A DNA stretch of 64,000 nt from Trypanosoma brucei (taxonomy: Eukaryota). The DNA is taken from positions 64,001-128,000 of the forward strand of contig CM000208.1 in assembly GCA_000002445.1 (NCBI GenBank). Reading direction: 5' to 3'. This document shows, piece after piece, positions 1-64,000 of the stretch. Each line of letters begins with the position of its first letter. Within the stretch, counting starts at the first letter, position 1. A model generated the notes under the pieces. It was given only the letters and a program-made list of their open reading frames with translations. It ran no database searches and was not told where the DNA came from. Both the position numbers and the translations under genes were made by a program.

Positions 1-599
1 TGCAATAACCGCTAAAGTTTCGCATCGCTTTCCAAGATGTAACATCGCTGTGCGTAAAACAGGTAACTTCTATTGAAAGCAGTGCGCCTCCGAATGCTGT
101 ATATCAAATTGGAGCTTCATTGTTGGTAACTGTTAAACTCTTCTCCAGCTATCAATTCAATGTCAGCTTCATCACCCTTCCCCTCTGGAATACGTGGGGC
201 TGAGGAACGTAGCACCGCTTCACGTCAGCTCCGGTGGCTACTGAATCTTGATCCCCGCTTCTAATTCCTACAACCTTTACACGTTTACATTAGAGTTATT
301 GGGAAAGCAGGCAAATGCCACACCAAGCTGTCCATCGTTTTCAGGCGCCAGCGTAACGGTTATGATTTCCAAAACCACAATTATTTTTTGGAGCGTTAGT
401 TACTCATATCCCGTTTCCAATGAGTATTGATACGTTTTTGTTCTTCATTTTACAGCAAGAGAACGCTGTGTATTGGTAATGGAAGCAAGCGTTCATTCTG
501 CCTTCCCCAACATTCGTCAGTGTCTCCAAAAGAAGGCGAAAGATCGCCACGTAGTTTTTTGTTGTTTCCGATATATGTGGCCCCTTTCCGCCGGCGAGA

Positions 600-1500
600 T
601 CTTACGTACTCCACTGAGACCTGTGGAAAATATGGGGTGGACACCTGCTGACACCGGCCCCGGGGAGGCGGGGGATTCAGTTAACGCACGGGGCGGGTCA
701 GCATCAGTGCCTCTGAAGGGTACACACGGAAGGAGAATGTGTACTTATGTGATGCGGTGGCCGCTCATTCTAACCGTCGTATGTTAAGGTTCAATATTGA
801 GCCGCTGCCACGATGCGGGTGATAGCCCATAGCTTTCTTTTGGGTGGTGCACCGGGTCCCGGAATCGCTCTCTCGTGGCTCGCGTGGTCGCAATGCAGCT
901 CGGATTTTGTGAGTGAACATCTTTTCCGCCTCTGTGGGACTTTGGTGGAGGTTGGTGGCGGAAGTTTTGGTGCTGCTGGTTTTGCCGTACACCCGGTTTG
1001 GTGTAGTCTTCCCCCTTTGCTGCGGTTTTTAGCCGTTTGGTCTGAAAGTGCATGGTCTTTTTACAAAGTGATTTGCTGGGTTGGGCACTGATGCGTTGCC
1101 TATTGTGGTCTCGCGTGCCTTAGGAAATGTTTTCGCTGGTGCTTTTGCTGTTGTATCACCCTGCTTTCAAGTCATTTGTTACATGTGTCGGGGTATGTTT
1201 GGTGCGTTACAAATGGTAGTGGTTAGTGTACGGCTATTGGCTGTTAGGCATATTGAAGGGTGTAGCATTAACATTTCGTAATGACTTTTTTCCCGTGTCG
1301 TGAGGGAAGTTGGTGGGAGTTGCAGTACTTTGCAGTGGCTACATAGGCTACCCGATTTTTTTTATTTAGTAAGTCTTGTAGTGCACACCTCCACCGCTAG
1401 ATCTTTGATGACAACAGATGCGCCTTCCCTTTTGAGTTGTGGGGACCACCCAGTGTTGTGGCAGGTGGGGGTGAAAGCGTGGAACTAATTGAATTTCGGG
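600..1500 (+). promoter_or_regulatory. GT/G-rich non-coding block ahead of the first gene: candidate Pol II transcription-start (GT-rich promoter) region
   Basis: G-runs ('ggggtgg', 'cggggaggcgggggat', 'cggggcgggtc') and sustained GT-rich sequence (ggtggtgcaccgggtcc...ggtggaggttggtggcgg...gtttggtgtag...). No ORF of coding quality in 1-3785. All downstream genes are + strand. Confidence 0.35.
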
Positions 1501-3785
1501 GTGAGGATTTGGTCTCACGGAAGAAATGGGAGGTTGACGACACCCTAACAACGATGTCGCTAACATCTGCTTCTCCTGGGTGAAGGGGTCCGGCGGGCTT
1601 CCACCTTGGGTTTTGGACGTCGCCACCGTACTGCACTTCGCTGCGAGAAATTTAACTAACATTAGGCTTATACCCCACCAGAGGCCCACAAGAGGTAATT
1701 CGTCACATGTCGCAAAGCTAATACACCTACCATCATAATCTGAGGCCGTAACCGTTGTATTTCCGTTCCGGCACTGCCAAAACAGGTTGCAATATCTTGG
1801 GTTCTTACATAAGAAGTCAACCGGTGATGACATTAGTTCGTTAGGTTGGTGAGCGATGCCGTGAGCCACTATGCATTTACATTAGCACAACTTCCGTTTA
1901 ATTGGTGGTGCCATTTTCGCATATCGAAACTCGAGCGCTGATACTTCCCGCGTGGCATTGCGTGGTTGGCGGCAGTAAGTTCTTGTTTTTCTTTTGCATG
2001 TTTACCTGGGCCCGAGCGATCTCTTTTTCTGTTAGATGTTTCGAAACCTTGGTTCATTTTACTTGTGCAAACGTAAATAGGTAGCATATTCGTTCCTTTC
2101 GTCTTTTAGAAATAGTTACTTTAGGGACACTCGAGTCGCTTTGCTGTGATTGCCAGCTGCGGCTGATTTTTTAAAATTATTCTTCCAACAGTGTTTGTAA
2201 TAGCATTGCTATTGTTTAGCTTTGGCGAGGGATATATTAAATATTTTTTGTGGGACATTATTTTTGTTGTGTGCTGCTGGTGGCGCATACTGAAGAGCCG
2301 TGGGCAAATCAAGTGCTTCTCGAGACATCCATATCCCACTGCTTTTGTGACTGCTTTTCTTCTTTATCTTTTTTGGATGTCTATGTTTTTTTACTTTAGT
2401 CTACAGGTGTATTTTTAAGTGATGGTGTAGATACTACCTATTTCGTACTGTGAGTCTCTGCTACTTTGTGCCGGGAATAGTTGTACAGTTTCTCACTTCC
2501 TTTTTACTTTTTTTTTGCAGCGGTTTTGAATAATTGTTTTGACACTGGTTGCTATGACATATTGTTCACGATGCATCCTTAAAAGTTTTGCGAGGTTAAG
2601 AAAATAAATTTATTGGCCGGATGTTTATATGTTTTCGGCAATATAATTTGTACTATTATTTTTGGTGCCTTTCTTCCCTTGTTTTGTTAACACTTTTACA
2701 TATATATATTTTTCATACTTAGATTGCGGTACGAGGTGCTCTTCGTACCATTACTTTTTTTCGCCCTTGTTTCCGGACCGAAAGGCACCTCTGCTAGTAG
2801 AATGATCGAACTTTTTATGTTATGCTTGTTATCTAAGTTACCTGCTTCAGGTGGGTTACTGTCCCTCTCGTGCCATTGTTGGATGATTGCAGATTGTTTT
2901 GAAGTATTTTTTTTGTTTATCGTTACTCACTTTTTTGTTGGATGTTTTGAAACTAGTTGTTATCCCGTTACGTTGTACACACTTTCCCTCCTCCCTGGTC
3001 GTGTACTGTCACTTTCTCTCTAAACATGGTTTTTGTGTATATGGCACTGGCTCCTTTGGACTGGGTCTTTTCATTACCCCTTATAAAAGAAAAATATACT
3101 TTATATATCTAATGTTTTTGTTTTGTGTTGCTCATTTTTTTTTTCTGGTGAACGTTTCACCGAATGTTGTTTTTGTACAACCGGCTACTGTGCATTGTTT
3201 GCGCCGTTAGTCGTTTTTAAGCTGTGAAGGGGAAGATGCTCACGTAATAGCAAAAATGAACTCGATGTTTTCCTCCCATATTTGAGCTCCGTACTTCACG
3301 AGCAGGGCACCAGATTGCGTGTGTGTACACTTTCTGCCATGTATTGCGCACACATTTGGTATGCGAACTTCAAGCTGTTGGGAGTGACTGCATTTGGCTT
3401 CTTTCCCCCTTTGTACTGTGTTATAAAAAAAAAAAATAAAATATCGTTTGCTACAACGGTGCCCCAACAATGTGGTTTGAGGTATGGGAATGGCATTTTA
3501 GGACCCTGCCTGTATTATTGTGTTTTCTTAAAACACATTTTCGTACGCGTTGGTGTTTGGTAGTTGCACATGTACCGCTTACTTCTTTTAAGTTTAATTC
3601 TCATTCCATGTTGTTCATACATTTGTCCCGGTGCAAGCGAGTGACAACAACAGTTGAGTACTTAAGTACCCCATTTCCGTCATGTATGGAAACCAAGGTC
3701 TTGTGCTATGTTCTATTTAGTAACAAGCCATCATGTTTTACAACGCGATTATATATATTACTATATTTTCTCTTTTAGTCACCGA

Positions 3786-4310
3786 ATGAGCACTAGTGAA
3801 CGGCGTCGCTATGGGTTTCAGCGTACCTCCAAAGAGATAAGAAATGAAAGGAAGCTTAACAAGATGCAAAAATGGAGTGAAAAGCTAGACAGCTGTGATG
3901 TCGTTAAATTGCGCACGGAGCTACGTTCCATGGAGAAAGCCGACTTCCTGCTCCCTCGTCAGAAAGAACGAAAGACACTGATAGAAAGAATGATACGAGA
4001 TGCTGAGCTAAGGAAGTGTGTTGAGGGTACCGCTCCCATTTCATGTGAACAGCGACCCAATGAAGATACCCAAGACAATTCGAGCTGCTCCAGTAGATGT
4101 GACGATATTATCCTTAGTCCCCGTCTGGGTGTAGGGGATGGTGTTGTGGTTACGACGCCAGATCACTTCATTCCGAGATCATTGAGAAAAAGGTGTGGTG
4201 GGAACAACAGTCAGGAGGGTCTAAAGAAACGGGTGAAGAGGGCAGAAGAGCACTTGATTGCTAACAATTCGTTGGAGGAAGATATTGATGATTTTTTTGA
4301 TTCTCTCTAG
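3786..4310 (+). CDS. Basic K/R/E-rich hypothetical protein (174 aa). It may instead be the N-terminal part of the downstream nucleotidyltransferase gene if a frameshift is present
   Basis: ATG at 3786 (the track ORF 3708 starts earlier). Charged, low-complexity translation with no recognisable domain. Its 3' end overlaps the next ORF by 53 nt in a different frame. Confidence 0.35.
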   Translation: MSTSERRRYGFQRTSKEIRNERKLNKMQKWSEKLDSCDVVKLRTELRSMEKADFLLPRQKERKTLIERMIRDAELRKCVEGTAPISCEQRPNEDTQDNSSCSSRCDDIILSPRLGVGDGVVVTTPDHFIPRSLRKRCGGNNSQEGLKKRVKRAEEHLIANNSLEEDIDDFFDSL

Positions 4311-4494
4311 TTGGTGTGAATCTAACTTTGCTCCGCTCTTGCTTGCCTGGGTCTCTGTGGACTGCTGCCAACCGAGTTCACAGAGCTCCGTCATCGTTAT
4401 TTTGTCGTATGCCAGAATTCGACTTTCTCTGGATGGTATATTGCGGTCACCCTATTATACTACTGGGAAAAGGGGGATTACACTATACCTATTT

Positions 4495-5622
4495 ATGGCT
4501 TTAGTTCGTAGGATAGGATCATCCCTGCTATCTCACAAGGAGTACAGCCGTTTCCTTGATAACAGAAAGTGGCTTGAAGGTGCCCTTGAGGGGTTTTCGA
4601 TTGAGAATGTTTTAGGTATTTCTCAATTGTCTTCTCGACCCTCTGTTTTAATGTATGGGTCGTGTGTTTCTGGAACGGCTTTTAGCAATGCAGATGCTGA
4701 TTACGCAGTGTTATTTCTCACGCAAGGGAATACTGAGGAGTCGTCAATGGCTAACATGCTGAACTATACGCATTCAAAATTTATTGAAGTGAAACGAGAG
4801 CATCATCAGAGGGTTCTCTTGGCAATTTTGGAGCATATCAGGGTATCTTTCTGTTCGACGGTGCTGAAGTGCGAGCAAATTTACTCGGCTCGTGTTCCTT
4901 TTATTCGGCTTTTCAAGAGTAGTGCGAATAACACAGAGGGAAGTCACTTGGATGTGTCTCTTTCTTTTGATGGTCCCAGAAATTCTTTGTTGCTTAGGCT
5001 TTACATGGAGGGGGACCCACGCCTTAGGTGCGGCGTTCTTTGTGCGAAGAAATGGTGCCGCTCTCAAGGTATTCTTGATGCTCGTCGAGGTTGGATTTCT
5101 GCATACGCCCTCACTGTCATGTATATATTTTACATGCAGGTGACGAAGAGAGCAGTGCGTATTATTGATGAAAGTGAAGTCAACAATATTCTGTATTGTA
5201 TGTCGAAGCAAATGTTGGAGGGGGTCAATGAATGCTTTCCTTTTGTTGGAGATGTATGTTCTTGTAGTGACGTTGACATACAGAATGTTTTAAGTGATTT
5301 ACATGGCTTTTTTCATTTCTTTGGGGGCTCAATGTGTTTTGATTTTGATACTGATGTCGTTGACATTAGGAAAAATGACAAACTTGTTTCGAAAGAATCT
5401 TGGTTGGAGGGAATCAATCATTTTGATGAGAAGACTCGTTGGAATCTCCTGGGTTACGAAACTATTATGATCCGTGACCCATACGAAGACCACAATTTAG
5501 GTCGTAGTGTGGATTTCTTTCGCGGCGAGAGAATCAGAGAGGTTTTTCGTTTGGCGTCGGAGACCAAGATTGAGGATGTTTTAAACGAGTTAGCAAAACA
5601 AGGAAGGCTTTCTAGTGTTTGA
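4495..5622 (+). CDS. Non-canonical poly(A) polymerase / terminal uridylyltransferase-like nucleotidyltransferase (Cid1 family)
   Basis: Motif 'MYGSCVSGTAFSNADADYAVLF' matches the NTase hG[GS]x9-13DxD signature; a third acidic residue lies in 'HLDVSLSF'. The PAP/25A-associated-like segment 'GWISAYALTVMYIFYMQV' matches 'SSYALTLMVI'. The start is uncertain: ATG at 4495 (MALVRR...), with the track ORF beginning at TTG 4258. Confidence 0.6.
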   Translation: MALVRRIGSSLLSHKEYSRFLDNRKWLEGALEGFSIENVLGISQLSSRPSVLMYGSCVSGTAFSNADADYAVLFLTQGNTEESSMANMLNYTHSKFIEVKREHHQRVLLAILEHIRVSFCSTVLKCEQIYSARVPFIRLFKSSANNTEGSHLDVSLSFDGPRNSLLLRLYMEGDPRLRCGVLCAKKWCRSQGILDARRGWISAYALTVMYIFYMQVTKRAVRIIDESEVNNILYCMSKQMLEGVNECFPFVGDVCSCSDVDIQNVLSDLHGFFHFFGGSMCFDFDTDVVDIRKNDKLVSKESWLEGINHFDEKTRWNLLGYETIMIRDPYEDHNLGRSVDFFRGERIREVFRLASETKIEDVLNELAKQGRLSSV

Positions 5623-5947
5623 AACACTAGCCGGTGCTGCGAATTGCAACTACGTCTTCCTATCAAGGAACAAAGAATTCTAATAATAATATATTTTGCA
5701 AATGGATGCGCGCACACTGAACTAGCAGCTCTGCACTGACTGTAGTGAGAAGGTGTTTTTTCTTGTTTATTATCGGTTTTTGTTTGCACGGGTAAGTTAG
5801 GTCCCCCCTATTTATGCGCCCACAGTGTAACTCTTATGCCACTTATGTGTTCGAAGAAAACGGGGACGTGTTGTGTGCATATTTCCATGTTTTTTCTCTG
5901 TATAAGAATTGTTGAGAAGAATAAGCTACTCGATAACGAAGTTACCT

Positions 5948-7231
5948 ATGGTCAGTAAGAAGCTTGGTGAGGCACAACGTAAAGAGGATTTTTGCATTCC
6001 CCTGGAGGGCCAACATACGGATTGCGCACTCTCACCGGAAGAATGGCCGCTTTTACTGAAAAACTATGACAGGCTGAACGTGCGGTCTTCCCACTTTACG
6101 GTTTTGGATTGTGGATGGTCTCCGCTTCGGAGACCCCTGTCCCAGTATGTGAAGTACGGCATGATTAACCTTGACAAGCCCTCTAATCCTAGTTCACACG
6201 AAGTGGTGTCATGGATTAAACGCATTTTGAAGTGTGAAAAAACCGGGCATGCGGGAACGTTGGATCCTAAAGTAACCGGAGCCCTCATCATTTGTATTGA
6301 CCGAGCAACACGTTTAGTGAAGTCTCAGCAGAATGCCGGTAAAACATACATTGGTGTGTTGCGCCTTCATGACACGGTGAGTGAAAAAAAGGTTGTTGCC
6401 TCGCTGCAGCGCCTTACAGGTCCCTGTTTTCAAAGACCACCGTTAATTGCGGCGGTGAAGCGTCAGCTTCGTATCCGCAATATATATTCAAATCAGCTTA
6501 TTGAGTATGACAAACATCGTCACTTGGCCGTGTTTGAGACTCACTGCGAGGCAGGCACGTACATACGAACCCTTTGTGTTCATCTCGGGTTGATTTTGGG
6601 TGTCGGTGGCCATATGGAAGAGTTACGACGAATTCGAACCGGGGTGATATCTGAAGACGACCACATCTCGACCATGCATGACGTTCTTGATGCGCAGTGG
6701 CTGTATGATAACGAGAAGGATGAAACGTACCTTCGGAGAGTAATTCTCCCCTGTGAATATTTATTAACAAACTACAAGCGTGTGGTTGTGAAAGATTCTG
6801 CCGTAAACGCGGTCTGCTACGGGGCTAAGCTCATGATTCCTGGACTCGCGCGCTTCGACAACGGAATTGAAAGGGATGATGTTATTGTCCTCATGACCAC
6901 TAAGGGGGAGGCCATTGCATTAGCTTATGCTGAAATGTCCACATCACAAATGGCTTCAGTGGATCATGGTATCGTGGCTCGAAGCAAACGTGTGATCATG
7001 GATCGAGACACGTATCCGAGACGTTGGGGACTTGGCCCCGTTGCTGTGAAGAAGCGTACGATGATGAAAGATGGACTTCTGGACAAGTACGGCCGTCCCC
7101 AAGCAAACACGCCGTCCGACTGGTTTTACGTGGACTACGGTGGCGTTAGTACGAATGCTGAAGGCGTTCAGTACGGGGAGGCCCCAAGAAAGAATGGAAA
7201 GCGCCCTAGGTCAGAAGCAGATGACACCTAA
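5948..7231 (+). CDS. CBF5: H/ACA snoRNP pseudouridine synthase CBF5 (dyskerin/NAP57)
   Basis: TruB catalytic motif '...[30 protein letters not shown]...' with a PUA-type C-terminal region and a K/R-rich tail. The first in-frame ATG is at 5948; the track ORF starts at TTG 5909. Confidence 0.9.
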
Positions 7232-7399
7232 TAAGTAAGTTTTTTTTGTTAAATCGTTAAGAGCACAAGGGGGATAGGGAGAGAGGGTGATCGATGATTT
7301 ATTTTCGTTTTGTTTGTGTCCGCGGTTATCGTCGCTAGGTTCCCTCATTGGGTTATTTGACAACTCTATTATCTCTGTAGTGAATGCATGCTTACACTA

Positions 7400-7479
7400 T
7401 TGCTTTACTGCGTACTCTTCTTCTTCTTCTTCCTTTTTTTAACCTCTCTGAAACATATTAAAGTGGAAAGGGAAAGAAA
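7400..7479 (+). promoter_or_regulatory. Polypyrimidine tract / presumed trans-splice acceptor region upstream of the ATP synthase gamma gene
   Basis: 'cttcttcttcttcttccttttttttaacctctctg' lies immediately 5' of ATG 7480. In kinetoplastids such tracts direct SL trans-splicing and upstream polyadenylation. Confidence 0.5.
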
Positions 7480-8397
7480 ATGTCAGGTAAGCTTCGTCTT
7501 TACAAAGAAAAACTTGAGGGGTACAACCGGTTTTACTCTATCGTTAAAACTATTAAGATGGTGACTTTGGCGAAGTATCGTGCGGCGCAGGGACGGATAA
7601 GGACACGCGATTTCAGCCTCCGCTATACGGAGTTGGCGTTCAGCAAACCACAAGCATCGAGAGATGCCGTGGCCGCAGCGAAGAATGCCCTTGTTTACAT
7701 ACCGATAACTACGAATCGTGGGTCATGCGGTGCCCTGAACAGCAATATTGTGCGTTGTATCGATTCCGTGGTATCGAGTAAGATGGTATTGATGCCGGTC
7801 GGCAAACGTGGTATAGACTCGTTTTCTAAACTGTTTCCCGATGAATTCAGATACGGTATCATTAACGATATGAAGGAATCAATGCATTTTGGTTATGCAA
7901 CCTTTGTAATTGAAAATGCATATGAAGTGTCCAAGGATGCGGATCGGTATCAGGTGATTTTCAATCGTTTCGTTTCTGCGGGTGTCCAAAGGAATGCCGT
8001 TTACAACATTCCATCATATGAGAAGTGGAAAGAGGACCTTGCCGATGCCGGTAGCTCGGACAACCAGAAGAATCGTTACCTTTTTGCGAATGCGCTGCAG
8101 AATGAGGAGGAACAGCTTATTCGGGACTTCTTCGATTTTCATGCTGCGCTCGCGGTCCTCAATGCCGTTGGAGAAAACGAGCTTTCCGAGCAAGCTGCCC
8201 GTCTGGTTGCTGTTGAGGGTCAGTTGACTAATATCAGCAGCCTGCAACAGAGAACTAGCTCGCTTTACAACAAGACACGGCAGTTTGGTATTACGGCGGC
8301 GCTAATTGAAATTCTTTCTGCTATGAGTTCGTTGGAAGGCAATGCTATGAAGGGCGTCAGACGCAACAAATTCTGGGAAGGGGCAGTAACCAAGTAG
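7480..8397 (+). CDS. F1 ATP synthase gamma subunit (mitochondrial)
   Basis: 'ITTNRGSCGALNSNIVR' is the canonical gamma-subunit motif and the C-terminal helix 'ITAALIEILSAMSSLEG' fits. The 305-aa length is typical for the trypanosomatid protein. ATG verified at 7480, with a polypyrimidine tract upstream. Confidence 0.9.
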   Translation: MSGKLRLYKEKLEGYNRFYSIVKTIKMVTLAKYRAAQGRIRTRDFSLRYTELAFSKPQASRDAVAAAKNALVYIPITTNRGSCGALNSNIVRCIDSVVSSKMVLMPVGKRGIDSFSKLFPDEFRYGIINDMKESMHFGYATFVIENAYEVSKDADRYQVIFNRFVSAGVQRNAVYNIPSYEKWKEDLADAGSSDNQKNRYLFANALQNEEEQLIRDFFDFHAALAVLNAVGENELSEQAARLVAVEGQLTNISSLQQRTSSLYNKTRQFGITAALIEILSAMSSLEGNAMKGVRRNKFWEGAVTK

Positions 8398-8662
8398 TAT
8401 TTGTTCATAAATGCGGTAGGTATGCGTGCGACCGTGATGTTTGTGGTATAGGTAGGCAACATGTTTTTTTTGTGGTTCGTAGGTGTAAGGCTCTTTCTAT
8501 CACTTCTATTGGTTTTTGGTGCAGATGTGCACTCCCTTTCCCTACTGAGTGATAAAAAAAAATGGTTTGGTTAATGCCGTTTCTGAGTGTATGTATGAAG
8601 TACACGAAAATGGACACCTATGTACATTCTTTTTTGTAATTTGTCAAGAAAGAGTGGCTCCG

Positions 8663-9415
8663 ATGAAGTTGAATGTCGCCTATCCACGGAACGGCACCGT
8701 CAAGCAGGTTGAAGTAACCGATGAGGTCCTCCGCCGTGTCAACTTGGGCGACTACCGCCTTGGCAACGAGGTGGACGGCGCCATATTTGGTGAGGCCTTT
8801 AGGGGTTACACCTTCAAACTTCGTGGCGGTTCCGATAAAGAGGGATTTCCAATGGTGCAAGGCGTAATGGCCCCAAGTCGTGTGTCACTTCTTGTGAAGC
8901 GTGGCGCTGTTGGCTTCAACACCTTCCGTGGTTATCAGGGTGAGCGTCGCCGCAAGTCCCTCCGTGGCTGCATTCTTGGGAGCGACATTGCCGTGCTGAA
9001 CGTCACTGTGGAGAAGGTCGGTGAGCAACCAATCGAGGGTGTGACAGACGTGTCGGTACCTCGGCGTTTGGGACCCAAGCGCGCGAACAAAATACGTAAG
9101 CTCTTCAATCTCGGTCGCACGGATGACGTACGCAAGTATGTGATCCGTCGGAAGGTGACGAAAGAGGGCAAGAAGGACCGTTTCAAGGCACCCAAGATCC
9201 AACGTCTCATCACCTCCACGATTAGGGCACGCCGCGCCAAGAAAGTGCGCGTCGCCATTGATAAAGTTCGCAAATCGGCAGCCGAGCGCCGTGAGTACCT
9301 CCGCCTCGTTGGTGCTCGCCGCCGCGCTGCCCGCCAGCGTAAGGCGGCTCGTCATCACTCAAGCAGGGTGAATGCACAGAGGAAGGAGGTTGATGCCTTC
9401 AAGGCACGGAAGTAG
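8663..9415 (+). CDS. RPS6: 40S ribosomal protein S6 (eS6)
   Basis: 'MKLNVAYPRNGTVKQVEVTDE...GFPMVQGVMAPSRVSLLVKRGAVGFNTFRGYQGERRRKSLRGCI' is the universally conserved eS6 N-terminus, followed by a basic C-terminal tail. Confidence 0.95.
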   Translation: MKLNVAYPRNGTVKQVEVTDEVLRRVNLGDYRLGNEVDGAIFGEAFRGYTFKLRGGSDKEGFPMVQGVMAPSRVSLLVKRGAVGFNTFRGYQGERRRKSLRGCILGSDIAVLNVTVEKVGEQPIEGVTDVSVPRRLGPKRANKIRKLFNLGRTDDVRKYVIRRKVTKEGKKDRFKAPKIQRLITSTIRARRAKKVRVAIDKVRKSAAERREYLRLVGARRRAARQRKAARHHSSRVNAQRKEVDAFKARK

Positions 9416-9626
9416 TAACGCTGAACGGGTCACTCCGGAATTATTTTTTTATTTTTTCGTTAAAAATTTTCACTTATAAGGTCTCACCACGAGGCATAAC
9501 CTAATGTGTACTTCGAAGTTGTTTGATGTTGCTACTAGCGGCGAGGTGCCCCCCTTTTGTCATCCCCTTACTTACATACGCTGGTACAAATAGTTTGTTT
9601 AGCTACAGCAAGGATATAAGTGAAGA

Positions 9627-10202
9627 ATGAAGACACAAAACTTGCTTTTTGCTGCGTCTGCTGCTGTGTCTGCCGGGGCTGCGGCCGCCGGTGCCGTTTC
9701 GTGCGATGAGATGTATCCTCAATCGGCTGCTTTCTTTGGGTCAATGGGATGTGCATCCGCTCTCATTTTTGCGAACCTGGGCTCTGCCTATGGTACGGCG
9801 AAATCAGGTGTTGGTGTCGCTCACCTCGGTATACTTCACGCCGATCGGATCATGCGCGGTATTGTGCCTGTTGTCATGGCCGGTATTCTCGGTATATACG
9901 GGCTCATTGTGTCCGTCATTATCAACAATAATATCAAAACGGAGCTACATGCATATGCGGCATTTTCCGGATACCTGCATTTTGGTGCGGGACTCGCTGC
10001 CGGTTTGTCTTCCTTGGCCGCGGGACTTTCCATCGGGATCGCCGGTGACGCATCCGTCCGCGCGTACGGTAAGCAGGAAAAAATATTTGTTGCTATGATT
10101 CTGATGCTTATTTTTGCGGAGGCTCTTGGACTCTATGGACTCATTATTGCTCTTCTAATGAACAATACCGCGAACAAAGTTAACTACGGACCGTGTCAGT
10201 GA
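9627..10202 (+). CDS. V-type H+-ATPase 16-kDa proteolipid subunit c
   Basis: Four hydrophobic helices carrying the G/A-rich motifs 'GAAYGTAKSG' and 'GIAGDASVRAYGKQEKIFVAMILMLIFAEALGLYGLI', including the conserved Glu of subunit c. ATG verified at 9627. Confidence 0.9.
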   Translation: MKTQNLLFAASAAVSAGAAAAGAVSCDEMYPQSAAFFGSMGCASALIFANLGSAYGTAKSGVGVAHLGILHADRIMRGIVPVVMAGILGIYGLIVSVIINNNIKTELHAYAAFSGYLHFGAGLAAGLSSLAAGLSIGIAGDASVRAYGKQEKIFVAMILMLIFAEALGLYGLIIALLMNNTANKVNYGPCQ

Positions 10203-10496
10203 AGGCATCTCTGCTCTATCATCTTTTTTTTTGTTCGATGCCACGCTTTAGGGAGTTAAGATGGATGAGGGAAAAAGGAAAAGGATTTTTTTTCATGAAA
10301 TTGTTTCCACGAAGGGAAAGATATATATATATATATACAATGAAAACTAGAAGAAAAAACTGATGCTGCGCCGGTGAGGTGCCGAGGGTTGAAGAAAGGT
10401 AATGAATAAGGGCGAAGGGACAAAGTGAAAAAGGCGCTGCAACTCGAAGCATTCACCCGGGACCATCTTCTGCTTACGTAAGTAGTAAAAAAATAA

Positions 10497-10575
10497 TGTG
10501 TTTTTTCCTTTTTCCTTTTTTTTTTGGATCCTTTTCTTTTTGCGCTTTATACCGCTTGTTCTCTTTTTTTTTATA
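10497..10575 (+). promoter_or_regulatory. Polypyrimidine tract / presumed trans-splice acceptor region upstream of the membrane-protein gene
   Basis: 'ttttttcctttttccttttttttttggatccttttctttttgcgctttataccgcttgttctcttttttttt' precedes ATG 10632. Confidence 0.45.
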
Positions 10576-10631
10576 TCTGTGGAAGAATACTACTTTGGTT
10601 AGGTATCACTTTAAGTCGGTGCACAATAAGT

Positions 10632-12017
10632 ATGTTGCAGGCGGGAACAAAGAAGTTTCTTAGGGAGTATGGAAGCACATGCGCTCCCCTGTTCTTGGCA
10701 CTTGGCGTATGCCTTATATGCTGCTTACCTGCCGCGTGCCCAAAGGAAAACTTCATTGATGAAAATGCCATCAGCGTCTCGAGAGTTCCGGTAATTACTG
10801 GGATGTTGGGTGAGCTCCATATGGACACGAGGATTTCACAATATACGCGCGTGGTTCGTGGCCGACGCTCCGTGGGCTCCGAATCTATTGCCGTTTACGT
10901 TAATGCTGCCTTTGAATCCTCCGTTGTGTTGGCTAATCACCTGATTTACGTGCTGCGAGAGAAGGAAAACATGGCATGCGATACGAATTTTTACTTTTTT
11001 AATGACACAAGCAAAGATTGGCCAATCCCCGATTCCTTCGTCCGCGCGGCTATAGTTATTAACGTGACGTCGTTTCACACAAATAACCTTTGTTTTAATG
11101 TGTTTGGTGCCAACGGAATGCAACCAAATCAAGATCTATTCAACCTCGCAGTAGCGATAGCGGAGAAGTGGAGGTTTAATATTGATGTTTTATGCCAAAA
11201 TCCGTATATTTCATTTTCCACGAGTCGACCAATATACGAACACTACTTCCTTGCTCTGCAGACGGCGTTGGTCGCACCGTTACGCTACCAACCGTGGTAT
11301 AAAATGCGGTCGCGTGGCATCAGTTTGTTGGCAATTAGCACCGAAAAGTCCGAACGCAGGACCAAATCGTCTTACGGTTATAACATGGCCGCTGCGCACG
11401 AGCAGCTCATCGCAACTCTTAGTTATCTGCACGAACGTTTTCATCACTCAACATCTGTTTGGATACCACTAAGTGTTGATCAGTACGTCGAGTATGATGT
11501 CATCCAATTTGCCACGATTTTATTTGTCGCTTCCCTCCTATCGACGTGTTACTCCATATACGAAGTAGAGGGGTTCAGCTTTTCCCCGTGCGCGGCGTTG
11601 GTTAGTGCAACCGGCTTGGCTGCCTTGGTTTCAACATTGAATTTTGGTACCGCTGGATTTTTTGTGAGCAGTGGTGTCCTGACGGTTGGGCTTGGTGCAT
11701 TTTCATGGGACATGTCGTGGGGTGCCATAAATGCCGTGGTGTTATGTCTTCTCATCATTCTTCAACCTGTAGCGGGGTTGGTCATGGGGTTTGGTGCCAC
11801 TCTGCAGCTTCAGTTTATCCATGTAAGGTGCCGCAAGTGGCACGTGTTGCTGATTGGAGCGATCCTTTCATGGATCGTTTTAGTTGCCTTGACGGAAGTG
11901 ATGAAAGCAAAATTGTTTGACACAGAGACTACAGCTGGCGTATATTTCTCGTTTTTTCTATATCCCAATGCCTTATGGATTTCCAGCAGGCTGATTCGGT
12001 CGACGTTGGGTGCTTAG
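10632..12017 (+). CDS. Hypothetical polytopic membrane protein. It has an N-terminal signal/anchor, a Cys-containing N-terminal domain and about 5-6 C-terminal TM helices
   Basis: Long ORF, ATG at 10632 (track start is TTG 10524). Hydrophobic N-terminus 'CAPLFLALGVCLICCLPAACP', and a C-terminal cluster of TM segments (VIQFATILFVASLL..., LVSATGLAALVSTLNFG..., AINAVVLCLLIILQPVAGLV..., VLLIGAILSWIVLVAL...). No recognisable family. Confidence 0.5.
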   Translation: MLQAGTKKFLREYGSTCAPLFLALGVCLICCLPAACPKENFIDENAISVSRVPVITGMLGELHMDTRISQYTRVVRGRRSVGSESIAVYVNAAFESSVVLANHLIYVLREKENMACDTNFYFFNDTSKDWPIPDSFVRAAIVINVTSFHTNNLCFNVFGANGMQPNQDLFNLAVAIAEKWRFNIDVLCQNPYISFSTSRPIYEHYFLALQTALVAPLRYQPWYKMRSRGISLLAISTEKSERRTKSSYGYNMAAAHEQLIATLSYLHERFHHSTSVWIPLSVDQYVEYDVIQFATILFVASLLSTCYSIYEVEGFSFSPCAALVSATGLAALVSTLNFGTAGFFVSSGVLTVGLGAFSWDMSWGAINAVVLCLLIILQPVAGLVMGFGATLQLQFIHVRCRKWHVLLIGAILSWIVLVALTEVMKAKLFDTETTAGVYFSFFLYPNALWISSRLIRSTLGA

Positions 12018-12234
12018 ATGGGTTTAACTGTAACAAAAAGTCAGGGCGCATTCTGGTGGTATGTTGTCTTCGTTTTCCCACTCCCTCCGCTTCACTTCTT
12101 GTACTTTGTTCCCCCCTGAAGGTTTTGCCCCTTATTTCACTTTTGTACTTCGTAAACAAAGACACGACGTGAAACCTCCCTCTTTCCTGCTTTCCCCTAC
12201 TTTGCTCGTTTTCTTTAGCTGCTGCGAAGTTACG

Positions 12235-12516
12235 ATGGCAAAGCGTACCGTCAAGATGGGCGTCATGGGGCGCTATGGCGCCCGCTATGGTTCGAACCCA
12301 CGTAAGCGCGCCAAGAAGCTGGAGGTGTCTCAGCATGCGAAACACTTCTGCTCCTTCTGCGGGAAGTTTGCCTTTCGGCGCAAGGCCGTTGGCATTTGGC
12401 GCTGCGATGGTTGCAGCAAAACTGTCGCTGGTGGCGCCTACACGCTTAGCACACCAAACAACACCACGGTGCGTTCCACCGTTCGCCGCCTTCGTGAGCT
12501 GAAGCAGTCTAACTAA
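12235..12516 (+). CDS. RPL37A: 60S ribosomal protein L37a (eL43)
   Basis: '[19 protein letters not shown]...[32 protein letters not shown]' contains the C4 zinc ribbon of eL43. ATG verified at 12235. Confidence 0.95.
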
Positions 12517-12762
12517 AATGGAGGGGAACAACCTCTTTCTTTTTTGTTTTTTCTCTATTTTACCTGTGAAACACCGTCGAAGGTGTTTGCACAATTTTGT
12601 GATGCTTCAAATATGTTGTAGGGATGCATGACACACATCACGGTTGTTTTCTCCCCTTCAAACCACTCCTGCACGTTTCATCTTTGTTATCCTTCGCTTT
12701 CCTTGGATATACCCTAAACATGTATTTGCCTGTGTTTTACCCTGTCAGAGAAAAAAGAAAAA

Positions 12763-13503
12763 ATGTTCTCCTCCAAAACCGAGTATGACCGTGGCGTTAA
12801 CACCTTTAGCCCAGAGGGTCGCATTTTCCAAATTGAATACGCCATCGAGGCAATCAAGTTGGGAAGCACAAGCTTGGGAATTCAAACCCCCGATGCTGTT
12901 ATCATTGCTGCCGAGAAGCGGGTGCCATCAACACTGGTTGATCCGTCAAGTGTAAATAAGATCCTGGAAATCGATCATCATATCGGGACCGTTCTTAGTG
13001 GCATGGTGGCGGATGCGAGAATACTTGTGGACCATGCGCGTGTGGAGGCACAAAATCACCGTTTCACCTATGATGAGCCGATGAGCGTTGAATCGTGTGC
13101 CTTGGCGACGTGCGACCTGTCAGTTCAGTTTGGTGAAAGCGGGGGACGGAAGAAACTCATGTCGAGGCCCTTCGGTGTCTCATTATTGATTGCCGGTGTT
13201 GACGAAAACGGACCCCAGCTTTGGCAAACAGACCCGAGCGGCACTTATACACGTTACGATGCTCAAGCAATCGGTGGTGGTGCCGAGGCTGCTCAAACTG
13301 TTTTCAGTGAGCGTTATCATCGGAACATGACAGTTGAGGAGGCAGAGAATCTCACCGTGCAGATTTTACGGCAGGTGATGGAAGAGAAGCTAACGAAGAC
13401 CAGCGTTGAAATTGCAATTGTTCCGGTTTCCACTGGGCGGCTTCAAATATATGACCAGGAACAGATACAGCGGATCATTGATCGGCAGGCCGAGGAAAAT
13501 TAA
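12763..13503 (+). CDS. PSA5: 20S proteasome alpha-5 subunit
   Basis: 'YDRGVNTFSPEGRIFQIEYAIEAIKLGSTSLGIQT' is the alpha-subunit N-terminal signature and is closest to PSMA5. ATG verified at 12763. Confidence 0.9.
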   Translation: MFSSKTEYDRGVNTFSPEGRIFQIEYAIEAIKLGSTSLGIQTPDAVIIAAEKRVPSTLVDPSSVNKILEIDHHIGTVLSGMVADARILVDHARVEAQNHRFTYDEPMSVESCALATCDLSVQFGESGGRKKLMSRPFGVSLLIAGVDENGPQLWQTDPSGTYTRYDAQAIGGGAEAAQTVFSERYHRNMTVEEAENLTVQILRQVMEEKLTKTSVEIAIVPVSTGRLQIYDQEQIQRIIDRQAEEN

Positions 13504-13731
13504 CATCGCGCGTCGTCCAAACTCCCTGCGACGTGCCCTTTTCTTTTGTTTTTGATATGTTTCTGTAGGACTCAGTGCTCGCGTGTTAAGTGACCGTAAG
13601 AACGTACGCATAAGTTCTTTTTGTGGATGTGTCTCGAAGGAGGATCGTATCATCTTCCTTTTTTTTTTTCAAATGCGTGTACCATCTCTAGGCAAATATT
13701 TGAGGATATATAATCACGTAAGTCACGCAAT

Positions 13732-14832
13732 ATGTCTTTGCTGCTGTCGGGGGTAGTGGATGACGGCAAGTCGAAACCAGAAGTGGAACACACTCACTCT
13801 GAACGTGAGAAACGTGTTTCAAACGCCGTCGAGTTTCTCCTCGATTCACGTGTGAGGCGGACGCCCACGTCGAGCAAGGTGCACTTTTTGAAGTCGAAAG
13901 GCCTTTCTGCGGAAGAAATATGTGAGGCGTTCACCAAAGTTGGACAACCGAAGACACTAAACGAAATCAAAAGAATTTTGAGCGAGCGGCCATATGTGCC
14001 AACAGGACCGAATAGCCAGCACATGACTCAGCCTTTGAGGGATGAGAGCGCCGATTCGGTTCCCACGCCTCATCCAAACCAATCCCGGCGTCACACTAGT
14101 TTACTTTACGCGCCACAAGCTCCACCGCTCCCCGAAGCGGCTGCTGCCACTCGCGGTGTGGACTGGAGGGATTTGGTAATCGGCGCCGGTGCTGCCGTGA
14201 TTGGCGGTTTTGCTGCTTTTAAAGCATTTCAATTGTATTCGCCTTATGAAATCCGTCTAAAAGACGAAGGAAGCAAGCCACGATCGCGACGCAGTCGGAG
14301 AGGGGGACGTCACGCGTCATCTGACAGTGAGGCTGAGCGGTCACTCGTGCATCGTGAAGTTCCTGCTCTTCCTGTACCCGCAATTCCTGTTGCATCTGAA
14401 AGCCACGTGGATGCAAAGCAAGCTGAAATTGAGAGGTTAAAGACTGAGTTGAAGGAGACTCAGGAAGCTCTTGAAGCAGAGAAAAAGGGCAAGGCTGAAC
14501 TCTCCATCACCCTCGGGAAGTTGCGGGGTCAGGTCACAGCATATTCAAGAACAAACGAAAAGCAGGAGTCACAAATCAAGAGTCTTCAAGAGGAGGTAAA
14601 CAGGTTGAAAAGTGAAATTGAGAGGAAAGAAGATTCTGCTAAAGTCAACGCCAATAGTAATGTGGAGGAAACCTTGGACTCTAAGGAAGAAGGTTTACCA
14701 TCCAGCGACACCGAGTCAAGTAACCCTAATGGTGCCTCATCTGAGGTTGCCCGGGACACCCAACAGCAGGATGGCCCTGCCCCATTAAGCACGGAAACGG
14801 ACGGAACAGTTGTTGGCGGCGAGGCAGCTTGA
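13732..14832 (+). CDS. PEX14: Peroxin 14 (glycosomal matrix-protein import docking factor)
   Basis: The conserved PEX14 N-terminal domain 'AVEFLLDSRVRRTPTSSKVHFLKSKGLSAEEICEAF' matches the PEX5-binding motif, followed by a hydrophobic segment 'VIGAGAAVIGGFAAFKAF' and a coiled coil. The 366-aa length matches the described T. brucei PEX14. Confidence 0.9.
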   Translation: MSLLLSGVVDDGKSKPEVEHTHSEREKRVSNAVEFLLDSRVRRTPTSSKVHFLKSKGLSAEEICEAFTKVGQPKTLNEIKRILSERPYVPTGPNSQHMTQPLRDESADSVPTPHPNQSRRHTSLLYAPQAPPLPEAAAATRGVDWRDLVIGAGAAVIGGFAAFKAFQLYSPYEIRLKDEGSKPRSRRSRRGGRHASSDSEAERSLVHREVPALPVPAIPVASESHVDAKQAEIERLKTELKETQEALEAEKKGKAELSITLGKLRGQVTAYSRTNEKQESQIKSLQEEVNRLKSEIERKEDSAKVNANSNVEETLDSKEEGLPSSDTESSNPNGASSEVARDTQQQDGPAPLSTETDGTVVGGEAA

Positions 14833-15082
14833 CGCGGAGGCGTGTAGAGTGGCTGAAAGCTGCAATCTTGTTAGTATATCAATGGAGTGGGTGAATTTAA
14901 TAAGAGTGTGCACTTGCAGAGTGCATTCACCCTCTTAAAATTCTTTATGTTTCGTCTGACGAGATAAGTGCCTGTGCAATCGAGCAAAGCACCCACCTAT
15001 TTGTATCATTTCTCTGTCGTTTTATCTATTTCTTTCCAACTTAAATGTTACTAAAAAGAGGCAACGGGGAAGTCGTTACAAA

Positions 15083-17254
15083 ATGTCAGAGCTGACGGCC
15101 GGTGGCAAAAGCAGAGGTGCTGAAAATCTAAGTGGTGTGACCTGTGGAAACGTAAACGATTTCGTGGCGAGTACAGATTCTGATACCGATACGTTGAATG
15201 CAACGGCTAGACCGGTTACACCTCAGCAATCACCACCGCCTCAGAGTAGTCGCGCCGGGCCCCGGCCGAATGAAGTGGTAGGCGACAATTGGGCGACAAA
15301 CCGTTCGGGAGGACCGCCTGGTTCTAATGTGGCTAACTCCGGCGCTTCCGGGGTGGTATCTGATCTGCAGTTCAACTCTCAGGATCGTGCAGCGGAGGGT
15401 GCAGTGCCGAACTTGAGTGGTGGGTTTTTTTCTCTGCCATTAAATAGCCAACTGCCGCCGCATCTAGCCGCGCCAAAGGACTCAAACAATGGGCTGAATT
15501 TGACGGATTTACCGACGCACACTAACAGTATAAACTGCCGGGAGGAGGTGGCGGTTCCTGCCAGGCGGACCAAACCGAAGAGTGAGAATTGTCTGGCTAA
15601 GTTATACTACAGTGGAATGGCGCGGCGAAAAAGAGTAGAAGAGCGACTAGAGATTTTACGAGCGCGCGATAAGGAGCTAAGGAACTGTACTTTTAAACCG
15701 GTTATCACGGATCTCGCCAAGACAATGGAACGGCCTGGAGCATTTCCTTACTGCCGCAGTGAGGAAGCTCAGCTACGTCAAAGGGCCCTTCTCGAGACGT
15801 GGGAGTCCAAGATTGAGAAAGAATGTCGCCCCACCCCTAAGATTTCCAAGGGGTCGGAACAGATTGTCCAGCGTGTCAGGAGCAGCAGCGCTTGCGTGAT
15901 ACCTGTGGCGGATCGCCTGTACATGGAGTCGGCTCGCCGTCAGTGCCGTAAGCAGGAGGAAGAGGAAAAGGGATTTCAGCAAACTATTCCACTTAGACGA
16001 AGTGCCAGTGATGTGAATGCACTCATCCATAGACTTTATGAGTTAGAGGAGAAGCGGGTAGCGACTATTGAGCGGAAGCGAGGCGAGTTATGGTTAGATA
16101 CAAAGCCAAAACGTCGGTGTGAAAATAGCGAGCAGCTCGTGGAGCGCCTTTATCGACCCACACCAAGGAGGCGACGCCCTTGTAAGAGTGAGCCGATTTT
16201 GTTTTCACCCCAAGTAAATGAAACAACGAAGGAGCTAAGCCTTCGGGCAAATAGACGGAGGTTGGAGCAGTGGCACCAGCTGTGGTCCAAGGTGTGGAAG
16301 GGGTATGGCGAAAAACAAGAACGTCAAATTATTTGCTGTGAACACCTCATGATTCTCAAGAAGATAGACGATGTGGCGCGGTCTTCTGGACTCACGGGAA
16401 ACTGTACCCTGAATGATTTTTGCACGGCAATGGAGGACTACGAGAGGACACACGGTGTGCAACATTGGCGCTTAACACCTCTCCCGCTAAAACCCCATGT
16501 GAATGAAGATCTGACGTTTTCCCCGGTGATTCTCCCCAGTCACAGGGAGCGGAAAGGCTCCCCTCCAGCACACCAGCGTCTATTCGAAGCGGCAAAAGCG
16601 AAACAACTGCAGCAGAGGGAGGAAGAGAGGAAGAGACGTGAAGAGGAGCTTCGACAAGAGGAGAAAAGCAGGGCGGTGTCACGTCGTGCCTCCAGAAGGA
16701 GCTCAAAGCAACTAGACATAAAAGATCCCGCGGAGAAGGGGGCATCCGCGTGGCCTTGTTCACCAACTGAATCTGTAAGTAGTACCGACCATTCCCGTGG
16801 CTACAAGTCCGTCGAACTTTCTTCCTTATCACCTTCCAGTTCACCTGAGAGGATGCCAGTGGGGTTTTCTCCACCTCCGGTTTGGCTGACACCGGGGCTT
16901 ATAGAGGTTGCGGAGGATCTGAAGCAGCTGATGGATGAGCCAAGAGGAGGTTGGAGTTACGCGCAGCTCAATCATTCGCGAACGAAGGTGGATGCACCAC
17001 CTGACGCCACATTGCGGCCTTCTCCGTCGGTGGGACCGAAGAGGAGTGGTTCAAACCATAGACCGTTGCGTGCACCGCAAAAGAAAAAAAAGAGGAGGCC
17101 GGTCAGTGAGTTGCTTTCTGATGAACTTCTGCTTGAGTGCGCAGCGAGCAGGTGCTCCCCATTTTCGTGGAATGTTTCTGCTAGAAACAGAGAACACCGT
17201 GACAGCAACCGACGTCTCCGCAATATGGGAAAGCTGCTTTATCACAAAATGTGA
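15083..17254 (+). CDS. Large low-complexity hypothetical protein (723 aa; S/P/R/E-rich)
   Basis: Uninterrupted 2.17-kb ORF with ATG verified at 15083. Coding-like composition but no recognisable domain. Antisense ORFs within it are short. Confidence 0.55.
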   Translation: MSELTAGGKSRGAENLSGVTCGNVNDFVASTDSDTDTLNATARPVTPQQSPPPQSSRAGPRPNEVVGDNWATNRSGGPPGSNVANSGASGVVSDLQFNSQDRAAEGAVPNLSGGFFSLPLNSQLPPHLAAPKDSNNGLNLTDLPTHTNSINCREEVAVPARRTKPKSENCLAKLYYSGMARRKRVEERLEILRARDKELRNCTFKPVITDLAKTMERPGAFPYCRSEEAQLRQRALLETWESKIEKECRPTPKISKGSEQIVQRVRSSSACVIPVADRLYMESARRQCRKQEEEEKGFQQTIPLRRSASDVNALIHRLYELEEKRVATIERKRGELWLDTKPKRRCENSEQLVERLYRPTPRRRRPCKSEPILFSPQVNETTKELSLRANRRRLEQWHQLWSKVWKGYGEKQERQIICCEHLMILKKIDDVARSSGLTGNCTLNDFCTAMEDYERTHGVQHWRLTPLPLKPHVNEDLTFSPVILPSHRERKGSPPAHQRLFEAAKAKQLQQREEERKRREEELRQEEKSRAVSRRASRRSSKQLDIKDPAEKGASAWPCSPTESVSSTDHSRGYKSVELSSLSPSSSPERMPVGFSPPPVWLTPGLIEVAEDLKQLMDEPRGGWSYAQLNHSRTKVDAPPDATLRPSPSVGPKRSGSNHRPLRAPQKKKKRRPVSELLSDELLLECAASRCSPFSWNVSARNREHRDSNRRLRNMGKLLYHKM

Positions 17255-17408
17255 TATCTCCACCAAAAGACAAATATCCATAAACATGCGCACATCTATA
17301 GATGACGTTTTTTTTTCCCCCTTTTGAGCGAGGATTGTTACACTTCCTGTGTGACTTGCATGAGGCAGGTGTGGTAGCAGGTGTGTCTTTTTTTTTTTGA
17401 TTTCGGTT

Positions 17409-17431
17409 TATATATATATATATATATATAT
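17409..17431. repeat. (TA)n microsatellite
   Basis: 'tatatatatatatatatatatat' in the intergenic region upstream of BolA. Confidence 0.9.
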
Positions 17432-17557
17432 TATTTTTTTTTTTGCTGCTTGATGGAAATTCATGCTCAAGTTACCACTGCAGTGAAAAAGAGTATCACT
17501 TTTCTTATTTTATTTTTTTTCCTCTTTGACCAGTTTTCAGCTGTGGAGGTAGCAGGG

Positions 17558-17791
17558 ATGGTCACTCAAACTGAAATGGAGGAACGGATTCGCGTGTCTT
17601 TGGAACCGGAGTCGTGTGATGTGGTTGTGTTAAGTGAGGAAGACCGGAAGTATGGTGTGGTCATTGTTTCCAGAAAGTTCAACGATGTTCCACTGGTAAA
17701 AAGACACCGTATGGTAAATGACCTTTTTAAGGATGAGTTGTTGTCCGGTGAAATTCATGCCTTAACAATAACGGCGAAGCCATTACCGTAG
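17558..17791 (+). CDS. BolA-like protein
   Basis: 77-aa protein 'MVTQTEMEERIRVSLEPESCDVVVLSEEDRKYGVVIVSRKFNDVPLVKRHRMVNDLF...GEIHALTITAKP' with the BolA fold pattern and spaced His residues. ATG at 17558 (track start 17381 lies in a (TA)n tract). Confidence 0.7.
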   Translation: MVTQTEMEERIRVSLEPESCDVVVLSEEDRKYGVVIVSRKFNDVPLVKRHRMVNDLFKDELLSGEIHALTITAKPLP

Positions 17792-18489
17792 CACCCATCA
17801 CGATCGCTAAGACATGTTGTTGCTCACTTTTGCACGTTCGTTTCGCTTTGCTCGAAGGAAACGCACGGCGGAGGCAATTTGCCGGAAACTCCAGTAAATA
17901 TTCGCCCGGTATGTACCCGAGCGCTGCGGAGGTTGTTTCCTTAACAACGATACGGTTTACCCAGAACACAATTTGCAGCACTTCCGCTTCACATCGTGCT
18001 TGTTAAGATGGCCAAGATTTCTCTTGTGCATTCCCTTCATATGGTAGTCAATGAACGATTCCTTGTTTCCGTGGTGCATACGGATTATGGATAATGGGGT
18101 TTAGCAGCCTCTACACTGGAAGGTTGTGTGTAACTGAAATATGACAGTATCAATGCCTCTGAGAATCCACTGTATTTTTGCGTTTATCACGATGCTAGGG
18201 TTTCCATCCTGTTGGCTCCGCCGGTCATAGTTTAATTCGAAGAAAATAGTCTTTGGGACTATTAAATTCCCTCTGCTGAGTCTAAACAGCGACGTGTCGT
18301 CAATTTGTATTGCTTCGTTTCGCTGAGTTGTGTGCCCTCAATCGCGGCTACCGTGGCTTGCGCTTACTGCTATCTCTATATGATCCTTTTCTGATGTTTC
18401 TCGCCCCGTTTTTTTTCTTTGCCTAATATATATGTTGCTTAATGCAACTGTGATGATGTTTGTTCATCGGTAGTGTGGAGGTCCTTAGG

Positions 18490-18888
18490 ATGGTGAAGCC
18501 GTTCGTGCCCCGGAATATCGTGAAGAAGCGCACGAAGAAGTTCACGCGCCATAGGTGTGAGCTCTTCCCGCAGCTAAGCAGCAGTTGGCGGAAGCCTCGT
18601 GGTGAGGACTCGCCGGTTCGTCGCCGCTACAAGGGACAGAAGGCAATGCCAAACAAGGGTTATGGAAGCGACCGCAGAACAAAGTATATCACCCCGTCAG
18701 GTTTCAAAAACTTTCCCGTCAACAACGTGCAAGATCTTTATATGCTCCTAATGCAAAACCGCAAGTACGCTGGTGTCATTTCACATACTGTGGGAGCCAA
18801 AGCCCGCAAAGCGATTGTCCGGAAGGCTCACGAGCTTGACGTACGTCTGATTAATGGTAATGCCAAATTGCGGCGTGTTGACGTTTAA
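18490..18888 (+). CDS. RPL32: 60S ribosomal protein L32 (eL32)
   Basis: 'MVKPFVPRNIVKKRTKKFTRH...WRKPRG.DS.VRRR.KG...MPN.GYGS...' is the canonical eL32 sequence. ATG at 18490. Confidence 0.95.
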   Translation: MVKPFVPRNIVKKRTKKFTRHRCELFPQLSSSWRKPRGEDSPVRRRYKGQKAMPNKGYGSDRRTKYITPSGFKNFPVNNVQDLYMLLMQNRKYAGVISHTVGAKARKAIVRKAHELDVRLINGNAKLRRVDV

Positions 18889-19140
18889 TGAGATTCGTCC
18901 TTCACACATGTGATGCTTTTTTGTCATTTCTTATAGGTGTTATATATACCATAAACTTTCAAAGCAGCAAATATTACTATTTTTTTTCATTTGTTTGCGT
19001 CTGTGTTGCTCGTGTGAAGCATCAAGGACACCTATTGGCTTCTTGACCCATTCATCAGACATACATTTTTCCCTCTGATGTTTCCTGCGCATTGTGTGTA
19101 GTGTAGCAAATAAGTCCTTAGCGTCTTCGAGAAAGTAATC

Positions 19141-19617
19141 ATGCCCTTTGTCGATCACAATAAATACAAGATTCAGAGGGAGGATTTGCCAGCCCTTCCC
19201 CATTTCACAGATTTTAACGACCCCCGCTTCTGTGGGACCAACAACAAACAGAAGAATGGTATACTTGCGTACTACCAGTGGCTTCACTGTGTTGGAAACT
19301 GGGGAGAGGAACATTCCATGTGCAAGAAGATGCGGTGGTACGTGGAACGCATGATGCAGGAGGTTTGGTTGGAAAAATGGGAGGAGAAGCGTGCTCTAGG
19401 ACATTTTGATCACGTTCTTCTGTACGGTGTTAAACCGTGGAAAGACTTTGAGCCGTTGTACCAACCTGTAAAGACAAACCGCAAGGGCGCCTACGAGTTC
19501 TGGCTGGACCGCGACTTTGAACCACTTTATGATGCCGATGCTTCGGATTTCTGCGAAAAAGCACCGATTCTCCATGACATTTTTGTCAAGGGGAAGAAAC
19601 CCGTATATGATGAGTAG
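19141..19617 (+). CDS. Conserved hypothetical small protein (158 aa; W/C-containing, possibly mitochondrial)
   Basis: Clean ORF with a Trp/acidic-rich composition. Spaced cysteines in 'FCGTNN...LHCVGN...SMCKKM' are not a classical twin Cx9C motif. No family could be assigned from memory. Confidence 0.45.
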   Translation: MPFVDHNKYKIQREDLPALPHFTDFNDPRFCGTNNKQKNGILAYYQWLHCVGNWGEEHSMCKKMRWYVERMMQEVWLEKWEEKRALGHFDHVLLYGVKPWKDFEPLYQPVKTNRKGAYEFWLDRDFEPLYDADASDFCEKAPILHDIFVKGKKPVYDE

Positions 19618-20002
19618 TTAGTGACGAAAAGGTTGTCTTAGTAGTAGCGATCGTTTCCTTTTCTTTGTAGCATAATTTCCTCATGTATTTCTTTAGCTTA
19701 TTTAGTATGGGTTGCGTTTTCAAGGGGTTGTCCTGGGTAGCGGAAGTGTTTGTGGAATTGGAAAAGTTACTATTCCTGTTCCTATTTCTTATTTTTCTAT
19801 GGCTAATCATACTGAGGGAGTTTTTTTTTGCCATTTGCGGATTATTGCCTAACCGCTTGGTTTTATAGACTTTTTGATTGCTTTCCCTTCATCATCTTTT
19901 ATGCTTTTTCTGTTGATTCTTCCTCCTATCCCATTTATGAAAGAAGAAAGTTTCATCTTTTTTTGTTTGCTTGTGCTTTGTAATACTCGCCTGCGCCGAC
20001 CA

Positions 20003-20698
20003 ATGTCTGAGTCTTCGTACGGTCTTACAACATTCAGTCCTTCCGGAAGACTTGTGCAGATTGAGTATGCAACGACGGCCGCCTCCAAAGGGACAACAGC
20101 CTTAGGTGTCAAGGCAACTGATGGTGTTGTCATTGCAGCAGAAAAGAAAACAACATCACCCCTCGCTGACTCCTTAACACTTCATAAAGTGTTTGCTTTG
20201 GATGATCATGTTGGCTGTACGTATAGTGGGATTGGTCCTGATTGCCGCGTGCTTGTTGATGCTGCCCGACGCGCATGCCAGCGCTACCGCCTGACATATC
20301 ATGAGCCAATGCCTATTAGTCAACTGGTTCGTCAAATCAGTTTCTTATTTCAAGAATTCACGCAATCCGGCGGTGTCCGTCCGTTTGGGTGTTCTCTTCT
20401 CGTTGCCGGGGCGGATTCTCGTGGAAATCACCTTTATCAACTGGACCCCAGTGGAACCTTCTGGACGTGGAAGGCGACATCTATCGGCAAAGGCAGCCCC
20501 GATGCGAGAACATTCCTCGAGAAACGGTACACCAATGAAATGGAAATTGAAGACGCCGTACACACTGCGCTTTTGACACTGAAGGAGGGGTTTGATGGGA
20601 GAATGACAGCTGAAAACACGCAAGTGGGTCGGGTGGTTGAAGGTCGCTTTGAACTGCTTACGGTAGAGCAGTTGAAGGATTACCTGGACCAAATCTAA
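20003..20698 (+). CDS. PSA2: 20S proteasome alpha-2 subunit
   Basis: 'SYGLTTFSPSGRLVQIEYATTAASKGTTALGVKATDGVVIAAEKK' is closest to PSMA2. ATG at 20003; the track ORF is extended upstream through a CT-rich tract. Confidence 0.9.
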   Translation: MSESSYGLTTFSPSGRLVQIEYATTAASKGTTALGVKATDGVVIAAEKKTTSPLADSLTLHKVFALDDHVGCTYSGIGPDCRVLVDAARRACQRYRLTYHEPMPISQLVRQISFLFQEFTQSGGVRPFGCSLLVAGADSRGNHLYQLDPSGTFWTWKATSIGKGSPDARTFLEKRYTNEMEIEDAVHTALLTLKEGFDGRMTAENTQVGRVVEGRFELLTVEQLKDYLDQI

Positions 20699-21149
20699 TG
20701 TGGTAGAATGTTTTCTCCGCTGTGATTGCGAGTAGGGTGCTTCCTTATTTTTTTCCTTTGTAGGCAACCCGCGGCGGAAAAGCAACGAATGAGACATTGA
20801 CGCAATTTGAGAGGAAAAAAGAGGGGCCACTAAAGAGTGCAGGGTAGTAAATGGTGGGTGCGTGATGGTTTCAACTGCCCTTCTGGATTGTGTCCCACTA
20901 TTATTGGGCACCATTCTATACGCCTGCCCGAAAAGGTGTGTGCGTGTGTGGTTCAACTGAACATGTGTAGTTGTGCACTTGCTTCGCACGTTCTCCGTGT
21001 TTTTTTTTTCCGGCGGGTGGGCCTCGATTATTCGTCTATCTCTTCACATCTGTTTTCCCCCCTTTTTTTTAAAAAAATTGAACTAGTACTTTTAGTTTCT
21101 TTTTTATCTGAGGTTGCTAAAACACACTCACACGTGTAAGAATAATACA

Positions 21150-21914
21150 ATGGAGCACGTAGTAGCCAGGGTCGCAGGTGTTCAAAAGCCAGTGGATATG
21201 CCGTTACGGCTCCTGAAGAAACAACAGTGGGTTAGATGTGCTTTGGACTGCAGTCACAAGAGAGTGCTGAGGAAAGAAGCATTTATTGAACTGTGCACCT
21301 CCAACCCGTACACACCGTTGTGTGAGCGAATGTCTAAAAGCGAAGGCATAAAATTCCTTCAGGCGCTTCATAACGCAAGGCAAGTAATAGTAGTGCAAGA
21401 TTACGTGTACATCAATCCAGCTGATGTTGTTGACGCTGTTCATGTGCGATTAGAACTTCCTAATGTTGCGCGGAGGGCACCTGTAACCTCACGAAATTGC
21501 TCTTCTGGACAACCCAAGGACTCTGAAGTAACTTTGAGAAGTGACATGGAGCGCCGCCGCTTCTTCTGGGCCATTGTTTCCCTCCTCAGTAGTGCCCAAA
21601 TGTCAATTTTAGCTTACTTGACGTTTAGTGTTTATGGTTGGAGTGTCATGGAGCCTATTTGCTATTTTGTAACAACCTCAACGTCACTTTGTGCTTACGC
21701 CTATGGTCTTTGCTACAAGAGGAACTGCTCATATGAGGCTATTGACTCCCAGTTGGCGTCTTCAGACACTTTGGTGGAAGGAAAGTCCCCTTCCACCGTG
21801 TGTACACAACCATTTTTCATGGAAGCAGTGGAACTTTTGCGGACCGTGCAAGCGGAAAGCGACAACAGTGGATTGGCTGAAGCTTCTTCTTCCGATACCA
21901 AAGACAAAGCTTAA
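21150..21914 (+). CDS. MCUb: Mitochondrial calcium uniporter (MCU) family paralog with variant pore motif WSVMEP
   Basis: TM1-pore-TM2 core 'QMSILAYLTFSVYGWSVMEPICYFVTTSTSLCAYAYG' aligns with human MCU '[37 protein letters not shown]'. ATG at 21150 (track start is TTG 21114). The symbol is a guess from recalled trypanosome MCU paralogs. Confidence 0.7.
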   Translation: MEHVVARVAGVQKPVDMPLRLLKKQQWVRCALDCSHKRVLRKEAFIELCTSNPYTPLCERMSKSEGIKFLQALHNARQVIVVQDYVYINPADVVDAVHVRLELPNVARRAPVTSRNCSSGQPKDSEVTLRSDMERRRFFWAIVSLLSSAQMSILAYLTFSVYGWSVMEPICYFVTTSTSLCAYAYGLCYKRNCSYEAIDSQLASSDTLVEGKSPSTVCTQPFFMEAVELLRTVQAESDNSGLAEASSSDTKDKA

Positions 21915-22581
21915 AATGCAAACCAATGAAGGGGAGAATATAAAGATTCCGGAGTGGTTAGCGGAAGTAGCAGTAGTGCAAGAAAAGCGATAATATTGGA
22001 ATGTGTAATACGTATTTGGATAAAGCTCAAGAGACCTTGCATCATCTACTATTCGAATGATAGGGTTCCCGTACTTTTTGTTGGCAGCTCAGCAATGGCG
22101 ACGATCTACGTTCAAAACGCTTCACCGTATGACAGTTGCTTTATGGCAGAAAGTTGCTGTTTACTCAATGAAATCGTCCGCAAGGTGATGACATTGTTGT
22201 GATGGACGCGCCAGTAAGAGTAGGAAAACAAAAGAGAAAATGCGTTTTTGTAAAAATGGCGTACGCAACCGGCGAGATAAGGGTGTAATCACTTTAAATT
22301 TGCTTCCTTCTATCTACAGTAACGTTGTGCCCGTAATGCGGGACCAGTCATCTGCCTCTCCTCAGCGTTACAGTTAAGCATTTTCGCGGGTTAGGACGGT
22401 CATTTTTTGTTTTTTTTCACTGTTTCCGTGGATCCTTCATTGTGCCGCATTGTTAGTGCGCGTACACACTCGCCCCCCCCTCCGACACACATGCCTGTGC
22501 ATGTGTTCCAGTTCCCAAGGATCATTATCATTGTTTTTATTTGTTTTGTTTGCACTTAAGGTATCATTTTGGGTATATAGG

Positions 22582-24258
22582 ATGTGGACTGTGCAGGAGG
22601 ACGAGTACAAGAACACTGAACTCAGTTTTTCAGGTTTGGAGTTAAGTCCGCTCAGTGGAACTGAGGACGCGGCGTTCAAACCTATTGGAGTGTACACGAA
22701 AAGTTCACAGGTGTTTGTTAATGCCTCCACGACACCATTGACGGGCACCCCACCAAATGACCGTTGCCCAACAGCAACTTTACTTCCACCACAACGAACT
22801 CCTGGAAGTCCTGCTGCGGCGGGACGTTTTTTCCCACGTTCCCAAGCTGCTAATGTCAGTGTCATGCGCGTCGATGCGCCGCCTTTTGAGCCGTCGTCTA
22901 ACAATTTGGCGGCTGCCATTACTTTTGTTGAGACGCCAACCGGAGGGAAACGTGGCGGGTTGCCTTTCACAGGACCTTCAGAGCGCCGCAGCCCCCATTT
23001 AATGATGCCTATTGATGACACACCCGGGAGGGATAAGGATCGTACCACATCTCAATATGTGGAATGGAGTGGCCATCATGTTAATTCATACCACTCCCAC
23101 AACGCCATGCGCCCCTTTACCACTGGTGGTAGTGGCAACAGTACTGTAAGTGTCGAGAATTTAAGGGGAAACGTTTACGAGCTGGCAAAGGATCAACATG
23201 GTTGTCGCTTCCTTCAGCGCTTGCTGTGCGATCCGGAGGCAGATTGTGAGATTCCTCGGACGATAATGAGCGAAATTGTTCCACACGTCGCTGAATTGAT
23301 GACAGATCAATATGCCAACTTCTTGGTTCAAAAGCTGTTTGATATTATGCCTAAAGATGTAAGGTACAGCGTCGCATGTGTTGCGGCCCCGAAAATTGCT
23401 GCCATAGCGCTTACGCCGCACGGTACCTTCAGCGTGCAAAAGATGATCGAAACTATTTCCTCACGTGAGGAGTTAGTGATCATTCGTGAAGCGCTATCCA
23501 AAGATGTTGTGCGTCTTGTGAAGGATGCGAATGGTAATCACGCTATTCAAAAGGTTCTTCAGCTGTTTGAACCGGATGATAAAGAGTTCGTTTACGCTGC
23601 CGTTGCTGTGGACTGCATTACCATTGCAAAGAATAAGCAGGGTTGCTGTGTGCTGCAACGTTGCCTCGAGTATGCTTCCCCTGCTCAGCGGTCCACCCTA
23701 GTGAGACATATTTTGGAGTGCTGTTTGCAAATTGCTGAGGATCCGTATGGAAATTATGTTCTCCAGTACGTGATTTCCGCGGGTGATAGCAAAACCATTG
23801 ACACGATTGCAATCGCATTTCTGCCTCATTTAGTCCAATTATGCATGAACAAATTTAGCTCCAACGTCATGGAGAAGGTTTTATGCCGAGTGTCACCACT
23901 CGTGCAGGAAATGTACGTGGATACTATGTGTACACCGGAGGTTGCAGCTCGATTAATTCAGGATGATTTCGGCAACTACGTACTTCAAACAGCATTGACT
24001 ATATGCACGGCAGGACAAGCGGAAGCGCTTGTTTCTGTCATTCGGCCTCTGATGCCATCAATTAGGAATACGCCTTATGCAAAGAAGCTTGAGGGAAAAA
24101 TTGAGAGCGCCATGTTGAAGAATGCGAATGGTCACGTGCCTGCAGTTGGTGTTGAAATGGGCCGACTGTTGGAAATGCAGGAAGCGGGAAGTGAACATTC
24201 GCCCTCTTGCCACAGTTCTGATATTCGTGCGCCTCAAAACCAACCGCTCTCCGGCTGA
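22582..24258 (+). CDS. Pumilio/PUF-family RNA-binding protein (8 Puf repeats)
   Basis: Tandem Puf repeats: 'DQHGCRFLQRLL', 'DQYANFLVQKLF', 'HGTFSVQKMI', 'DANGNHAIQKVLQ', 'NKQGCCVLQRCLE', 'DPYGNYVLQYVI', 'FSSNVMEKVL', 'DDFGNYVLQTAL'. ATG at 22582; the track ORF begins at TTG 22450. Confidence 0.85.
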   Translation: MWTVQEDEYKNTELSFSGLELSPLSGTEDAAFKPIGVYTKSSQVFVNASTTPLTGTPPNDRCPTATLLPPQRTPGSPAAAGRFFPRSQAANVSVMRVDAPPFEPSSNNLAAAITFVETPTGGKRGGLPFTGPSERRSPHLMMPIDDTPGRDKDRTTSQYVEWSGHHVNSYHSHNAMRPFTTGGSGNSTVSVENLRGNVYELAKDQHGCRFLQRLLCDPEADCEIPRTIMSEIVPHVAELMTDQYANFLVQKLFDIMPKDVRYSVACVAAPKIAAIALTPHGTFSVQKMIETISSREELVIIREALSKDVVRLVKDANGNHAIQKVLQLFEPDDKEFVYAAVAVDCITIAKNKQGCCVLQRCLEYASPAQRSTLVRHILECCLQIAEDPYGNYVLQYVISAGDSKTIDTIAIAFLPHLVQLCMNKFSSNVMEKVLCRVSPLVQEMYVDTMCTPEVAARLIQDDFGNYVLQTALTICTAGQAEALVSVIRPLMPSIRNTPYAKKLEGKIESAMLKNANGHVPAVGVEMGRLLEMQEAGSEHSPSCHSSDIRAPQNQPLSG

Positions 24259-24359
24259 ACTCCCATGGCCAAGTGTTTTAGTGGTGGTGGGTAATCACTC
24301 CCCCATTTTTTTTTATTCTCTTCGTGAAGTTGTATATTGTGTATGATAAATTTTTTTTT

Positions 24360-25010
24360 TTAAAGGAGAAGCGAAGGAAATAATAAATTAAAAAAAAAGG
24401 CCCAAAAGGGGAAGAAAAAGAGCAAAAAAAAATCTAGTAGGAAATCGAGAATAGTAACAGCATCAACAAAAAAGTGTGAAAGGATACATAAAAGGGAATG
24501 AGTGAAGAGAGGAGAAGTGGTGTGATGCAAGGGATTCAAAGAAAGAAGGTGAAAGGACAAATGACAACAACTATTATTTCAAACGCACCGGAGAAGTAAA
24601 AGAAAAGACAAGGAAGACTAATGTGAGTTGTCGCACATATGTTTGCGCTAGCGTGCATTCATATATGTATCACTATATAAATGAAGTTAGGAGCGGAAAC
24701 AGTTAACGCTGCAATGAAAAAAAAAAAGAGAGAAAGGAACAAAGAAAAAAAAACATGCATAAAAAATGATAGTATAAAATTAAAAAAAACAGAGAAACGT
24801 AAGGAACGGAAGTGGATCTCCGAAAGGAAGTAAAAAATAAAAAATAAAAAAATGGTGTGAACTGCCCCCCTGGTGAACGGGGTTACCACAAGTGTTTCCA
24901 CGACTCCCCCCCCCTTCCCCAAAGATAAAAAAAAGTTAATGAAGCAAACAAACGGAAACGAAAAAAAAGAAAAGAAAGAAAAAAGAAAACATGCCTGTAT
25001 AATCAAATGT
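24360..25010 (+). repeat. Purine-rich (A/G) low-complexity tract of about 650 nt on the coding strand, in the 3' region of the PUF gene
   Basis: Runs of 'aaaggagaagcgaaggaaataataaattaaaaaaaaaggcccaaaaggggaagaaaaagagcaaaaaaaaa...gaaaagaaagaaaaaagaaaac' with almost no pyrimidines. It yields the spurious F/S-rich minus-strand ORF 24659-25006. Confidence 0.8.
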
Positions 25011-26373
25011 GAAAGGAAGAAGCGTGACTTATCATCTTTGGATTCTGTCTTTCCTTTTAAATACGTCGAAGGAGGTTTGTGCAGTCGCTCTGCTTTGCCA
25101 TTAAGCCAGTGGTGAGTAAAAGGTACGAATCAAAAGGTAGAAGATGTCATACGTGTGCGTGGTTTTTGCGAGAAAAAAAAAATTGAGCATCGTTTCTCAA
25201 AGTGATGGGTGACACGGAAATGAAGGTGGGGAAAAAGTGAGGGCCTTATGTTTCGGGAGATGTGTGTGTGTGTGTGCCTGTGTATTTGAACTTCAAGTAT
25301 TAAAACGATTGCAGTGGTCGTTTTAATTTCCTTTTGAGGGGGTTTATCTTCATAGTTTGTACCATTTCACCTCCCATCGCCGTAACCCTGCGTGTTTTTG
25401 TAAAGTTTTGACGGTAATTGGTTGTCTATTACGCGTTGTAGTACTCGTTTGTTGTTTTTTTTTAAATGCAAGTTTCCATTTTCTCCTCGTATATTCCTTC
25501 TGCCACCCGGTCTTTTCCCGTTCCCTTCGCTTTTCCCCCATGCCGCTGCACGTTGCCGCCTTGCGGGTTGAAGGTGAGATGTTGGGTTTGTTATTATTAT
25601 TATTATTGAAAATTGTAAAAATGGAGTGAAATGTCGGACGATGCGAAAGTGAGGAATCAAAAATCAAAAAAAAAGCATACACACATATATATATATTTAT
25701 ATATAAAGGGGGAAATCGTAAGAATCACAATAAAAGGAGGGGGAAACGGTGAAAAGTTTACCATGTCACATGAGAGAGCATATGCGTGTGATGCCTTTTG
25801 AACATTACTTTTGTAGGGTCAGCAACCATTTGATGGAAGCAGCAGTAAACAACAAAAAAAGAAGTGGATGTGAAAGGTGGGAATATGGTGGTGGGGATGT
25901 TATACCAATTTTTATATTTGTGTTGTTTTCCCCCGTATAGAACACACAGGGATGAAAGGCGAGGGGGGGGGCGATTTTGTCTAGTGGTATCAACGGGAAG
26001 GAGAAGTGTGCTAAATGAACGAATCATCTTTTTTTTTCTTTTATCTTCTTTTGGGTTGTATCATATGAAAACGCAACCACAGGGGAGGGAAAAGGGGGGA
26101 AAGTGACGTGAAATATATGCAAAGGAAAGGAAAACAAAGTAAGTTGCTATTCTGTATAGTTGCTTGTTTCACGCGTATGGACCAAACATCTTCGAATGCG
26201 GTTCTCAGCGAGTCTTTGTGCTCAATTTCCTTTTCATTCGTTTTCTCACTTGAGTAACCTCTCATTGCTTTGGTATTTCTTTACACACAAGCACGCTTTC
26301 TTCCTTTTTTTTAAAAAAACTCCTGTAAGTGATATCTTTATATGGCTAGGAGAACACAGATACGCATATACGT

Positions 26374-26376
<3 letters not shown>

Positions 26377-26409
<33 letters not shown>
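26377..26409. repeat. (TA)n microsatellite
   Basis: 'gatatatatatatatatatatatatatatatatg' in the long PUF-MYND intergenic region. A second (TA)n lies at about 26837-26859. Confidence 0.9.
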
Positions 26410-26411
<2 letters not shown>

Positions 26412-27040
26412 TGACGGATTGTGTGGGTGCGTAGAGCCCCTCTGAGCCCCCTCTTCTTTTACTTTTGTACTGAACTATTGATTTCATTTTGCCTTCGTGG
26501 GCCCTCCCTTTTCAATCACATGTGGTGTAAAAAAAAAAATAATTACCGAAACTCAGGCACGCATGGCACTCGCTTCCCTTCCCCTTGACTTACACACTGC
26601 GCTGCGTGGCAACAAGCGACCTCGACTCTGAAGGGACGACTGGAGGAAAGTGGAAAAAAGAAAGGAGGTTTTTCTCGTTGTCTCACTCAGTTCGTTCTCC
26701 TCACTTTTTTTTTTGTTTCTGTGCTGCTGCCACAGTCACAACGGCAACCGATACAATATGCTTTTAAATTCCTCCTTTTTTGTTTATTTTGTTCTTATTG
26801 CCGTTGTATTCATCACACCTCACCGGGTGTGGTTCGTATATATATATATATATATATATGTCTACGTGTTTCTGCATTGCTCTGTATATATTTATATATA
26901 CGTATGTGCAGATGTTGCTCCTGTTCTTTACTGTGTTCTGTTTCTCCTTCACTGCGTTGGCGCTTTCCTTCAAATTTCTTTATATAATTTACTTTTTTTT
27001 TGTCGGCACATCCTCCTTTCGATCAGTTTGGGCTTATGGG

Positions 27041-27436
27041 ATGGACCCTGCCGATCCCACGGCGTCTGAATGTGACAAAATCAGTAGCATCGTGTCGAGG
27101 TTAGAAATGAATGAGAAGCGTCAACATGAACTGATGCTCCAAATCAGCGCATGCGAAGCCCGCATTAGGGCTATTGAAGCTCATATGTCTAGGAATTCCG
27201 ATGAGGTGCCGAAAAAATCATTAGATTCACAAGTTAATGATCGCATGAAAACCGATGATAGAAAGCAGGCGGTGGCTGTAACGGAGGAAAGGATATGCGA
27301 TTACTGTCTTATTTTCACGCAGTGTTGGTCATGCCCGGCTTGTGGACGTGAGTGGTACTGCAGTAGCCGATGCCAGCGCTTAAGGACTTACCTTCATGGG
27401 CCATTTTGTGGTTGTCAGAGACCTGCGGTTGCATAG
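27041..27436 (+). CDS. MYND-type zinc-finger protein with an N-terminal coiled coil
   Basis: 'CDYCLIFTQCWSCPACGREWYCSSRCQRLRTYLHGPFC' fits the C4-C2HC MYND finger. ATG at 27041; the upstream part of the track ORF runs through (TA)n/low-complexity sequence. Confidence 0.6.
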   Translation: MDPADPTASECDKISSIVSRLEMNEKRQHELMLQISACEARIRAIEAHMSRNSDEVPKKSLDSQVNDRMKTDDRKQAVAVTEERICDYCLIFTQCWSCPACGREWYCSSRCQRLRTYLHGPFCGCQRPAVA

Positions 27437-27762
27437 GCGCGTCACAAAATCCCCACGTGTTAGATATTTCTTCTTTTCGTTGCTTCCGCCTTCACATGTG
27501 GTAAACGAGGCGAACCCAAGACAAAAATGGAAGTGTGTGGCGTCTCATACGTACACGCATAATTCACCTGTATTTCACATTTAACATTTGCTTATGTAGA
27601 ATGCATAGATGGAATAGTCACTGCTATTACTATTGTTGTCAAACTTGTTTGACACGAACATCTTTCGACCCCCTCCCCAACCCGTTCCCTTCGTAGGCTG
27701 TGAAGTGTTATCTTTTTCTTCCCCAAACTTTCCCAGCAGGTGCGGAAGCAGTTTTCGAAGAA

Positions 27763-29070
27763 ATGGAAAAGGCCCGTCAATGGGCCTCTGAACTTTTCTC
27801 TGCGGATGTCGTGGAGGTGATGAGAGCTCGACAGGCGCTGGCGCGTTTGATGTCACCGAGGGATTTACTCGAACTGTGGCGAGGAGGGCAACAGGATGCA
27901 GCAGCAGCACTCCTTAATGAAGCGGAGGAGGTTGGGTGCCCTGAAGTGTACGCATCTCTGGGGGAAAGCTTCAACCAATTGCTTGGTTCCGGTTGCCAAG
28001 CGTCAATTGCGAGTGAGTTTCTTATTCTGGACGAGTCCCACATTGTTCTGCGTTTTCTTTTAGCTGGAGTAGGGCATGAAGATGTCATGAGGGCGGGTTG
28101 CTTACGTCCCGCGCTTATCGGTGCACTGGCCGTTTTGCCCGAGCGGATGGCTCCAGCTGTAGGCGAACTGTTCTGTGCATCCTTGAGGAGCGAGAAAATA
28201 TTGAGGTTGTTTGATGAAAATTCCCCCGAGTCGGAGGATAATTTGAGGGTTTGTGAGTTCCTTGCTGCTCACACTGATTTACCGTCTTTCATTGTCAACG
28301 CCACGCTCGAAGCGTTCGAGAGTGACCCCCTACTCGTTGCGAATTACCTTATAGTGAGCGGCATTGTAAGTCGTCACACGGAGTTATCGACACAGTTACT
28401 CGGTAGGATCTACCATGAGCTCACGAATGGCATAAACGGTTTTTTGTTCCCGTTTGTGTGTCGTGCGTGCGCAATAACCCTCAACAAGCACGAGGAAAAC
28501 GCCGGGAAGTATGCTGAGTTGTGGGGAACTGCCGTTGCTGCTCAGTTGGACCGCTGCGATCCGGACACTCGCGATGCAATTTACGATCTTCTCGGCGCGG
28601 CAAGCACTACACAAACGGGATGGGGAGCTGTACAATCTTTTGTTAAGGAGGAAGACCTGCTGCATGCACTCGGTGCGAAGAAACTGTGCGCTGGTGCGCT
28701 GAGCTTTATGAGTGTTGTTGTGCAGTCTCTTTTCGTACCTGATACATTTTTTACTCGACAGATTCTCACTGCGGCGTGGCAGTTACGAGTCAGCCAGGAC
28801 GATACCACTCGAGAGAGGTTGTGGGAGTTTATTGTTAAGTGTCTTTCACGTGAGTCGTTGGTGTTTATTATCTTTCCACTGTGTGCTTCTTACCTCTGCT
28901 CTTCACGTCAAGAGCATTTGGTTAACATTCGTGGTTTGCAACTCGACGCGGCCACTCGTCTTGTTGCTTCTGGGGTCCTTCCACCTGAATTGACAGAACG
29001 GCTACAAGTCTACATCTCCCGAGGGCTTTATCCTCCTGGGTCAGTGGGTGTAGAAACAATGTCACATTAA
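27763..29070 (+). CDS. Hypothetical protein (435 aa, Leu/Ala-rich, likely alpha-helical repeat)
   Basis: Long ORF with ATG at 27763 (track start is GTG 27700). No recognisable motif. Coding-like composition and co-orientation with neighbours. Confidence 0.5.
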   Translation: MEKARQWASELFSADVVEVMRARQALARLMSPRDLLELWRGGQQDAAAALLNEAEEVGCPEVYASLGESFNQLLGSGCQASIASEFLILDESHIVLRFLLAGVGHEDVMRAGCLRPALIGALAVLPERMAPAVGELFCASLRSEKILRLFDENSPESEDNLRVCEFLAAHTDLPSFIVNATLEAFESDPLLVANYLIVSGIVSRHTELSTQLLGRIYHELTNGINGFLFPFVCRACAITLNKHEENAGKYAELWGTAVAAQLDRCDPDTRDAIYDLLGAASTTQTGWGAVQSFVKEEDLLHALGAKKLCAGALSFMSVVVQSLFVPDTFFTRQILTAAWQLRVSQDDTTRERLWEFIVKCLSRESLVFIIFPLCASYLCSSRQEHLVNIRGLQLDAATRLVASGVLPPELTERLQVYISRGLYPPGSVGVETMSH

Positions 29071-29363
29071 GAGTTTTTGCAGATGTTGCTTTATGATCAG
29101 CTATCGCGCGAAACGATGTGAGGCACTGCAGTCGCGTTGCGCGTGTGCAGGCGACTCGTAAATATTATTCCACCCTTGTTGCGGTACTTGTGCATCGTGG
29201 GTCAATTTGTCTGGGGGTGTGTAAGGTTATTCTAATCATCCTTTTGTGTGGGTTGCGCTTGCTTTGTCGGTTGCTGCCGCTCTAGTTTCTCGTTTGCTCT
29301 TTCCTTTTCTTTTGTAATCTCCTTTTGCTTGCTTCTTTAACAACGAGGTTAGGTGCGGGTGCG

Positions 29364-30251
29364 ATGTCGGTACGGGAACGAGCTGTGGTACTTATTGATG
29401 GCCCAGCGTTGATTCACCGTTGGTATTACCGTTGGTTGTACACTAATAGAAATAACCCCGTTGATGTGAAGCGCTTTGCCATAACAAATGCGCGGCACAC
29501 AATTGCTATAGCGCATAGCTTTGATCCCAGTCACTTGATGCAGCACCTTCTCTCGCCGCAGGTGGAGTACACGCATACACCCAAACATAACAAGCTAATT
29601 ATATGTTTCGATCAAGGTGATGGCGGCCGTCGAGAGATTTACCCAAAGTACAAGTTAAATCGTGAGGGACGAGAAGTAGGGGAAGAGCTTGGAGTCATAC
29701 AAAAGGTCGCCACGAAGGTGTTTCTGGGTGAGCCGAAGAATACGCTTTTAATTGTACCTCACTTTGACTCGAAGCTCAAGAATGTGAATGCCGAAGCCGA
29801 CGATATGATTTCCACCTTAGCACAACATACCCAACGAATTAGAATTCCCACTGTCATAATGTCGCATGACCATGACCTGTACCAGCTTATCGATGAGGCG
29901 AGTAGGTGTTATTACTACGACATTCGTACGAAGCATCTCATATCTGAAAAGGGTGTAATTGAGCGTCTCGGCGTTCACCCAAAGCTCGTACGGGATTACA
30001 AATGCTTAGCGGGTGACCCTTCTGACAATATTCCTGGTGTGAAGGGAATTGGGAAAACCCGAGCACTGCAGCTGCTAAAAAAGTACGGTGACTTGGAGGG
30101 AGTGCTCACCAAAGGCACTAAGAAGCAAGGTGGGGTTGTTGGTGATTTACTGAGGGCTGGTGTCGAGGGTGCCGAACTTTCACGGAAACTTGTAGAGCTG
30201 CGTGACTGTCCTAGTGTACTTAGGGTGTGTGAATTCTTCCTGAAGCTATAA
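29364..30251 (+). CDS. SSE1: Bacterial DNA Pol I-type 5'-3' exonuclease / flap endonuclease (structure-specific endonuclease 1-like, kinetoplast primer removal)
   Basis: H3TH motif 'LAGDPSDNIPGVKGIGKTRALQLLKKYGDLEGVL' and N-terminal 'VLIDGPALIHRWYY', characteristic of the Pol I 5'-nuclease family (53EXO). Acidic metal-binding residues present (DQGDGG, HDHDLYQLIDE). ATG at 29364. Confidence 0.8.
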   Translation: MSVRERAVVLIDGPALIHRWYYRWLYTNRNNPVDVKRFAITNARHTIAIAHSFDPSHLMQHLLSPQVEYTHTPKHNKLIICFDQGDGGRREIYPKYKLNREGREVGEELGVIQKVATKVFLGEPKNTLLIVPHFDSKLKNVNAEADDMISTLAQHTQRIRIPTVIMSHDHDLYQLIDEASRCYYYDIRTKHLISEKGVIERLGVHPKLVRDYKCLAGDPSDNIPGVKGIGKTRALQLLKKYGDLEGVLTKGTKKQGGVVGDLLRAGVEGAELSRKLVELRDCPSVLRVCEFFLKL

Positions 30252-31518
30252 AAGTATCGAGGTTTATCAGCTCACATGTTGTCGGTTGTCACTCTCTGTC
30301 ATCCTTCCATATACATTGTTTGTTGTATTTCGTTCTCACCCATTTCCCCCTTGCCGATGTCGCTGAGTTTGGCTTTTTGGCATTCCGCGTTGTGACGTGG
30401 ATGCATCTCACAACAGTGCAGCGGTGCTCCCATTTGGAGAGTTGATGCTTACCGTTGCGTTGACGGGGGTGGTGGTGGACTTTTAACTGTTCACGTACGA
30501 GGACCCCTTTTAATTTGTTCCATAGAAACACGCCGTCCCGCCGTGCAGTGGGGTTGAAATAGAGAAGGAGATTTAGTGCGAAATGTAGCGTTTTGGGGGA
30601 GGGGGGGGGAATGAAGTGTGGTCTGGATTGGGAATGTAGCTTTGAAAATGGTGGTCCCAAATGCGGTTGCGGTAGGCAGCCGAAGTTGGTGCGTTTTGAC
30701 AAGCAACAGTGGCCGCACTCACCTTTTGACTGCGAGAAGAGGAACTAAAAGGAAGCATCTCGATGTGTCGAATACTCAATGCACTAATTATAAAATGTAG
30801 CGGTATTTGGTAAGGGACGTGTATCTCATCGTCTTTAGTTCATGGCGGAGGGGATTCTTGTGCCTTTTTGTTTTTTTTTAATACTGCTTTGCCCTCCTCC
30901 ATTTCTTTCCGATATTCTTGGCTTCTCAAGGGAGAAAGTGCGTGTGTCATATCTATTGTACTTCTCACTTTTGTGTTTTTTTTCTTTCAGCTCCACGAAT
31001 GTTGAGCATGCGTTCCTAAACATGACCATTCCTCTTCTTTTTGTTGTCATTGTGACCATGCCTTTTTTTTTAAAAAAAAAAAACAGGAGTGTTTCCCCCT
31101 TCCATTCTTTGTGTTTCTATCTCCATTCCATCACTTTTCGGATCTTGTTGAACCACTTTGCGCACTCCACCGGGGCACAGCCGTAGAAATATAGAAACAA
31201 ATAAAGAAGGACTAAATATATTTGTAGAATTTATTCGTCAAGTAGGAAGAGGGTTCCAACAGCGGTAAGTTCCTCCTTGGTGTGTGTGAACTTGGGGACA
31301 TATTGAGTTCAAGACGAACAAAATCAACTAAGCCATTTACGAAAGAGTGAGAGGAAGGATTGAAGTATTGATAATCGACTTATTGAAATCTTTTTTTTTT
31401 TTTGAATAGAGCAACTTAAGAGATAGAATAAGCGAGCAAATACACAAAAGGGGAGAAACCCGAAAGTAAACCCATTGGAAGAAGAGGCGATAGGGGCAAA
31501 GGTAATTATTTGCACACT

Positions 31519-33057
31519 ATGATTTCCGTCTTGTCGCCCTCTGACTTCGAAAAGGCAAAAGAGTTCCGTGCCTTCTTGCGAAACCTCGGGCTATCGAAAT
31601 CTTTGGACCTTTTTTCGGAACAATGGGATGAACTCGTAAAACAGCAAAAGGAGATTACCACCAACGAGGAAAGGATGTCGGAACAGGATAAAGAAAAGTC
31701 TCAGAGGGTTTCAAGTGCAGGCTCTACGCCATCCGTAACAGCCGCTCGTGTGCTACGCGTGAAGCATCGTGTGGTGTCGGCAGTTGGTATAGAAGATGAT
31801 TTGTGGCAACCTGTTGGTCATGAGTTTCTCTCCCCCGCCTTCACTACAGGAGCTGGTATTTCGTTGGAAGCCTATGAGATGGCAAGGCAGAATGACGCTG
31901 TCACTTTGGTTTGTACAAACCCGTACTTTAAGGAACCACCACCATCTAATCTACCGCTGGAGCACTTTGATTTACGAGTGTGGTATGAAAGCGGTAAGAC
32001 GGGGTTTGAGGAAGAGAAGGAACTACCGATTTCGGTTGACTCCATAGTTGCTGGTCGGTATCAAATGCTCCAATACCTCGACTCCGCTGCCTTTTCCCGC
32101 ACTGTGCGCTGTATGGACTTACATGAGGATCGCGAAGTGTGCCTTAAAATCATACGGAACTCTAAGGACTTCTTTGATCAGAGTATAGACGAAATCAAGT
32201 TGCTCAAGTTGATCAATTCTTCGGGTGATACAGAGGAGAATTGTGTAGTCAAAATGTATGATTTCTTCTACTACAAGGAACACATGTGTATAGTTACAGA
32301 GCTTCTCCGCGATAACTTGTATCGGTTTAGCAAGTACAATCGTGACGAAGAGACGGAACTGTACTTTACACTACCCCGGCTTCAGGCCACCGCAAGACAG
32401 GTTCTTACGGGGTTGCGATTCTTGCATAGTCTTGGTCTGATACACTCCGACCTCAAACCAGAGAATATTCTTATCCAGTCGTACAGTCGGTGTGCAGTGA
32501 AAATAATTGATTTTGGGAGCAGTTGCTTTTTGACCGATAACCTCAGTTCCTACGTGCAGTCCCGTTGCTACCGGGCACCAGAGGTGATTCTTGGTTGTAA
32601 GTACGATAGCGGCATTGATATTTGGTCTTTGGGTGCCATTCTTGCTGAACTGGCGACGGGTAATGTGTTATTCGAAAATAACTCGATTCCGCAGATGTTG
32701 GCGTCTATTTGTAGCGTTTGCAACGAGTTGCCGTCGAAGCTTCTACACGAAGGTCGGAACACTCATCATTACGTTACCAAGTTTGGTGCGTTTTACGAGT
32801 ATTGCGAAAATATGGATCTTATATTCCATTACCCTGTTCAAGGTACGCCGCTGCCGGAACTTTTTGGCTACGATGATCCCTTATATGTTGACTTCGTACG
32901 CTCGTGCCTCACTTTAGACCACCGTCAGCGCCCTACGGCGGAAGAGCTTCTGAAACATCCCTTTATCCACAACGATTATGGAAGTGCATACAGTAAACCC
33001 CCACCTTTGAAGAAGCAGGTTGCCGATACAAATGGCATCAAAGACACGTCTATTTGA
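31519..33057 (+). CDS. DYRK/YAK-family dual-specificity protein kinase
   Basis: Kinase subdomains 'VCLKIIRN', 'HSDLKPENILI', 'IDFGSSCF', activation loop 'SSYVQSRCYRAPEVILG' (DYRK-like Y and SRxYRAPE), and 'DIWSLGAILAEL'. ATG at 31519. Confidence 0.85.
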   Translation: MISVLSPSDFEKAKEFRAFLRNLGLSKSLDLFSEQWDELVKQQKEITTNEERMSEQDKEKSQRVSSAGSTPSVTAARVLRVKHRVVSAVGIEDDLWQPVGHEFLSPAFTTGAGISLEAYEMARQNDAVTLVCTNPYFKEPPPSNLPLEHFDLRVWYESGKTGFEEEKELPISVDSIVAGRYQMLQYLDSAAFSRTVRCMDLHEDREVCLKIIRNSKDFFDQSIDEIKLLKLINSSGDTEENCVVKMYDFFYYKEHMCIVTELLRDNLYRFSKYNRDEETELYFTLPRLQATARQVLTGLRFLHSLGLIHSDLKPENILIQSYSRCAVKIIDFGSSCFLTDNLSSYVQSRCYRAPEVILGCKYDSGIDIWSLGAILAELATGNVLFENNSIPQMLASICSVCNELPSKLLHEGRNTHHYVTKFGAFYEYCENMDLIFHYPVQGTPLPELFGYDDPLYVDFVRSCLTLDHRQRPTAEELLKHPFIHNDYGSAYSKPPPLKKQVADTNGIKDTSI

Positions 33058-33458
33058 GTCACAATCAGTTGAGGTGGTTTGGGTGCCTAATAAATTCCAT
33101 AGAATAGCGCAATGCTCTCTCTCTCTCTATCCTTTTCGTTTCATTTTCCTCTGGATTTACATATTGATCTTTTGTCCTTCACCCCCTTTTTAGTGTTGTC
33201 GACATCTGTATTTGTGAGTCGATGCGTCTGAATCGCTTGATGCAGAACAGCAGCAACAACGAAAAATTCTCATTTTTTATCTTTTACCCTTGTGTTGATT
33301 TTTGTTTTGTTTCGTTTTGAGTGTTTGTGTTTGTGTTGAAGTCATGAAAGGAAATTGTTATTGGTAGTCTGAAACGTCATGAAATGAGAGAAACATATGA
33401 GGAAAGACATGTGTGCACACTTGCACTTGCTTCCTCATTCTGTTGGTGCCTCTCTCCG

Positions 33459-33489
<31 letters not shown>

Positions 33490-33590
33490 GAGATGTTTTT
33501 ACGCATTCGCCCGTACATTTTTACAACTGCTGCCCGCCTGTGCACTCATTTCTGTAGTTGATGATGGGAAAAAGAGAGGACGTGCGTATA

Positions 33591-33624
33591 TGTTTGTGTG
33601 TGTGCGTGTGTGTGTGTGTGTCGG
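33591..33624. repeat. (GT)n microsatellite
   Basis: 'gtgtgtgtgcgtgtgtgtgtgtgtgtc'. A (TA)n lies at about 33461-33489, and (GT)n at about 34058-34080, in the same intergenic region. Confidence 0.85.
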
Positions 33625-35382
33625 GGAAAGGATGTGAAAGGAGTGAAGAGGGTTAAAACTGATGTTAGAGAGGAAGTGAAAAGTTTCGTATTTCTCCCTC
33701 TTCTTTTCTGGTGTTGGATGGGTGTTTTACCCTCCTTTTTTTCAGTTGATTAATTTCTTTTGATGCGCAAGCAAACGACTCAGTGGTGTGTTGTGTTTCT
33801 GTCCTTGACCCACTTTAGCCTTCACCCCCAAAAAAGTCGTGTGGCCCACTGGCGCCGCTCTCTCTTTTTTTTTTTTCGTCTTGTGGCGAGGTGAGACAAT
33901 ACCGGTCAAACGAGGCGGGAGTCATGAGGAGAATAAATAGGTTTTGATGTATTTTTGCGATGTGTTTTGGGAGTGTGACTAAAACCTGTTTTGACGGCAT
34001 TTGCTCGCGTGCCTTCTATTAATTTAATGTTTGTATACATATGTATCTGCGTATATGTTTGTGTGTGTGTGTGTGTGTTTGAGAAAACATGTAATGTGAA
34101 ATCTCGTCTTTTTCTTTACTTTTACCCTTTACTTGTTTTTTGTTTTCCTCCTTGTATACCTTTCATAATCATGGTATTTATCTATAAACTTGTGTTCCGC
34201 GGAAGTTTCTCCATTGGGTAAAGGGGTGGATGGAGATATTTTGCTTTTCTGTGTGAACTCATGACAGTATGGAAGGAATTTTCAACCATGCTTTTGTTTT
34301 GTTTTACAGAGAGGGATCAAACGAGAAGAGGGGTGGAAATAATTCAACATGTGACGAAGAGGAGAGGGAGGTGACAAAAAGCAAGAAAACAAAACGGGAA
34401 ATATCGACGGTATGGTGGATTCTGCTCTTTTGGTTTCGCATGCATTTGCTACAAGAAGGTTGCAATACACATCTCTCTTTATTTCTCTCTCTTTCTTTCG
34501 TTTTCTTTATTCTCCTTCTGTGGTGATGGCGCAACTGCACAATTTGTGACGGTATTGAAGTGGAGGAACGGGTGGAGTGATGTGACGTGATGGAATAGGA
34601 ACGGGAAGGAATGATGGGGAGCCCCAAATGATAATATTGGTAACAATTCAGTTAACCATCCTTTCCAAGCTGATTTGGATTACTTGATTTCTTCTTTTCC
34701 TTTTTTAAATGTCCCTCTTTCTCATTTCTTCTCTTTTTTTTTTCTTCTTTTACCCAACTGTTGATTGCTTGCTGAGCTTTCCTTTTCCCCAAATGTAAGG
34801 GCATTTGATCCTTTTGTAAGCTGATATTTTAAGTGTCGTTATGCTTGGACTTGCAGTGGCAGTGTTGTTGTTATTGTTGTTATTGTTGCTCATGAAAAGC
34901 AACGGATAGAAGGCAGTCGCGTGTACCCCCTGTTACTACTACCGCTGCAGTTACGTGTGGCCCCCTCCGAGTTTGACTTAATATTACAGTGTCAATGACT
35001 CAAAAAAAAAATAATAATATAAAAATTATATATATATGATAATGAAAATAATGCGGCGCTTCTAACCTGTTTCATCTTCCACATTTTCTTTCTGTCCCAT
35101 TTTTTTTCCTCTTCTCTTATTGTTGTAAACGTTACTTTCGAGGAATTTGTTTCGTTTGAGGTTATCGCCTATTTTGGCTAGTGGTAACCTCCATCGCAAC
35201 TGTGACTTAGTCATAACACTGCACTCAAGAAAGTAAAAGAGCATAAAGTAGAGAGCAGGAAAATAGACTGATTAGAAAAAGGTGGGCACAGGAGGAAGTA
35301 TCAAAATATTTGATTCCTCTACACTGTGTAGTTTCATATCTAATTTGCCATTTGAGTGTGGTGCCACACAACTTACTTTATT

Positions 35383-36294
35383 ATGTTTAGTCAGAAGCCG
35401 CCACCACCGCGTTACGTTCTCAACGTTGACACGGGTAAATGGAGCAAACAGGTTGTGGTACCTGAAACCAAACCCAAAGAGTCGATGCCAAATATTCAAA
35501 GCACACTTGACCTTCTGCTCTACCACGCCATGCACACCGCCAAAACCCAGTTGGAGGAAGAGGGAAAACGGACTCGAGTGGTGCCCGATGTTGCAGGTCA
35601 GATTGCAACTTTTGAGGCTCGTCACAACATTCACGCAAATGCACTGCGCTCCTTCTCTCTTTCCAGACGAGGTGGTTGCTGTTCAAATCCTGTTGTTGGA
35701 CTTCTTTGCGGTATTCCACTGTACGATGTCTATACTGCGCTCACTAAAAGAAAAGGGGAGGAATGGGATACGTATGGAGGGGAGCCCGACCCAAATAAAC
35801 TCCTGCGTTTAAGTTTAGATGAACTGTTTGATGTATGCACGAGCCTGGTAAAACCAATGGTAAACTATAGTTATGTTCGAGACATGTTTACCATGCTTCC
35901 ATCTGATGGTGAGGATGATGACAACAGCGTACCTCTATCGTGTTTTTTTTCGTTCCTCGTAGAAAACGCATTTCATCCAACGTTGAACCGAAACGTGGAA
36001 GCATTGTTCCGTGCATTTGACCCCGAGGGTACCGGAGTCATATCCGAGGCTACACTTGCTTCTCCTGTGCTCAACGCTTTTGCAGAACTGAATCTTTTTG
36101 GACATTTGCGCGGGGAATGGGAAAGGATGGCTTCAACGCTGGAGATTGTGGGAAATATTGATTACCGCATCGTAGACAATATTCGGCTTCTTACGCCGGA
36201 GGCCACTCGTGCGGTTTTGTGTAGTTCCCCCATTTTGTATGACGCGATGGAAAATGTCGATTTAGACGGCTCTAAGCTTAAGGTGTCTTCGTGA
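35383..36294 (+). CDS. Hypothetical protein (303 aa) with a possible degenerate EF-hand
   Basis: ORF with ATG at 35383 (track start is GTG 35356). 'FRAFDPEGTGVISEATL' resembles an EF-hand loop. No other motif. Confidence 0.5.
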   Translation: MFSQKPPPPRYVLNVDTGKWSKQVVVPETKPKESMPNIQSTLDLLLYHAMHTAKTQLEEEGKRTRVVPDVAGQIATFEARHNIHANALRSFSLSRRGGCCSNPVVGLLCGIPLYDVYTALTKRKGEEWDTYGGEPDPNKLLRLSLDELFDVCTSLVKPMVNYSYVRDMFTMLPSDGEDDDNSVPLSCFFSFLVENAFHPTLNRNVEALFRAFDPEGTGVISEATLASPVLNAFAELNLFGHLRGEWERMASTLEIVGNIDYRIVDNIRLLTPEATRAVLCSSPILYDAMENVDLDGSKLKVSS

Positions 36295-36835
36295 GTTATT
36301 GCAAGTTACGCAGCCCTTGTGCATCAATATCTTGTGGTAAAAGAAAGGGGAGGGGAACTCGTGTAGCGATATCTCGCATTTCATTCACCTTTTGTTTCTT
36401 GCCAGTTATGCCTGTGCCGTGTTCTCGCTTCCTGTTGGATTTGTTGTGTTTGCACTTATATCCTACCCTTCTGGCGTCGTCTTTGTTCGTTAGTGGGTAC
36501 TGTTGGCAAGGGAATGTTTGCAGTTGTAATGTATGTGTTATGTCGTAATGTGAAATGTTTACTTCTCCCGCTCGTGGGGTAATAAAATTTCAAGTTCCCT
36601 CTATTTCAATTGCGTGATAGCCTCGTGCTTGCGAGCCGATGTTCGTTGAACTAAGGGAAAAAACATCCCCACAATGGCGTATCTTCTCTACCTCGTACTT
36701 TTCCCTTTTCCTCTATTCTTTGGGGTTGTATTACATGTCACTTTTCTCCCACGGGTGCATGTATGTGCATAATATAGAAAAAAAAACTGTATTTTAAAAA
36801 AAGAGAAAAAAATTGAGAGTGGCTGGAGGAGCGGG

Positions 36836-37375
36836 ATGGAAGTTGCTGCGGTTGCGAGTGCTCCCTCGGCTGAGGAAGTGAGCGAACTGAGGAAGCATAC
36901 GCGTCTGTCAGAGGCTCAAATCACTCGACTGCATGAGCGTTTCACGGCACTTGACCGGTGTGGAAAAGGTTTGATTTCCCCGAGTGATTTTCAGTCAATA
37001 GCATCCGTGGCGTCCAACCCTCTTCTTAGTCGAGTGCTTACTGTGGTTAGCAGTAGTGGTGATGGAAACATTAGTTTTGTTGATTTTGCGAAGGCATTCG
37101 CTGTTTTTCTCCCACAGACCGATAGGCAGGAAAAGCTGCGCTTTACGTATATGATGTATGATATCGACGGTGATGGCAAAATCAGTAACAGCGATCTCAT
37201 GGAGGCTCTCAAAATGATGGTAGGCCCGAACTTAACAGATGTGCAGCTGCAACAGATAGTAGACAAAACATTTATTGAGGTGGACTTCAACCGGGACGGT
37301 TTTATCACGTTTAGTGATTTTGAGAAGCTTTCACTTCCCATCAGTCTGGATAATGCCCATGTTCTGCAGTTTTAA
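36836..37375 (+). CDS. CNB: Calcineurin B-like EF-hand regulatory subunit
   Basis: '[67 protein letters not shown]' is near-identical in pattern to calcineurin B EF3/EF4 ('[46 protein letters not shown]'). ATG verified at 36836. Confidence 0.85.
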   Translation: [179 protein letters not shown]

Positions 37376-37983
37376 ACAAATGGAAGCGTGTGGTATCACA
37401 TGAACCTGACATAACCTAATGCAAATAATTTACACGCATATGTAAAAGGCCGCGGTTTATGTGGTGTTTGTGCCTGCGGGTTCCATTATCCCCCCCGCGC
37501 TTCACACCCTTGGGGGGGGGGGGAATGAAAGTTTTGTGTTGCATTTGCTGCCCAGTAGCAGCTGTTGGTGCATTTCCTTAGCTCGCCTGTGCACCGTGGT
37601 CAGATATGCGCTGAAAGACCTGGAAAGTTTTTGCTGGGGAGGGGTGTTAGACGTGTGGAATATCTATGTGTCAAGGGCCGGATGAACGTTTCCTTTTACT
37701 TTTTCGTTTTCCTCCGTCGTTTATCATCCCTAATCCCATTTTGCTCGTTTTATTCGTCTTACCCCCCTCTCTCTATTTGCGTACCTTTGAAACTGTGTCG
37801 TCGCGCAGCATTTTTGTTTCTTCTGCTCCTCTTTTTTTTTTTCTTTTGGCCCGTTCCCCTTCTTTTTATGTAATTTACAACGGTTTGTTTTCTGTTTTCT
37901 TCTAATTTTGATTATTATTATTCACTTTGGTTATTTTGCATACGCACTGTGGCGAGAGGAGTCTTTGAAGTGGAAATACTACT

Positions 37984-39012
37984 ATGCTCCGCCGTAGTGA
38001 TTTACTGCTGAAAAAGGGTTGGACTCATAATCCCGGTCGTACACGCCGTGGTGGGAAAAATCTCGCGTGGCGCCCAAAAATGTCGGAACGTACGCTCGAG
38101 CAGTTTGTTCCACTTCACCTCGCATTCCCTCGAAGGCACCCAAACAGTTGGCAAGAGAGGCAGTTCCACCTCCTCGGTTACGTCAAATGGCCAAAAGAAA
38201 TTGGTTTCTACAATGCTGGTGATAACTTTGAGCTTACACCACAAGCAGCATATCGTATTTACAAACAAAACTGCGACGAGACCTTTTGGACGAGGTTGCA
38301 TAATGAAAAGACAATTATTCATTTACTTCCACTGGTCGAGCAGGATCCTGGGACCAACATGGTGCTCGTTGATGATATTTTTCGTCACCACCTTAAGCGT
38401 TTTGGTGCCGATCATTATATTTACAACGCGGTGATGCAAGCGGCTGCATTTGCAAAAGATTTCCCCCGCTGCGAGCAATTATTAGCAGAGATGCGCGGCC
38501 TTGGCCTTGAGCCAAACGCACAATCTTACGTCAACATGATGTTGGGTGCGCGCCTTACAGGAAAACCTCGGGATCAGGCGGAGGCTTTTTTCCGTGAAGG
38601 TATCAAAACAGGTGCCATTAGTGCTGTAATGCGTCTCGACACTGAATTTCAAATGTGGATGGACCAATTGGAGCGACTCGGTTCCTTCAAAGCGAAGGTC
38701 GGATACCTGTCAGTTAATGAGGAAGGCGCTTCTCCGATGCCTCGTGACATGTGGGCATTATGGGGTTGGCATCGTACCGAGGCGAAATTTATTAGTCGTA
38801 AGCAGATGATTTCTGAGCAGGTACAAAACCGTGTGAGGAGTGGCAAAGAGTTGGTGGGAACAGTTTATCAAAAAGCTCGTCGGCAGCCATGGGCAAAATA
38901 TAATGGGATGTTTCCGTATGATTACAACGGCCCTGCACAAAGACCCGCGGCTTCCTTCGTGGACGCTCCAACTCCAACACATAACGCAGAGGTTTGTGGA
39001 ACTGCATATTAG
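37984..39012 (+). CDS. Pentatricopeptide-repeat (PPR) protein, probably mitochondrial
   Basis: PPR-like helical repeats 'YIYNAVMQAAAFAKDFPRCEQLLAEMRGLGLEPNAQSYVNMMLGARLTG'. Basic N-terminus 'MLRRSDLLLKKGW' is consistent with a mitochondrial presequence. ATG verified at 37984. Confidence 0.65.
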   Translation: MLRRSDLLLKKGWTHNPGRTRRGGKNLAWRPKMSERTLEQFVPLHLAFPRRHPNSWQERQFHLLGYVKWPKEIGFYNAGDNFELTPQAAYRIYKQNCDETFWTRLHNEKTIIHLLPLVEQDPGTNMVLVDDIFRHHLKRFGADHYIYNAVMQAAAFAKDFPRCEQLLAEMRGLGLEPNAQSYVNMMLGARLTGKPRDQAEAFFREGIKTGAISAVMRLDTEFQMWMDQLERLGSFKAKVGYLSVNEEGASPMPRDMWALWGWHRTEAKFISRKQMISEQVQNRVRSGKELVGTVYQKARRQPWAKYNGMFPYDYNGPAQRPAASFVDAPTPTHNAEVCGTAY

Positions 39013-39548
39013 TGAGGTGTGTTTGCTCTCTTACGGAGGGAAGGGGGGGGGGGGTTTCATGGGACGTTTTAACCAGGCGGTAGCGTTTTAGTTTGGAAGG
39101 ATGCGAAATGGCAATGTGCTACAGCTCCTAAGGTTATATTTTGTGCATGGATGTGCAATCTTGTGCCGTGTTTGGTCCCTTGGATTTCTTCTCTTTTTGG
39201 TTGGTGGTATCGTTGCATGGACACATGCGCTTTTACTTTTTTTGTTACCTTCAGTGCACGTAATGTACGTGGTCGATTCGCTTAAGCCATCCGCATGCGA
39301 ATATGTATTATTGACTTACTGTTGTTTACCCTTCCTCTGGTTGCAAGATAATACTGTCAAAAGCTGCACGCTGCTGTACCGTAAGCAATAGTGCTTTAGG
39401 AGGGCCGGTAAAAAGCAAAAAAAACAAAAAAAAACAGTCCGTTATATATATAGAGAGAGGGAGAGGGGGAGAGAGAAATATAAAAAAGAAATATTGAAGC
39501 ACTCATTTACCTTACGGAGTTACACACATCAAAGTTCAAGGAAACGAC

Positions 39549-39998
39549 ATGTCCGTGCGCATTCGCTTTATTCTTACAGGCGCCTGTCCTCCGTCCTACT
39601 CTGGCAAGCAGGTTCAACTTAACTTCCCTCTTGAGGATGAAAATGGGGCACCCACAACAACAGCTCACCTAAAGCAATTGATTCGTACGCAGTGGCCAGA
39701 AAATATGTCAGAAATGAAAGAAGTTGTTGAGAAAACTGAAATGAGAGTCCTTAAAACTGGAAACCTCCTCTCAGATGATACCCAAATTCGCTCTGTCCTG
39801 ACGGCTACAGAATTAAGCGAGTGTAGCATTAACCCAAGTGCTGAAGGGAGCGGCCGAGCAGATGAGGATCAGAAATCAGTTCTGATGCATCTAGTTTTTC
39901 AGAGCAATCAAAGTCAAGGCAGACAAAGAGATGGCAGCGCAGGTGGAGGAAGGCGTGATAATGCTTCCCATGATAGTGGTTGTTGCACCATGCTGTAG
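39549..39998 (+). CDS. Membrane-anchored ubiquitin-fold (MUB) protein with C-terminal CaaX box
   Basis: Aligns with plant/animal MUBs: 'IRFILTG' vs 'IKFRLTDG'; 'TTTAHLKQLIRTQWPEN' vs 'TTVSALKETVISEWPRE'; 'VLMHLVFQ' vs 'TMHVIIQ'. Ends 'CCTML*', a CaaX prenylation motif with an adjacent Cys. ATG verified at 39549. Confidence 0.75.
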   Translation: MSVRIRFILTGACPPSYSGKQVQLNFPLEDENGAPTTTAHLKQLIRTQWPENMSEMKEVVEKTEMRVLKTGNLLSDDTQIRSVLTATELSECSINPSAEGSGRADEDQKSVLMHLVFQSNQSQGRQRDGSAGGGRRDNASHDSGCCTML

Positions 39999-40118
39999 AA
40001 AATATGCTCAGATGGTTCATTGCTTTTTTTTTGTTTGTCCCCTCCTCTTCCATCGTCATCCGTCTCTTCTTTTCCTTTGCGCTTCTCTCCTTTTCTTCTC
40101 TTTACTTGCTTGTTTTTC

Positions 40119-40149
<31 letters not shown>

Positions 40150-40150
40150 C
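40119..40150. repeat. (TA)n microsatellite
   Basis: 'atatatacatatatatatatatatatatac' in the MUB 3' intergenic region. Confidence 0.85.
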
Positions 40151-41721
40151 CATCTCTCCAAATATGTTACCATCACCATTACGTTTTAATGGGTTGTAAC
40201 AAACTTCCTGCACAGGTGATTAGGGTTTAACTCTATATTTCATAAGGTGTGCGGGAGTACTAAAGGAAAAAAAAAGTAACAATAGTGGAGAAATGGCGCC
40301 CTGTCACTCATGGATAATATTAAAGTGAGTGTTTCATTGTTTTGTCCCTCTTTCCTCTGTGTGTGTTTGTGAATGGGTGTCAGTAAAGAAAAGAAAAGGA
40401 AGAGGGAAAGGATGCGGAACAATTACAGAAATGAAAATGGGCACGTCCGCACTGGCACAGAAAAAAAAAGCGAGAGGAAATGTGTGAAGTGAAAATATCA
40501 AGAGGAAACACACATAAACAAAAGAAAAGAGCAGGGGGACGGGGGGGGAAGAAAAGAAGAACTGTTGAAGCTCAACGGAATCAGCTAAGGTGAAAAGAGT
40601 GCGTGAGGTGAAAGTGTGGAGAAAAAGTTTATTTCTGCATATGTGTGTACATATTCTGTAGAGAAGGGGATGTTACCATCACCTCCCGGCATTTCATTCC
40701 CCCCAAATATTGCATACAGCTTTACTGCTTTACTGCTTTCTTTCTTTTTTTTTTATATATTGTTGATTGTATCTTTTTCCACACCCGTGGTTTGTTTTGG
40801 CAGTATTTTACAATACCTGTGGGAGCTTCTTTTGCGCCACCACGGTGACATATTTCGCCTTTGTTCGTACTATTTTTGTTTCGTCCTTTTGTGATTAATA
40901 CTCTGCTGCTTCTGAATGTTGAGTGGGAGATGAAATTTGTACTCACCGTGTGGGTTTGTCTACGCATACGTGTTTATGTTTGTGTTTGTTTTAGAGAAAA
41001 GAAGGAGGAAAAAATACATTGAAGTTCTTATATGTGTATGAACGTGTTTGGGAACCTTTCGACACCGCCACTATTTCCCAGTTTCCTTCTTCCTTTTCTT
41101 TTCTTTCTTTTTTTTTTTTAAACCTCATCGAGCGAATTGGTGCACATGCGAATTCGTATATCTGTTTCTGCTGCCTCGTTATGCGATTTTACGTAGGGGA
41201 ATTATGTACGGTGAAAGTGTGATGAAGGGAAGGTCTATGGGGCTGAGGAGGAAAAGAAAAAGGAAGAGAAATCAAGATGACTACACAACACTCTTTTCCA
41301 ATGCTGTTTTTTTTTTTTGAAGTATGTGTATGTGTATGTGTAAGTGTGTGTGCGCGTATATCTTATTGTGACGAATTTGTATGCGCAGAAACCCTTCCAT
41401 ACGCAATATTTAATCCATTCTCTCTCATTGCTATGTTCTCGTGTTTAGTCGTGAACTTTAGGTACTTGTATTTCATATGTGTGTGCTTGCCTTTGTGCAT
41501 GTTTTATGCAGTGTGGTATATTTTGTAGCTGTGAACATACTTGTAGTTTCTTTCCTTCTCACTTTTATATATATATATATTTTTAGTTCTGTTGACAATA
41601 CCACTAAAAAGGGGAGTGTGGGAGTGTGAAGTAGGTTAAGGTAGTGAAAAAAGGAAGTAAAACATAAAAATCCCGCTGGCTCCCCTCTTTTCCCCCTCTT
41701 TTGCTCATCCGCTTCATTGAG

Positions 41722-42201
41722 ATGTTGGAGTCTTTTGAATTTGATCAGGAACGAAAGGAGGCGTTAAACACAGTGGCGGAGCTAATCGCTTCAACTATTG
41801 AGGGAGCTGAGTCACAAGATGTTCACGATGTACTTTCGTCATCCCTTCATTTGCCTCATAACTGGCAGGAAATTGTTCAGAAAAGGGCTGAGCAAAGGCG
41901 TAAACTCAGTGCTACTTTTACTTTATTTTGTGAAGAAACAATTGCCACCCCGTCAACGGATGGAAATGCCGCTCTGGATATTAGTGAAGCGCCCGCAACA
42001 TGTTTCTTACCGGAGTTACGACCCAAAACAATGCCACCCGTTACAACTTCAGCGACACGCGGGTTTGAGTGTCCCAGTTGTGGAAATCATTGGGATGTTG
42101 TTGACGCCCGTAAATCACTGCGCAATAGCAACACATCTTCTGCTGTGCGAGAGTTAAGTAATGCTGATGTTGGATTTTGCCCAGTGTGTGAAGATATTTA
42201 G
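41722..42201 (+). CDS. Hypothetical protein with a C-terminal Cys4 zinc-ribbon-like motif
   Basis: ATG at 41722 (track start is TTG 41701). 'CPSCGNHWDVVD...x23...CPVCEDI' is a CxxC...CxxC pair. Confidence 0.5.
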   Translation: MLESFEFDQERKEALNTVAELIASTIEGAESQDVHDVLSSSLHLPHNWQEIVQKRAEQRRKLSATFTLFCEETIATPSTDGNAALDISEAPATCFLPELRPKTMPPVTTSATRGFECPSCGNHWDVVDARKSLRNSNTSSAVRELSNADVGFCPVCEDI

Positions 42202-43189
42202 TTAAGTGTAGTCATATCAGTTGGTTCCTTTCCCCCATTTCAATACATTCCTTTTCTTTTCTTTTTCACTTTTCCCCCTTTAAAGAGAGAAAGAGAGAGC
42301 GGGATGGAGGGAGCGAAATATTCTTTTTTTTTTTAAAAAAAAAGAAGATGATCAACAATTCTTGCTGAAGTGGGGGCAGTGAGAACATGTGTATGTATGT
42401 GTTTTGTCTGGGGAGAGTTTATCATATGAGAGCAGTTAATTATGTTAAGGCAACAATTTTCAATGCCAATATCAGATCATGAGTGAACGACAGCGGGCTC
42501 TACATAATTACTGCGTTACCAACATATGACATACACCTACAATGGCGTGTATGGTTATAAGTTTTTTTTTTTTCATGGAGCAATTGTGTGTATTATTATA
42601 GAACACAATGCAAAGAAGATATTATAAGATTCTCTGTGGTTCCTCCTTTTCTACCGTTTTTTTTAAATTGTTTTCTAACGCTAATGCCACGTCCAACAAT
42701 ATCATTCTTCAGACGATACGCCCTGATCGAAAAAGAGGAGTAAGAAGGTGGTGGAGTTTTTTTTTTTAAAAACTTGTTGGAAGCCAGTGGTGGATGCTGC
42801 GGTTTACAACTATGATTTGTTTTAGACGCATTGCCGCGTGATCCGTTTGTGCGTCTTTGACACTTGGTGTTGGAGTCCTTCAGCGCTTCATTGGCGGTTT
42901 CGCCTTCAAACATAAACGTACGAATATATTTATATTTATATATATGCACATATACGTTCACACATATAGATATGTAGAGATAAATATGTTTTAATGATCA
43001 AGTCACATGTGTGGGGAATGAAGGTGCACATATTTGACTTATATTATGCTTGCATGAAACTCCTCACGTTGAACCATCTCAGTGGTGCCGTGGTGAGGGA
43101 ATGCTGTGCATTGATCAATCAAAGTTTCTGATTGGTGCTTACCACCACTTTCTTGAGTAAACAACGTTTGGTATTCTTTTTTTTTAAAT

Positions 43190-43360
43190 ATTGTAATCCT
43201 CTTGGATATTTTCTCTTTTCTTTCCTGTTTTTTTTTCTTGTCCTCACTTTGTAGGTTAGTGGAAGATTTTCGTCCACTTTTCCACGTGTACGGCGATTCT
43301 TTGCTGTTATTGTTATTGTTGTTGCTTTCTTTCTTTTTTTCTTTCTTCTGCCAAAACCTT
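43190..43360 (+). promoter_or_regulatory. Extended CT-rich polypyrimidine region upstream of the F-box/TM gene
   Basis: 'tctcttttctttcctgtttttttttcttgtcctcac...ttgttgctttctttctttttttctttcttctgcc' lies 5' of ATG 43407. Confidence 0.45.
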
Positions 43361-43406
43361 CTGGCCATTGTTGATTTGGACGCGGCCACGAGGTGGTGTC
43401 GGCCGC

Positions 43407-44840
43407 ATGACTTCCGTGGGGTTCCCTTGTGACATGAACACAAGTTCTTCACTCACCTTTTTGGCGAACTTTTATTTCCACACCAAAAATGGTGTGGATA
43501 AAAATGTAAGAACGACTGACCGCTCACGGATGGAGTTTTGGGTGCAGCGGCTGCCCACCGTAATTCTTCAAGAAATTTTCATGGAAGTTATTAGAAGTGA
43601 TGGATTTTGTTTTGCGTGGGTGGGTATACTTTCCAGCGTGTGTCGGTCGTGGTATTGTGCGTGTCAACATCCCGTCATGTGGGCATTTATGGCTAAAAAG
43701 GTGTTTGTGGCATATCCGCTTGTGCTGCGGGCGCAAGCCGTTCCCGAAGACAAAACAAACCTGCGAATGCGAAGTGTTTCGAATCCCATTATTGATGATG
43801 CTGATGATTTTGGCACTGTTTCAAATTCTCGCGATGCAATGGAACTGCCAACTCTAATGACCAACCAGTCTTTGCGTCGGGCCATAGAAGATGTGAGGCT
43901 TTTCGACGAGAGACGAAGTTATCATACTTATGTTAGACAAATACGTGTGCTTGTGCTGGGAATGATGCTGTCAGGCACACTTTTGCTCTTCTCCATGTTT
44001 CTATTCGTCACAGTTTGCGTCCTTGAGGGAATCAAATTGGGGGGAGTATTCACAACTTATGCCGCACTCTCTTTCTTGTGGGCAACGTACTGGGGTATTT
44101 TTACCATCATCATTGCAAACATTGTGATGGAAGCGCACTTTGAACCCACCCCACTCTTTCCGCGTCTGCGAAAGAATAAGCCGTTGATACTTACTTCAAC
44201 TGCTATACTGCTGATAGGCCTCTTCACTTTAGTTCTCCCAACCTTGTTGGTGCACATCAATTTAACCCGTGAGGAAAAGTTCAGTTGGATGTGGTGTGGG
44301 GCCACGCCGCTCCTTTTCCTCCTCAGTTGGCAATTGTACGTCGTTTTGTCTTGCTTCTCTCCTAGCAAATGGGGTGAATTGTTAAGATCACCGCATGTAG
44401 TTCTCAGACCTATGAAAGTGGTCATGTCGCTCATTTTGAATATCCCTCATGCGTTCCCATTTTGCTGCGCTGTGGCTTTATATTCTCTTCTGCAATACAT
44501 TCAATATGGCGGTCGTACATATTTGCTTGTTGCTGTATTTCCTCTGCTTGCTAGTCTTCCCATTCTTTCTACGTTATTGCTACTCGATTTCTACATGAAG
44601 CGCCAAATGCGAGATCTATTGACCGGAGTTTCTCTTCTCCTCGCATCAATTTTCCCCCTTTCGTTGTTTTGGACGGATTTTCGTGGATTTTCTCTTCTAC
44701 CACTGGCGGCTGCTTCTCTTCTTTTGTTTATCACACATTTCCGGCAGGTGGCGCAGCAGTCGATGTTGGAACTTGTAGAGGAGATCCAGCGAAACCGAAG
44801 GCCCGCGAGGTGGCGGCGCAGTCACTCTGTGCGAATGTAG
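43407..44840 (+). CDS. F-box-like domain fused to a polytopic membrane domain (about 8 TM helices)
   Basis: 'LPTVILQEIFMEVIRSD...LSSVCRSWYCACQHPVMW' fits the F-box consensus LPxEILxxIF...VCKxW. Then about 8 hydrophobic helices (VLVLGMMLSGTLLLFSMFLFVTVCVL, FTTYAALSFLWATYWGIFTIIIANIVM, and so on). Start uncertain: ATG at 43407 or 43530; the track start is TTG 43368. Confidence 0.55.
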   Translation: MTSVGFPCDMNTSSSLTFLANFYFHTKNGVDKNVRTTDRSRMEFWVQRLPTVILQEIFMEVIRSDGFCFAWVGILSSVCRSWYCACQHPVMWAFMAKKVFVAYPLVLRAQAVPEDKTNLRMRSVSNPIIDDADDFGTVSNSRDAMELPTLMTNQSLRRAIEDVRLFDERRSYHTYVRQIRVLVLGMMLSGTLLLFSMFLFVTVCVLEGIKLGGVFTTYAALSFLWATYWGIFTIIIANIVMEAHFEPTPLFPRLRKNKPLILTSTAILLIGLFTLVLPTLLVHINLTREEKFSWMWCGATPLLFLLSWQLYVVLSCFSPSKWGELLRSPHVVLRPMKVVMSLILNIPHAFPFCCAVALYSLLQYIQYGGRTYLLVAVFPLLASLPILSTLLLLDFYMKRQMRDLLTGVSLLLASIFPLSLFWTDFRGFSLLPLAAASLLLFITHFRQVAQQSMLELVEEIQRNRRPARWRRSHSVRM

Positions 44841-46052
44841 TATTGAGTGTGTCAATCTTTTTTGTTTTTTTTTGTCTTTTTTTCTCCACTGTCTGTTGTT
44901 CTCCTTTTCTCTTTTCTCCTTTCTCTCTCTCTCTTTCTGTTGCGTTTCTTTCACAATTCGCCCACTTTATATCATCTGAACTCCCTTCACTTCACTGCTT
45001 TACGGTTTACCTTTGGAAAGACGAAAATGGATGTTTAGAGAAAAGGAACATGTGACCTTCATCGAATATTGGACTGGTATGGAAGCGAAGGAGCAAACAC
45101 AAAAACGTTTTTTTTCCAGTTGTTGAGCGGGTGATTTGAAGACGTAATTGGGTGTGCACACGTGTGCTTATTTTATAATTATTAATATTATTATGATTCG
45201 GGTGAAGTCGAAGGTGGGTAGTTTTGTAATATGGTGAGGAGATTTATTGCTGAGGTTATACCTATATCTTCTTTCCACTGTTTTTGGTATGGGTGGGTGG
45301 GAGGTTGTAATTTTATTTTAAATAAGTAGATATATATTTTTTATCTATTTGATTTCTTTTGTTCATGATATATTTATATTTTTTTCGTTTTATTCGTTTT
45401 ACTTTCAAATTCCCCCCTCCCCCCCAAAAAAAAATAATATGTTAAAAACAAGGGGGAAAAAGGAATATGACGGGAGGTAGTGGAGTGAGGTGATGTTTGG
45501 CTATCACGTGGCTAAAGTATGAGTTGGGCATCTCAGTTTGTAGATGCACAAACACACAAACACAAACATATATTTTGTTATAAAAAGAGGGGAGGGGAGG
45601 AAGAGAAAAACAGTGGGAGGGATGATAATAATGAATTACAAGTTTTTAAAGGCCAGTTGCCTCTTCAATTTTTTTGTTTGAAAAACTCAGCCACAACTTT
45701 CGTTCGGTTGTGGCGAGCGGTCTTTTTTTTTTATTTTTTAAATGTTGTTTGTTTTTCTTCAACCTTCCTTTTTTTATTTTTCTGGGGAATTGGTGACGTA
45801 TATTTGTTTCGAACAATTTTCAGAAGTGAAATGCCAGTGTATTAAAGGTTTTTGCATATACCATGCATCTTCTCGTAGTCCCTCTTTAACCCGACCTTTT
45901 TTGCTATGTTGTTGCCCTACTTTATCCTTTTTTTTGTTTTTGTGTTTCGTGTTACCTTTGCACTTTTTTTTCTTTTTGTTTTTTTTTCATTATTGTATTG
46001 CACTTGGGCTTGGTTTCCTTTTTAGTGCCTGTAGGAGAATTCTTGTTTCTCT

Positions 46053-48782
46053 ATGAACGAAAGTATTATTCAAGTGCCACTTTATGTATCCACATCAGCT
46101 TGGCGTAAGGAGGTACAACTGAGAGGCCTCTTGCGCAATCACCCGAGTATAATTGCACACAGTGATATTCTCCCACCTGCTACCACGGCCAAAGTTTTCA
46201 GCACAGCTCAGTTGGCAGCACACCACAGGGAAAATGTATTGGCTATTGGTTTAAATCCATTATCCACTTCAGGCGCTTGCGTTGGGCTCTTAACAATGGA
46301 AAGTGCGGAGGCAAAACTTAGTGGTATGTCAAAGATGCAGTGGTTGAATTTGCCATCAACCGAACCTTTGAGCAGCGTGGAATGGTGTGAGGGATCCCTT
46401 TTGGTTGGAACTAGTCGTGGTCGCATTGTTGTAGCAGATGTTAGTCCACAAACTGTTGAGGATTCTGATGGAGAATTGCAGCGTCGCACTTGCCTCGTAT
46501 GTAGTGAAGAGCAAACTCCTGTTGGAGACATAGTTGTGCCACCAAGCAAACATGCCGTGTCAACTCTTGTTCGGTGTGTGCGCAGTAACGCAGCCGTCTG
46601 TTCCTCAAGTGTGGTGGCGGTATGTGATAGTCGCGCAATGGTGTGGGATGTAAAGGGAGCTACACAACCTGTACATACGTGGGTTCCCAGTGTAGACAGC
46701 AGTAAAAATAGTCCAAATGAGCAGGAGCCTCTTTTGTTTGCACAATGGGTTCCAAACAGTGACTCTGTTGTACTCACTGGAAGCTACAGTGGTAGTCTTG
46801 TATTCACAGACATTCGCACCAAAGAGGGATCCACCTCCAAATTATCCCTTCCGGCCCGTCGAGGATGTATGGCTCGGTGTGCCGACTTTAACACATTGCT
46901 TCCATTTGCTCTTGCTACGGCATCTTCTGACGGTATCATTTCTGTATTTGATTGCCGGTATCCGAGCACTGCCGTCCGAACCATCCCCTCGTTGCACGGC
47001 GATATCATGTCTCTAAAGTATTTGAAGCTTCATTCAGACATTATTGCCACGGGTGGGGTTGACGGATCGGTGGTTTTGTGGAATCTTCGCTCTCTTCCAA
47101 CCTATCGCGTGGGTCGTGCGCAATACAAGTGCCCCGTTTTTGATCTTATTACAACTCCATGGTCTGTGGAGCAACATGTTATTGGTGTTACATGTGGTGG
47201 TGAATTGACTCTCACAGGTCTTGCGCAGGAGGCCATGGCAACGTTAGCCGTGCCAGTCACTGAGCGCCTTTCCAAACCATCTGGTCGTAGACAAGAGGAT
47301 AAAACCGCGGCAAATGAGGCGACAGAACTAATGGAACGTGAAAAATATGGTGTGGGTCTCCTGTATTCCCGTCGGTTACGTGAGGCATATGAAGTGATTG
47401 TCGATTGCGCTACAAAGCGCTTTGCGAGAAAGGAGATTACGATGGCAATGAGGTTAGCGGGTCTCCTGGACGTCAAAATGCTTCCGAAATTTGACTACAG
47501 GGCGAAGGTTGAGAGTTTTGAAGCGGAGGAGAAGTGCAAGCGTGAATTAGGTGTGGCGGCTTTGTCGCAGTCGCAAGTAATTGTAGCTTTTGAAGATGCA
47601 CTTGTCCGTTCGAGTCAGTGGCTCTTTCCATCACTTCTGTCTGAAAATATACGAGATCTTCAGAAGCCCGCCAAGCAAGATGTTACAAAACTGGAGGCGT
47701 TGCAATTGAATTTGCTTTTGCATAACAATATTGCTTCCGGGTGTATTGGAAGCGTCGTTGGTGGATTGCAGTATTTCATTGCTAATGGTGGGAATATTAG
47801 TCTTATAGATGCCAATACGGCATGCAGCATCGCAAAGAAATTGTTGGAAGTGAACGTTGCTGAAGGTCAAAAATTTGTGTCAACGTTGCTTTCGTTGGTG
47901 ATTGAACCTGATGGTACTGCTGTAGCCGATGCGCTTGCGAAACGTTTGCTCATAGTGGTTCAGGAGCCACTTGTTACGGCAGGGATGCCGGTACGCCAAG
48001 CAGGAAGACATGAGGAACTTTTTGTATCTGATTTGCTGAGCGCGAAGAGGGCAGTCGAAGTGCAAATGGAGATTCGAAGTTTAGGGATCGAAAACTACAA
48101 AGGAGTAATTGCTGCGGTGAACAAATATCAAGACCAATGTCTCAGAAATGGTGAGAGCGGCATATTTGGCTGGCTTGCTCAGGAACCGCTGATGCTATTT
48201 TTGAACTGCCTCACTGCAGACTCAAATTATGCTACATTTTTCTGGGCGTGTGTACAACTAATTGAGGCGCTGGCCGCGTGTCCGGGTATGCGAGAGGTTG
48301 AGGCTACACTCTTTGCTACAGTGAACAGCATCCACGTTGCTTCTAATCGCCTCCGAAGCCAACTGCAGGAGTTGGCTTCAAAACCGCGTTTTACCCCAGC
48401 GACAGTGCGAGAGGCGGGGAAAACTATAACAACAGTTCTCGACTTCTCTGTTGTCCTTCTTCGTGTTCAGTTGGAGTGCGAGAATGTTGCTCATGAAAGT
48501 GAAATGAGAACTGTACCACCCGTTATGTGTCGCATATTTGATATTTTGTCGTCAGCCTCATCAGACTTGCTGAAAGTGTGGGAAACAATTCTCGGTGTCT
48601 TGGTGGCGTGTCCCCTTCGCAGTCTTGTGCGAAAATGTTGCCTCACTGGAATGCGTAACTTTGCCCTGAAGGTGGAAGGCCTTCTTTCGCTTTCATCGAA
48701 GAAAGGCGGTGACGAAATGTTAAATGAAATACTCGACACATGTGACGAGTTCTTTGACAGAGTTGCTGAAGATGCTGATTGA
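46053..48782 (+). CDS. WD40-repeat protein (909 aa) with an N-terminal beta-propeller and a C-terminal alpha-solenoid
   Basis: WD-like segments ('IATGGVDGSVVLWNL', 'LATASSDGIISVFDCR', 'LLVGTSRGRIVVADV'), followed by about 450 aa of helical Leu/Ala-rich sequence. ATG verified at 46053. Confidence 0.65.
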   Translation: MNESIIQVPLYVSTSAWRKEVQLRGLLRNHPSIIAHSDILPPATTAKVFSTAQLAAHHRENVLAIGLNPLSTSGACVGLLTMESAEAKLSGMSKMQWLNLPSTEPLSSVEWCEGSLLVGTSRGRIVVADVSPQTVEDSDGELQRRTCLVCSEEQTPVGDIVVPPSKHAVSTLVRCVRSNAAVCSSSVVAVCDSRAMVWDVKGATQPVHTWVPSVDSSKNSPNEQEPLLFAQWVPNSDSVVLTGSYSGSLVFTDIRTKEGSTSKLSLPARRGCMARCADFNTLLPFALATASSDGIISVFDCRYPSTAVRTIPSLHGDIMSLKYLKLHSDIIATGGVDGSVVLWNLRSLPTYRVGRAQYKCPVFDLITTPWSVEQHVIGVTCGGELTLTGLAQEAMATLAVPVTERLSKPSGRRQEDKTAANEATELMEREKYGVGLLYSRRLREAYEVIVDCATKRFARKEITMAMRLAGLLDVKMLPKFDYRAKVESFEAEEKCKRELGVAALSQSQVIVAFEDALVRSSQWLFPSLLSENIRDLQKPAKQDVTKLEALQLNLLLHNNIASGCIGSVVGGLQYFIANGGNISLIDANTACSIAKKLLEVNVAEGQKFVSTLLSLVIEPDGTAVADALAKRLLIVVQEPLVTAGMPVRQAGRHEELFVSDLLSAKRAVEVQMEIRSLGIENYKGVIAAVNKYQDQCLRNGESGIFGWLAQEPLMLFLNCLTADSNYATFFWACVQLIEALAACPGMREVEATLFATVNSIHVASNRLRSQLQELASKPRFTPATVREAGKTITTVLDFSVVLLRVQLECENVAHESEMRTVPPVMCRIFDILSSASSDLLKVWETILGVLVACPLRSLVRKCCLTGMRNFALKVEGLLSLSSKKGGDEMLNEILDTCDEFFDRVAEDAD

Positions 48783-49158
48783 GTTCTAAAAGTTCATATT
48801 TGCCCTTCGTAGGTGTTCGGCGTCAAAGGCAGTTCCAATCCCACAGTGAGGGGAATGTTACCGTATTCGATTCCTTGATTCGATTTTTTTTTTTTGTGTG
48901 TGTGTGTGTCAGGGGAGGGGGGCGCTCTCTACGCTGTTCCTCATCCTTTACTGCCACTTTCTCCCCCGCATATTCCTCTTTTTTTTCTTTTTCCTCGTTT
49001 TCTTGGTTGGTGGAAACTGTTTCCTAATGTAAAGACTTACAGTAGCATTTGTAAATATAATTAATTAACGTGCTTTTTTTTGTGTGTGTGTGCGGTCACA
49101 CGCGTTGAGGCGTAAGGTGCATTCAGATTAGGGCGTTACGGACCATTAAACCGTCCAT

Positions 49159-50280
49159 ATGCGGGTAGCATCTTTTAGGGCATCTCTTGCTTCCTTCAGC
49201 TTTCACACCCGGTTTTACGCAGCCGGAAAGCCGGGGGTTCCGAGAGCTGGTTTTAAGGCACACGGGGATATTGGCGATGGCCGCAACGACCAACAGCAGT
49301 TGCAAAGTGCGAATCCATACAAATCACGGGAACACATGAACCACAAATGGTTAATTCTTATGTGCGTCGGCTGTTTAGCGGGGGGTTCAGCAGCGGGTCA
49401 CCTTACGGAGGTTGATGAAACTGCACTGAAACCACCTTTTAAGAAGTCGGATGTGCTTTCAAATATTTCCAAAACATTTGAATTCCGTCCTGACCTGGCA
49501 GCAATGGGTGTTCGTGTTGCGTTTCTTCTTGCTGCGCGCAGAGCAGGACTTACAACTGACTCCTTTGATGAGTCTTGCGCCGTTGCCCGTGGCCTTGAAG
49601 ACATCGCCGGAGTATTTCAGCAGCTTGGGACAATGTATCACATTTCAACTGAAGACGCCGCATCGCTGGTAGCTGTGGCTGCATTAAAGTTCTTAAAGGC
49701 CCCTTCTGAATCTATTGAAAATGCGTGGCGTTGGGGACGAAATGACACCGATGAGGCCCCACCGCGGAGGCGAAGAAATGATGAGAAATTCCCCGTAGAG
49801 GCCTCAGGTGTGCAGAGTTTACTTAAGGGGTTATGTGATCTCACTGATGCTGAGTGCGTAGCGTTGTTAGCATGCCACAGTGTTGGTGAATTTCACGAAC
49901 ACGTGAGTGGCTTGGACGGTGCCACACATATCGGGAGCCGTTACAAGCTAAGTAATGAGTATTATAAGTTTTTGTTGTCAAATGAGAAGCGTTTCTTCGA
50001 TCTTGAAGTTCCTAGGACGGAGGAAAATAAAGAAATACGTCGCCTACCGAAGAACTTTGTATGTGTTTATGCCAGCACTGGCAAGAGAGGAAAAAAAAAA
50101 CAGTGCGTTTTCAATAGGAGCGAGGTGGATGCCATTTTGAAGAATAGTACGTGGCGGAAACTTGCCGAGTACTACGCGGAGAACGAAGCGGCATGGGCCG
50201 AGGCATTCCAGTCGGGTTTCACAAAAATGATTGACAGTAATTTCAAGAGGTTGCGCCCATACGACGCATCAACAGATTAG
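49159..50280 (+). CDS. Class-I heme peroxidase-like (ascorbate-peroxidase family) pseudoperoxidase with an N-terminal membrane anchor
   Basis: Aligns with plant APX: 'LTDAECVALLACHSVGEFHEHVSG' vs '[24 protein letters not shown]' (proximal His retained); 'NEYYKFLLSNEK' vs 'DNSYFTELLSGEK'; 'RWGRNDTDEAPP' vs 'HPGREDKPEPPP'. The distal 'RLAWHSAGT' is replaced by 'RVAFLLAARRAG' (W-H to F-L). Hydrophobic 'WLILMCVGCLAGGSAAG' near the N-terminus. The start could instead be the internal Met at residue 60. Confidence 0.65.
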   Translation: MRVASFRASLASFSFHTRFYAAGKPGVPRAGFKAHGDIGDGRNDQQQLQSANPYKSREHMNHKWLILMCVGCLAGGSAAGHLTEVDETALKPPFKKSDVLSNISKTFEFRPDLAAMGVRVAFLLAARRAGLTTDSFDESCAVARGLEDIAGVFQQLGTMYHISTEDAASLVAVAALKFLKAPSESIENAWRWGRNDTDEAPPRRRRNDEKFPVEASGVQSLLKGLCDLTDAECVALLACHSVGEFHEHVSGLDGATHIGSRYKLSNEYYKFLLSNEKRFFDLEVPRTEENKEIRRLPKNFVCVYASTGKRGKKKQCVFNRSEVDAILKNSTWRKLAEYYAENEAAWAEAFQSGFTKMIDSNFKRLRPYDASTD

Positions 50281-50591
50281 TCTAGGATGCGTAGTCTTTA
50301 CTAATATTTTTTTGTTTTGTCTTTCACGGATCGAATAATTACACAACTCAGTTTCTCCACACTTGGTTTCCACGAAATTTCCTCATCCAGGGATTCCTCC
50401 ACGTGTGTTTGTGTTCGCACGGTATTATTATTATTATTAATGCTAATTGTTTGGCTTTGTCTCTCCCCCTTGTGACACTTCACCCGTCCATATTCTCGAC
50501 TACCGTTGTATTTTTTCGTTCTGCTTTTTTTTTTGTTGTTTATGCCAATTCCTTACTTTTTTTTAAAAAAAAACTCTTTAGAAAATTAGTC

Positions 50592-50996
50592 ATGTCCAAC
50601 CGAGGCTTTACCCCGCGTGCCATTATTCCACCAGCGGCACCTTCAAGCAGAGATAAGAGACCTGCAGGAGCACCATATGGAAAGAATTTAAACAACGCAA
50701 AGGCGACGGTGCCTGCACAGCAGCGGGTTCAGGGTTTAAAACAGAACCAACCGGCAAATAGTCATCCCCTTCCATGCGAGTCTTGCAGGGAACTTATGAA
50801 GTGCACACAAGACGCCCGACAGGCGTTAGAAAAAGTTTTACAAAATGCTCGAATGATATTTCTGGATGACACGCTGCACCATCAAATGGATGATGAGCGT
50901 TGGTTGCGGGTTCTACGAGCACTTGGTGGAAATAAGAGGGAATACTTTACGAGAATTCCTTCAAATTGCTTAACTGCTACGGATGCAACTCTTTGA
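50592..50996 (+). CDS. Small basic hypothetical protein (134 aa)
   Basis: ATG at 50592 after a polypyrimidine tract; the track ORF 50403 begins in low-complexity sequence. No motif recognised. Confidence 0.4.
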   Translation: MSNRGFTPRAIIPPAAPSSRDKRPAGAPYGKNLNNAKATVPAQQRVQGLKQNQPANSHPLPCESCRELMKCTQDARQALEKVLQNARMIFLDDTLHHQMDDERWLRVLRALGGNKREYFTRIPSNCLTATDATL

Positions 50997-51803
50997 GAGA
51001 GGGGCAGTGTGTTGTGAACAGCAGCGGTTAATATTTTGTGTTGGTGAATAAAGCGGTGCGCTGCCGCTCATTCGTATGTGGAGGGAACTGCCTGTGCGTA
51101 TATATATATATGTTTATTTTTTGTGTGTGTGTTGCTGTTGTTTGGTGTTTTTAGATCATTGTGTGGGAAACATTCTTTCGCATTCGCATTTTTACCACCG
51201 TCTTGCCTTTCTTAACGTTCTCTTTCCACTTGCAACTGTTGGTATCGGCCCTTTTATGCATTTTCCCCCATATGGAAATGCAGGGGCGGTTTGGGAGGAA
51301 ATAATCAACTATCTGCAGCGTTGTTATCTTTATTATAGTTGTTGTTACTGCAAACGAATTGTGTTGGTCCCTCTTAATTTGCACCTTTAACTGGCCTTGC
51401 TTCGATAACTCCTCCATTTCTTTTTTCTTTTTAAATGGTGACTGCGCATGTCATATTTATCTTTGTTGTTTCTTTTAATTCTGCTGTTCTGAATTGAACA
51501 AGTTAAGGCATTAGTCAAAACTCACAGCTCTGAAGGCGTGAATAAAAGTAGAAAAGAAAAGCAGCAGAGAAAAAAAAAAGAGGACGCCAGAGGCATTTAG
51601 GACCAAATAGGGGTGCCATTGATCAAAGGGAAGAGAAAAAAAACGAGAGGAAAGGAGGAGGGCGGGAGCAAAAAAGAAAAAGAAAAAAATTAATAATAAT
51701 TCATTGAAACTCTTGCATCTCTTTTTATTAGTATAGAGGGAATATTGCCGTTTCAAAAAAAAAAACTAGTAACAGAGAACCCTGTATAGGTCCATCACCT
51801 TAA

Positions 51804-53729
51804 ATGCCCGAGGCGTATATTGAGGAAACACAAAGTAAACTGGGGGCTGTTATTAGTTCCCCAAAGTTATCTGAGAAACTCCTTTTGAAACCTCCTTTCC
51901 GTTTTTTGCATGACATTGTCACCAGTTTTATTAAAGCAACTGGGTTCCCTGATGGTTTATATCCCGAAGATATGCTTGACAGTGCAAATGTATCCGATAA
52001 AGAAAAGAAGATACAATTCCTTAGTCTCCTTATTGCGGCCGTTGAGTCGGCAACGGGTTCAAAGGTGTCAGCCAATCCTTCTAAAATTGTCGCGGGACAT
52101 GAACCTGAGCAAACAAACGAATTACTTCAGTTACTTGCTTCTTGCGCTGCACTTCCGTCGGATAAAAAGGCAGCGGCCGTAAAGGCAGCAAAAAGTGCGG
52201 GAGACGCTACGAAATCATCAAGCAGCAAAGGCGGGGACGACGACGAGAAGCGCAAGCGACGCGAAGAAGAAAAGAAGAAACGAAAGGAAGAGGAAGGTGA
52301 TGGTGAAAAGAAGAAACATAAGGAAGAAGACGGCGAGAAAAAGAAGCACAAGGAGGAAGACGGCGAAAAGAAAAAACATAGGGAAGAGGATGGAGAAAGG
52401 AAGAAGCATAAAGAAGAGGACAGTGAGAAGAAGAAACGCAAGGAAGGAGAAGGGGAAGAAAAGAAGAAACATAAGGAAGAAGATGGTGAGAAAAAGAAAC
52501 GAAAAGAGGAGGAGGGAGACGGTGAAAAGAAAAAGCATAGAGACGAAGATGGAGAAAAGAAAAAGCATCGGGAGGATGATGGAGAAAGAAAGAAGCGAAA
52601 GGAAGAGGAAGGTGATGGTGAAAAGAAGAAACACAAGGAAGAAGATGGCGAGAAGAAGAAACGAAAAGAGGAGGAGGGAGACGAGAAGAAAAAACATAGG
52701 GAAGACGAAAGTGAGAGAAAGAAACGAAAGGAGGAAGATGGAGAGAAAAAGAAACGAAAAGAGGAAGAAGGAGAGAAAAAGAAACGGAAGGAGGAGGATG
52801 GTGATGGTGAAAAGAAGAAACGTAGGGACGAGGATGATGAGGAACGCCGTAGGAGACATGAAGAGAGGAAGCGACAAGAAAAGAAAGCTGCTGAGCAGGC
52901 GCAAGGTAGTGCCGGAGCTGAGCCATCTGAAGGTAAGGGTGCGGATGGTACTACAGAAGGTGCTACTGGCCAACAGCAATTACCAACACGTCAGCTTATC
53001 CGCAAATCGTCTGCGGGGAAAGCGCCACCACGTTCGAAGGCTTCGCACGAAGTTGTTGCTGATGATGGTAGTTCTGCAAATGTTGCTGAAGTGATCCGTG
53101 AGACGAAGCGTGGTGCTGCCGGGGAGGGTTCTAAAGAAGATGGAGAGGAAAATGATTGGATGCGTGTCGCTGAGCAACAGGCCGCACGACCAACGAAAGA
53201 CAGTGACGGCACTTTACAAGATGGTGAGGCAAAGGGATATCTCGGCCAGCAGGCTTTGCGAGCGAAGCGGGAGCAAGAAGAAGAGACCGCGCGTCTGGCG
53301 CAGGATGGTGGTGCACGAGGTCCTCGAGAGGGCGGTATTATTATTCACAGCAACAGGGCTGGTAAGAGCGGTGGCACCATGGCGGAGGGCGAACTCAGCA
53401 AACTTCGGCAACAACTTCAACTGTTGACGAAAGCTTCTAATCCTCTTGGAAAACTTTTGGAGTCGATTCACGATGACATCGACACAATGGGGCGGGAATT
53501 GGAAATGTGGAGATCGGAGGCACGCAGCCAGGCGCTTGCTGCTGCTGATGCACGCCGGCAAACAACAGAAAGTCTTCAGGAGGTACACGCCCAACTGCAG
53601 GCTCTAGAAGACGCTATAAGTGATCAAATATTGAAAAACCATAACATACGGCGCAATATCATCAGTAACGACAATGCCATTGCTGGAATGGTCCGCATGT
53701 TTGTTAATCCCGATGCCCTTACCCGTTAG
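51804..53729 (+). CDS. IFT54: Intraflagellar transport protein IFT54 (TRAF3IP1/MIP-T3 homolog), with an expanded K/E/D-rich tandem-repeat linker
   Basis: N-terminus '[33 protein letters not shown]...[15 protein letters not shown]...[21 protein letters not shown]' closely matches MIP-T3 '[32 protein letters not shown]...AKISFLQKAIDVV...[21 protein letters not shown]'. C-terminal coiled coil, and a central repeat '[12 protein letters not shown]' about 15 times. ATG verified at 51804. Confidence 0.85.
   Translation: [641 protein letters not shown]
52236..52884 (+). repeat. In-frame tandem repeat (about 36-nt unit, about 15 copies) encoding (K/R)EE(D/E)GEKKK(H/R)KE inside IFT54
   Basis: Near-identical 'aaggaagaagacggcgagaaaaagaagcacaagg' units are visible directly. 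They generate the spurious long S/F/L-rich ORFs on the minus strand (52127-52979). Confidence 0.85.
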
Positions 53730-54671
53730 AATAGATGTTTTTTCGCGCTTTTCCCTAATATTAACCGTCGGCGTTTTCGACTGAAAAGTTACCTAGGTGG
53801 AGAATAGCACTGTGTGGATGCCATGCCGTGGAAGGGACTGCTTCTTGCGAGTGCGCTTGTATATGCGTTGGTCCCATGTCTCCAGCAGTTGCGTTATACC
53901 TTACATGTGGAGTAGATTACTCACTGTTACACACGCCAAAACGCGTGGCATACTTCTTGTTCTTTTTTTCTTTCATTTGTGTTGGTTGCTTGCATACCGT
54001 GGGCCGGTTGTGGGTAATGACAAGAGGTTTGGTTGCTTTCTCATATGCGATTGTACGCGAATCAGTATATACATATATATTTATATATATCTACATATGT
54101 GTGATTTGAATTATCATATTCACTTTATTTTCTGTTTGTACACACCAGTGCTGTTGGGATATTATAATGGGTAGAGTTACATTCGAGACTTTTAATCCAC
54201 GCTCTTCGCTCCACCCTAACAAGCAAACACACAAACATACATACACAAAAAGGAAACAGAAAGGGGCATACGTACTGGTTATTCAAGGGCTCCATTAGGC
54301 TTGTAGGTATTTTACTACACTGGTGTCACGGATTTACGCCTCCTGTTAACTGGTGTGAGTGAAGAGGTTGGGGTCTCACCAAAGGAGAGGAAGGGTTTTG
54401 TATTCGTTAGGACGGTGGAATATTACAGTCGGAAATTAGAGGAAGGAACTACTGCCCACACGGGCATCGTAGCGTATACATCCCCTCCATATTTTCGTCC
54501 CCCGGTTTCTTTTAGTGAGTCCATTTACGGATTGTAGCACAAGGCGGGGTTATTGAGGGTTTATTATTTTTGGTTTATTCATTCACTCATTCACTCACTT
54601 ACTAGTGTATATATAAATAAATATACATACGTACGCACTTACATTTCGCATCTCACACTTAGTGTCAGTGA

Positions 54672-56966
54672 ATGGAGAATTACACCCAACTTCGTGTGTT
54701 GGGGAAAGGTAGCTTTGGCTCCGCATGGTTAGTGCAACGTCGAAGCGACCGCGTGAAGTTTGTAGCTAAAGAGGTGAGATTAGCCGGTTTACGGCCTGCC
54801 GAACGGGACAGTGCCAAACGCGAGATTGACCTTCTTCGTACTCTTCACCATCCAAATATTACGCGATATGTGGACCATTTTGAACACCGTGGTGCGTTGT
54901 ATATTGTAATGGAGTATGCAGACGGTGGGGATCTGTATTCAGCAATTAGAAATCGCAGAGGCACGCGTTTCTCTGAAAAAGAGATTTTACACTATTTTTC
55001 ACAGCTGTGTTTGGCTATGCTGCATTTGCATGAAAAGCACATTTTGCACCGTGACCTGAAAACGCAAAACGTTTTTCTGACGAGTGATGGGGTTGTTAAA
55101 TTGGGTGACTTTGGTATTAGTACCGTGTTACGCAACACATTCGAACTGAAGCGGACAGTGTGCGGAACTCCGTATTATTTTTCGCCGGAGCTGTGCCTTA
55201 ATAAACCGTACAACAATAAGAGTGATGTATGGGCCCTTGGCTGCATTTTATATGAACTGACGACCCTGACGCATGCTTTCGACGGAAACAATATGAAGGC
55301 CCTCGTACAGAAAATTCTAAAGGGTAGCTACCCGCCTATCCATAGTAGTTATTCGACTAGTTTGTCTAAGCTCATATCGTCAATGCTTCAGATTGATCCC
55401 CAACGGCGTCCAAGTGTTAGCGAAATTATTTCATCTCCATACATACGTGAGTCACTCTCATTACTGCAACGAGTGGTCAAAGATGCCCACAATAATAAAG
55501 GGCCATGCCAACTAGCAGGTGACAAGGAGCGGGCAGCAGCTGGATTTAAACAGCAGGAAAAGGCCCAGGAGGCCCCCATGCGGGCTGAAGAACGCCGTAA
55601 AGAAGAACACGCAAAGGCAATGCATGCTGCAAAGGAGCGATTACAACTCCGCATGCAAGGTGAAGCTCGAAATCGTGAAAATGAAGAGAAGTTGCGGCAA
55701 CTGAAGCTGGACCAACGCCAAGCGGAAGTGGAGCAGAAGATAAGAAAACAAGAATTGGAAGCCCGTGTGCGGGAGCAGCGAAAACTACTTGAAAAGCGAG
55801 CCAAAGCGCACGCACTGTTGGAGAAACAAAGGGAAGAGGAATGGGAGCGCAACATGAGGGAGCATGCAGAGGAAGTTAGGCGAGGCCAAGGAGAGGAGGG
55901 TTGTGCACGTGACAACAGAGAAACAAACGCTCCTAACGATAGACCGTGTAATCGATACGGTGATGGTGGACGGCGGTCTCCATTGAAAGTCCCACCTTCT
56001 CCAACAGCAGCAGCAGAGTTGTACCGTGAGATGCGCCGCCAGGCAGCCCTGAATAAGCAGCGCTTTATGGAAGAGATGAAAGTAGAGCAACCACCTCCTG
56101 CCGTTAGCGGGCAACCCAACGGGAATGGGAAATTACCACCGAATAGGGGAGGGAACGCGTTGGGTAACCCTCTGGGGAATGGCCAGCAGCCGCAACCGAT
56201 ATCACCACTAGACGATATGGAAGCACGCCGCAAGGCTTATTGGGATATGCGGCGGGAGGCAGAAGAGAACAGGCGACGAGCACTGGCTTTAGAGGCAGGT
56301 CCAAGCGCTGTGCAGGTGGAACAACCCGAAGCGGCACCCCCTAAGGAATCGGCAATGCCACACATAGTGAAAAAGCCTGCACCACAGCAACGGCCGCAAG
56401 CCAATGATAACAAACCAAAGGATGTTTGCCCTTTGCTCTATGCAAAGCGCACCGCCAACAATGAGGGCCCGCCGTCGCCACAACTGGAGCCGAACACTCC
56501 CGCCAATAGGGTTGGAGTCTACCCTGAAGTTAGTCGCGCAGATTCTCCAGATAGTGGGACGGAGGTGAAGAGAGACGAGGATTATAACGCACTCCAGACT
56601 CTTATAGACAGGGCGCTGACAAAGAAGGGCGATCGTGAGAGTGATGAAGACTTCAATGATGAAGCGTTCGTGGACTCTGATATATCACGTTTTGTGCTGG
56701 ATGGACGGACACTCGTGCTTCCGAAAGTGCAAGCCACAGATCCATTGATGCACCGTATCGAGTCTCTTCGCCTTTTCCTTGAGGGCGAACTTGGCGAGTC
56801 CAAACTCTTGGGAGCTTACCGGCAGATGAATGATATTAGTGCGGACGACGACGAAGCAATGCAGCGTGTTCGGGATGAACTTCCAGAAGCCCACCATAAA
56901 TACATCCCAATCATTGCCCAACTGATTGTGTGCGAAGATGCATTTAATCGTCAAATGCTGCGGTAG
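54672..56966 (+). CDS. NIMA-related (NEK) serine/threonine kinase with a long coiled-coil / low-complexity C-terminal extension
   Basis: 'YTQLRVLGKGSFGSAWLVQ', 'HRDLKTQNVFL', 'LGDFGIS', 'CGTPYYFSPELC', 'DVWALGCILYEL' make up a NEK-type catalytic domain. It is followed by E/R/K-rich coiled coil 'EERRKEEHAKAMHAAKERLQL...'. ATG verified at 54672. Confidence 0.85.
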   Translation: MENYTQLRVLGKGSFGSAWLVQRRSDRVKFVAKEVRLAGLRPAERDSAKREIDLLRTLHHPNITRYVDHFEHRGALYIVMEYADGGDLYSAIRNRRGTRFSEKEILHYFSQLCLAMLHLHEKHILHRDLKTQNVFLTSDGVVKLGDFGISTVLRNTFELKRTVCGTPYYFSPELCLNKPYNNKSDVWALGCILYELTTLTHAFDGNNMKALVQKILKGSYPPIHSSYSTSLSKLISSMLQIDPQRRPSVSEIISSPYIRESLSLLQRVVKDAHNNKGPCQLAGDKERAAAGFKQQEKAQEAPMRAEERRKEEHAKAMHAAKERLQLRMQGEARNRENEEKLRQLKLDQRQAEVEQKIRKQELEARVREQRKLLEKRAKAHALLEKQREEEWERNMREHAEEVRRGQGEEGCARDNRETNAPNDRPCNRYGDGGRRSPLKVPPSPTAAAELYREMRRQAALNKQRFMEEMKVEQPPPAVSGQPNGNGKLPPNRGGNALGNPLGNGQQPQPISPLDDMEARRKAYWDMRREAEENRRRALALEAGPSAVQVEQPEAAPPKESAMPHIVKKPAPQQRPQANDNKPKDVCPLLYAKRTANNEGPPSPQLEPNTPANRVGVYPEVSRADSPDSGTEVKRDEDYNALQTLIDRALTKKGDRESDEDFNDEAFVDSDISRFVLDGRTLVLPKVQATDPLMHRIESLRLFLEGELGESKLLGAYRQMNDISADDDEAMQRVRDELPEAHHKYIPIIAQLIVCEDAFNRQMLR

Positions 56967-58437
56967 GGCTGGCACCGGTACATGTTTTTCTTTAGGGTGC
57001 GATTCCCATGAGTGGAGTGTAGCTTTAGATTTGTTGCTGAAAGAATATATCGGACTGTCAACTTCGTTTAGTTACTGTTTCCTCTTTTGGTATTTTTTTG
57101 TTTCTTTCAATTTGCTAGCGCCTAGTTGATTCACGTGGTTGTTTCTTTGTTTGTAGGCTGTTATGTGGGCTCTGAGGGTTCTAGAACCATCTTCGTGTCA
57201 TTTTGTTTTTTCTTTACTAATTCACCTCCCTTCTGATTTTTTCTTGTGGAAGAAGGGCCAACTAGGAGGAGGATTATAAAGGAAGAGGAGAAAGGTGCTG
57301 TTCTTTTCTTTTCAATCGGCATGCCACAGGAAGTGTTGTTTTCATTAACCAGCGCTCTCCTTTTACTTTACTCGTGATCTGCTGAATGTATATATTTCAC
57401 TTTTTGTTTACTTCAGTCGTAGTGTTGAGTCTTTTTTATTCCTCCCTTTTCTCTTTTTTCCAGAGAGGGATGCGGGGATGCCCTTTCTTGTATTCTGTTA
57501 TTTTTCGTCTGCCTCCCCACGACGGAGAGGATTGTTTCTTTCCTTTGTTTTTCATTTACCTCACTTCGCTTCCATCAGCGAAAACTGCACTTGGAAATGA
57601 TTACTTGGAATACAGAACGAGTCATATCAGAAGGAGTTGCGAACCACCAACAGTCCGGTTGCGGGTTTTATTCTCTCTTTCTTTTTTTTCGCAATCGCGT
57701 TTCAAGGAGATAAAGATCCCCCTTTTCGCAGTATTTTGTCTGTTGGGTTGGTGGTATTGTACATTTTAAAGAAAACTAAATTTGGTTCGTTGTGTTGCTC
57801 GCATGTTGGTAGTGGGAAAAGGGGGGGGTGGTTTGTTTCGTCTATTTTTCCTTCCCAACACCACCACACATCACGGAGACCCAAACGCCCACCCCTGTTG
57901 TGGTGTGCTTCATGTCTTTTTCATTAATATTTTTGGACTTTCTTCTACCTACCGGAACCTAGGAATTATTCACCAAAATGAGTGAATGTATACACAAATA
58001 TGTTGTCTCCCGATACCCATCCGTTTGTTTATAAACGAGGTTGCTCTTAAGCGAGCCGCCACCTGAAGAAAAGTTATGCGTGAGGTGAAACCATGTAACC
58101 TGCAAACATACAAGGATGTTTTATTCTTTTTTGTTATGTGGGGTCAAATTTGACATGCTGCCTCTGTTGCTATTACGGATAACTTGTTTTTATTCATTTC
58201 TTACGTCTCCATGTTTGACCTCATTCTTATGTTTGTGGGCAAGTACGTGGCACTAAATCAGAAGGTGGTCGCTGCACTCGTAGGTGGACGCACAGACAAA
58301 ACATACTCACAACTAACAGTTGACCCCTCAACGCCATCGCAGTTACCGTTGTACCCTTCGCCTTCATCAAGGGACTGTCCGTTTTTTTTTGCCCTGTTAT
58401 TAACCTCAAACTACCCTAACATCATTGGCATCAAATA

Positions 58438-60015
58438 ATGCGGTGCAACAAAGCATTACATCGGTATGATGCTGTTGTGGTGGGTGGGGGTCTTGCGGGG
58501 TGCCTTGTCGCCGGCCGTCTTGCGATGGACAACCGGCGGATTGCCGTTATTGAAGAGGGTGAAGATATTCGGCGACAGCCCCGGTGGCATCGTAACTTGG
58601 CATGTAGCCTCCTGTCGCATAGATGCGGGGGCCGTGGTTACGAGAGCCATACCAACGTTACAACTCCTCAGCTTTCGCATGAAAAGGAAAATGCCCCTGC
58701 ACCCGTCATGATTCCAACACCGAAAGTGCTTGGCGGTGGCGGAGTCATGGGAGGCCGGTCATGGCTTATTGGTGATGAGGCGGATTGGACTGCAACTCCA
58801 TGGGACTTCCGTGGTGATCTTTTACCTCGTGTGCAACGCTTGGAAAATGTGGAAGGCGCAGGCCCACACCGCGGTCGTCGGGGGAGGTTTACCGTTGGTC
58901 GCTCGCACGCCCAATCTCCACTTTTTAGGGTATTTTGCGAAGCAATGTCAAAAGACACGTCAATAACAAGTGATTTCAACAAGAAGGCGTTTGCTGTGCG
59001 GACGGGTTGCGGGCGTACTGAGTCTTTTGTAGACCCAAATACAGGTGTGGCGCATACCACACTGCAGAGTTACTTGATGGACGCCATCGAACTTAGGCGA
59101 CCGCTAGACGTGATATGCAACGCGAGAGTCTTTGGTATCAGCAGCGGTAAGGACGACCCGGCTATTGCAACTGGTGTCTCCTACACCCAAAAGGGTGAAA
59201 CGGTGCATGTTGAAGCAGATGATGTTATTCTTTGCGCTGGAGGGATCGGTACACCATTACTCTTAGCTGCATCCCGCGGTCCACTTCCCATCGACCAGTC
59301 GGTTGGCACAAATTTTTGGGATGCACCGCAGGTGAAGCTCCAATTTCGTACCCCATCGTCGCTCAGTCACAATTGCTTCATGGACCCGTTGGTGCAGGCA
59401 TTTTTGTGGCCCAATGTAACGTACGGCACCCCTATTAGTTCCCTGCGTTCTGCATATGACGACATGATTTGTTTCTGGTCGAGCACAGGAGGACAAACCC
59501 CTGATGTAAAATTCATTTTTCAGCCGTTCACGCTCAACAATGACGGCTCACAACCGAAAAATGTGACTCATGGAGTGCAGATTATTGCTCAGCTGCTGAA
59601 GCCCAAAAGTCGCGGGTCCATATGCGCTGATGGCACCATTAACCCGCAGTATTTTTCCCATACGGATGATGCAGCAGTTCTCAGCAAAGCCGTGGCGCGA
59701 GTGAAGGAGCTGTCGAAGGTATTGCCTTTTTCTAACCTTTTTTCTGAACTTATTGCTGAGCATTTTGAGTCAGCAGGCGTCTACGGCGGGGCAACGTACC
59801 CGGCGGTCGCACCTGAGACATTTCTCGTGAAAGGTACGCGAAACGTGTATGCATGTGACGAAAGTATTTTGCCCTCCCCATTGTTAGGTGGATCTCTGCC
59901 TTTTATATTGGCTTTAGGGGAAAAATTTAGTGATCATTATTTGCAGAAACTGGAGACTACCGGTAAAGCAGCTGCATCGGAAGGTATCGATGCGAAGGCG
60001 CGTATAATTTATTGA
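58438..60015 (+). CDS. GMC-family FAD-dependent oxidoreductase (choline dehydrogenase-like)
   Basis: N-terminal Rossmann 'YDAVVVGGGLAGCLVAGRLA...IAVIEEGED'; 'LGGGGVMGGRSW' resembles GMC signature 1; the C-terminal region is typical of GMC substrate-binding domains. ATG verified at 58438. Confidence 0.7.
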   Translation: MRCNKALHRYDAVVVGGGLAGCLVAGRLAMDNRRIAVIEEGEDIRRQPRWHRNLACSLLSHRCGGRGYESHTNVTTPQLSHEKENAPAPVMIPTPKVLGGGGVMGGRSWLIGDEADWTATPWDFRGDLLPRVQRLENVEGAGPHRGRRGRFTVGRSHAQSPLFRVFCEAMSKDTSITSDFNKKAFAVRTGCGRTESFVDPNTGVAHTTLQSYLMDAIELRRPLDVICNARVFGISSGKDDPAIATGVSYTQKGETVHVEADDVILCAGGIGTPLLLAASRGPLPIDQSVGTNFWDAPQVKLQFRTPSSLSHNCFMDPLVQAFLWPNVTYGTPISSLRSAYDDMICFWSSTGGQTPDVKFIFQPFTLNNDGSQPKNVTHGVQIIAQLLKPKSRGSICADGTINPQYFSHTDDAAVLSKAVARVKELSKVLPFSNLFSELIAEHFESAGVYGGATYPAVAPETFLVKGTRNVYACDESILPSPLLGGSLPFILALGEKFSDHYLQKLETTGKAAASEGIDAKARIIY

Positions 60016-60043
60016 TTACTGTGGATACACATGTACATGTACA

Positions 60044-60046
<3 letters not shown>

Positions 60047-60080
<34 letters not shown>

Positions 60081-60105
60081 TTATTTATTTATTTATTTAT
60101 TTATA
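60047..60105. repeat. Compound microsatellite (TA)n followed by (TTTA)n
   Basis: 'atatatatatatatatatatatatatatat' followed by 'ttatttatttatttatttatttatttat', immediately 3' of the GMC oxidoreductase gene. Confidence 0.9.
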
Positions 60106-61500
60106 TGTGCACGCCACATTCCAAAAGTTGTCTATTGTTTCTCCAGTTAATTGTCTCCATCTTCTTTTGGCAGTGGAGCGGCCTGTTGCGTTGTTGTTTT
60201 GAATGCAGGCTCATGCGAAGGGGGCGGAGAGAATAAAACATAAGCAAGGTAGTTTTTTCATTTTATTTTTTTCCTTTTGTTGATGGAAACAAAGGTAGAG
60301 AAGATGAAGAAGGTGGAAACCTTGGGTTTGAGTCATTATTTTATTTATTTTGTGTGTATGTGTCTGCGCGGCCTCGTTTCGTTTTTTCAATAATTTATCA
60401 CTTATCGTATTCTCTGTTGTTTCCCTCCCTTTGTTTTGTTTAGGTCTCACATATCGATGTTGAGCGGATGCATGCTGTGCTAATGCGTTACCGGGTTATA
60501 TGAAGTGTTGTGTTCATCCATGTAAATGTGTGAGGGAAATGGATTGCAAGGTCTTTCATGTGGAGCAGCTCTCAACAGTGTTTTACCTTTCAATGCATTA
60601 CAGTGTGTTTATATCAGTTGTATTGATATGGTGCCAATTGATGCCTTACTGTTTTATTGCACTCAACTCAACTCTCTTTCAATCCCATCTTTTTTTTTCT
60701 TTTTAATTTCTCTCTGCTTGTCACCACGTATTAAACTACCTAAGCTATAGCACCAGGAGTCCATTCAAGCAAAAAGCCAGTCACAAGCATAAACAAATCG
60801 TTTATTTTGTTAAACGTGTAAAAGGCAAGAAAAAAAAGCGGGGGAAAAAAAAGGAAACAAAAAGGTGTATAAAAGGGGAGAGGAACCGAAAGATTGAGGT
60901 TGGTTTGAAGGCTCACCAAAAATACGTCTCTTTCTTTATCTGTTCCTTTATTATTTTGTTTACTTCAGTCAGGTGTTGTGAAGGGTAAAGAAGCAAAGCA
61001 AAAAAAGTAATAAATAAATAAAGTGTAAATAAGAAACAGTGGACACGATTGACAAACAAGGGAGATAGAGAAGTCCGCACGATAGACAGGTGAGGAAGAG
61101 CGTAAAGTGAATTCCAACAAAAGAGAAAAGACACAGAAGAAGAGCTTAAGAGAAAAGAGGAAAGCGCCTGAAATTTGAAAAAAAAAAAGGTGATTGTATC
61201 TGGGGAATTTTGTTGCATATAGAAGAAGGGAAGAAAACAAAGAAGAGGCAAAGATAACACAAAATTGGAACCGAGGCTCTGTCTGCGTGTGTGTGTGTGT
61301 TTGTGCCGAGTTCGCTTGCTGCTATTTCGGGATATTTTCTCTGCTTTTCTTTATTCGTGAAGAAGTACTCATACGCGTGACACAGTCGGACTAATCATTA
61401 GTGCTACAAAATAGCAGTCTTTTCCTAACTCAGGAATTGTCTGTTTTCTTTTTTTCTTTTTTTCGTATTTGTCGGCCGCTGGTACTTTGTAACAACCACC

Positions 61501-62802
61501 ATGGTTGATGTTAATGGAACGACAATTTTGACCTCTACGGTAGGGGGGTCCTCGCAGTCCAAATGTATTAAAAACACCAATGATTTCAACAATTCGCTAA
61601 CGAGGGCACGAAAACCACTTGGAATGCCTCAACTGGATGAGAAGCAACTGGAAGTGGGCGCCCCGGAGTCCACAGCACTTAACGCTCCTTTTGTAATGCA
61701 TGATGGTCTCGCAGCTCCGGCACCACCCGCCACGATGGAAAATGCGGCGCCGCCTATCGGTTTGGGTGGTCCTGTGCTTCTTGTGGGACCCGGAAGCCCA
61801 TACAATGCGGGAAATCTCTTCACCATTGACAATTCACAGGGAAATGCGGCATTTGTGACACTCTGCCAGCAGCCTTCCTTCCACTATCAACAACCAGCAC
61901 CACAACCTACTGTAGTGGATCAGGAAGTCGCACTTACACATAAATGTCTCCAAGAGTGCCCGCGGGCCGTGCTGGTGGCGGCTCTTACTTCCCTACTAGA
62001 GGAGTTCCCACTATTATGTCCAATCATTCGTCAACGCTGTGAAAAGGCCACAATGGTCTTACCGAAACAACAACAACATCAACAACAGCAACAACAGCAG
62101 CAGCAGCAACAACATCAACTTCAACATCAACAACAGGGAATAACGGGGCGGTTCGCTGGACTTACTCAATCTGCTGTCCCATGGGCTGCTCATCCTCCAA
62201 CTGCCAGTTATGACACCCAACGAACCACTCTTATTTCCACTGGTGGCAACTCACCGCAAACGGGGGGCTCTCGCAAGGGCCGTGGCAACAAATCCCGTGA
62301 GGAAGGCATTTGTAGCCTACACAATAATGTACGCTCCATGAACCATCTGCAACTCAATAAACAAAAAGGCGTGTATGAATGTGTCAGTGGCTTTCATTGC
62401 CTTGAAGACGGTTGCTCTGGCTCAGCCTCTCCTGCAAGTACAAAAGTGGCTCGCACTCCCTTAGCGCCAGTTGGGGTTTCACAAGTGCGCGGAGGAGACG
62501 GTCGCGGTGTTGCCTCCTTTGCTGCTATGAGTGGAGGAAATCTTATGGCAAGTTCGAAACTATCAGCACCTGTGGGATCAATTCAAGCTCCTAAAGATCA
62601 ATTCAGTGATTTCATGGCTAACAGTTTGGATAGCGGACTCACTCCATTCCGTGGAGACGTAAGCCTTGGAAACAGCGGTATTGTACCGTGTGATGATCCT
62701 CAAACCGCAGAGGGAAGTGAAACTATTGATCTCGATAGCAGCGTCGTGACATTAAAAAGTATCCTGCACAGCGTCCGAATGGTGGCTGAAATGGAAGAGT
62801 AA
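61501..62802 (+). CDS. Hypothetical protein (433 aa) containing a poly-Gln/His tract
   Basis: Clean ORF, ATG verified at 61501. 'QQQHQQQQQQQQQQQHQLQHQQQ' is encoded by a (CAA/CAG)n tract near 62065-62145. No domain recognised. Confidence 0.5.
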   Translation: MVDVNGTTILTSTVGGSSQSKCIKNTNDFNNSLTRARKPLGMPQLDEKQLEVGAPESTALNAPFVMHDGLAAPAPPATMENAAPPIGLGGPVLLVGPGSPYNAGNLFTIDNSQGNAAFVTLCQQPSFHYQQPAPQPTVVDQEVALTHKCLQECPRAVLVAALTSLLEEFPLLCPIIRQRCEKATMVLPKQQQHQQQQQQQQQQQHQLQHQQQGITGRFAGLTQSAVPWAAHPPTASYDTQRTTLISTGGNSPQTGGSRKGRGNKSREEGICSLHNNVRSMNHLQLNKQKGVYECVSGFHCLEDGCSGSASPASTKVARTPLAPVGVSQVRGGDGRGVASFAAMSGGNLMASSKLSAPVGSIQAPKDQFSDFMANSLDSGLTPFRGDVSLGNSGIVPCDDPQTAEGSETIDLDSSVVTLKSILHSVRMVAEMEE

Positions 62803-64000
62803 CATTTGTTTTTGTGAAAGTGGCGTGCATGCGGATGAAAAAATGAAGCGCAAAGCAGTAAAAAGAAAAACAAAAAATAAAATAAAATAAGAAACAAAAA
62901 GGAAGAAAGGAAACCTTCTCCTTCACATTCCTTCCCTCTCCCCCGTTGACCAGCCTGGTCAGAAAAAAAAAAAGGAAAGATCATGAAGATGTGCAAATAT
63001 GCCGGTTTGGGGTTTCGTTAGAAATCAGATTGAAAAGTGAGTTATCCCCTTTTTATTTTTTATTTTATGCATTTTTATCCGTTGATTTGTACTTTATTTA
63101 TTGCCCACATGAGTTAGCGGTTGTGATTTAGAAGGAGAAATGTCTTCTCCCTTTCTCTTTTCTTCTGGTTTTATCATATTTATTTTTTTTTCTCTCTCTC
63201 TTTTACTACCGTTATTGTATTTGTCTTTCTTTTTTTTTATTTTTTATCTGGTTACGCGTCGAAAGGAGTGTGGTCCAAGCGCTGGGAACATTTGCTCAGG
63301 TGCGCGTCTGCCTCCATATGGGGCCCTTTAAGAAACTAATGAGAAAAAAAAAGGAAAAAAAAATGAAACAAATGTTTTATTGCAGCAAAGGAAACAGTCG
63401 CTGCTTTTCTCTTTTTTTGTTTCCCTTTGATCCCATCAGAGTGCATCCTGTAAAGTTTCTCTTTTTTTTTCCCCCTTTTCCACGTGCATTTGTATATATT
63501 TTCTATCGGGTTTTATTTTTTTTTTGTGTGTTTGTTTTTTTCTTCCGTTGTGTGACAGCATCCGTATATATAAATATATATATTATTTATTTTCCTTTTT
63601 ACGTATTTTATTTAATTACAACCTCGAGAAATCATCATTACCACACGTGCGCAGTCGTAACTGCCTCTTTTTTTTTCTTTTTCTTTTTAACATTTCTTCA
63701 CTCAAATATGTACTTTTGTTTCCATGTGAGTGAATGAATGTGCGACATTCCGTGACAATTCTTCCGTCACCCATAGTAATCCTCATCGTATCTCTGATTT
63801 ATTTTCATTAATGTTATTCGCATTATTTTTTTCTTCATTTTTTATTATTATTTTTAAATTTAATCTTTCCTTCCTTATATTTATTACTGTTACCTTCCAC
63901 TTTTACAGTTATTTTATTTTTCTTTGTTTGGGGTAATTTAATTTAATTTAATTCGTGTCGTCGTCGTTGTTGTTGTTTTGTTATTATTTTCCTTTTATTG

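What the first reader, a model, noticed from the sequence alone, without database searches (positions are those of the whole stretch)
3786..5622. Overlapping out-of-frame ORFs upstream of a Cid1-type nucleotidyltransferase: either a frameshifted single gene or two unusually tightly packed genes
ORF 3786-4310 (basic/acidic low complexity) ends 53 nt after ORF 4258-5622 begins in another frame. The downstream ORF carries a complete NTase catalytic signature ('GSCVSGTAFSNADADYAV', then 'DVSLSF') and a PAP-associated-like 'SAYALTVMYIFYMQV'. Its first 79 codons up to the first good ATG (4495) look non-coding, which leaves only about 185 nt for polyadenylation and trans-splicing signals between the genes, short for a kinetoplastid. 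A +1/-1 frameshift (a real pseudogenising event or an assembly indel near 4260-4310) joining a charged N-terminal extension to the NTase domain is an equally good reading. Terminal uridylyl and poly(A) transferases are central to kinetoplastid RNA editing and turnover, so the true gene structure matters.
Basis: seen in the sequence. Interest (0 to 1): 0.5.

Follow-up and report, generated by a model that had tools for sequence, protein, structure and literature searches.

The report
Two separate genes: small protein, KPAP2
The apparent overlap comes from reading an open frame back to the previous stop codon: these are two separate, already annotated Trypanosoma brucei genes, a small conserved protein and the mitochondrial nucleotidyltransferase KPAP2, 184 bases apart, with no frameshift.

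Summary
ORF 3786-4310 and the stop-to-stop frame 4258-5622 overlap by 53 nt in different frames.

The window is T. b. brucei TREU927. The 375-aa product of 4495-5619 is 100% identical to XP_822276.1. This is KPAP2 (Tb927.10.160): a published antibody peptide and both cloning primers match it exactly. The reference annotates the upstream ORF as a separate neighbouring gene, XP_822275.1.

All the stand-alone orthologues aligned or profiled start at the Met aligned with ATG 4495. All T. brucei-group copies and nearly all ~45 family members of the upstream protein end at or one residue past the Leu before TAG 4308-4310; three distant ones differ.

In six other species, from Trypanosoma to Leptomonas, the two genes are adjacent and separate. 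Spacers are 184-416 nt, the frame offset varies (0, 1, 2), and stops close the NTase frame 7-35 codons upstream.

Independent T. brucei-group assemblies show no indel. A 79-codon stop-free run is expected about 4-5% of the time. Neighbouring spacers are 193-250 nt.

Verdict: two genes, no frameshift, already known.

Residual points:
- The GenBank KPAP2 entry (444 aa) starts at ATG 4288.
- One unverifiable EukProt model joins both proteins.
- The upstream protein has only sub-threshold Wbp11 similarity.

The parts
3786..4310 (+). CDS of a small conserved kinetoplastid protein of 174 aa. It is the gene next to KPAP2 in the TREU927 annotation (XP_822275.1, annotated from ATG 3708 as 200 aa). It ends ...DDFFDSL, then TAG.
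   Evidence: It is 100% identical to XP_822275.1 over the shared part. About 45 homologues of 157-242 aa (plus a few longer distant relatives) were found; the trypanosomatid ones start at the Met aligned with 3786, and nearly all end at or one residue past the same C-terminal Leu. Strain differences fall mostly at codon position 3 (5 of 7).
3708..3785 (+). A 26-codon N-terminal extension present in the reference annotation. It is probably 5' non-coding.
   Evidence: No orthologue has it. A pyrimidine-rich tract followed by AG 3777-3778 lies 7 nt before ATG 3786 (read from the sequence).
4258..4494 (+). A stop-free stretch of 79 codons in the KPAP2 frame. It is non-coding. It contains a TTG at 4258 and an in-frame ATG at 4288.
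   Evidence: It is absent from all orthologues. Its codon-usage score of -0.08 per codon lies between the coding mean (0.26) and the intergenic mean (-0.46). A stretch of this length is expected by chance about 4-5% of the time.
4292..4298 (+). A T7 run inside the overlap. It encodes the Phe-Phe of FFDSL. It is the only plausible place for a sequencing indel or a +1 slip.
   Evidence: The sequence is identical in two independent assemblies. Both frames are kept in 12 T. brucei-group records.
4311..4494 (+). The 184-nt intergenic spacer. It must hold the poly(A) site of the upstream gene and the spliced-leader acceptor of KPAP2.
   Evidence: Orthologous spacers are 184 nt (T. theileri), 191 (T. 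vivax), 235 (T. grayi), 252 (T. rangeli), 255 (T. cruzi marinkellei), 284 (L010) and 416 (Leptomonas).
4326..4348 (+). Candidate polypyrimidine tract 1 (23 nt). The next usable AG is at 4382-4383, giving a genomic 5'UTR of 111 nt.
   Evidence: using the tract definition of PMC2936537. This is a sequence prediction only.
4386..4415 (+). Candidate polypyrimidine tract 2 (28 nt) with an AG at 4414-4415, giving a 5'UTR of 79 nt.
   Evidence: This is a sequence prediction only.
4447..4472 (+). Candidate tract 3 (18 nt, weak) with an AG at 4471-4472, giving a 5'UTR of 22 nt. This is the only acceptor that puts a poly(A) site about 142 nt upstream, beyond the upstream stop codon.
   Evidence: In the orthologues the longest tract also sits just before an AG 12-54 nt from the ATG. 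This is an inference.
4495..5622 (+). KPAP2 CDS (Tb927.10.160, XP_822276.1), 375 aa and 42.9 kDa. It is a Cid1-family non-canonical nucleotidyltransferase.
   Evidence: The published cloning primers match 4495-4520 and 5594-5619 exactly. The antibody peptide ETKIEDVLNELAKQGRLSSV equals the C-terminus.
4657..4710 (+). Catalytic motif GSCVSGTAFSNADADYAV, containing G55, S56, D67 and D69.
   Evidence: invariant columns.
4951..4968 (+). DVSLSF, containing the third catalytic Asp (D153).
   Evidence: D, S and S are invariant.

Best explanation
The region holds two independent, co-directional protein-coding genes of one T. brucei polycistron. Gene 1 (3786-4310) encodes a 174-aa helical and charged protein that is conserved throughout kinetoplastids. 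Gene 2 (4495-5622) encodes KPAP2, a 375-aa mitochondrial Cid1-family nucleotidyltransferase.

The 'overlapping ORF' exists only because the 237 nt before the true ATG happen to lack a stop in that frame, and because a bacterial ORF rule accepts TTG 4258 as a start.

What is shown:
- The gene identities.
- The two separate products.
- The start of KPAP2 at ATG 4495.
- The stop of gene 1 at 4308-4310.
- The absence of any indel.

What is inferred about how it works: the 184-nt spacer is close to a minimal processing unit. A polypyrimidine tract and AG in the spacer direct spliced-leader addition to KPAP2. The coupled polyadenylation of gene 1 then falls roughly 120-180 nt upstream. That distance leaves the stop codon intact only if the acceptor is close to the ATG (the AG at 4471, or less well the one at 4414) and the 3'UTR of gene 1 is very short, tens of nucleotides. 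The KPAP2 N-terminus MALVRRIGSSLL..., basic with no acidic residue before E16, would then be exposed as the mitochondrial presequence.
For: Identity:
- The window products are 100% identical to TREU927 XP_822276.1 (375 aa) and XP_822275.1. These are adjacent accessions for separate genes. The same holds in DAL972 (CBH14925 and CBH14926).
- The KPAP2 antibody peptide and both cloning primers from PMC11732105 match the window exactly.

Start codon:
- The aligned Trypanosoma orthologues begin exactly at the Met aligned with ATG 4495. Leptomonas and L. tarentolae begin one residue earlier, and two Leishmania models carry short extensions.
- In a profile search of all 37 homologues, none except unverified or long models carries more N-terminal sequence.
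- KPAP2 expressed from ATG 4495 goes to the organellar fraction. The native protein runs just under 38 kDa against a calculated 43 kDa.

Stop codon:
- The upstream protein family numbers about 45 members. All T. brucei-group copies end at the same Leu, and nearly all other members end there or one residue later.

Synteny:
- Gene 1, KPAP2, Cbf5 and ATP synthase gamma lie in this order in T. theileri, T. vivax, T. grayi and T. rangeli; T. cruzi marinkellei shows it too, on a contig that cuts gene 1 short.
- Leptomonas and an AT-rich kinetoplastid (L010) also have the order, with a SET-domain gene inserted before Cbf5.
- Gene 1 and KPAP2 are always called separately.

No conserved frame relation:
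- The offsets are 1, 1, 2, 1, 0, 0, 2 and 2.
- The KPAP2 frame is closed 7-35 codons upstream of the ATG in the other species.

No indel:
- There are zero gaps across 4092-5711 in two Logan assemblies that are 98.5-98.6% identical to the window.
- Twelve T. brucei-group records keep both frames.

Signals and background:
- The spacer carries polypyrimidine tracts followed by AG dinucleotides, as do all orthologous spacers.
- Neighbouring spacers in the window are 193-250 nt.
Against: - No RNA-level data could be reached. The spliced-leader and poly(A) sites are predictions (searches found no per-gene tables).
- The GenBank KPAP2 entry ABV66278.1 is 444 aa and starts at the ATG 4288 equivalent, so at least one group read the longer ORF.
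[quoted passage not shown] The authors treat these as non-specific.
- Codon usage of the 79-codon stretch is intermediate, not clearly non-coding.
- One EukProt gene model, P0072, joins homologues of both proteins in one frame.
- With a typical distance of 142 nt between poly(A) site and splice site, two of the three candidate acceptors would place the poly(A) site inside gene 1.
Confidence: 0.93

Rival explanations
1. KPAP2 has a longer isoform. Alternative trans-splicing at an acceptor inside gene 1's CDS would give an mRNA that includes ATG 4288. Its product would be 444 aa (50.7 kDa) with a hydrophobic, uncharged N-terminus (MIFLILSSWCESNFAPLLLAW...) instead of the mitochondrial presequence. 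This would be restricted to the T. brucei group.
For: - ATG 4288 is in frame and open through to 4495.
- GenBank ABV66278.1, 'putative mitochondrial poly(A) polymerase 2', is annotated this way.
- The stretch is kept open in all 6 T. brucei-group sequences that cover it, with only one amino-acid difference.
- PMC11732105 cites transcript 'Tb927.10.160.2', which implies more than one transcript model.
- Alternative trans-splicing that changes N-termini is documented in T. brucei. PMC2916883 reports 588 transcripts with possible N-terminal extensions, and PMC3273800 describes IleRS dual targeting.
- An extra band just over 38 kDa appears on the immunoblot.
Against: - The extension is absent or closed by stops in every other species.
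- Its sequence has no family match, and its codon-usage score is below the coding range.
- The validated native KPAP2 band is under 38 kDa, not 51 kDa.
- Conservation within the T. brucei group is uninformative at 1.5% divergence.
- The protein is mitochondrial, and the 444-aa N-terminus lacks basic residues.
Confidence: 0.05
2. The region is a single gene broken by a frameshift. The cause would be either a pseudogenising mutation or an assembly error in 4260-4310, for example in the T7 run. The ancestral product would be a charged N-terminal domain fused to the NTase.
For: - The frames overlap by 53 nt, and a homopolymer (T7, 4292-4298) sits in the overlap.
- One EukProt model (P0072, 822 aa) carries both homologues in one frame, 8 residues apart.
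Against: - The same sequence is found in the TREU927, DAL972, T. equiperdum and T. b. equiperdum assemblies, in a cloned gene, and in several Logan assemblies.
- Every other orthologue of either protein is stand-alone, ending or starting at the same residue.
- The join would pass through 61 spacer codons that are unrelated between species and closed by stops elsewhere.
- Strain substitutions in gene 1 are mostly synonymous-type, and KPAP2 is expressed as a protein of about 38-43 kDa.
- P0072 has 236 N-terminal and 52 C-terminal junk residues, so the model is unreliable.
Confidence: 0.01
3. A programmed +1 ribosomal frameshift, or transcriptional slippage, on the U7/T7 run occasionally makes a fusion protein of about 70 kDa.
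For: - A +1 slip of tRNA-Phe on TTT TTT (4293-4298) would enter the KPAP2 frame, which is open from there on (read from the sequence).
- The antiserum shows a doublet near 60 kDa.
Against: - The frame offset is not conserved (0, 1 or 2), and orthologous spacers carry stops in the NTase frame.
- There is no known stimulatory element, and Rfam finds nothing.
- The calculated fusion is about 70 kDa, not 60.
- The 60-kDa bands were judged non-specific by the authors.
Confidence: 0.01

Closest known systems
T. brucei KPAP2 (kinetoplast poly(A) polymerase 2, Tb927.10.160; XP_822276.1 / Q38CM2)
   Same: The sequence is identical (375 of 375 residues). The published antibody peptide and cloning primers match. 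PMC11732105 describes it as a non-essential mitochondrial PAP-family protein with subtle effects on mRNA 3' tails.
   Different: Nothing differs; this is that gene. The only discrepancy is that GenBank ABV66278.1 annotates 444 aa, starting at the upstream ATG.
Cid1 / GLD-2 / TUTase family of non-canonical nucleotidyltransferases (S. pombe Cid1; T. brucei RET1, RET2, TUT4)
   Same: It has a palm domain with hG[GS] and a DxD...D triad, plus a PAP-associated domain. The best solved relative is Cid1 (E 1.9e-14). RET1, RET2 and TUT4 are also hit.
   Different: It is a minimal two-domain enzyme with no solved structure of its own. Its nucleotide specificity was not determinable here.
The gene next to KPAP2 in the TREU927 annotation (XP_822275.1, 'hypothetical protein, conserved'); presumably Tb927.10.150 by numbering, not checked here
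   Same: It is identical over the 200-aa annotated product.
   Different: Orthologue alignment supports a start at ATG 3786, giving 174 aa, not ATG 3708.
WBP11 (WW domain-binding protein 11 / SIPP1), Pfam Wbp11 PF09429
   Same: - Several orthologues of the upstream protein hit the Wbp11 N-terminal model in the same register: profile positions 11-76 against residues about 11-77.
- The model predicts a confident three-helix N-terminal domain (pLDDT above 90 for residues about 15-80).
- From my own memory, not tested here: human WBP11 also has a C-terminal 'FVPxxLRxRR' element and an acidic/hydrophobic extreme C-terminus.
   Different: - All hits are below the gathering score (best 17.8 bits against 24.3), and the window protein itself gives no hit.
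- hhalign against a WBP11 N-terminus gives a probability of 0.2%.
- There is no proline-rich region.
- There is no PDB sequence or fold match.
Alternative trans-splicing that changes N-termini in T. brucei (e.g. IleRS dual targeting, PMC3273800; SL trapping, PMC2916883)
   Same: This is the mechanism that a 444-aa KPAP2 isoform would need.
   Different: No splice-site data exist for this gene in what I could read, and the extension is not conserved.

Membership tests
Cid1-family non-canonical poly(A)/uridylyl transferase | Pol-beta-type palm domain plus PAP-associated domain, both above the Pfam gathering scores | tested here: met
   MTPAP-like_central scores 32.9 bits (cutoff 27). PAP_assoc scores 28.6 bits (cutoff 22.6).
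Cid1-family non-canonical poly(A)/uridylyl transferase | Catalytic G[GS] motif and three acidic residues (DxD ... D) | tested here: met
   G55-S56, D67, D69 and D153 are invariant in 16 orthologues. The region aligns to Cid1.
Cid1-family non-canonical poly(A)/uridylyl transferase | Untemplated nucleotide addition to RNA 3' ends, and its A or U specificity | not testable with these tools
   Only literature is available. PMC11732105 reports subtle tail effects and no proven general PAP activity.
T. brucei KPAP2 (Tb927.10.160) | Sequence identity to the reference protein and to published reagents | tested here: met
   The product is 100% identical to XP_822276.1. The peptide and both primers match exactly.
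Frameshifted or fused single gene | Orthologues encode the two parts as one ORF | tested here: not met
   Six genomic loci show two separate genes. Of about 80 homologues, only the unverified model P0072 has both domains.
Frameshifted or fused single gene | An indel in the junction relative to independent sequences | tested here: not met
   There is no gap and no difference between 4146 and 4448 in the two Logan assemblies. Both frames are kept in 12 records.
Programmed ribosomal frameshift | Conserved frame relation and an open downstream frame across species | tested here: not met
   The offsets vary (0, 1, 2). Stops close the NTase frame 7-35 codons upstream of the ATG.
Trypanosomatid intergenic processing region | Polypyrimidine tract followed by an AG without G at -3, upstream of the ATG | tested here: met
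   Three candidate tract/AG pairs lie in 4326-4472. Equivalent ones occur in all orthologous spacers.
Trypanosomatid intergenic processing region | Mapped spliced-leader junction and poly(A) site | not testable with these tools
   No per-gene tables are held for PMC2936537, PMC2926603 or PMC2916883. The Logan contigs are genomic, with no SL sequence.
WBP11 (Pfam Wbp11) for the upstream protein | Match to PF09429 at or above the gathering score | tested here: not met
   The best score is 17.8 bits against 24.3, and the window protein gives no hit. hhalign probability is 0.2%.

The most novel reading that the evidence does not exclude
In the T. brucei group only, the stop-free stretch with ATG 4288 would be used. 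A minor spliced-leader acceptor inside the upstream gene's coding sequence would yield a 444-aa KPAP2 isoform with a hydrophobic, non-mitochondrial N-terminus. The mature mRNAs of the two genes would therefore overlap.

A related unexcluded point is that the two genes may be functionally coupled. They are adjacent from Trypanosoma to Leishmania, and they are joined, or only about 21 nt apart, in one EukProt model.
Probability: 0.05. Interest if true: 0.4.

Novelty: already known. Interest (0 to 1): 0.08.

Why it matters
It matters little for discovery. Both genes are in the T. brucei reference annotation, and KPAP2 has been studied experimentally. The value of this check is practical.

- It shows that ORF overlaps produced by stop-to-stop reading, or by bacterial start codons, should not be taken as frameshifts in kinetoplastid sequence.
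- It settles the KPAP2 start codon at ATG 4495, against a 444-aa GenBank entry.
- It suggests that the neighbouring gene is annotated 26 codons too long.
- It documents a conserved and nearly minimal spacer of about 184-255 nt. This spacer could serve as a compact test case for coupled polyadenylation and trans-splicing.

Tried and rejected
- **Per-gene splice and poly(A) tables.** I looked in Kolev 2010, Siegel 2010 and Nilsson 2010. The files were either not held or did not contain the gene IDs. Kao & Read 2007 is not held.
- **RNA-derived contigs.** The exact 375-aa product is not on record. Logan contigs L006 and L012 are collinear genomic sequence without spliced leader.
- **Codon-usage scoring of the 79-codon stretch.** The result was intermediate and not decisive.
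- **Function of the upstream protein.**
  - Pfam gives only sub-threshold Wbp11 hits.
  - A PDB profile search found nothing.
  - The AlphaFold model (pLDDT 72.7) has no Foldseek PDB match below E = 2.
  - The AFDB library was not available.
- **Fusion model P0072.** No DNA is retrievable and the species is unknown. I rejected it as evidence for a fusion in T. brucei because of its junk flanks.
- **The 154-aa ORF overlapping the NTase start in L009.** It is an unrelated spurious TTG ORF.
- **Rfam scan of the whole window.** It found nothing.
Full report
**Observation.** The coordinates are right.
- ORF 3786-4310 starts at an ATG and ends at TAG 4308-4310, giving 174 codons.
- A second frame is open from 4258, just after TGA 4255-4257, to TGA 5620-5622. 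The two overlap by 53 nt with a +1 offset.
- The 'start' at 4258 is a TTG, accepted only because the ORF finder uses bacterial rules.
- In that frame there are ATGs at 4288 and 4495.
- The nucleotidyltransferase signature is real. Pfam MTPAP-like_central and PAP_assoc both score above their cutoffs.
- The G-S motif and the three catalytic aspartates (D67, D69 and D153 of the 375-aa protein) are invariant in 16 orthologues.

**Identity.** The window is Trypanosoma brucei brucei TREU927.
- The product of 4495-5619 is 100% identical to XP_822276.1 / EAN77448.1 (375 aa).
- The product of 3708-4307 is 100% identical to XP_822275.1 / EAN77447.1 (200 aa). These are adjacent accessions on the same 4.05-Mb record.
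- The 375-aa protein is KPAP2 (Tb927.10.160).
  - PMC11732105 gives the peptide used to raise the KPAP2 antibody, ETKIEDVLNELAKQGRLSSV. This is the C-terminus of the window ORF.
  - Its Table S1 cloning primers match window 4495-4520 and 5594-5619 exactly.
- The same paper reports several relevant facts:
  - KPAP2 has an estimated size of 43 kDa. The 375-aa product calculates to 42.9 kDa.
  - The validated native band runs just under 38 kDa.
  - The protein expressed from this ATG fractionates with organelles.

**The start of KPAP2 is ATG 4495.**
- The aligned Trypanosoma orthologues begin at the Met aligned with 4495: T. congolense, T. theileri, T. melophagium, T. cruzi marinkellei, T. vivax, T. 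rangeli, T. grayi and T. conorhini. Leptomonas and L. tarentolae begin one residue earlier, and two Leishmania models carry short extensions.
- Orthologue lengths are 351-382 aa.
- The N-terminal motif M-x-L-x-x-R-L-x-S-L-L-L is conserved. It has the character of a mitochondrial presequence; this last point is an inference.
- The 79 codons before it have no counterpart in any other species.

**The stop of the upstream gene is genuine.**
- The 174-aa protein belongs to a family found throughout kinetoplastids. A word-indexed search found 26 proteins, and an exhaustive profile search of representatives found 29 at E up to 0.001.
- Most members are 157-242 aa. Most named ones are annotated 'hypothetical protein'.
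- All T. brucei-group copies end at the same Leu. Nearly all other members end there or one residue later, in an acidic-hydrophobic motif (D-D-F-F-D-S-L in Trypanosoma) followed by a stop; three distant members differ.
- Between TREU927 and a strain 1.5% divergent, 5 of the 7 substitutions in this ORF fall at codon position 3.

**Comparative gene structure.** I fetched the orthologous loci of T. theileri, T. vivax, T. grayi, T. rangeli, T. cruzi marinkellei and Leptomonas pyrrhocoris, plus an AT-rich kinetoplastid from Logan.
- In T. theileri, T. vivax, T. grayi and T. rangeli the order is small protein, KPAP2, Cbf5, ATP synthase gamma. T. cruzi marinkellei shows the same order, but its contig cuts the small-protein gene short.
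- Leptomonas and the AT-rich kinetoplastid have a SET-domain gene inserted before Cbf5.
- The first two genes are always separate.
- The spacer from stop to ATG is 184, 191, 235, 252, 255, 416 and 284 nt respectively, against 184 nt in the window.
- The frame offset between the two ORFs, in window-first order, is 1, 1, 2, 1, 0, 0, 2, 2.
- In the other species the KPAP2 frame is closed by a stop 7-35 codons upstream of the ATG and never reaches the upstream gene.
- No conserved frame relation therefore exists, which excludes an ancestral fusion or a conserved programmed frameshift.

**No sequencing artefact.**
- The only indel-prone element in the overlap is a T7 run (4292-4298).
- Two independent Logan assemblies (ERR7929163 and ERR7929157, 98.5-98.6% identical) align across it with no gap, and neither differs from the window between 4146 and 4448.
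- Six T. brucei-group records of the upstream protein end in DDFFDSL. Six records that cover the stretch in the KPAP2 frame begin MIFLILSSW. Both frames therefore read the same in TREU927, DAL972, T. equiperdum, a cloned gene and several short-read assemblies.

**Chance.**
- In this window's intergenic DNA the stop-codon frequency is 4.0%. The probability of 79 open codons is therefore about 4%. Empirically, 5.4% of intergenic positions have such a run behind them.
- With about 30 genes in the window, one such case is expected.
- The same over-extension is seen at L37ae, where the domain begins at residue 62 of the first-ATG ORF, and at S6e, where it begins at residue 25.
- Codon-usage scoring of the stretch is intermediate. 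It scores -0.08 per codon, against 0.26 ± 0.14 for coding sequence and -0.46 ± 0.25 for intergenic sequence. KPAP2 itself scores only 0.10, so I do not lean on this measure.

**Is 184 nt too short?**
- Genome-wide figures from PMC2936537:
  - The median 5'UTR is 130 nt including the 39-nt leader.
  - The median 3'UTR is 388 nt, with a range down to 10 nt.
  - The median distance from poly(A) site to downstream splice site is 142 nt, with half the cases between 123 and 178 nt.
- PMC2916883 gives a median 5'UTR of 32-47 nt.
- A spacer of 184 nt is therefore near the minimum, but it is feasible.
- It is typical of this neighbourhood, where spacers are 193, 211, 228, 246, 248 and 250 nt.
- It is conserved at 184-255 nt across Trypanosoma.
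- The spacer holds three tract-plus-AG candidates:

| Polypyrimidine tract | AG acceptor | Genomic 5'UTR |
|---|---|---|
| 4326-4348 | 4382 | 111 nt |
| 4386-4413 | 4414 | 79 nt |
| 4447-4464 | 4471 | 22 nt |

- In the orthologues the longest tract sits about 130-180 nt after the stop, with an AG 12-54 nt before the ATG.
- My inference is that the acceptor close to the ATG is the main one, and that the upstream gene is polyadenylated a few tens of nucleotides after its stop. This is a prediction, not a result. I could not reach any RNA-level data.

**Residual points.**
1. GenBank ABV66278.1, 'putative mitochondrial poly(A) polymerase 2', is 444 aa. It starts at the ATG 4288 equivalent, inside the upstream gene.
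   - Given the orthologues, the native band size and the hydrophobic, uncharged N-terminus this would create, I regard it as an over-extended annotation.
   - A minor isoform made by alternative trans-splicing cannot be excluded (about 5%).
2. The reference annotation of the upstream gene (200 aa; 209 aa in DAL972) starts at ATG 3708. All orthologues start at the Met aligned with 3786, and a pyrimidine tract plus AG 3777-3778 lies just before that ATG.
3. One EukProt model (P0072, 822 aa) carries homologues of both proteins in one frame, 8 residues apart.
   - It also has 236 N-terminal and 52 C-terminal residues of I/L/F/Y-rich junk.
   - It has Glu residues embedded in runs of A/T-only codons. 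This suggests a reassigned-stop translation or a spurious ab initio model.
   - No DNA was obtainable.
4. The upstream protein's function is unknown.
   - Several orthologues hit Pfam Wbp11 in a consistent register, but below threshold (best E 0.0044, 17.8 bits against a cutoff of 24.3).
   - A profile-to-sequence comparison with a WBP11 N-terminus is negative.
   - The AlphaFold model has a confident three-helix N-terminal domain, a disordered middle and short C-terminal helices. It has no significant PDB match.

**Verdict.** These are two separate, already annotated genes, a conserved hypothetical protein and KPAP2, in a compact and conserved arrangement. The overlap is an artefact of how the ORF was delimited. 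There is no frameshift and no pseudogene. Novelty: already known. Interest: low.

Noticed in passing
window 3708-3785: The reference annotation of the upstream gene (XP_822275.1, 200 aa; 209 aa in T. b. gambiense) starts at ATG 3708. All orthologues start at the Met aligned with ATG 3786, and a pyrimidine tract plus AG 3777-3778 lies 7 nt before that ATG. The annotated N-terminal 26 residues are probably not translated.
   Followed up: partly
window 4288-4494: GenBank ABV66278.1, 'putative mitochondrial poly(A) polymerase 2', is 444 aa. It starts at the in-frame ATG 4288 inside the upstream gene, 69 residues longer than the genome annotation and all orthologues.
   Followed up: yes
protein P0072 (EukProt 'gene10124-7088_t'); no DNA available: This is a single 822-aa gene model. 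It carries a homologue of the upstream protein (residues 244-406) and a KPAP2 homologue (from M415), 8 residues apart in one frame, with low-complexity junk at both ends. It is either a reassigned-stop or mis-modelled locus, or a real fusion or near-abutment in an unknown AT-rich kinetoplastid.
   Followed up: partly
window 12061-12516 and 8591-9415: The same kind of stop-free 5' over-extension occurs at other genes. The L37ae domain starts only at residue 62 of the first-ATG ORF, which would otherwise leave a 43-nt spacer after Gaa1. The S6e domain starts at residue 25.
   Followed up: partly
L004 7784-8941; L010 2267-3439: A SET-domain gene lies between KPAP2 and Cbf5 in Leptomonas pyrrhocoris and in an AT-rich kinetoplastid (Logan SRR22803245). 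It is absent at that position in all Trypanosoma loci and in the window.
   Followed up: no
L008/L009 2341-6059: In another Logan kinetoplastid (SRR22803237/46), the KPAP2-like gene is preceded by an ALG11-type glycosyltransferase and about 1.1 kb without the small-protein gene. The 154-aa ORF that overlaps its ATG by 4 nt is a spurious TTG ORF.
   Followed up: partly
window 1-3700: There is no long plus-strand ORF before the small-protein gene. From about 2000 to 3400 the sequence is T-rich on the + strand (AT skew down to -0.42) with low GC (about 0.36-0.39). In T. theileri and T. grayi an amino-acid transporter gene precedes the pair. This may be the start of the polycistron or a chromosome-internal boundary.
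   Followed up: no
L005 4484-5137: The T. rangeli assembly has a run of N inside the orthologue of the upstream gene, so its 217-aa gene call has a false N-terminal half. A second 175-aa ORF lies at 3575-4102.
   Followed up: no

Follow-up and report, generated by a model that had tools for sequence, protein, structure and literature searches.

A serine at the outer acidic ring of the selectivity filter in TbMCUb, a mitochondrial calcium uniporter subunit of Trypanosoma brucei

The window (the whole stretch of T. brucei DNA that was analysed, 64,000 nucleotides from contig CM000208.1) encodes TbMCUb, a known subunit of the mitochondrial Ca2+ uniporter, which carries Ser165 where the selectivity filter of this family has the Asp of its outer ring (WSVMEP, canonically WDIMEP). 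TbMCUb is best explained as a pore-lining subunit of a four-member hetero-oligomeric uniporter that aids Ca2+ uptake, with Ser165 most likely a tolerated residue at a weakly constrained site (probability approximately 0.8). As TbMCUb is a published and characterised uniporter subunit, finding the gene itself adds nothing new. The natural Asp-to-Ser change is seemingly undiscussed and offers a ready-made natural test of the outer acidic ring when a uniporter is hetero-oligomeric. In African trypanosomes, it could affect how MICU proteins dock and how potent ruthenium inhibitors are. It is a modest specialist point, neither a surprise nor a discovery.

Gene identity and locus

The TbMCUb open reading frame starts with the ATG at 21150 of the + strand, its stop codon ends at 21914 and its product is 254 aa in length. 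The opposite strand of 21150-21914 has stop codons throughout. The peptide quoted in the sequence-only reading of this DNA, QMSILAYLTFSVYGWSVMEPICYFVTTSTSLCAYAYG, is found exactly in the 254-aa translation of 21150..21914. The gene and the neighbours named here are as follows.

13732-14832, + strand: Pex14 N-terminal-domain protein
19874-20698, + strand: proteasome alpha subunit, upstream of MCUb
21150..21914, + strand: complete CDS of TbMCUb (Tb927.10.300), 254 codons plus stop (ORF translation)
within 22450-24258, + strand: PUF3, PUF-repeat ORF downstream of MCUb
29325-30251, + strand: 5'-3' exonuclease/FEN-like protein
51804-53729, + strand: MIP-T3/IFT54-like protein

The predicted protein is identical to XP_822290.1/EAN77462.1 of T. 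brucei brucei TREU927 (100% identity over 100% of the length). Its length and its computed mass (28.47 kDa) agree with those of published TbMCUb, given as Tb427.10.300, 254 aa and 28.4 kDa in the passages retrieved from Huang and Docampo (2018, mBio 9:e01700-18, PMC6143741). A review table also gives Tb927.10.300 as MCUb (PMC6027440). According to the same PMC6143741 passages, trypanosomatid MCUb proteins have two hallmarks: Tyr in place of the human Arg late in TM1, and Asp or Gly in place of the Ru360-related Ser. TbMCUb has both, with Tyr at the first position and Gly at the second. The window gene is therefore TbMCUb (Tb927.10.300), already known and experimentally characterised, and the MCUb label that had been attached to it tentatively from the sequence alone is correct (100% identity to XP_822290.1, with a gene ID that maps to MCUb).

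The gene order in the window is proteasome alpha subunit (19874-20698), MCUb and PUF-repeat protein (22450-24258), and the same three-gene order is kept at the orthologous locus of T. vivax. A study of PUF3 assigns that gene to Tb927.10.310, adjoining Tb927.10.300. Every ORF of at least 300 aa within window positions 3708-62802 lies on the + strand, as expected of a single trypanosome polycistronic unit. Three of the ORFs in the window (15083-17254, 26780-27436 and 27700-29070) have no Pfam match.

Family membership and architecture

TbMCUb matches the Pfam MCU family (PF04678) over residues 65-204 (hmmscan; E-value: 7.7e-25, 88.4 bits against a cut-off of 30.8). Among all PDB chains, 12 calcium-uniporter sequences are matched, with E-values as low as 4.5e-9 (phmmer). 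The sequence-only reading had proposed an MCU-family paralog, and both searches bear this out, the Pfam score standing well over its cut-off, so that the likeness is not due to chance. The parts of the protein are listed below.

21342..21761, + strand: Pfam MCU domain PF04678 region, residues 65-204 (hmmscan, profile positions 3-157 of 177)
21522..21635, + strand: long helix, residues 125-162 (AlphaFold2, pLDDT about 77-82)
+ strand: TM1, the C-terminal part of helix 125-162, residues about 138-162, FFWAIVSLLSSAQMSILAYLTFSVY (gap-free PDB alignment)
21639..21725, + strand: TM2, pore-lining helix, residues 164-192 (AlphaFold2 helix; alignment to TM2 of MCU chains)
21726..21911, + strand: matrix-side C-terminal tail, residues 193-254 (AlphaFold2, pLDDT 37-67)

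The AlphaFold2 model (mean pLDDT 72) and the gap-free alignment to solved MCUs show the arrangement typical of the family: two transmembrane helices (residues 125-162 and 164-192), a short connecting loop and a filter turn that opens TM2. When the AlphaFold2 monomer was compared with PDB structures by Foldseek, no match reached significance (best E-value: 0.34, to winged-helix-like pieces). This result speaks neither for nor against the MCU assignment, which is based on sequence profiles.

The alignment to PDB chains places Tyr156, Val161 and Gly163 of TbMCUb at the positions of human Arg252, Glu257 and Ser259, respectively. The motif ILAYLTF of TbMCUb lies opposite ILARLTW of the human protein, and its Tyr is invariant in 17 kinetoplastid MCUb sequences.

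The N-terminal part of the protein is a separate point. Residues 20-100 (window 21207-21449) are modelled with very high AlphaFold2 confidence (pLDDT 92-97), and the N-terminal ~80 residues comprise a long helix and, after it, a small alpha/beta unit (E39-41, H42-51, H63-75, E80-82, E85-87 and H90-100). This ~80-residue region is kept across kinetoplastid MCUb proteins, and the Pfam MCU profile spans its second half only.

About 65 residues follow TM2 in TbMCUb, as the sequence-only reading had stated, and human MCU has a tail of the same length. Counted from the MEP of the filter, the rest of the protein has 85 residues in TbMCUb and 86 in its human counterpart. The alignment pairs query residues 127-199 with residues 224-296 of the 351-aa human chain, and 55 residues remain afterwards in both. 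The length of the tail therefore gives no information on a missing coiled coil, and the further claim of that reading, that so short a tail implies the loss of the second coiled coil, does not stand. The tail itself is modelled as a short helix (residues 195-204), a disordered segment (205-220) and a low-confidence helix (221-239, pLDDT 61-67), and the Pfam MCU alignment goes no further than residue 204 (position 157 of the 177 in the profile). A coiled-coil motif is reported to be absent from TbMCUb in the retrieved passages of PMC6143741. Length apart, the evidence is mixed: TbMCUb may have no recognisable CC2, though not for the reason of tail length.

Serine at the outer-ring position

The selectivity filter of TbMCUb is located at the start of TM2.

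21639..21656, + strand: selectivity-filter motif W164-S165-V166-M167-E168-P169, canonical WDIMEP (codons TGG AGT GTC ATG GAG CCT)
21642..21644, + strand: Ser165 codon AGT, outer (Asp) ring position (alignment to solved MCU chains)
21651..21653, + strand: Glu168 codon GAG, inner high-affinity (Glu) ring position (alignment to solved MCU chains)

In the phmmer alignment, 'ygwSvmep' of TbMCUb stands opposite 'yswDimep' of the human and other MCU PDB chains, and the query stretch that aligns to these chains free of gaps is 'ilayltfsvygwSvmepicyfvt'. The inner-ring Glu168 and the flanking W164 and P169 of the family motif W-D-x-x-E-P are present; the outer-ring Asp is not, and Ser165 stands in its place. 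W164, V166, M167, E168 and P169 are invariant in the 17 aligned kinetoplastid MCUb sequences.

Because the PDB alignment is gap-free, Ser165 can be assigned to the position of the DIME Asp. A misalignment concealing an Asp was considered and rejected on the same ground: with W164, M167, E168 and P169 invariant, no shift of the alignment yields an Asp at the ring position. The Asp-to-Ser change with retention of the Glu, first noticed from the sequence alone, is thereby established by the PDB alignment, the codons and the 17-sequence alignment. The change is not mentioned in the PMC6143741 passages found by term search, and the string WSVMEP has no match in the literature collection searched.

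Distribution of serine and aspartate

The motif WSVMEP is common to T. b. brucei TREU927, T. b. gambiense DAL972, T. equiperdum and T. vivax. In T. vivax, the ring Ser codon is AGC (contig SOPI01000141.1; gene at 3001-3798 of the retrieved locus). The motif WDVMEP is found in T. congolense, T. cruzi, T. c. marinkellei, T. conorhini, T. rangeli, T. theileri, T. melophagium and T. grayi, and likewise in Phytomonas, Strigomonas and three further kinetoplastid sequences, such that Asp is present in every sequence of the 17-sequence kinetoplastid MCUb alignment that does not have Ser. The T. congolense gene model TCIL3000_10_160 (213 aa) begins at the equivalent of TbMCUb residue 68 and so is without the N-terminal region conserved elsewhere; the annotation is probably truncated, and the difference not real.

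Searching 1.84 billion representative proteins with a profile returned 1138 relatives, and the ring residue was counted in the best 150 of these. It is Asp in 145, Ser in two and Pro, Glu and Asn in one each; the two Ser carriers among these best 150 are T. brucei and T. vivax only. Three other non-Asp ring motifs (WPVIEP, WEIMEP and WNVMEP) occur among family representatives. A published survey of 2495 MCU sequences lists 14 variants at the D locus (E, N, S, H, G or A) versus one at the E locus, and published surveys indicate that the outer-ring Asp is not strictly needed for membership in the MCU family.

The AGY codons for Ser and the GAY codons for Asp differ at two nucleotide positions. 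In the established species tree, T. congolense is closer to T. brucei than T. vivax is. Given this tree, the Asp of T. congolense implies either one gain of Ser plus a reversal or two independent gains. The remainder of the TM1-filter-TM2 region is conserved in the Ser-bearing species. The MCUb gene is constrained there and not in decay. Judged from the sequences compared, Ser is a genuine, lineage-restricted detail of the T. brucei group and T. vivax, and its presence there alongside Asp in T. congolense points to weak constraint at the outer-ring site.

It is also conceivable, but unlikely, that salivarian (African) trypanosomes have acquired Ser as an adaptation that retunes the mouth of the pore. 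With Asn in MCUc and MCUd, TbMCU would then be the sole Asp donor of a nearly uncharged mouth, and the threshold of Ca2+ capture, MICU1/2 docking or ruthenium-amine sensitivity (inhibitor binding) would be altered. The presence of Ser in two salivarian lineages, by codons two nucleotide steps from those for Asp, and the lack of any further Ser among the best 150 of the 1138 relatives are consistent with such a change, as is the nature of the site: the outer Asp ring is the contact site of MICU1 and Ru360 in human MCU and has been proposed to be so in T. cruzi also. However, the Asp of T. congolense calls for a reversal or two gains, and drift at a weakly constrained site fits this pattern equally well. 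In addition, the MICU1 and MICU2 proteins of T. cruzi do not behave as classical gatekeepers.

Published function and mutagenesis of the two rings

The function of TbMCUb has been studied in T. brucei, and the following is taken from the retrieved passages of PMC6143741. In both life stages, TbMCUb and MitoTracker co-localise. TbMCU, TbMCUc and TbMCUd co-precipitate with it in a complex of about 380 kDa, and its subunit contacts are mediated by its transmembrane helices. In procyclic forms, RNAi of TbMCUb significantly reduces mitochondrial Ca2+ uptake; in bloodstream forms, RNAi lowers the protein by only about 18% and the effect on uptake is non-significant. Overexpression of TbMCUb is reported only as being without a dominant-negative effect, unlike that of mammalian MCUb. 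Overexpression of MCUc or MCUd raises Ca2+ uptake; no such rise is reported in these passages for TbMCUb. As to stoichiometry, the published trypanosome model is a hexamer, and the solved MCUs treated in the same papers, as far as retrieved, are homo-tetramers.

Mutations have been made at both ring positions in several uniporters. When introduced in situ into TcMCUb of T. cruzi, D161N reduces Ca2+ uptake and E164Q abolishes it; TcMCU follows the same pattern, its Asp being dispensable and its Glu essential (PMC6727756). The Glu is likewise essential in human MCU, as judged from E264 mutants. The human D261A mutant still transports Ca2+ and still rejects Na+, and it has lost MICU1 binding and Ru360 sensitivity; one study measured transport that was 3.8-fold slower, and a bioRxiv study put it at about 4% of wild type. 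In the reconstituted channel of the beetle Tribolium castaneum, the D-to-A mutant retains nanomolar Ca2+ block. Function is lost with most replacements of human D261 according to Phillips et al., and D261Q is dead. Because of these last results and the rate of about 4% for D261A, a neutral residue at the outer ring is not always harmless.

The sequence-only reading had predicted that TbMCUb, having lost the outer-ring Asp, does not conduct or acts as a regulatory, dominant-negative subunit, a role akin to that of mammalian MCUb. Several observations agree with this prediction: Asp is kept in 145/150 of the best relatives (of 1138), TbMCUb has Tyr and Val where human MCU has R252 and E257 (the positions that mark human MCUb), most changes of human D261 abolish transport, and overexpressed TbMCUb is not reported, in the PMC6143741 passages, to raise uptake as MCUc and MCUd do. 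The experimental results are nevertheless against it. Procyclic RNAi lowers uptake and overexpression is not dominant-negative, and by these findings alone, as given in the passages of PMC6143741, the prediction is contradicted and largely refuted already. Results from T. cruzi speak against it as well: there, MCUb is needed for uptake, its D161N mutation reduces uptake without abolishing it, and a TcMCU double mutant (R-to-W and D-to-V) still rescues uptake (PMC6727756). MCUc and MCUd, also without the Asp, are needed for uptake and raise it when overexpressed, according to the PMC6143741 passages. An inhibitory TbMCUb is thus highly improbable. The other option named in the sequence-only reading, a pore with altered properties, may still apply.

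That Ser stems from faulty sequencing or assembly, or is a polymorphism of the reference strain, was considered and rejected: no support for either was found, identical WSVMEP motifs occur in the independently sequenced TREU927, T. b. gambiense DAL972 and T. equiperdum, T. vivax has Ser by the synonymous codon AGC and AGT is two positions away from an Asp codon.

Proposed role of TbMCUb and Ser165

The preferred reading, that TbMCUb is a pore-lining subunit that aids Ca2+ uptake and tolerates Ser165, can be set out as follows. TbMCUb, MCU, MCUc and MCUd jointly form the mitochondrial Ca2+ uniporter of T. brucei. TbMCUb would line the pore and supply Glu168 to the inner, high-affinity Glu ring, which would do the selecting. 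At the wider outer ring, Ser165 would offer a neutral hydroxyl and not a carboxylate; the mouth of the pore would be less negative, and the subunit would not be switched off. If MCUc and MCUd carry Asn, as stated in the retrieved passages of PMC6143741, TbMCU would be the sole Asp donor in T. brucei.

Ser165 is most likely tolerated because other MCUs can conduct without the outer Asp and because Asn already stands at this position in MCUc and MCUd. Given that MICU1 and Ru360 contact the outer Asp ring in mammals, and are proposed to do so in T. cruzi, plausible effects would be on Ca2+ capture, MICU docking and inhibitor potency and not on conduction. Ser165 may therefore influence the capture of Ca2+ at low concentration, the sensitivity to ruthenium amines and the docking of MICU proteins.

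Comparison with known systems

TbMCUb as published (PMC6143741, passages retrieved) and the protein encoded in the window are the same: sequence, length, mass and the place on chromosome 10 beside PUF3 all agree. The T. cruzi orthologue TcMCUb (Chiurillo et al. 2017, 2019; PMC6727756) is 52% identical to TbMCUb over 87% of the query. The two proteins share the same architecture, with Tyr and Val at the MCUb-type positions, and TcMCUb is likewise needed for Ca2+ uptake and is not dominant-negative. The two differ at the outer ring, where TcMCUb retains Asp (WDVMEP) and TbMCUb is naturally neutral.

Human MCU (Q8NE86; PDB 6o58, 6wdo and 6k7x) belongs to the same Pfam family as TbMCUb and aligns with it without gaps over TM1, filter and TM2, the W, M, E and P of the filter being conserved. 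It has WDIMEP, Arg252, Glu257 and Ser259 where TbMCUb has WSVMEP, Tyr156, Val161 and Gly163, and it has about 97 extra N-terminal residues. TbMCUb has no predicted coiled coil according to the passages of PMC6143741. Human MCU needs EMRE, whereas T. cruzi has no EMRE orthologue according to the cited papers.

Mammalian MCUb (CCDC109B) and TbMCUb both have hydrophobic residues in place of the Arg and Glu late in TM1, the pair being W and V in human MCUb and Y and V in TbMCUb. It is by these two TM1 changes, and not by a change of the DIME Asp, that mammalian MCUb is set apart. The DIME Asp itself is retained in mammalian MCUb. Mammalian MCUb is dominant-negative, whereas TbMCUb is not, according to the retrieved passages of PMC6143741. 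The same passages assert that MCUb orthologues are widely distributed, but the shared name is no proof of orthology between TbMCUb and mammalian MCUb.

A parallel at the outer ring itself is found in trypanosomatid MCUc and MCUd, which, as described in the PMC6143741 passages, are part of the same complex as TbMCUb, are without the outer-ring Asp and are needed for Ca2+ uptake. These passages describe both as confined to trypanosomatids and as carrying W-N-x-x-E-P in almost all trypanosomatids examined. They differ from TbMCUb in having Asn and not Ser at the ring position, and an extra Asp before the Trp (DWN) where TbMCUb has Gly (YGWS; PMC6727756).

What the first reader, a model, noticed from the sequence alone, without database searches (positions are those of the whole stretch)
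49159..50280. Ascorbate-peroxidase-fold protein lacking the distal catalytic His/Trp (a pseudoperoxidase), with a membrane anchor
The C-terminal two-thirds aligns block by block with plant class-I peroxidases: proximal-His region 'LLACHSVGEFHEH' against '[13 protein letters not shown]', plus 'RWGRNDTDEAPP' and 'NEYYKFLLSNEK'. Where APX has the distal 'RLAWHSAGT', this protein has 'RVAFLLAARRAG' (W to F, H to L). The proximal-pocket Trp position ('EGPWTSNP') is 'DGATHIGS'. A hydrophobic segment (WLILMCVGCLAGG) near the N-terminus suggests membrane anchoring or secretory-pathway targeting. The heme-binding scaffold is retained without the canonical peroxide-activating residues, suggesting heme sensing or binding, peroxynitrite handling, or heme ligation by an alternative residue (the Cys in 'ACHSVG'), rather than ordinary H2O2 reduction.
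Basis: partly seen in the sequence, partly recalled or inferred. Interest (0 to 1): 0.55.

Follow-up and report, generated by a model that had tools for sequence, protein, structure and literature searches.

The report
Trypanosome haem pseudoperoxidase, LmPP orthologue

Summary
ORF 49159-50280 (+) encodes 373 aa and contains every quoted motif. The window is T. brucei brucei TREU927 chromosome 10. The protein is exactly XP_822303.1 / Q38CJ5 / Tb927.10.430, annotated "hypothetical protein, conserved".

It is the syntenic orthologue of Leishmania major pseudoperoxidase (LmPP, PDB 5VIA): sequence E=1.7e-99, and model-to-structure TM 0.91 at 54% identity. APX/CcP match only at E~1e-5.

The distal His is Leu123 and the distal Trp is Phe122. 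The distal Arg119 and proximal His240 are kept.

The sixth haem ligand is inferred to be Cys140 (DESCAV, = LmPP Cys107). It is invariant in 38 orthologues.

The N-terminus is a mitochondrial presequence followed by a highly conserved juxtamembrane motif and one TM helix. Published proteomics places Tb927.10.430 in T. brucei mitochondria and shows it falls on ATOM40 knockdown. Secretory targeting is therefore not supported.

The best reading is a six-coordinate Cys/His haem protein tethered to a mitochondrial membrane that acts by ligand or redox switching, not H2O2 reduction. Its physiological role is still open.

It is a new, unstudied member of a known kind, of modest interest.

The parts
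49159..50280 (+). Complete CDS of Tb927.10.430 (373 aa plus stop), the T. brucei orthologue of Leishmania major pseudoperoxidase
   Evidence: ORF list and translation. Exact identity to XP_822303.1/EAN77475.1/Q38CJ5. Q38CJ5 = Tb927.10.430 in Peikert 2017 supplements. 5VIA E=1.7e-99.
49159..49251 (+). N-terminal extension, aa 1-31: mitochondrial presequence-like (5 R/K, 0 D/E), with an R-3-type site R18-F-Y20|A21
   Evidence: About 30 orthologues carry a 28-85 aa extension with no conserved sequence but conserved composition: R/K-rich, S/T/A-rich, 0-2 acidic residues. TargetP-positive in Peikert 2017 Suppl. Data 2a. The cleavage site is inferred, not shown.
49252..49347 (+). Conserved juxtamembrane module, aa 32-63: family consensus FxAPPNVGPGR ... 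ANPYKSWEHxNHK. The ANPYKSWEH part is highly conserved. TREU927 carries R57 where the family has W.
   Evidence: Alignment columns. Mean conservation is 0.82 for aa 51-63 against 0.69 for the globular domain. R57 and H16 are TREU927-specific among six T. brucei s.l. sequences. This module is absent from the crystallised construct (P0032 starts at FVEVDE).
49348..49404 (+). Single transmembrane helix, aa 64-82 (WLILMCVGCLAGGSAAGHL), with near-invariant C69-x-x-C72 and small-residue (G71/G76/A79/G80) positions
   Evidence: Best hydropathy window. AF2 helix 62-82, pLDDT about 81. Near-invariant W64 C69 G71 C72 L73 G76 A79 G80. Flanks are basic on the N side and acidic on the C side.
49405..50265 (+). 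Class-I-peroxidase-fold haem domain, aa 83-369
   Evidence: phmmer to 5VIA covers aa 83-369. Foldseek 5VIA TM 0.91. hhalign to APX probability 98.4%.
49477..49548 (+). Distal helix, aa 107-130 (FEFRPDLAAMGVRVAFLLAARRAG): Arg119 kept, Phe122 for Trp, Leu123 for the catalytic His. No His anywhere in this helix.
   Evidence: MAFFT alignment with verified APX/CcP. R110 P111 D112 R119 F122 A125 A126 R127 R128 G130 are invariant in 38 sequences. This is the most conserved block of the protein, 0.93.
49576..49578 (+). Cys140 codon (DESCAV): inferred distal (sixth) haem ligand, equivalent to LmPP Cys107
   Evidence: Invariant in 38 orthologues. Present in nearly all more distant representatives that share the distal-helix signature (RPD..R..F with no distal His), down to E~1e-36; the exceptions in that range are P0049 (Gln) and P0051 (gap). 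Residue 107 of the 341-aa Leishmania numbering is this Cys. The axial-ligand paper for LmPP is cited. The residue numbers themselves are from my own recollection.
49876..49878 (+). His240 codon (ACHSVG): proximal haem ligand, equivalent to APX His163 and LmPP His206
   Evidence: Invariant across the family, APX and CcP. Residue 206 of the Leishmania numbering.
49894..49896 (+). His246 codon: aligns with the conserved His six residues after the proximal His of APX/CcP (CcP His181, a haem-propionate contact, from my own knowledge)
   Evidence: Invariant column.
50050..50118 (+). Family-specific beta-hairpin insertion, aa 298-320, absent from APX, with Cys302 and invariant Cys316
   Evidence: Gap in APX/CcP rows. 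AF2 strands 300-306 and 313-319. C316 invariant.
50122..50124 (+). Glu322 codon: invariant acidic residue that probably replaces the proximal Asp (APX D208 / CcP D235)
   Evidence: Invariant. Canonical peroxidases place Asp in this profile column. hhalign leaves the register ambiguous, so this is inconclusive.
48973..49130 (+). Upstream polypyrimidine tract (48973-48996) and downstream AG dinucleotides (49033-49130): candidate trans-splicing signals for this gene
   Evidence: Sequence and pattern scan. Inference from general trypanosomatid gene structure; the splice site was not mapped.

Best explanation
The ORF is Tb927.10.430, the positional orthologue in Trypanosoma brucei of Leishmania major pseudoperoxidase (LmPP).

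Shown here:
- The domain has the class-I peroxidase fold.
- It keeps the haem-holding residues: proximal His240, distal Arg119, His246, and an invariant acidic Glu322.
- It has Leu where the distal acid-base His should be and Phe/Thr where the two Trp should be.
- Cys140, in a shortened loop after the distal helix, is invariant.

Inferred from LmPP:
- Cys140 thiolate and His240 are the two axial ligands of a six-coordinate low-spin haem b.
- With the sixth site occupied and no distal base, H2O2 cannot be bound and cleaved, so the protein is not a working peroxidase.
- Whatever it does must go through displacement of the Cys ligand, either on haem reduction or by a small ligand or oxidant such as NO or peroxynitrite. 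That makes it a switch or scavenger type of haem protein.

Localisation, shown by sequence and by published T. brucei proteomics:
- The protein carries an N-terminal mitochondrial presequence, a strongly conserved juxtamembrane motif and one TM helix.
- It is found in mitochondria and decreases when the import pore ATOM40 is depleted.

Inferred topology: the haem domain is tethered to the inner membrane, probably facing the intermembrane space (basic N-flank toward the matrix, acidic C-flank). This resembles CcP and Leishmania peroxidase.

The physiological role is not established. I favour a redox or small-ligand responsive haem protein over a dedicated anti-host peroxynitrite enzyme.
For: Identity:
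- Exact match to XP_822303.1/Q38CJ5, which is Tb927.10.430.
- The neighbours match published IDs: Tb927.10.410 F-box.420 Exo99.460 Nek kinase.

Orthology to LmPP:
- 5VIA E=1.7e-99.
- Foldseek E=3.9e-29, TM 0.91, 54% identity.
- Identical gene order WD40 / this gene / small ORF / MIP-T3 / Nek kinase in Leishmania martiniquensis.

Catalytic residues: (alignment with APX/CcP), with the reference sequences verified.

Ligands:
- C140 and H240 are invariant in 38 sequences and in nearly all distant representatives carrying the same distal-helix signature.
- They fall on residues 107 and 206 of the Leishmania numbering.
- LmPP is cited as a His/Cys haem protein of unclear purpose, in a class whose other members are redox sensors or regulators.

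Mitochondrial location:
- Presequence composition in about 30 orthologues.
- Member of the mitochondrial reference set, with earlier mitochondrial proteome evidence and a positive TargetP call.
- ATOM40 RNAi fold change 0.66 (p=0.019, whole cells) and 0.68 (p=0.0075, organelle fraction; 18 peptides, 43% coverage).
- Unaffected by PEX14 RNAi: 0.86, p=0.22.

Not parasite-specific:
- Orthologues occur in insect-only trypanosomatids: Leptomonas, Angomonas, Strigomonas, Novymonas.
- Members also occur in environmental metagenome contigs.
Against: - No haem, spectrum or activity was measured for the T. brucei protein. The Cys/His ligation is transferred from LmPP by homology.
- The residue numbers and the 5VIA conclusions are partly from my memory, because the primary papers are not in the held library.
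- The AF2 model is least confident exactly around the Cys140 loop: pLDDT 59-70 for aa 131-150.
- The profile-profile alignment to APX does not cover the distal helix.
- The ATOM40-knockdown ratios (log2 -0.55 and -0.60) are just short of the -0.62 threshold the authors applied to their gradient-purified data set. The row for that data set is not in the stored part of the file, so formal importome membership is unknown.
- MitoFates did not call a presequence.
- From memory, the 2012 LmPP paper localised the Leishmania protein to the flagellar-pocket region, which would disagree with a mitochondrial location.
- Intermembrane-space topology is inferred from charge distribution only.
Confidence: 0.82

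Rival explanations
1. It is a dedicated peroxynitrite-detoxifying enzyme (isomerase or decomposer) protecting the parasite against host reactive nitrogen species, as originally proposed for LmPP.
For: The published claim for the orthologue: LmPP decomposes peroxynitrite at moderate rates without a reductant and favours infection (summarised in PMC12398798, and PMC12285341, both citing Bose et al. 2012).
Against: - The family is conserved, with the same invariant residues, in monoxenous insect trypanosomatids and in sequences from environmental metagenomes that never meet macrophages.
- In T. brucei the protein is mitochondrial and abundant in the procyclic (insect) form used for the proteomics.
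- From memory, the 2017 5VIA structure paper concluded that peroxynitrite is not a catalytic substrate.
- The TsdA paper lists LmPP as a His/Cys haem of unclear purpose.
Confidence: 0.15
2. It is still a working haem peroxidase that uses non-canonical distal residues (for example Arg119 with another base) to reduce H2O2.
For: Pfam peroxidase hit. Distal Arg119, proximal His240 and an acidic partner are retained. T. equiperdum and several other orthologues are auto-annotated 'peroxidase'.
Against: - There is no His in the distal helix. Leu/Val/Ile occupies the catalytic position in nearly all family members.
- Both Trp are lost.
- Invariant Cys140 corresponds to the residue reported to occupy the sixth coordination site in LmPP.
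- The characterised orthologue is named a pseudoperoxidase in the PDB.
Confidence: 0.04
3. It is a haem-free pseudoenzyme or a decaying relic in T. brucei, which has lost its canonical ascorbate/cytochrome c peroxidase.
For: - A recent review-style statement says haem peroxidases are absent from T. brucei.
- The TREU927 allele carries substitutions at two nearly invariant positions, W57R and D342N.
- 6 of 8 nucleotide differences to another T. brucei s.l. sequence are non-synonymous.
Against: - The 373-aa ORF is intact in six T. brucei s.l. sequences.
- All 42 family-invariant positions, including both ligands, are kept.
- The protein is detected with 13-18 peptides at 40-43% coverage.
- The orthologue crystallised with the name pseudoperoxidase and is treated in the literature as a haem protein.
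Confidence: 0.04
4. It is a type II membrane protein of the secretory or endocytic system (flagellar pocket), with the haem domain luminal or extracellular, as the first reader's 'secretory-pathway targeting' suggests.
For: A single TM helix about 64 residues from the N-terminus could act as a signal anchor. My recollection, unverified here, is that LmPP was immunolocalised near the flagellar pocket.
Against: - Presequence-like N-termini are found throughout the family.
- TargetP is positive, the protein is in earlier mitochondrial proteomes, and it shows an ATOM40-dependent decrease in T. brucei.
- The LmPP work appears to have used the 341-aa gene model, which lacks the 64-aa upstream extension present in other Leishmania annotations. 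Compare P0018 with P0011/P0015.
Confidence: 0.08

Closest known systems
Leishmania major pseudoperoxidase, LmPP (PDB 5VIA; Bose et al. 2012, Saha et al. 2013)
   Same: Orthologue: 54-55% identity over the whole globular domain, E=1.7e-99, TM 0.91, and the same chromosomal neighbourhood. It has the same substitutions of the distal His and Trp, the same invariant Cys and His at the positions numbered 107 and 206 in LmPP, and the same beta-hairpin insertion.
   Different: - The T. brucei protein has never been studied biochemically. There is no main-text mention of Tb927.10.430 in the held library.
- Leu rather than Val occupies the distal-His position.
- The juxtamembrane FxAPPNVGPGR motif has diverged to FKAHGDIGDGR.
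- The host organism lacks the canonical APX/CcP-type enzyme and is extracellular.
- The crystallised LmPP lacks the presequence, the conserved juxtamembrane motif and the TM helix.
Class I haem peroxidases: plant ascorbate peroxidase, yeast cytochrome c peroxidase, Leishmania major peroxidase (3RIV), T. cruzi APx-CcP (7OPT/7OQR)
   Same: Same fold (TM 0.6-0.76). Shares the proximal His, distal Arg, the GR.D loop and the C-terminal helices. Like CcP and LmP (own knowledge), it is a mitochondrial protein with an N-terminal targeting and anchor region.
   Different: Only 17-21% identity. Distal His becomes Leu, distal Trp becomes Phe, proximal Trp becomes Thr. About 10 residues are deleted after the distal helix, which brings in a Cys ligand. 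A 20-residue hairpin is inserted. It is expected to have no peroxidase cycle.
His/Cys-ligated haem sensor and regulator proteins (CBS, CooA, Rev-erb-beta/E75, and others)
   Same: The same rare axial ligand pair. In these proteins thiolate loss on reduction or ligand binding is the working switch. Reported potentials are -350 to -160 mV (PMC6879331).
   Different: Unrelated folds. No output domain or partner is known for the pseudoperoxidase. This is a resemblance in mechanism only, not membership.
Plant APX-like / APX-related proteins (for example thylakoid-lumen TL29/APX4)
   Same: APX-fold proteins that have lost peroxidase catalytic residues (own knowledge, not tested here).
   Different: From my own knowledge these plant proteins do not bind haem. 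The kinetoplastid family keeps the proximal His, the distal Arg and a Cys ligand. No plant APX-like structure appeared among the top 50 structural matches.

Membership tests
LmPP-type pseudoperoxidase (kinetoplastid) | Class-I peroxidase fold closest to 5VIA | tested here: met
   phmmer E=1.7e-99. Foldseek E=3.9e-29, TM(target) 0.91, 54% identity.
LmPP-type pseudoperoxidase (kinetoplastid) | Distal catalytic His replaced by an aliphatic residue; distal Trp replaced by Phe | tested here: met
   L123 and F122. Almost all family members with the RPD..R..F signature have an aliphatic residue (V/L/I/A/M) at 123 and Phe at 122 (rarely Leu or Tyr). There is no His in helix 107-130.
LmPP-type pseudoperoxidase (kinetoplastid) | Distal Cys ligand (LmPP Cys107) present | tested here: met
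   C140 is invariant in 38 sequences and maps to residue 107 of the 341-aa Leishmania numbering. That it ligates iron in the T. brucei protein is inferred.
LmPP-type pseudoperoxidase (kinetoplastid) | Proximal His ligand (LmPP His206) present | tested here: met
   H240 is invariant and maps to residue 206.
LmPP-type pseudoperoxidase (kinetoplastid) | Positional orthology (conserved synteny) | tested here: met
   The order WD40(Exo99) / this gene / small ORF / MIP-T3 / Nek kinase is found both in the window and in L. martiniquensis.
LmPP-type pseudoperoxidase (kinetoplastid) | Six-coordinate low-spin ferric haem; no peroxidase activity | not testable with these tools
   Needs recombinant protein, UV-vis/EPR and activity assays.
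Canonical class I haem peroxidase (APX/CcP) | Distal His-Arg pair for H2O2 heterolysis | tested here: not met
   Arg119 is present, but the His position is Leu123.
Canonical class I haem peroxidase (APX/CcP) | Distal Trp (APX W41) and proximal Trp (APX W179 / CcP W191) | tested here: not met
   F122 and T256.
Canonical class I haem peroxidase (APX/CcP) | Proximal His hydrogen-bonded to a buried Asp | tested here: inconclusive
   H240 is present. Invariant Glu322 sits in the profile column where canonical peroxidases have Asp, but hhalign and MAFFT place APX D208 opposite N299.
Canonical class I haem peroxidase (APX/CcP) | Pfam PF00141 above the gathering threshold | tested here: inconclusive
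   27 bits against a cut-off of 27, partial match aa 146-314.
Mitochondrially imported protein of T. brucei | N-terminal presequence and dependence on the ATOM40 import pore | tested here: met
   Presequence composition. TargetP positive, in the mitochondrial reference set, and reduced 0.66-0.68-fold on ATOM40 RNAi with p<0.02. Formal membership in the 1,120-protein importome could not be read because the file is cut.

The most novel reading that the evidence does not exclude
The core, ancestral job of this family may not be host peroxynitrite defence at all. It could be a mitochondrial-membrane-tethered Cys/His haem switch: a redox, NO or haem-availability sensor, or a haem-handling factor in haem-auxotrophic kinetoplastids. 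Its strongly conserved N-terminal module (ANPYKSWEHxNHKW plus a TM helix with CxGC and small-residue packing positions) would dock it to a specific membrane partner. That module was deleted from every LmPP construct studied so far, and the Leishmania gene model used may have been N-terminally truncated. This could explain why in vitro work left the function open.
Probability: 0.3. Interest if true: 0.55.

Novelty: new member of a known kind. Interest (0 to 1): 0.3.

Why it matters
The kind of protein is already described, so the finding does not open a new category. It has three modest values.

1. It shows that T. brucei, often said to lack haem peroxidases, keeps an intact, expressed, mitochondrial pseudoperoxidase. 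This gives a tractable organism (RNAi, tagging, two life stages with very different haem use) for settling the still-open function of LmPP.

2. The conservation pattern argues that the function is not specific to survival in macrophages. The family occurs in insect-only trypanosomatids and in environmental sequences of unknown taxonomy, and always has the same Cys/His pair.

3. The most conserved non-catalytic part of the protein, the juxtamembrane motif and TM helix, has never been studied and is a concrete lead to a partner.

Tried and rejected
- I tried to read the primary LmPP papers (Bose 2012, Saha 2013, the 2017 structure paper) by DOI and PubMed id. None is held. Searches for 'Chreifi', 'LmPP', '5VIA' and 'pseudo-peroxidase' gave nothing useful. 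The Cys107/His206 numbering and the 'peroxynitrite is not a substrate' conclusion are therefore marked as my recollection. I cross-checked the numbering against the Leishmania sequence.
- A search for accession numbers of the T. brucei protein in papers found none.
- The held TrypTag and Dejung 2016 supplements contain no entry for Tb927.10.430.
- Exact-sequence contig look-up for the window protein returned nothing, although the cluster look-up later identified it.
- I considered an internal start at Met60. This was rejected because the upstream region is conserved in composition, and partly in sequence (RFYAA), in other Trypanosoma species that have no Met at that point. The Met60 version is also not in the protein collection.
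This was rejected because that position is not conserved.
- I considered functional linkage with neighbouring genes. This was rejected because the neighbours (Exo99, IFT54/MIP-T3, Nek kinase, F-box, PPR, GMC oxidoreductase) are unrelated, as expected in a trypanosomatid polycistron.
- The dN/dS comparison between T. brucei alleles has too few differences (8 nt) to interpret.
Full report
**1. The observation**

ORF 49159-50280 on the + strand runs from ATG to TAG and encodes 373 aa. No other ORF of note overlaps it on either strand; only 60-73 aa ORFs do.

The window has all of its large ORFs on the + strand, with T-rich and (TG)n intergenic regions. This is the layout of a trypanosomatid polycistronic unit.

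**2. What the protein is**

- Pfam finds only a borderline, partial peroxidase match: PF00141, 27 bits at a cut-off of 27, aa 146-314.
- A search of solved-structure sequences gives one outstanding hit, 5VIA 'Pseudoperoxidase', at E=1.7e-99 across aa 83-369. Ascorbate and cytochrome c peroxidases follow only at E=1e-5 to 1e-6.
- An AlphaFold2 model built on 38 homologues (mean pLDDT 78) matches 5VIA, 'Leishmania major pseudoperoxidase', with E=3.9e-29, TM 0.91 and 54% identity.
- The canonical trypanosomatid, yeast and plant class-I peroxidases match that model at TM 0.6-0.76 and 17-21% identity.

**3. Whose gene it is**

- The neighbouring kinase is 100% identical to a T. brucei gambiense protein.
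- The exact 373-aa sequence is XP_822303.1 / EAN77475.1 / UniProt Q38CJ5 of T. brucei brucei TREU927, 'hypothetical protein, conserved'. Its T. equiperdum counterparts are auto-named 'peroxidase, putative'.
- In the supplements of Peikert et al. 2017, Q38CJ5 is Tb927.10.430 (old name Tb10.70.7900).
- The flanking genes agree with published identifiers: Tb927.10.410 is an F-box protein.420 is the exocyst subunit Exo99 (99 kDa, WD40), and .460 is a Nek-like kinase.
- The gene order WD40 protein / this gene / small ORF / MIP-T3 (IFT54) / Nek kinase is identical in Leishmania martiniquensis. The window gene is therefore the positional orthologue of the Leishmania pseudoperoxidase gene.

**4. Active-site anatomy**

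The MAFFT alignment gives:

| APX residue | Role | Window residue |
|---|---|---|
| Arg38 | distal Arg | Arg119 (kept) |
| Trp41 | distal Trp | Phe122 |
| His42 | distal acid-base His | Leu123 |
| His163 | proximal His | His240 (kept) |
| His six residues after His163 | conserved His | His246 (kept) |
| Trp179 | proximal Trp | Thr256 |

- About ten residues following the distal helix in APX are deleted, and a roughly 20-residue beta-hairpin (aa 298-320) is inserted.
- A profile-profile comparison confirms homology to APX (probability 98.4%, E=4e-15) but aligns only aa 143-362. The residue-by-residue register in the distal helix therefore rests on MAFFT and on the fold match.
- The conclusion does not depend on that register, because helix 107-130 contains no histidine at all.
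- The equivalent of the proximal Asp is uncertain. Invariant Glu322 sits where canonical peroxidases have Asp in the family profile, whereas pairwise alignments put APX Asp208 opposite Asn299.

**5. Which cysteine**

- Across 38 orthologues the invariant residues include R110-P-D-L-A114, R119, F122, A125-A-R-R128, S139, C140, H240, H246, C316 and E322.
- An exhaustive profile search of 1.84 billion representatives found 19 clusters at E<=1e-30. Most representatives down to about E=1e-36 that cover the N-terminal part of the domain carry the signature RPD..R..F-[aliphatic] ... C ... H.
It cannot be a conserved ligand.
- In the 341-aa Leishmania numbering, residue 107 is the Cys of DESCAV and residue 206 is the His of ACHSVG. 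This matches my recollection that LmPP's axial ligands are Cys107 and His206.
- The paper establishing the ligands (Saha et al. 2013) is cited but could not be read.
- PMC6879331 lists LmPP among the rare His/Cys-ligated haems. It remarks that the purpose of the ligation is unclear there, whereas other examples act as redox sensors, receptors or regulators with potentials of -350 to -160 mV.
- I therefore assign Cys140/His240 as the axial pair of the T. brucei protein, by homology.

**6. The N-terminal third**

The crystallised LmPP chain begins at FVEVDE, immediately after the hydrophobic helix. Upstream of that point the family has three parts.

- An N-terminal extension of 28-85 aa. It has no conserved sequence, but its composition is constant: R/K-rich, S/T/A-rich, with 0-2 acidic residues in about 30 orthologues. 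In Trypanosoma it carries an RFY|AA motif that fits an R-3 processing site. That is an inference.
- A conserved motif, FxAPPNVGPGR ... ANPYKSWEHxNHKW.
- A helix, aa 64-82, with near-invariant C69, G71, C72, L73, G76, A79 and G80.

The ANPYKSWEH stretch (0.82) and the helix (0.76) are more conserved than the globular domain (0.69). This is more than a passive anchor would need.

Independent experimental evidence for mitochondrial location (Peikert et al. 2017):

- Tb927.10.430 is in the mitochondrial reference set: a TriTrypDB mitochondrial annotation, an earlier mitochondrial proteome, and TargetP positive. MitoFates is negative.
- It was detected with 13-18 peptides at 40-43% coverage.
- It fell to 0.66-fold (p=0.019, whole cells) and 0.68-fold (p=0.0075, organelle-enriched fraction) after ATOM40 knockdown.
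- It did not respond to PEX14 knockdown.
- The authors' formal threshold (log2 <= -0.62) applies to a third data set whose stored copy is truncated, so I cannot state whether it is one of their 1,120 importome proteins.

The 'secretory-pathway targeting' does not. The basic N-flank and acidic C-flank of the helix suggest that the haem domain faces the intermembrane space, as in CcP. This is inference only.

**7. Function**

Published work on LmPP reports decomposition of peroxynitrite and reduced virulence of knockouts, as summarised. Three points argue that this is not the core role.

- Orthologues with the same invariant residues occur in insect-only trypanosomatids.
- Relatives with the same Cys/His pair occur on environmental metagenome contigs.
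- The T. brucei protein is readily detected in procyclic cells and in mitochondria.

From memory, the 2017 structure paper also concluded that peroxynitrite is not a catalytic substrate.

The mechanism I commit to is a six-coordinate Cys/His haem whose chemistry depends on displacement of the thiolate, by reduction or by a small ligand or oxidant, on a membrane-tethered mitochondrial protein. I put about 0.8-0.9 on the identity and ligation, about 0.8 on mitochondrial location, and much less on any specific physiological role.

**8. Comparison and novelty**

- This is a member of the LmPP pseudoperoxidase family. All sequence-testable defining features are met.
- It is not a canonical class-I peroxidase. 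The distal His and both Trp features were tested and not met.
- It works like the His/Cys haem sensors only in the sense of sharing the ligand pair.
- The T. brucei member itself appears unstudied. There is no main-text mention of Tb927.10.430 in the held library.
- One recent paper states that haem peroxidases are absent from T. brucei. For the pseudoperoxidase this is not correct.
- Verdict: a correct reading by the first stage of an already known kind of protein, and a new, uncharacterised member of it. The modest added value is the mitochondrial assignment and the unexplored conserved N-terminal module.

Noticed in passing
window 49327-49329 (codon 57) and 49204-49206 (codon 16): The TREU927 allele has Arg57 and His16. 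Five other T. brucei s.l. sequences (gambiense, equiperdum, two Logan assemblies) have Trp57 and Tyr16. Trp57 is nearly invariant across the whole kinetoplastid family (KSWEH motif). This is either a strain-specific change at a constrained site or a sequencing error in the reference.
   Followed up: partly
window 49348-49404 (aa 64-82) and 49252-49347: The TM helix and the preceding ANPYKSWEHxNHKW motif are more conserved than the enzyme-like domain. They contain a near-invariant C-x-G-C and regularly spaced Gly/Ala residues. This suggests specific helix packing or metal or partner binding. All published LmPP constructs lack this part.
   Followed up: partly
Leishmania orthologues P0011, P0015, P0019 (408 aa) versus P0018 (341 aa); locus L002 8001-9227: Leishmania gene models differ by a 64-aa presequence-like N-terminal extension. 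The 341-aa model, whose numbering matches LmPP Cys107/His206, starts at an internal Met (MFKAPP...) that does not exist in Trypanosoma. The studied LmPP gene model may therefore be N-terminally truncated.
   Followed up: partly
window 50592-50996 (+): A small 134-aa ORF between the pseudoperoxidase and IFT54 has no Pfam match. It is conserved in position and partly in sequence (49% identity over 41 aa, E=2e-13) with a 145-aa gene in Leishmania martiniquensis. It is presumably Tb927.10.440.
   Followed up: partly
window 52263-52828, inside the MIP-T3/IFT54 gene 51804-53729 (+): A long imperfect tandem repeat (periods 30, 66, 96 and 189 nt) encodes a highly charged (EEDGEKKKHK)n linker between the CH-like and C-terminal MIP-T3 domains. 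It generates spurious long ORFs in other frames and on the opposite strand.
   Followed up: partly
window 46053-48782 (+): The upstream 909-aa WD40 protein corresponds to Tb927.10.420, published as Exo99, a lineage-specific ninth subunit of the trypanosome exocyst (PMC5256885).
   Followed up: yes
literature: PMC10955670, introduction: The paper states that haem peroxidases (cytochrome c peroxidase, pseudoperoxidase and a third enzyme) are absent from T. brucei. The pseudoperoxidase orthologue is in fact present, intact and detected by mass spectrometry in T. brucei.
   Followed up: yes
representatives P0040-P0050 from the exhaustive search (environmental ENA/JGI contigs): More distant proteins (E 1e-87 to 1e-36, 360-550 aa) mostly keep the RPD..R..F / Cys / His signature (not P0049). 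They come from unnamed metagenome contigs. The Cys/His pseudoperoxidase design may extend beyond trypanosomatids to free-living relatives, but their taxonomy is unknown.
   Followed up: partly
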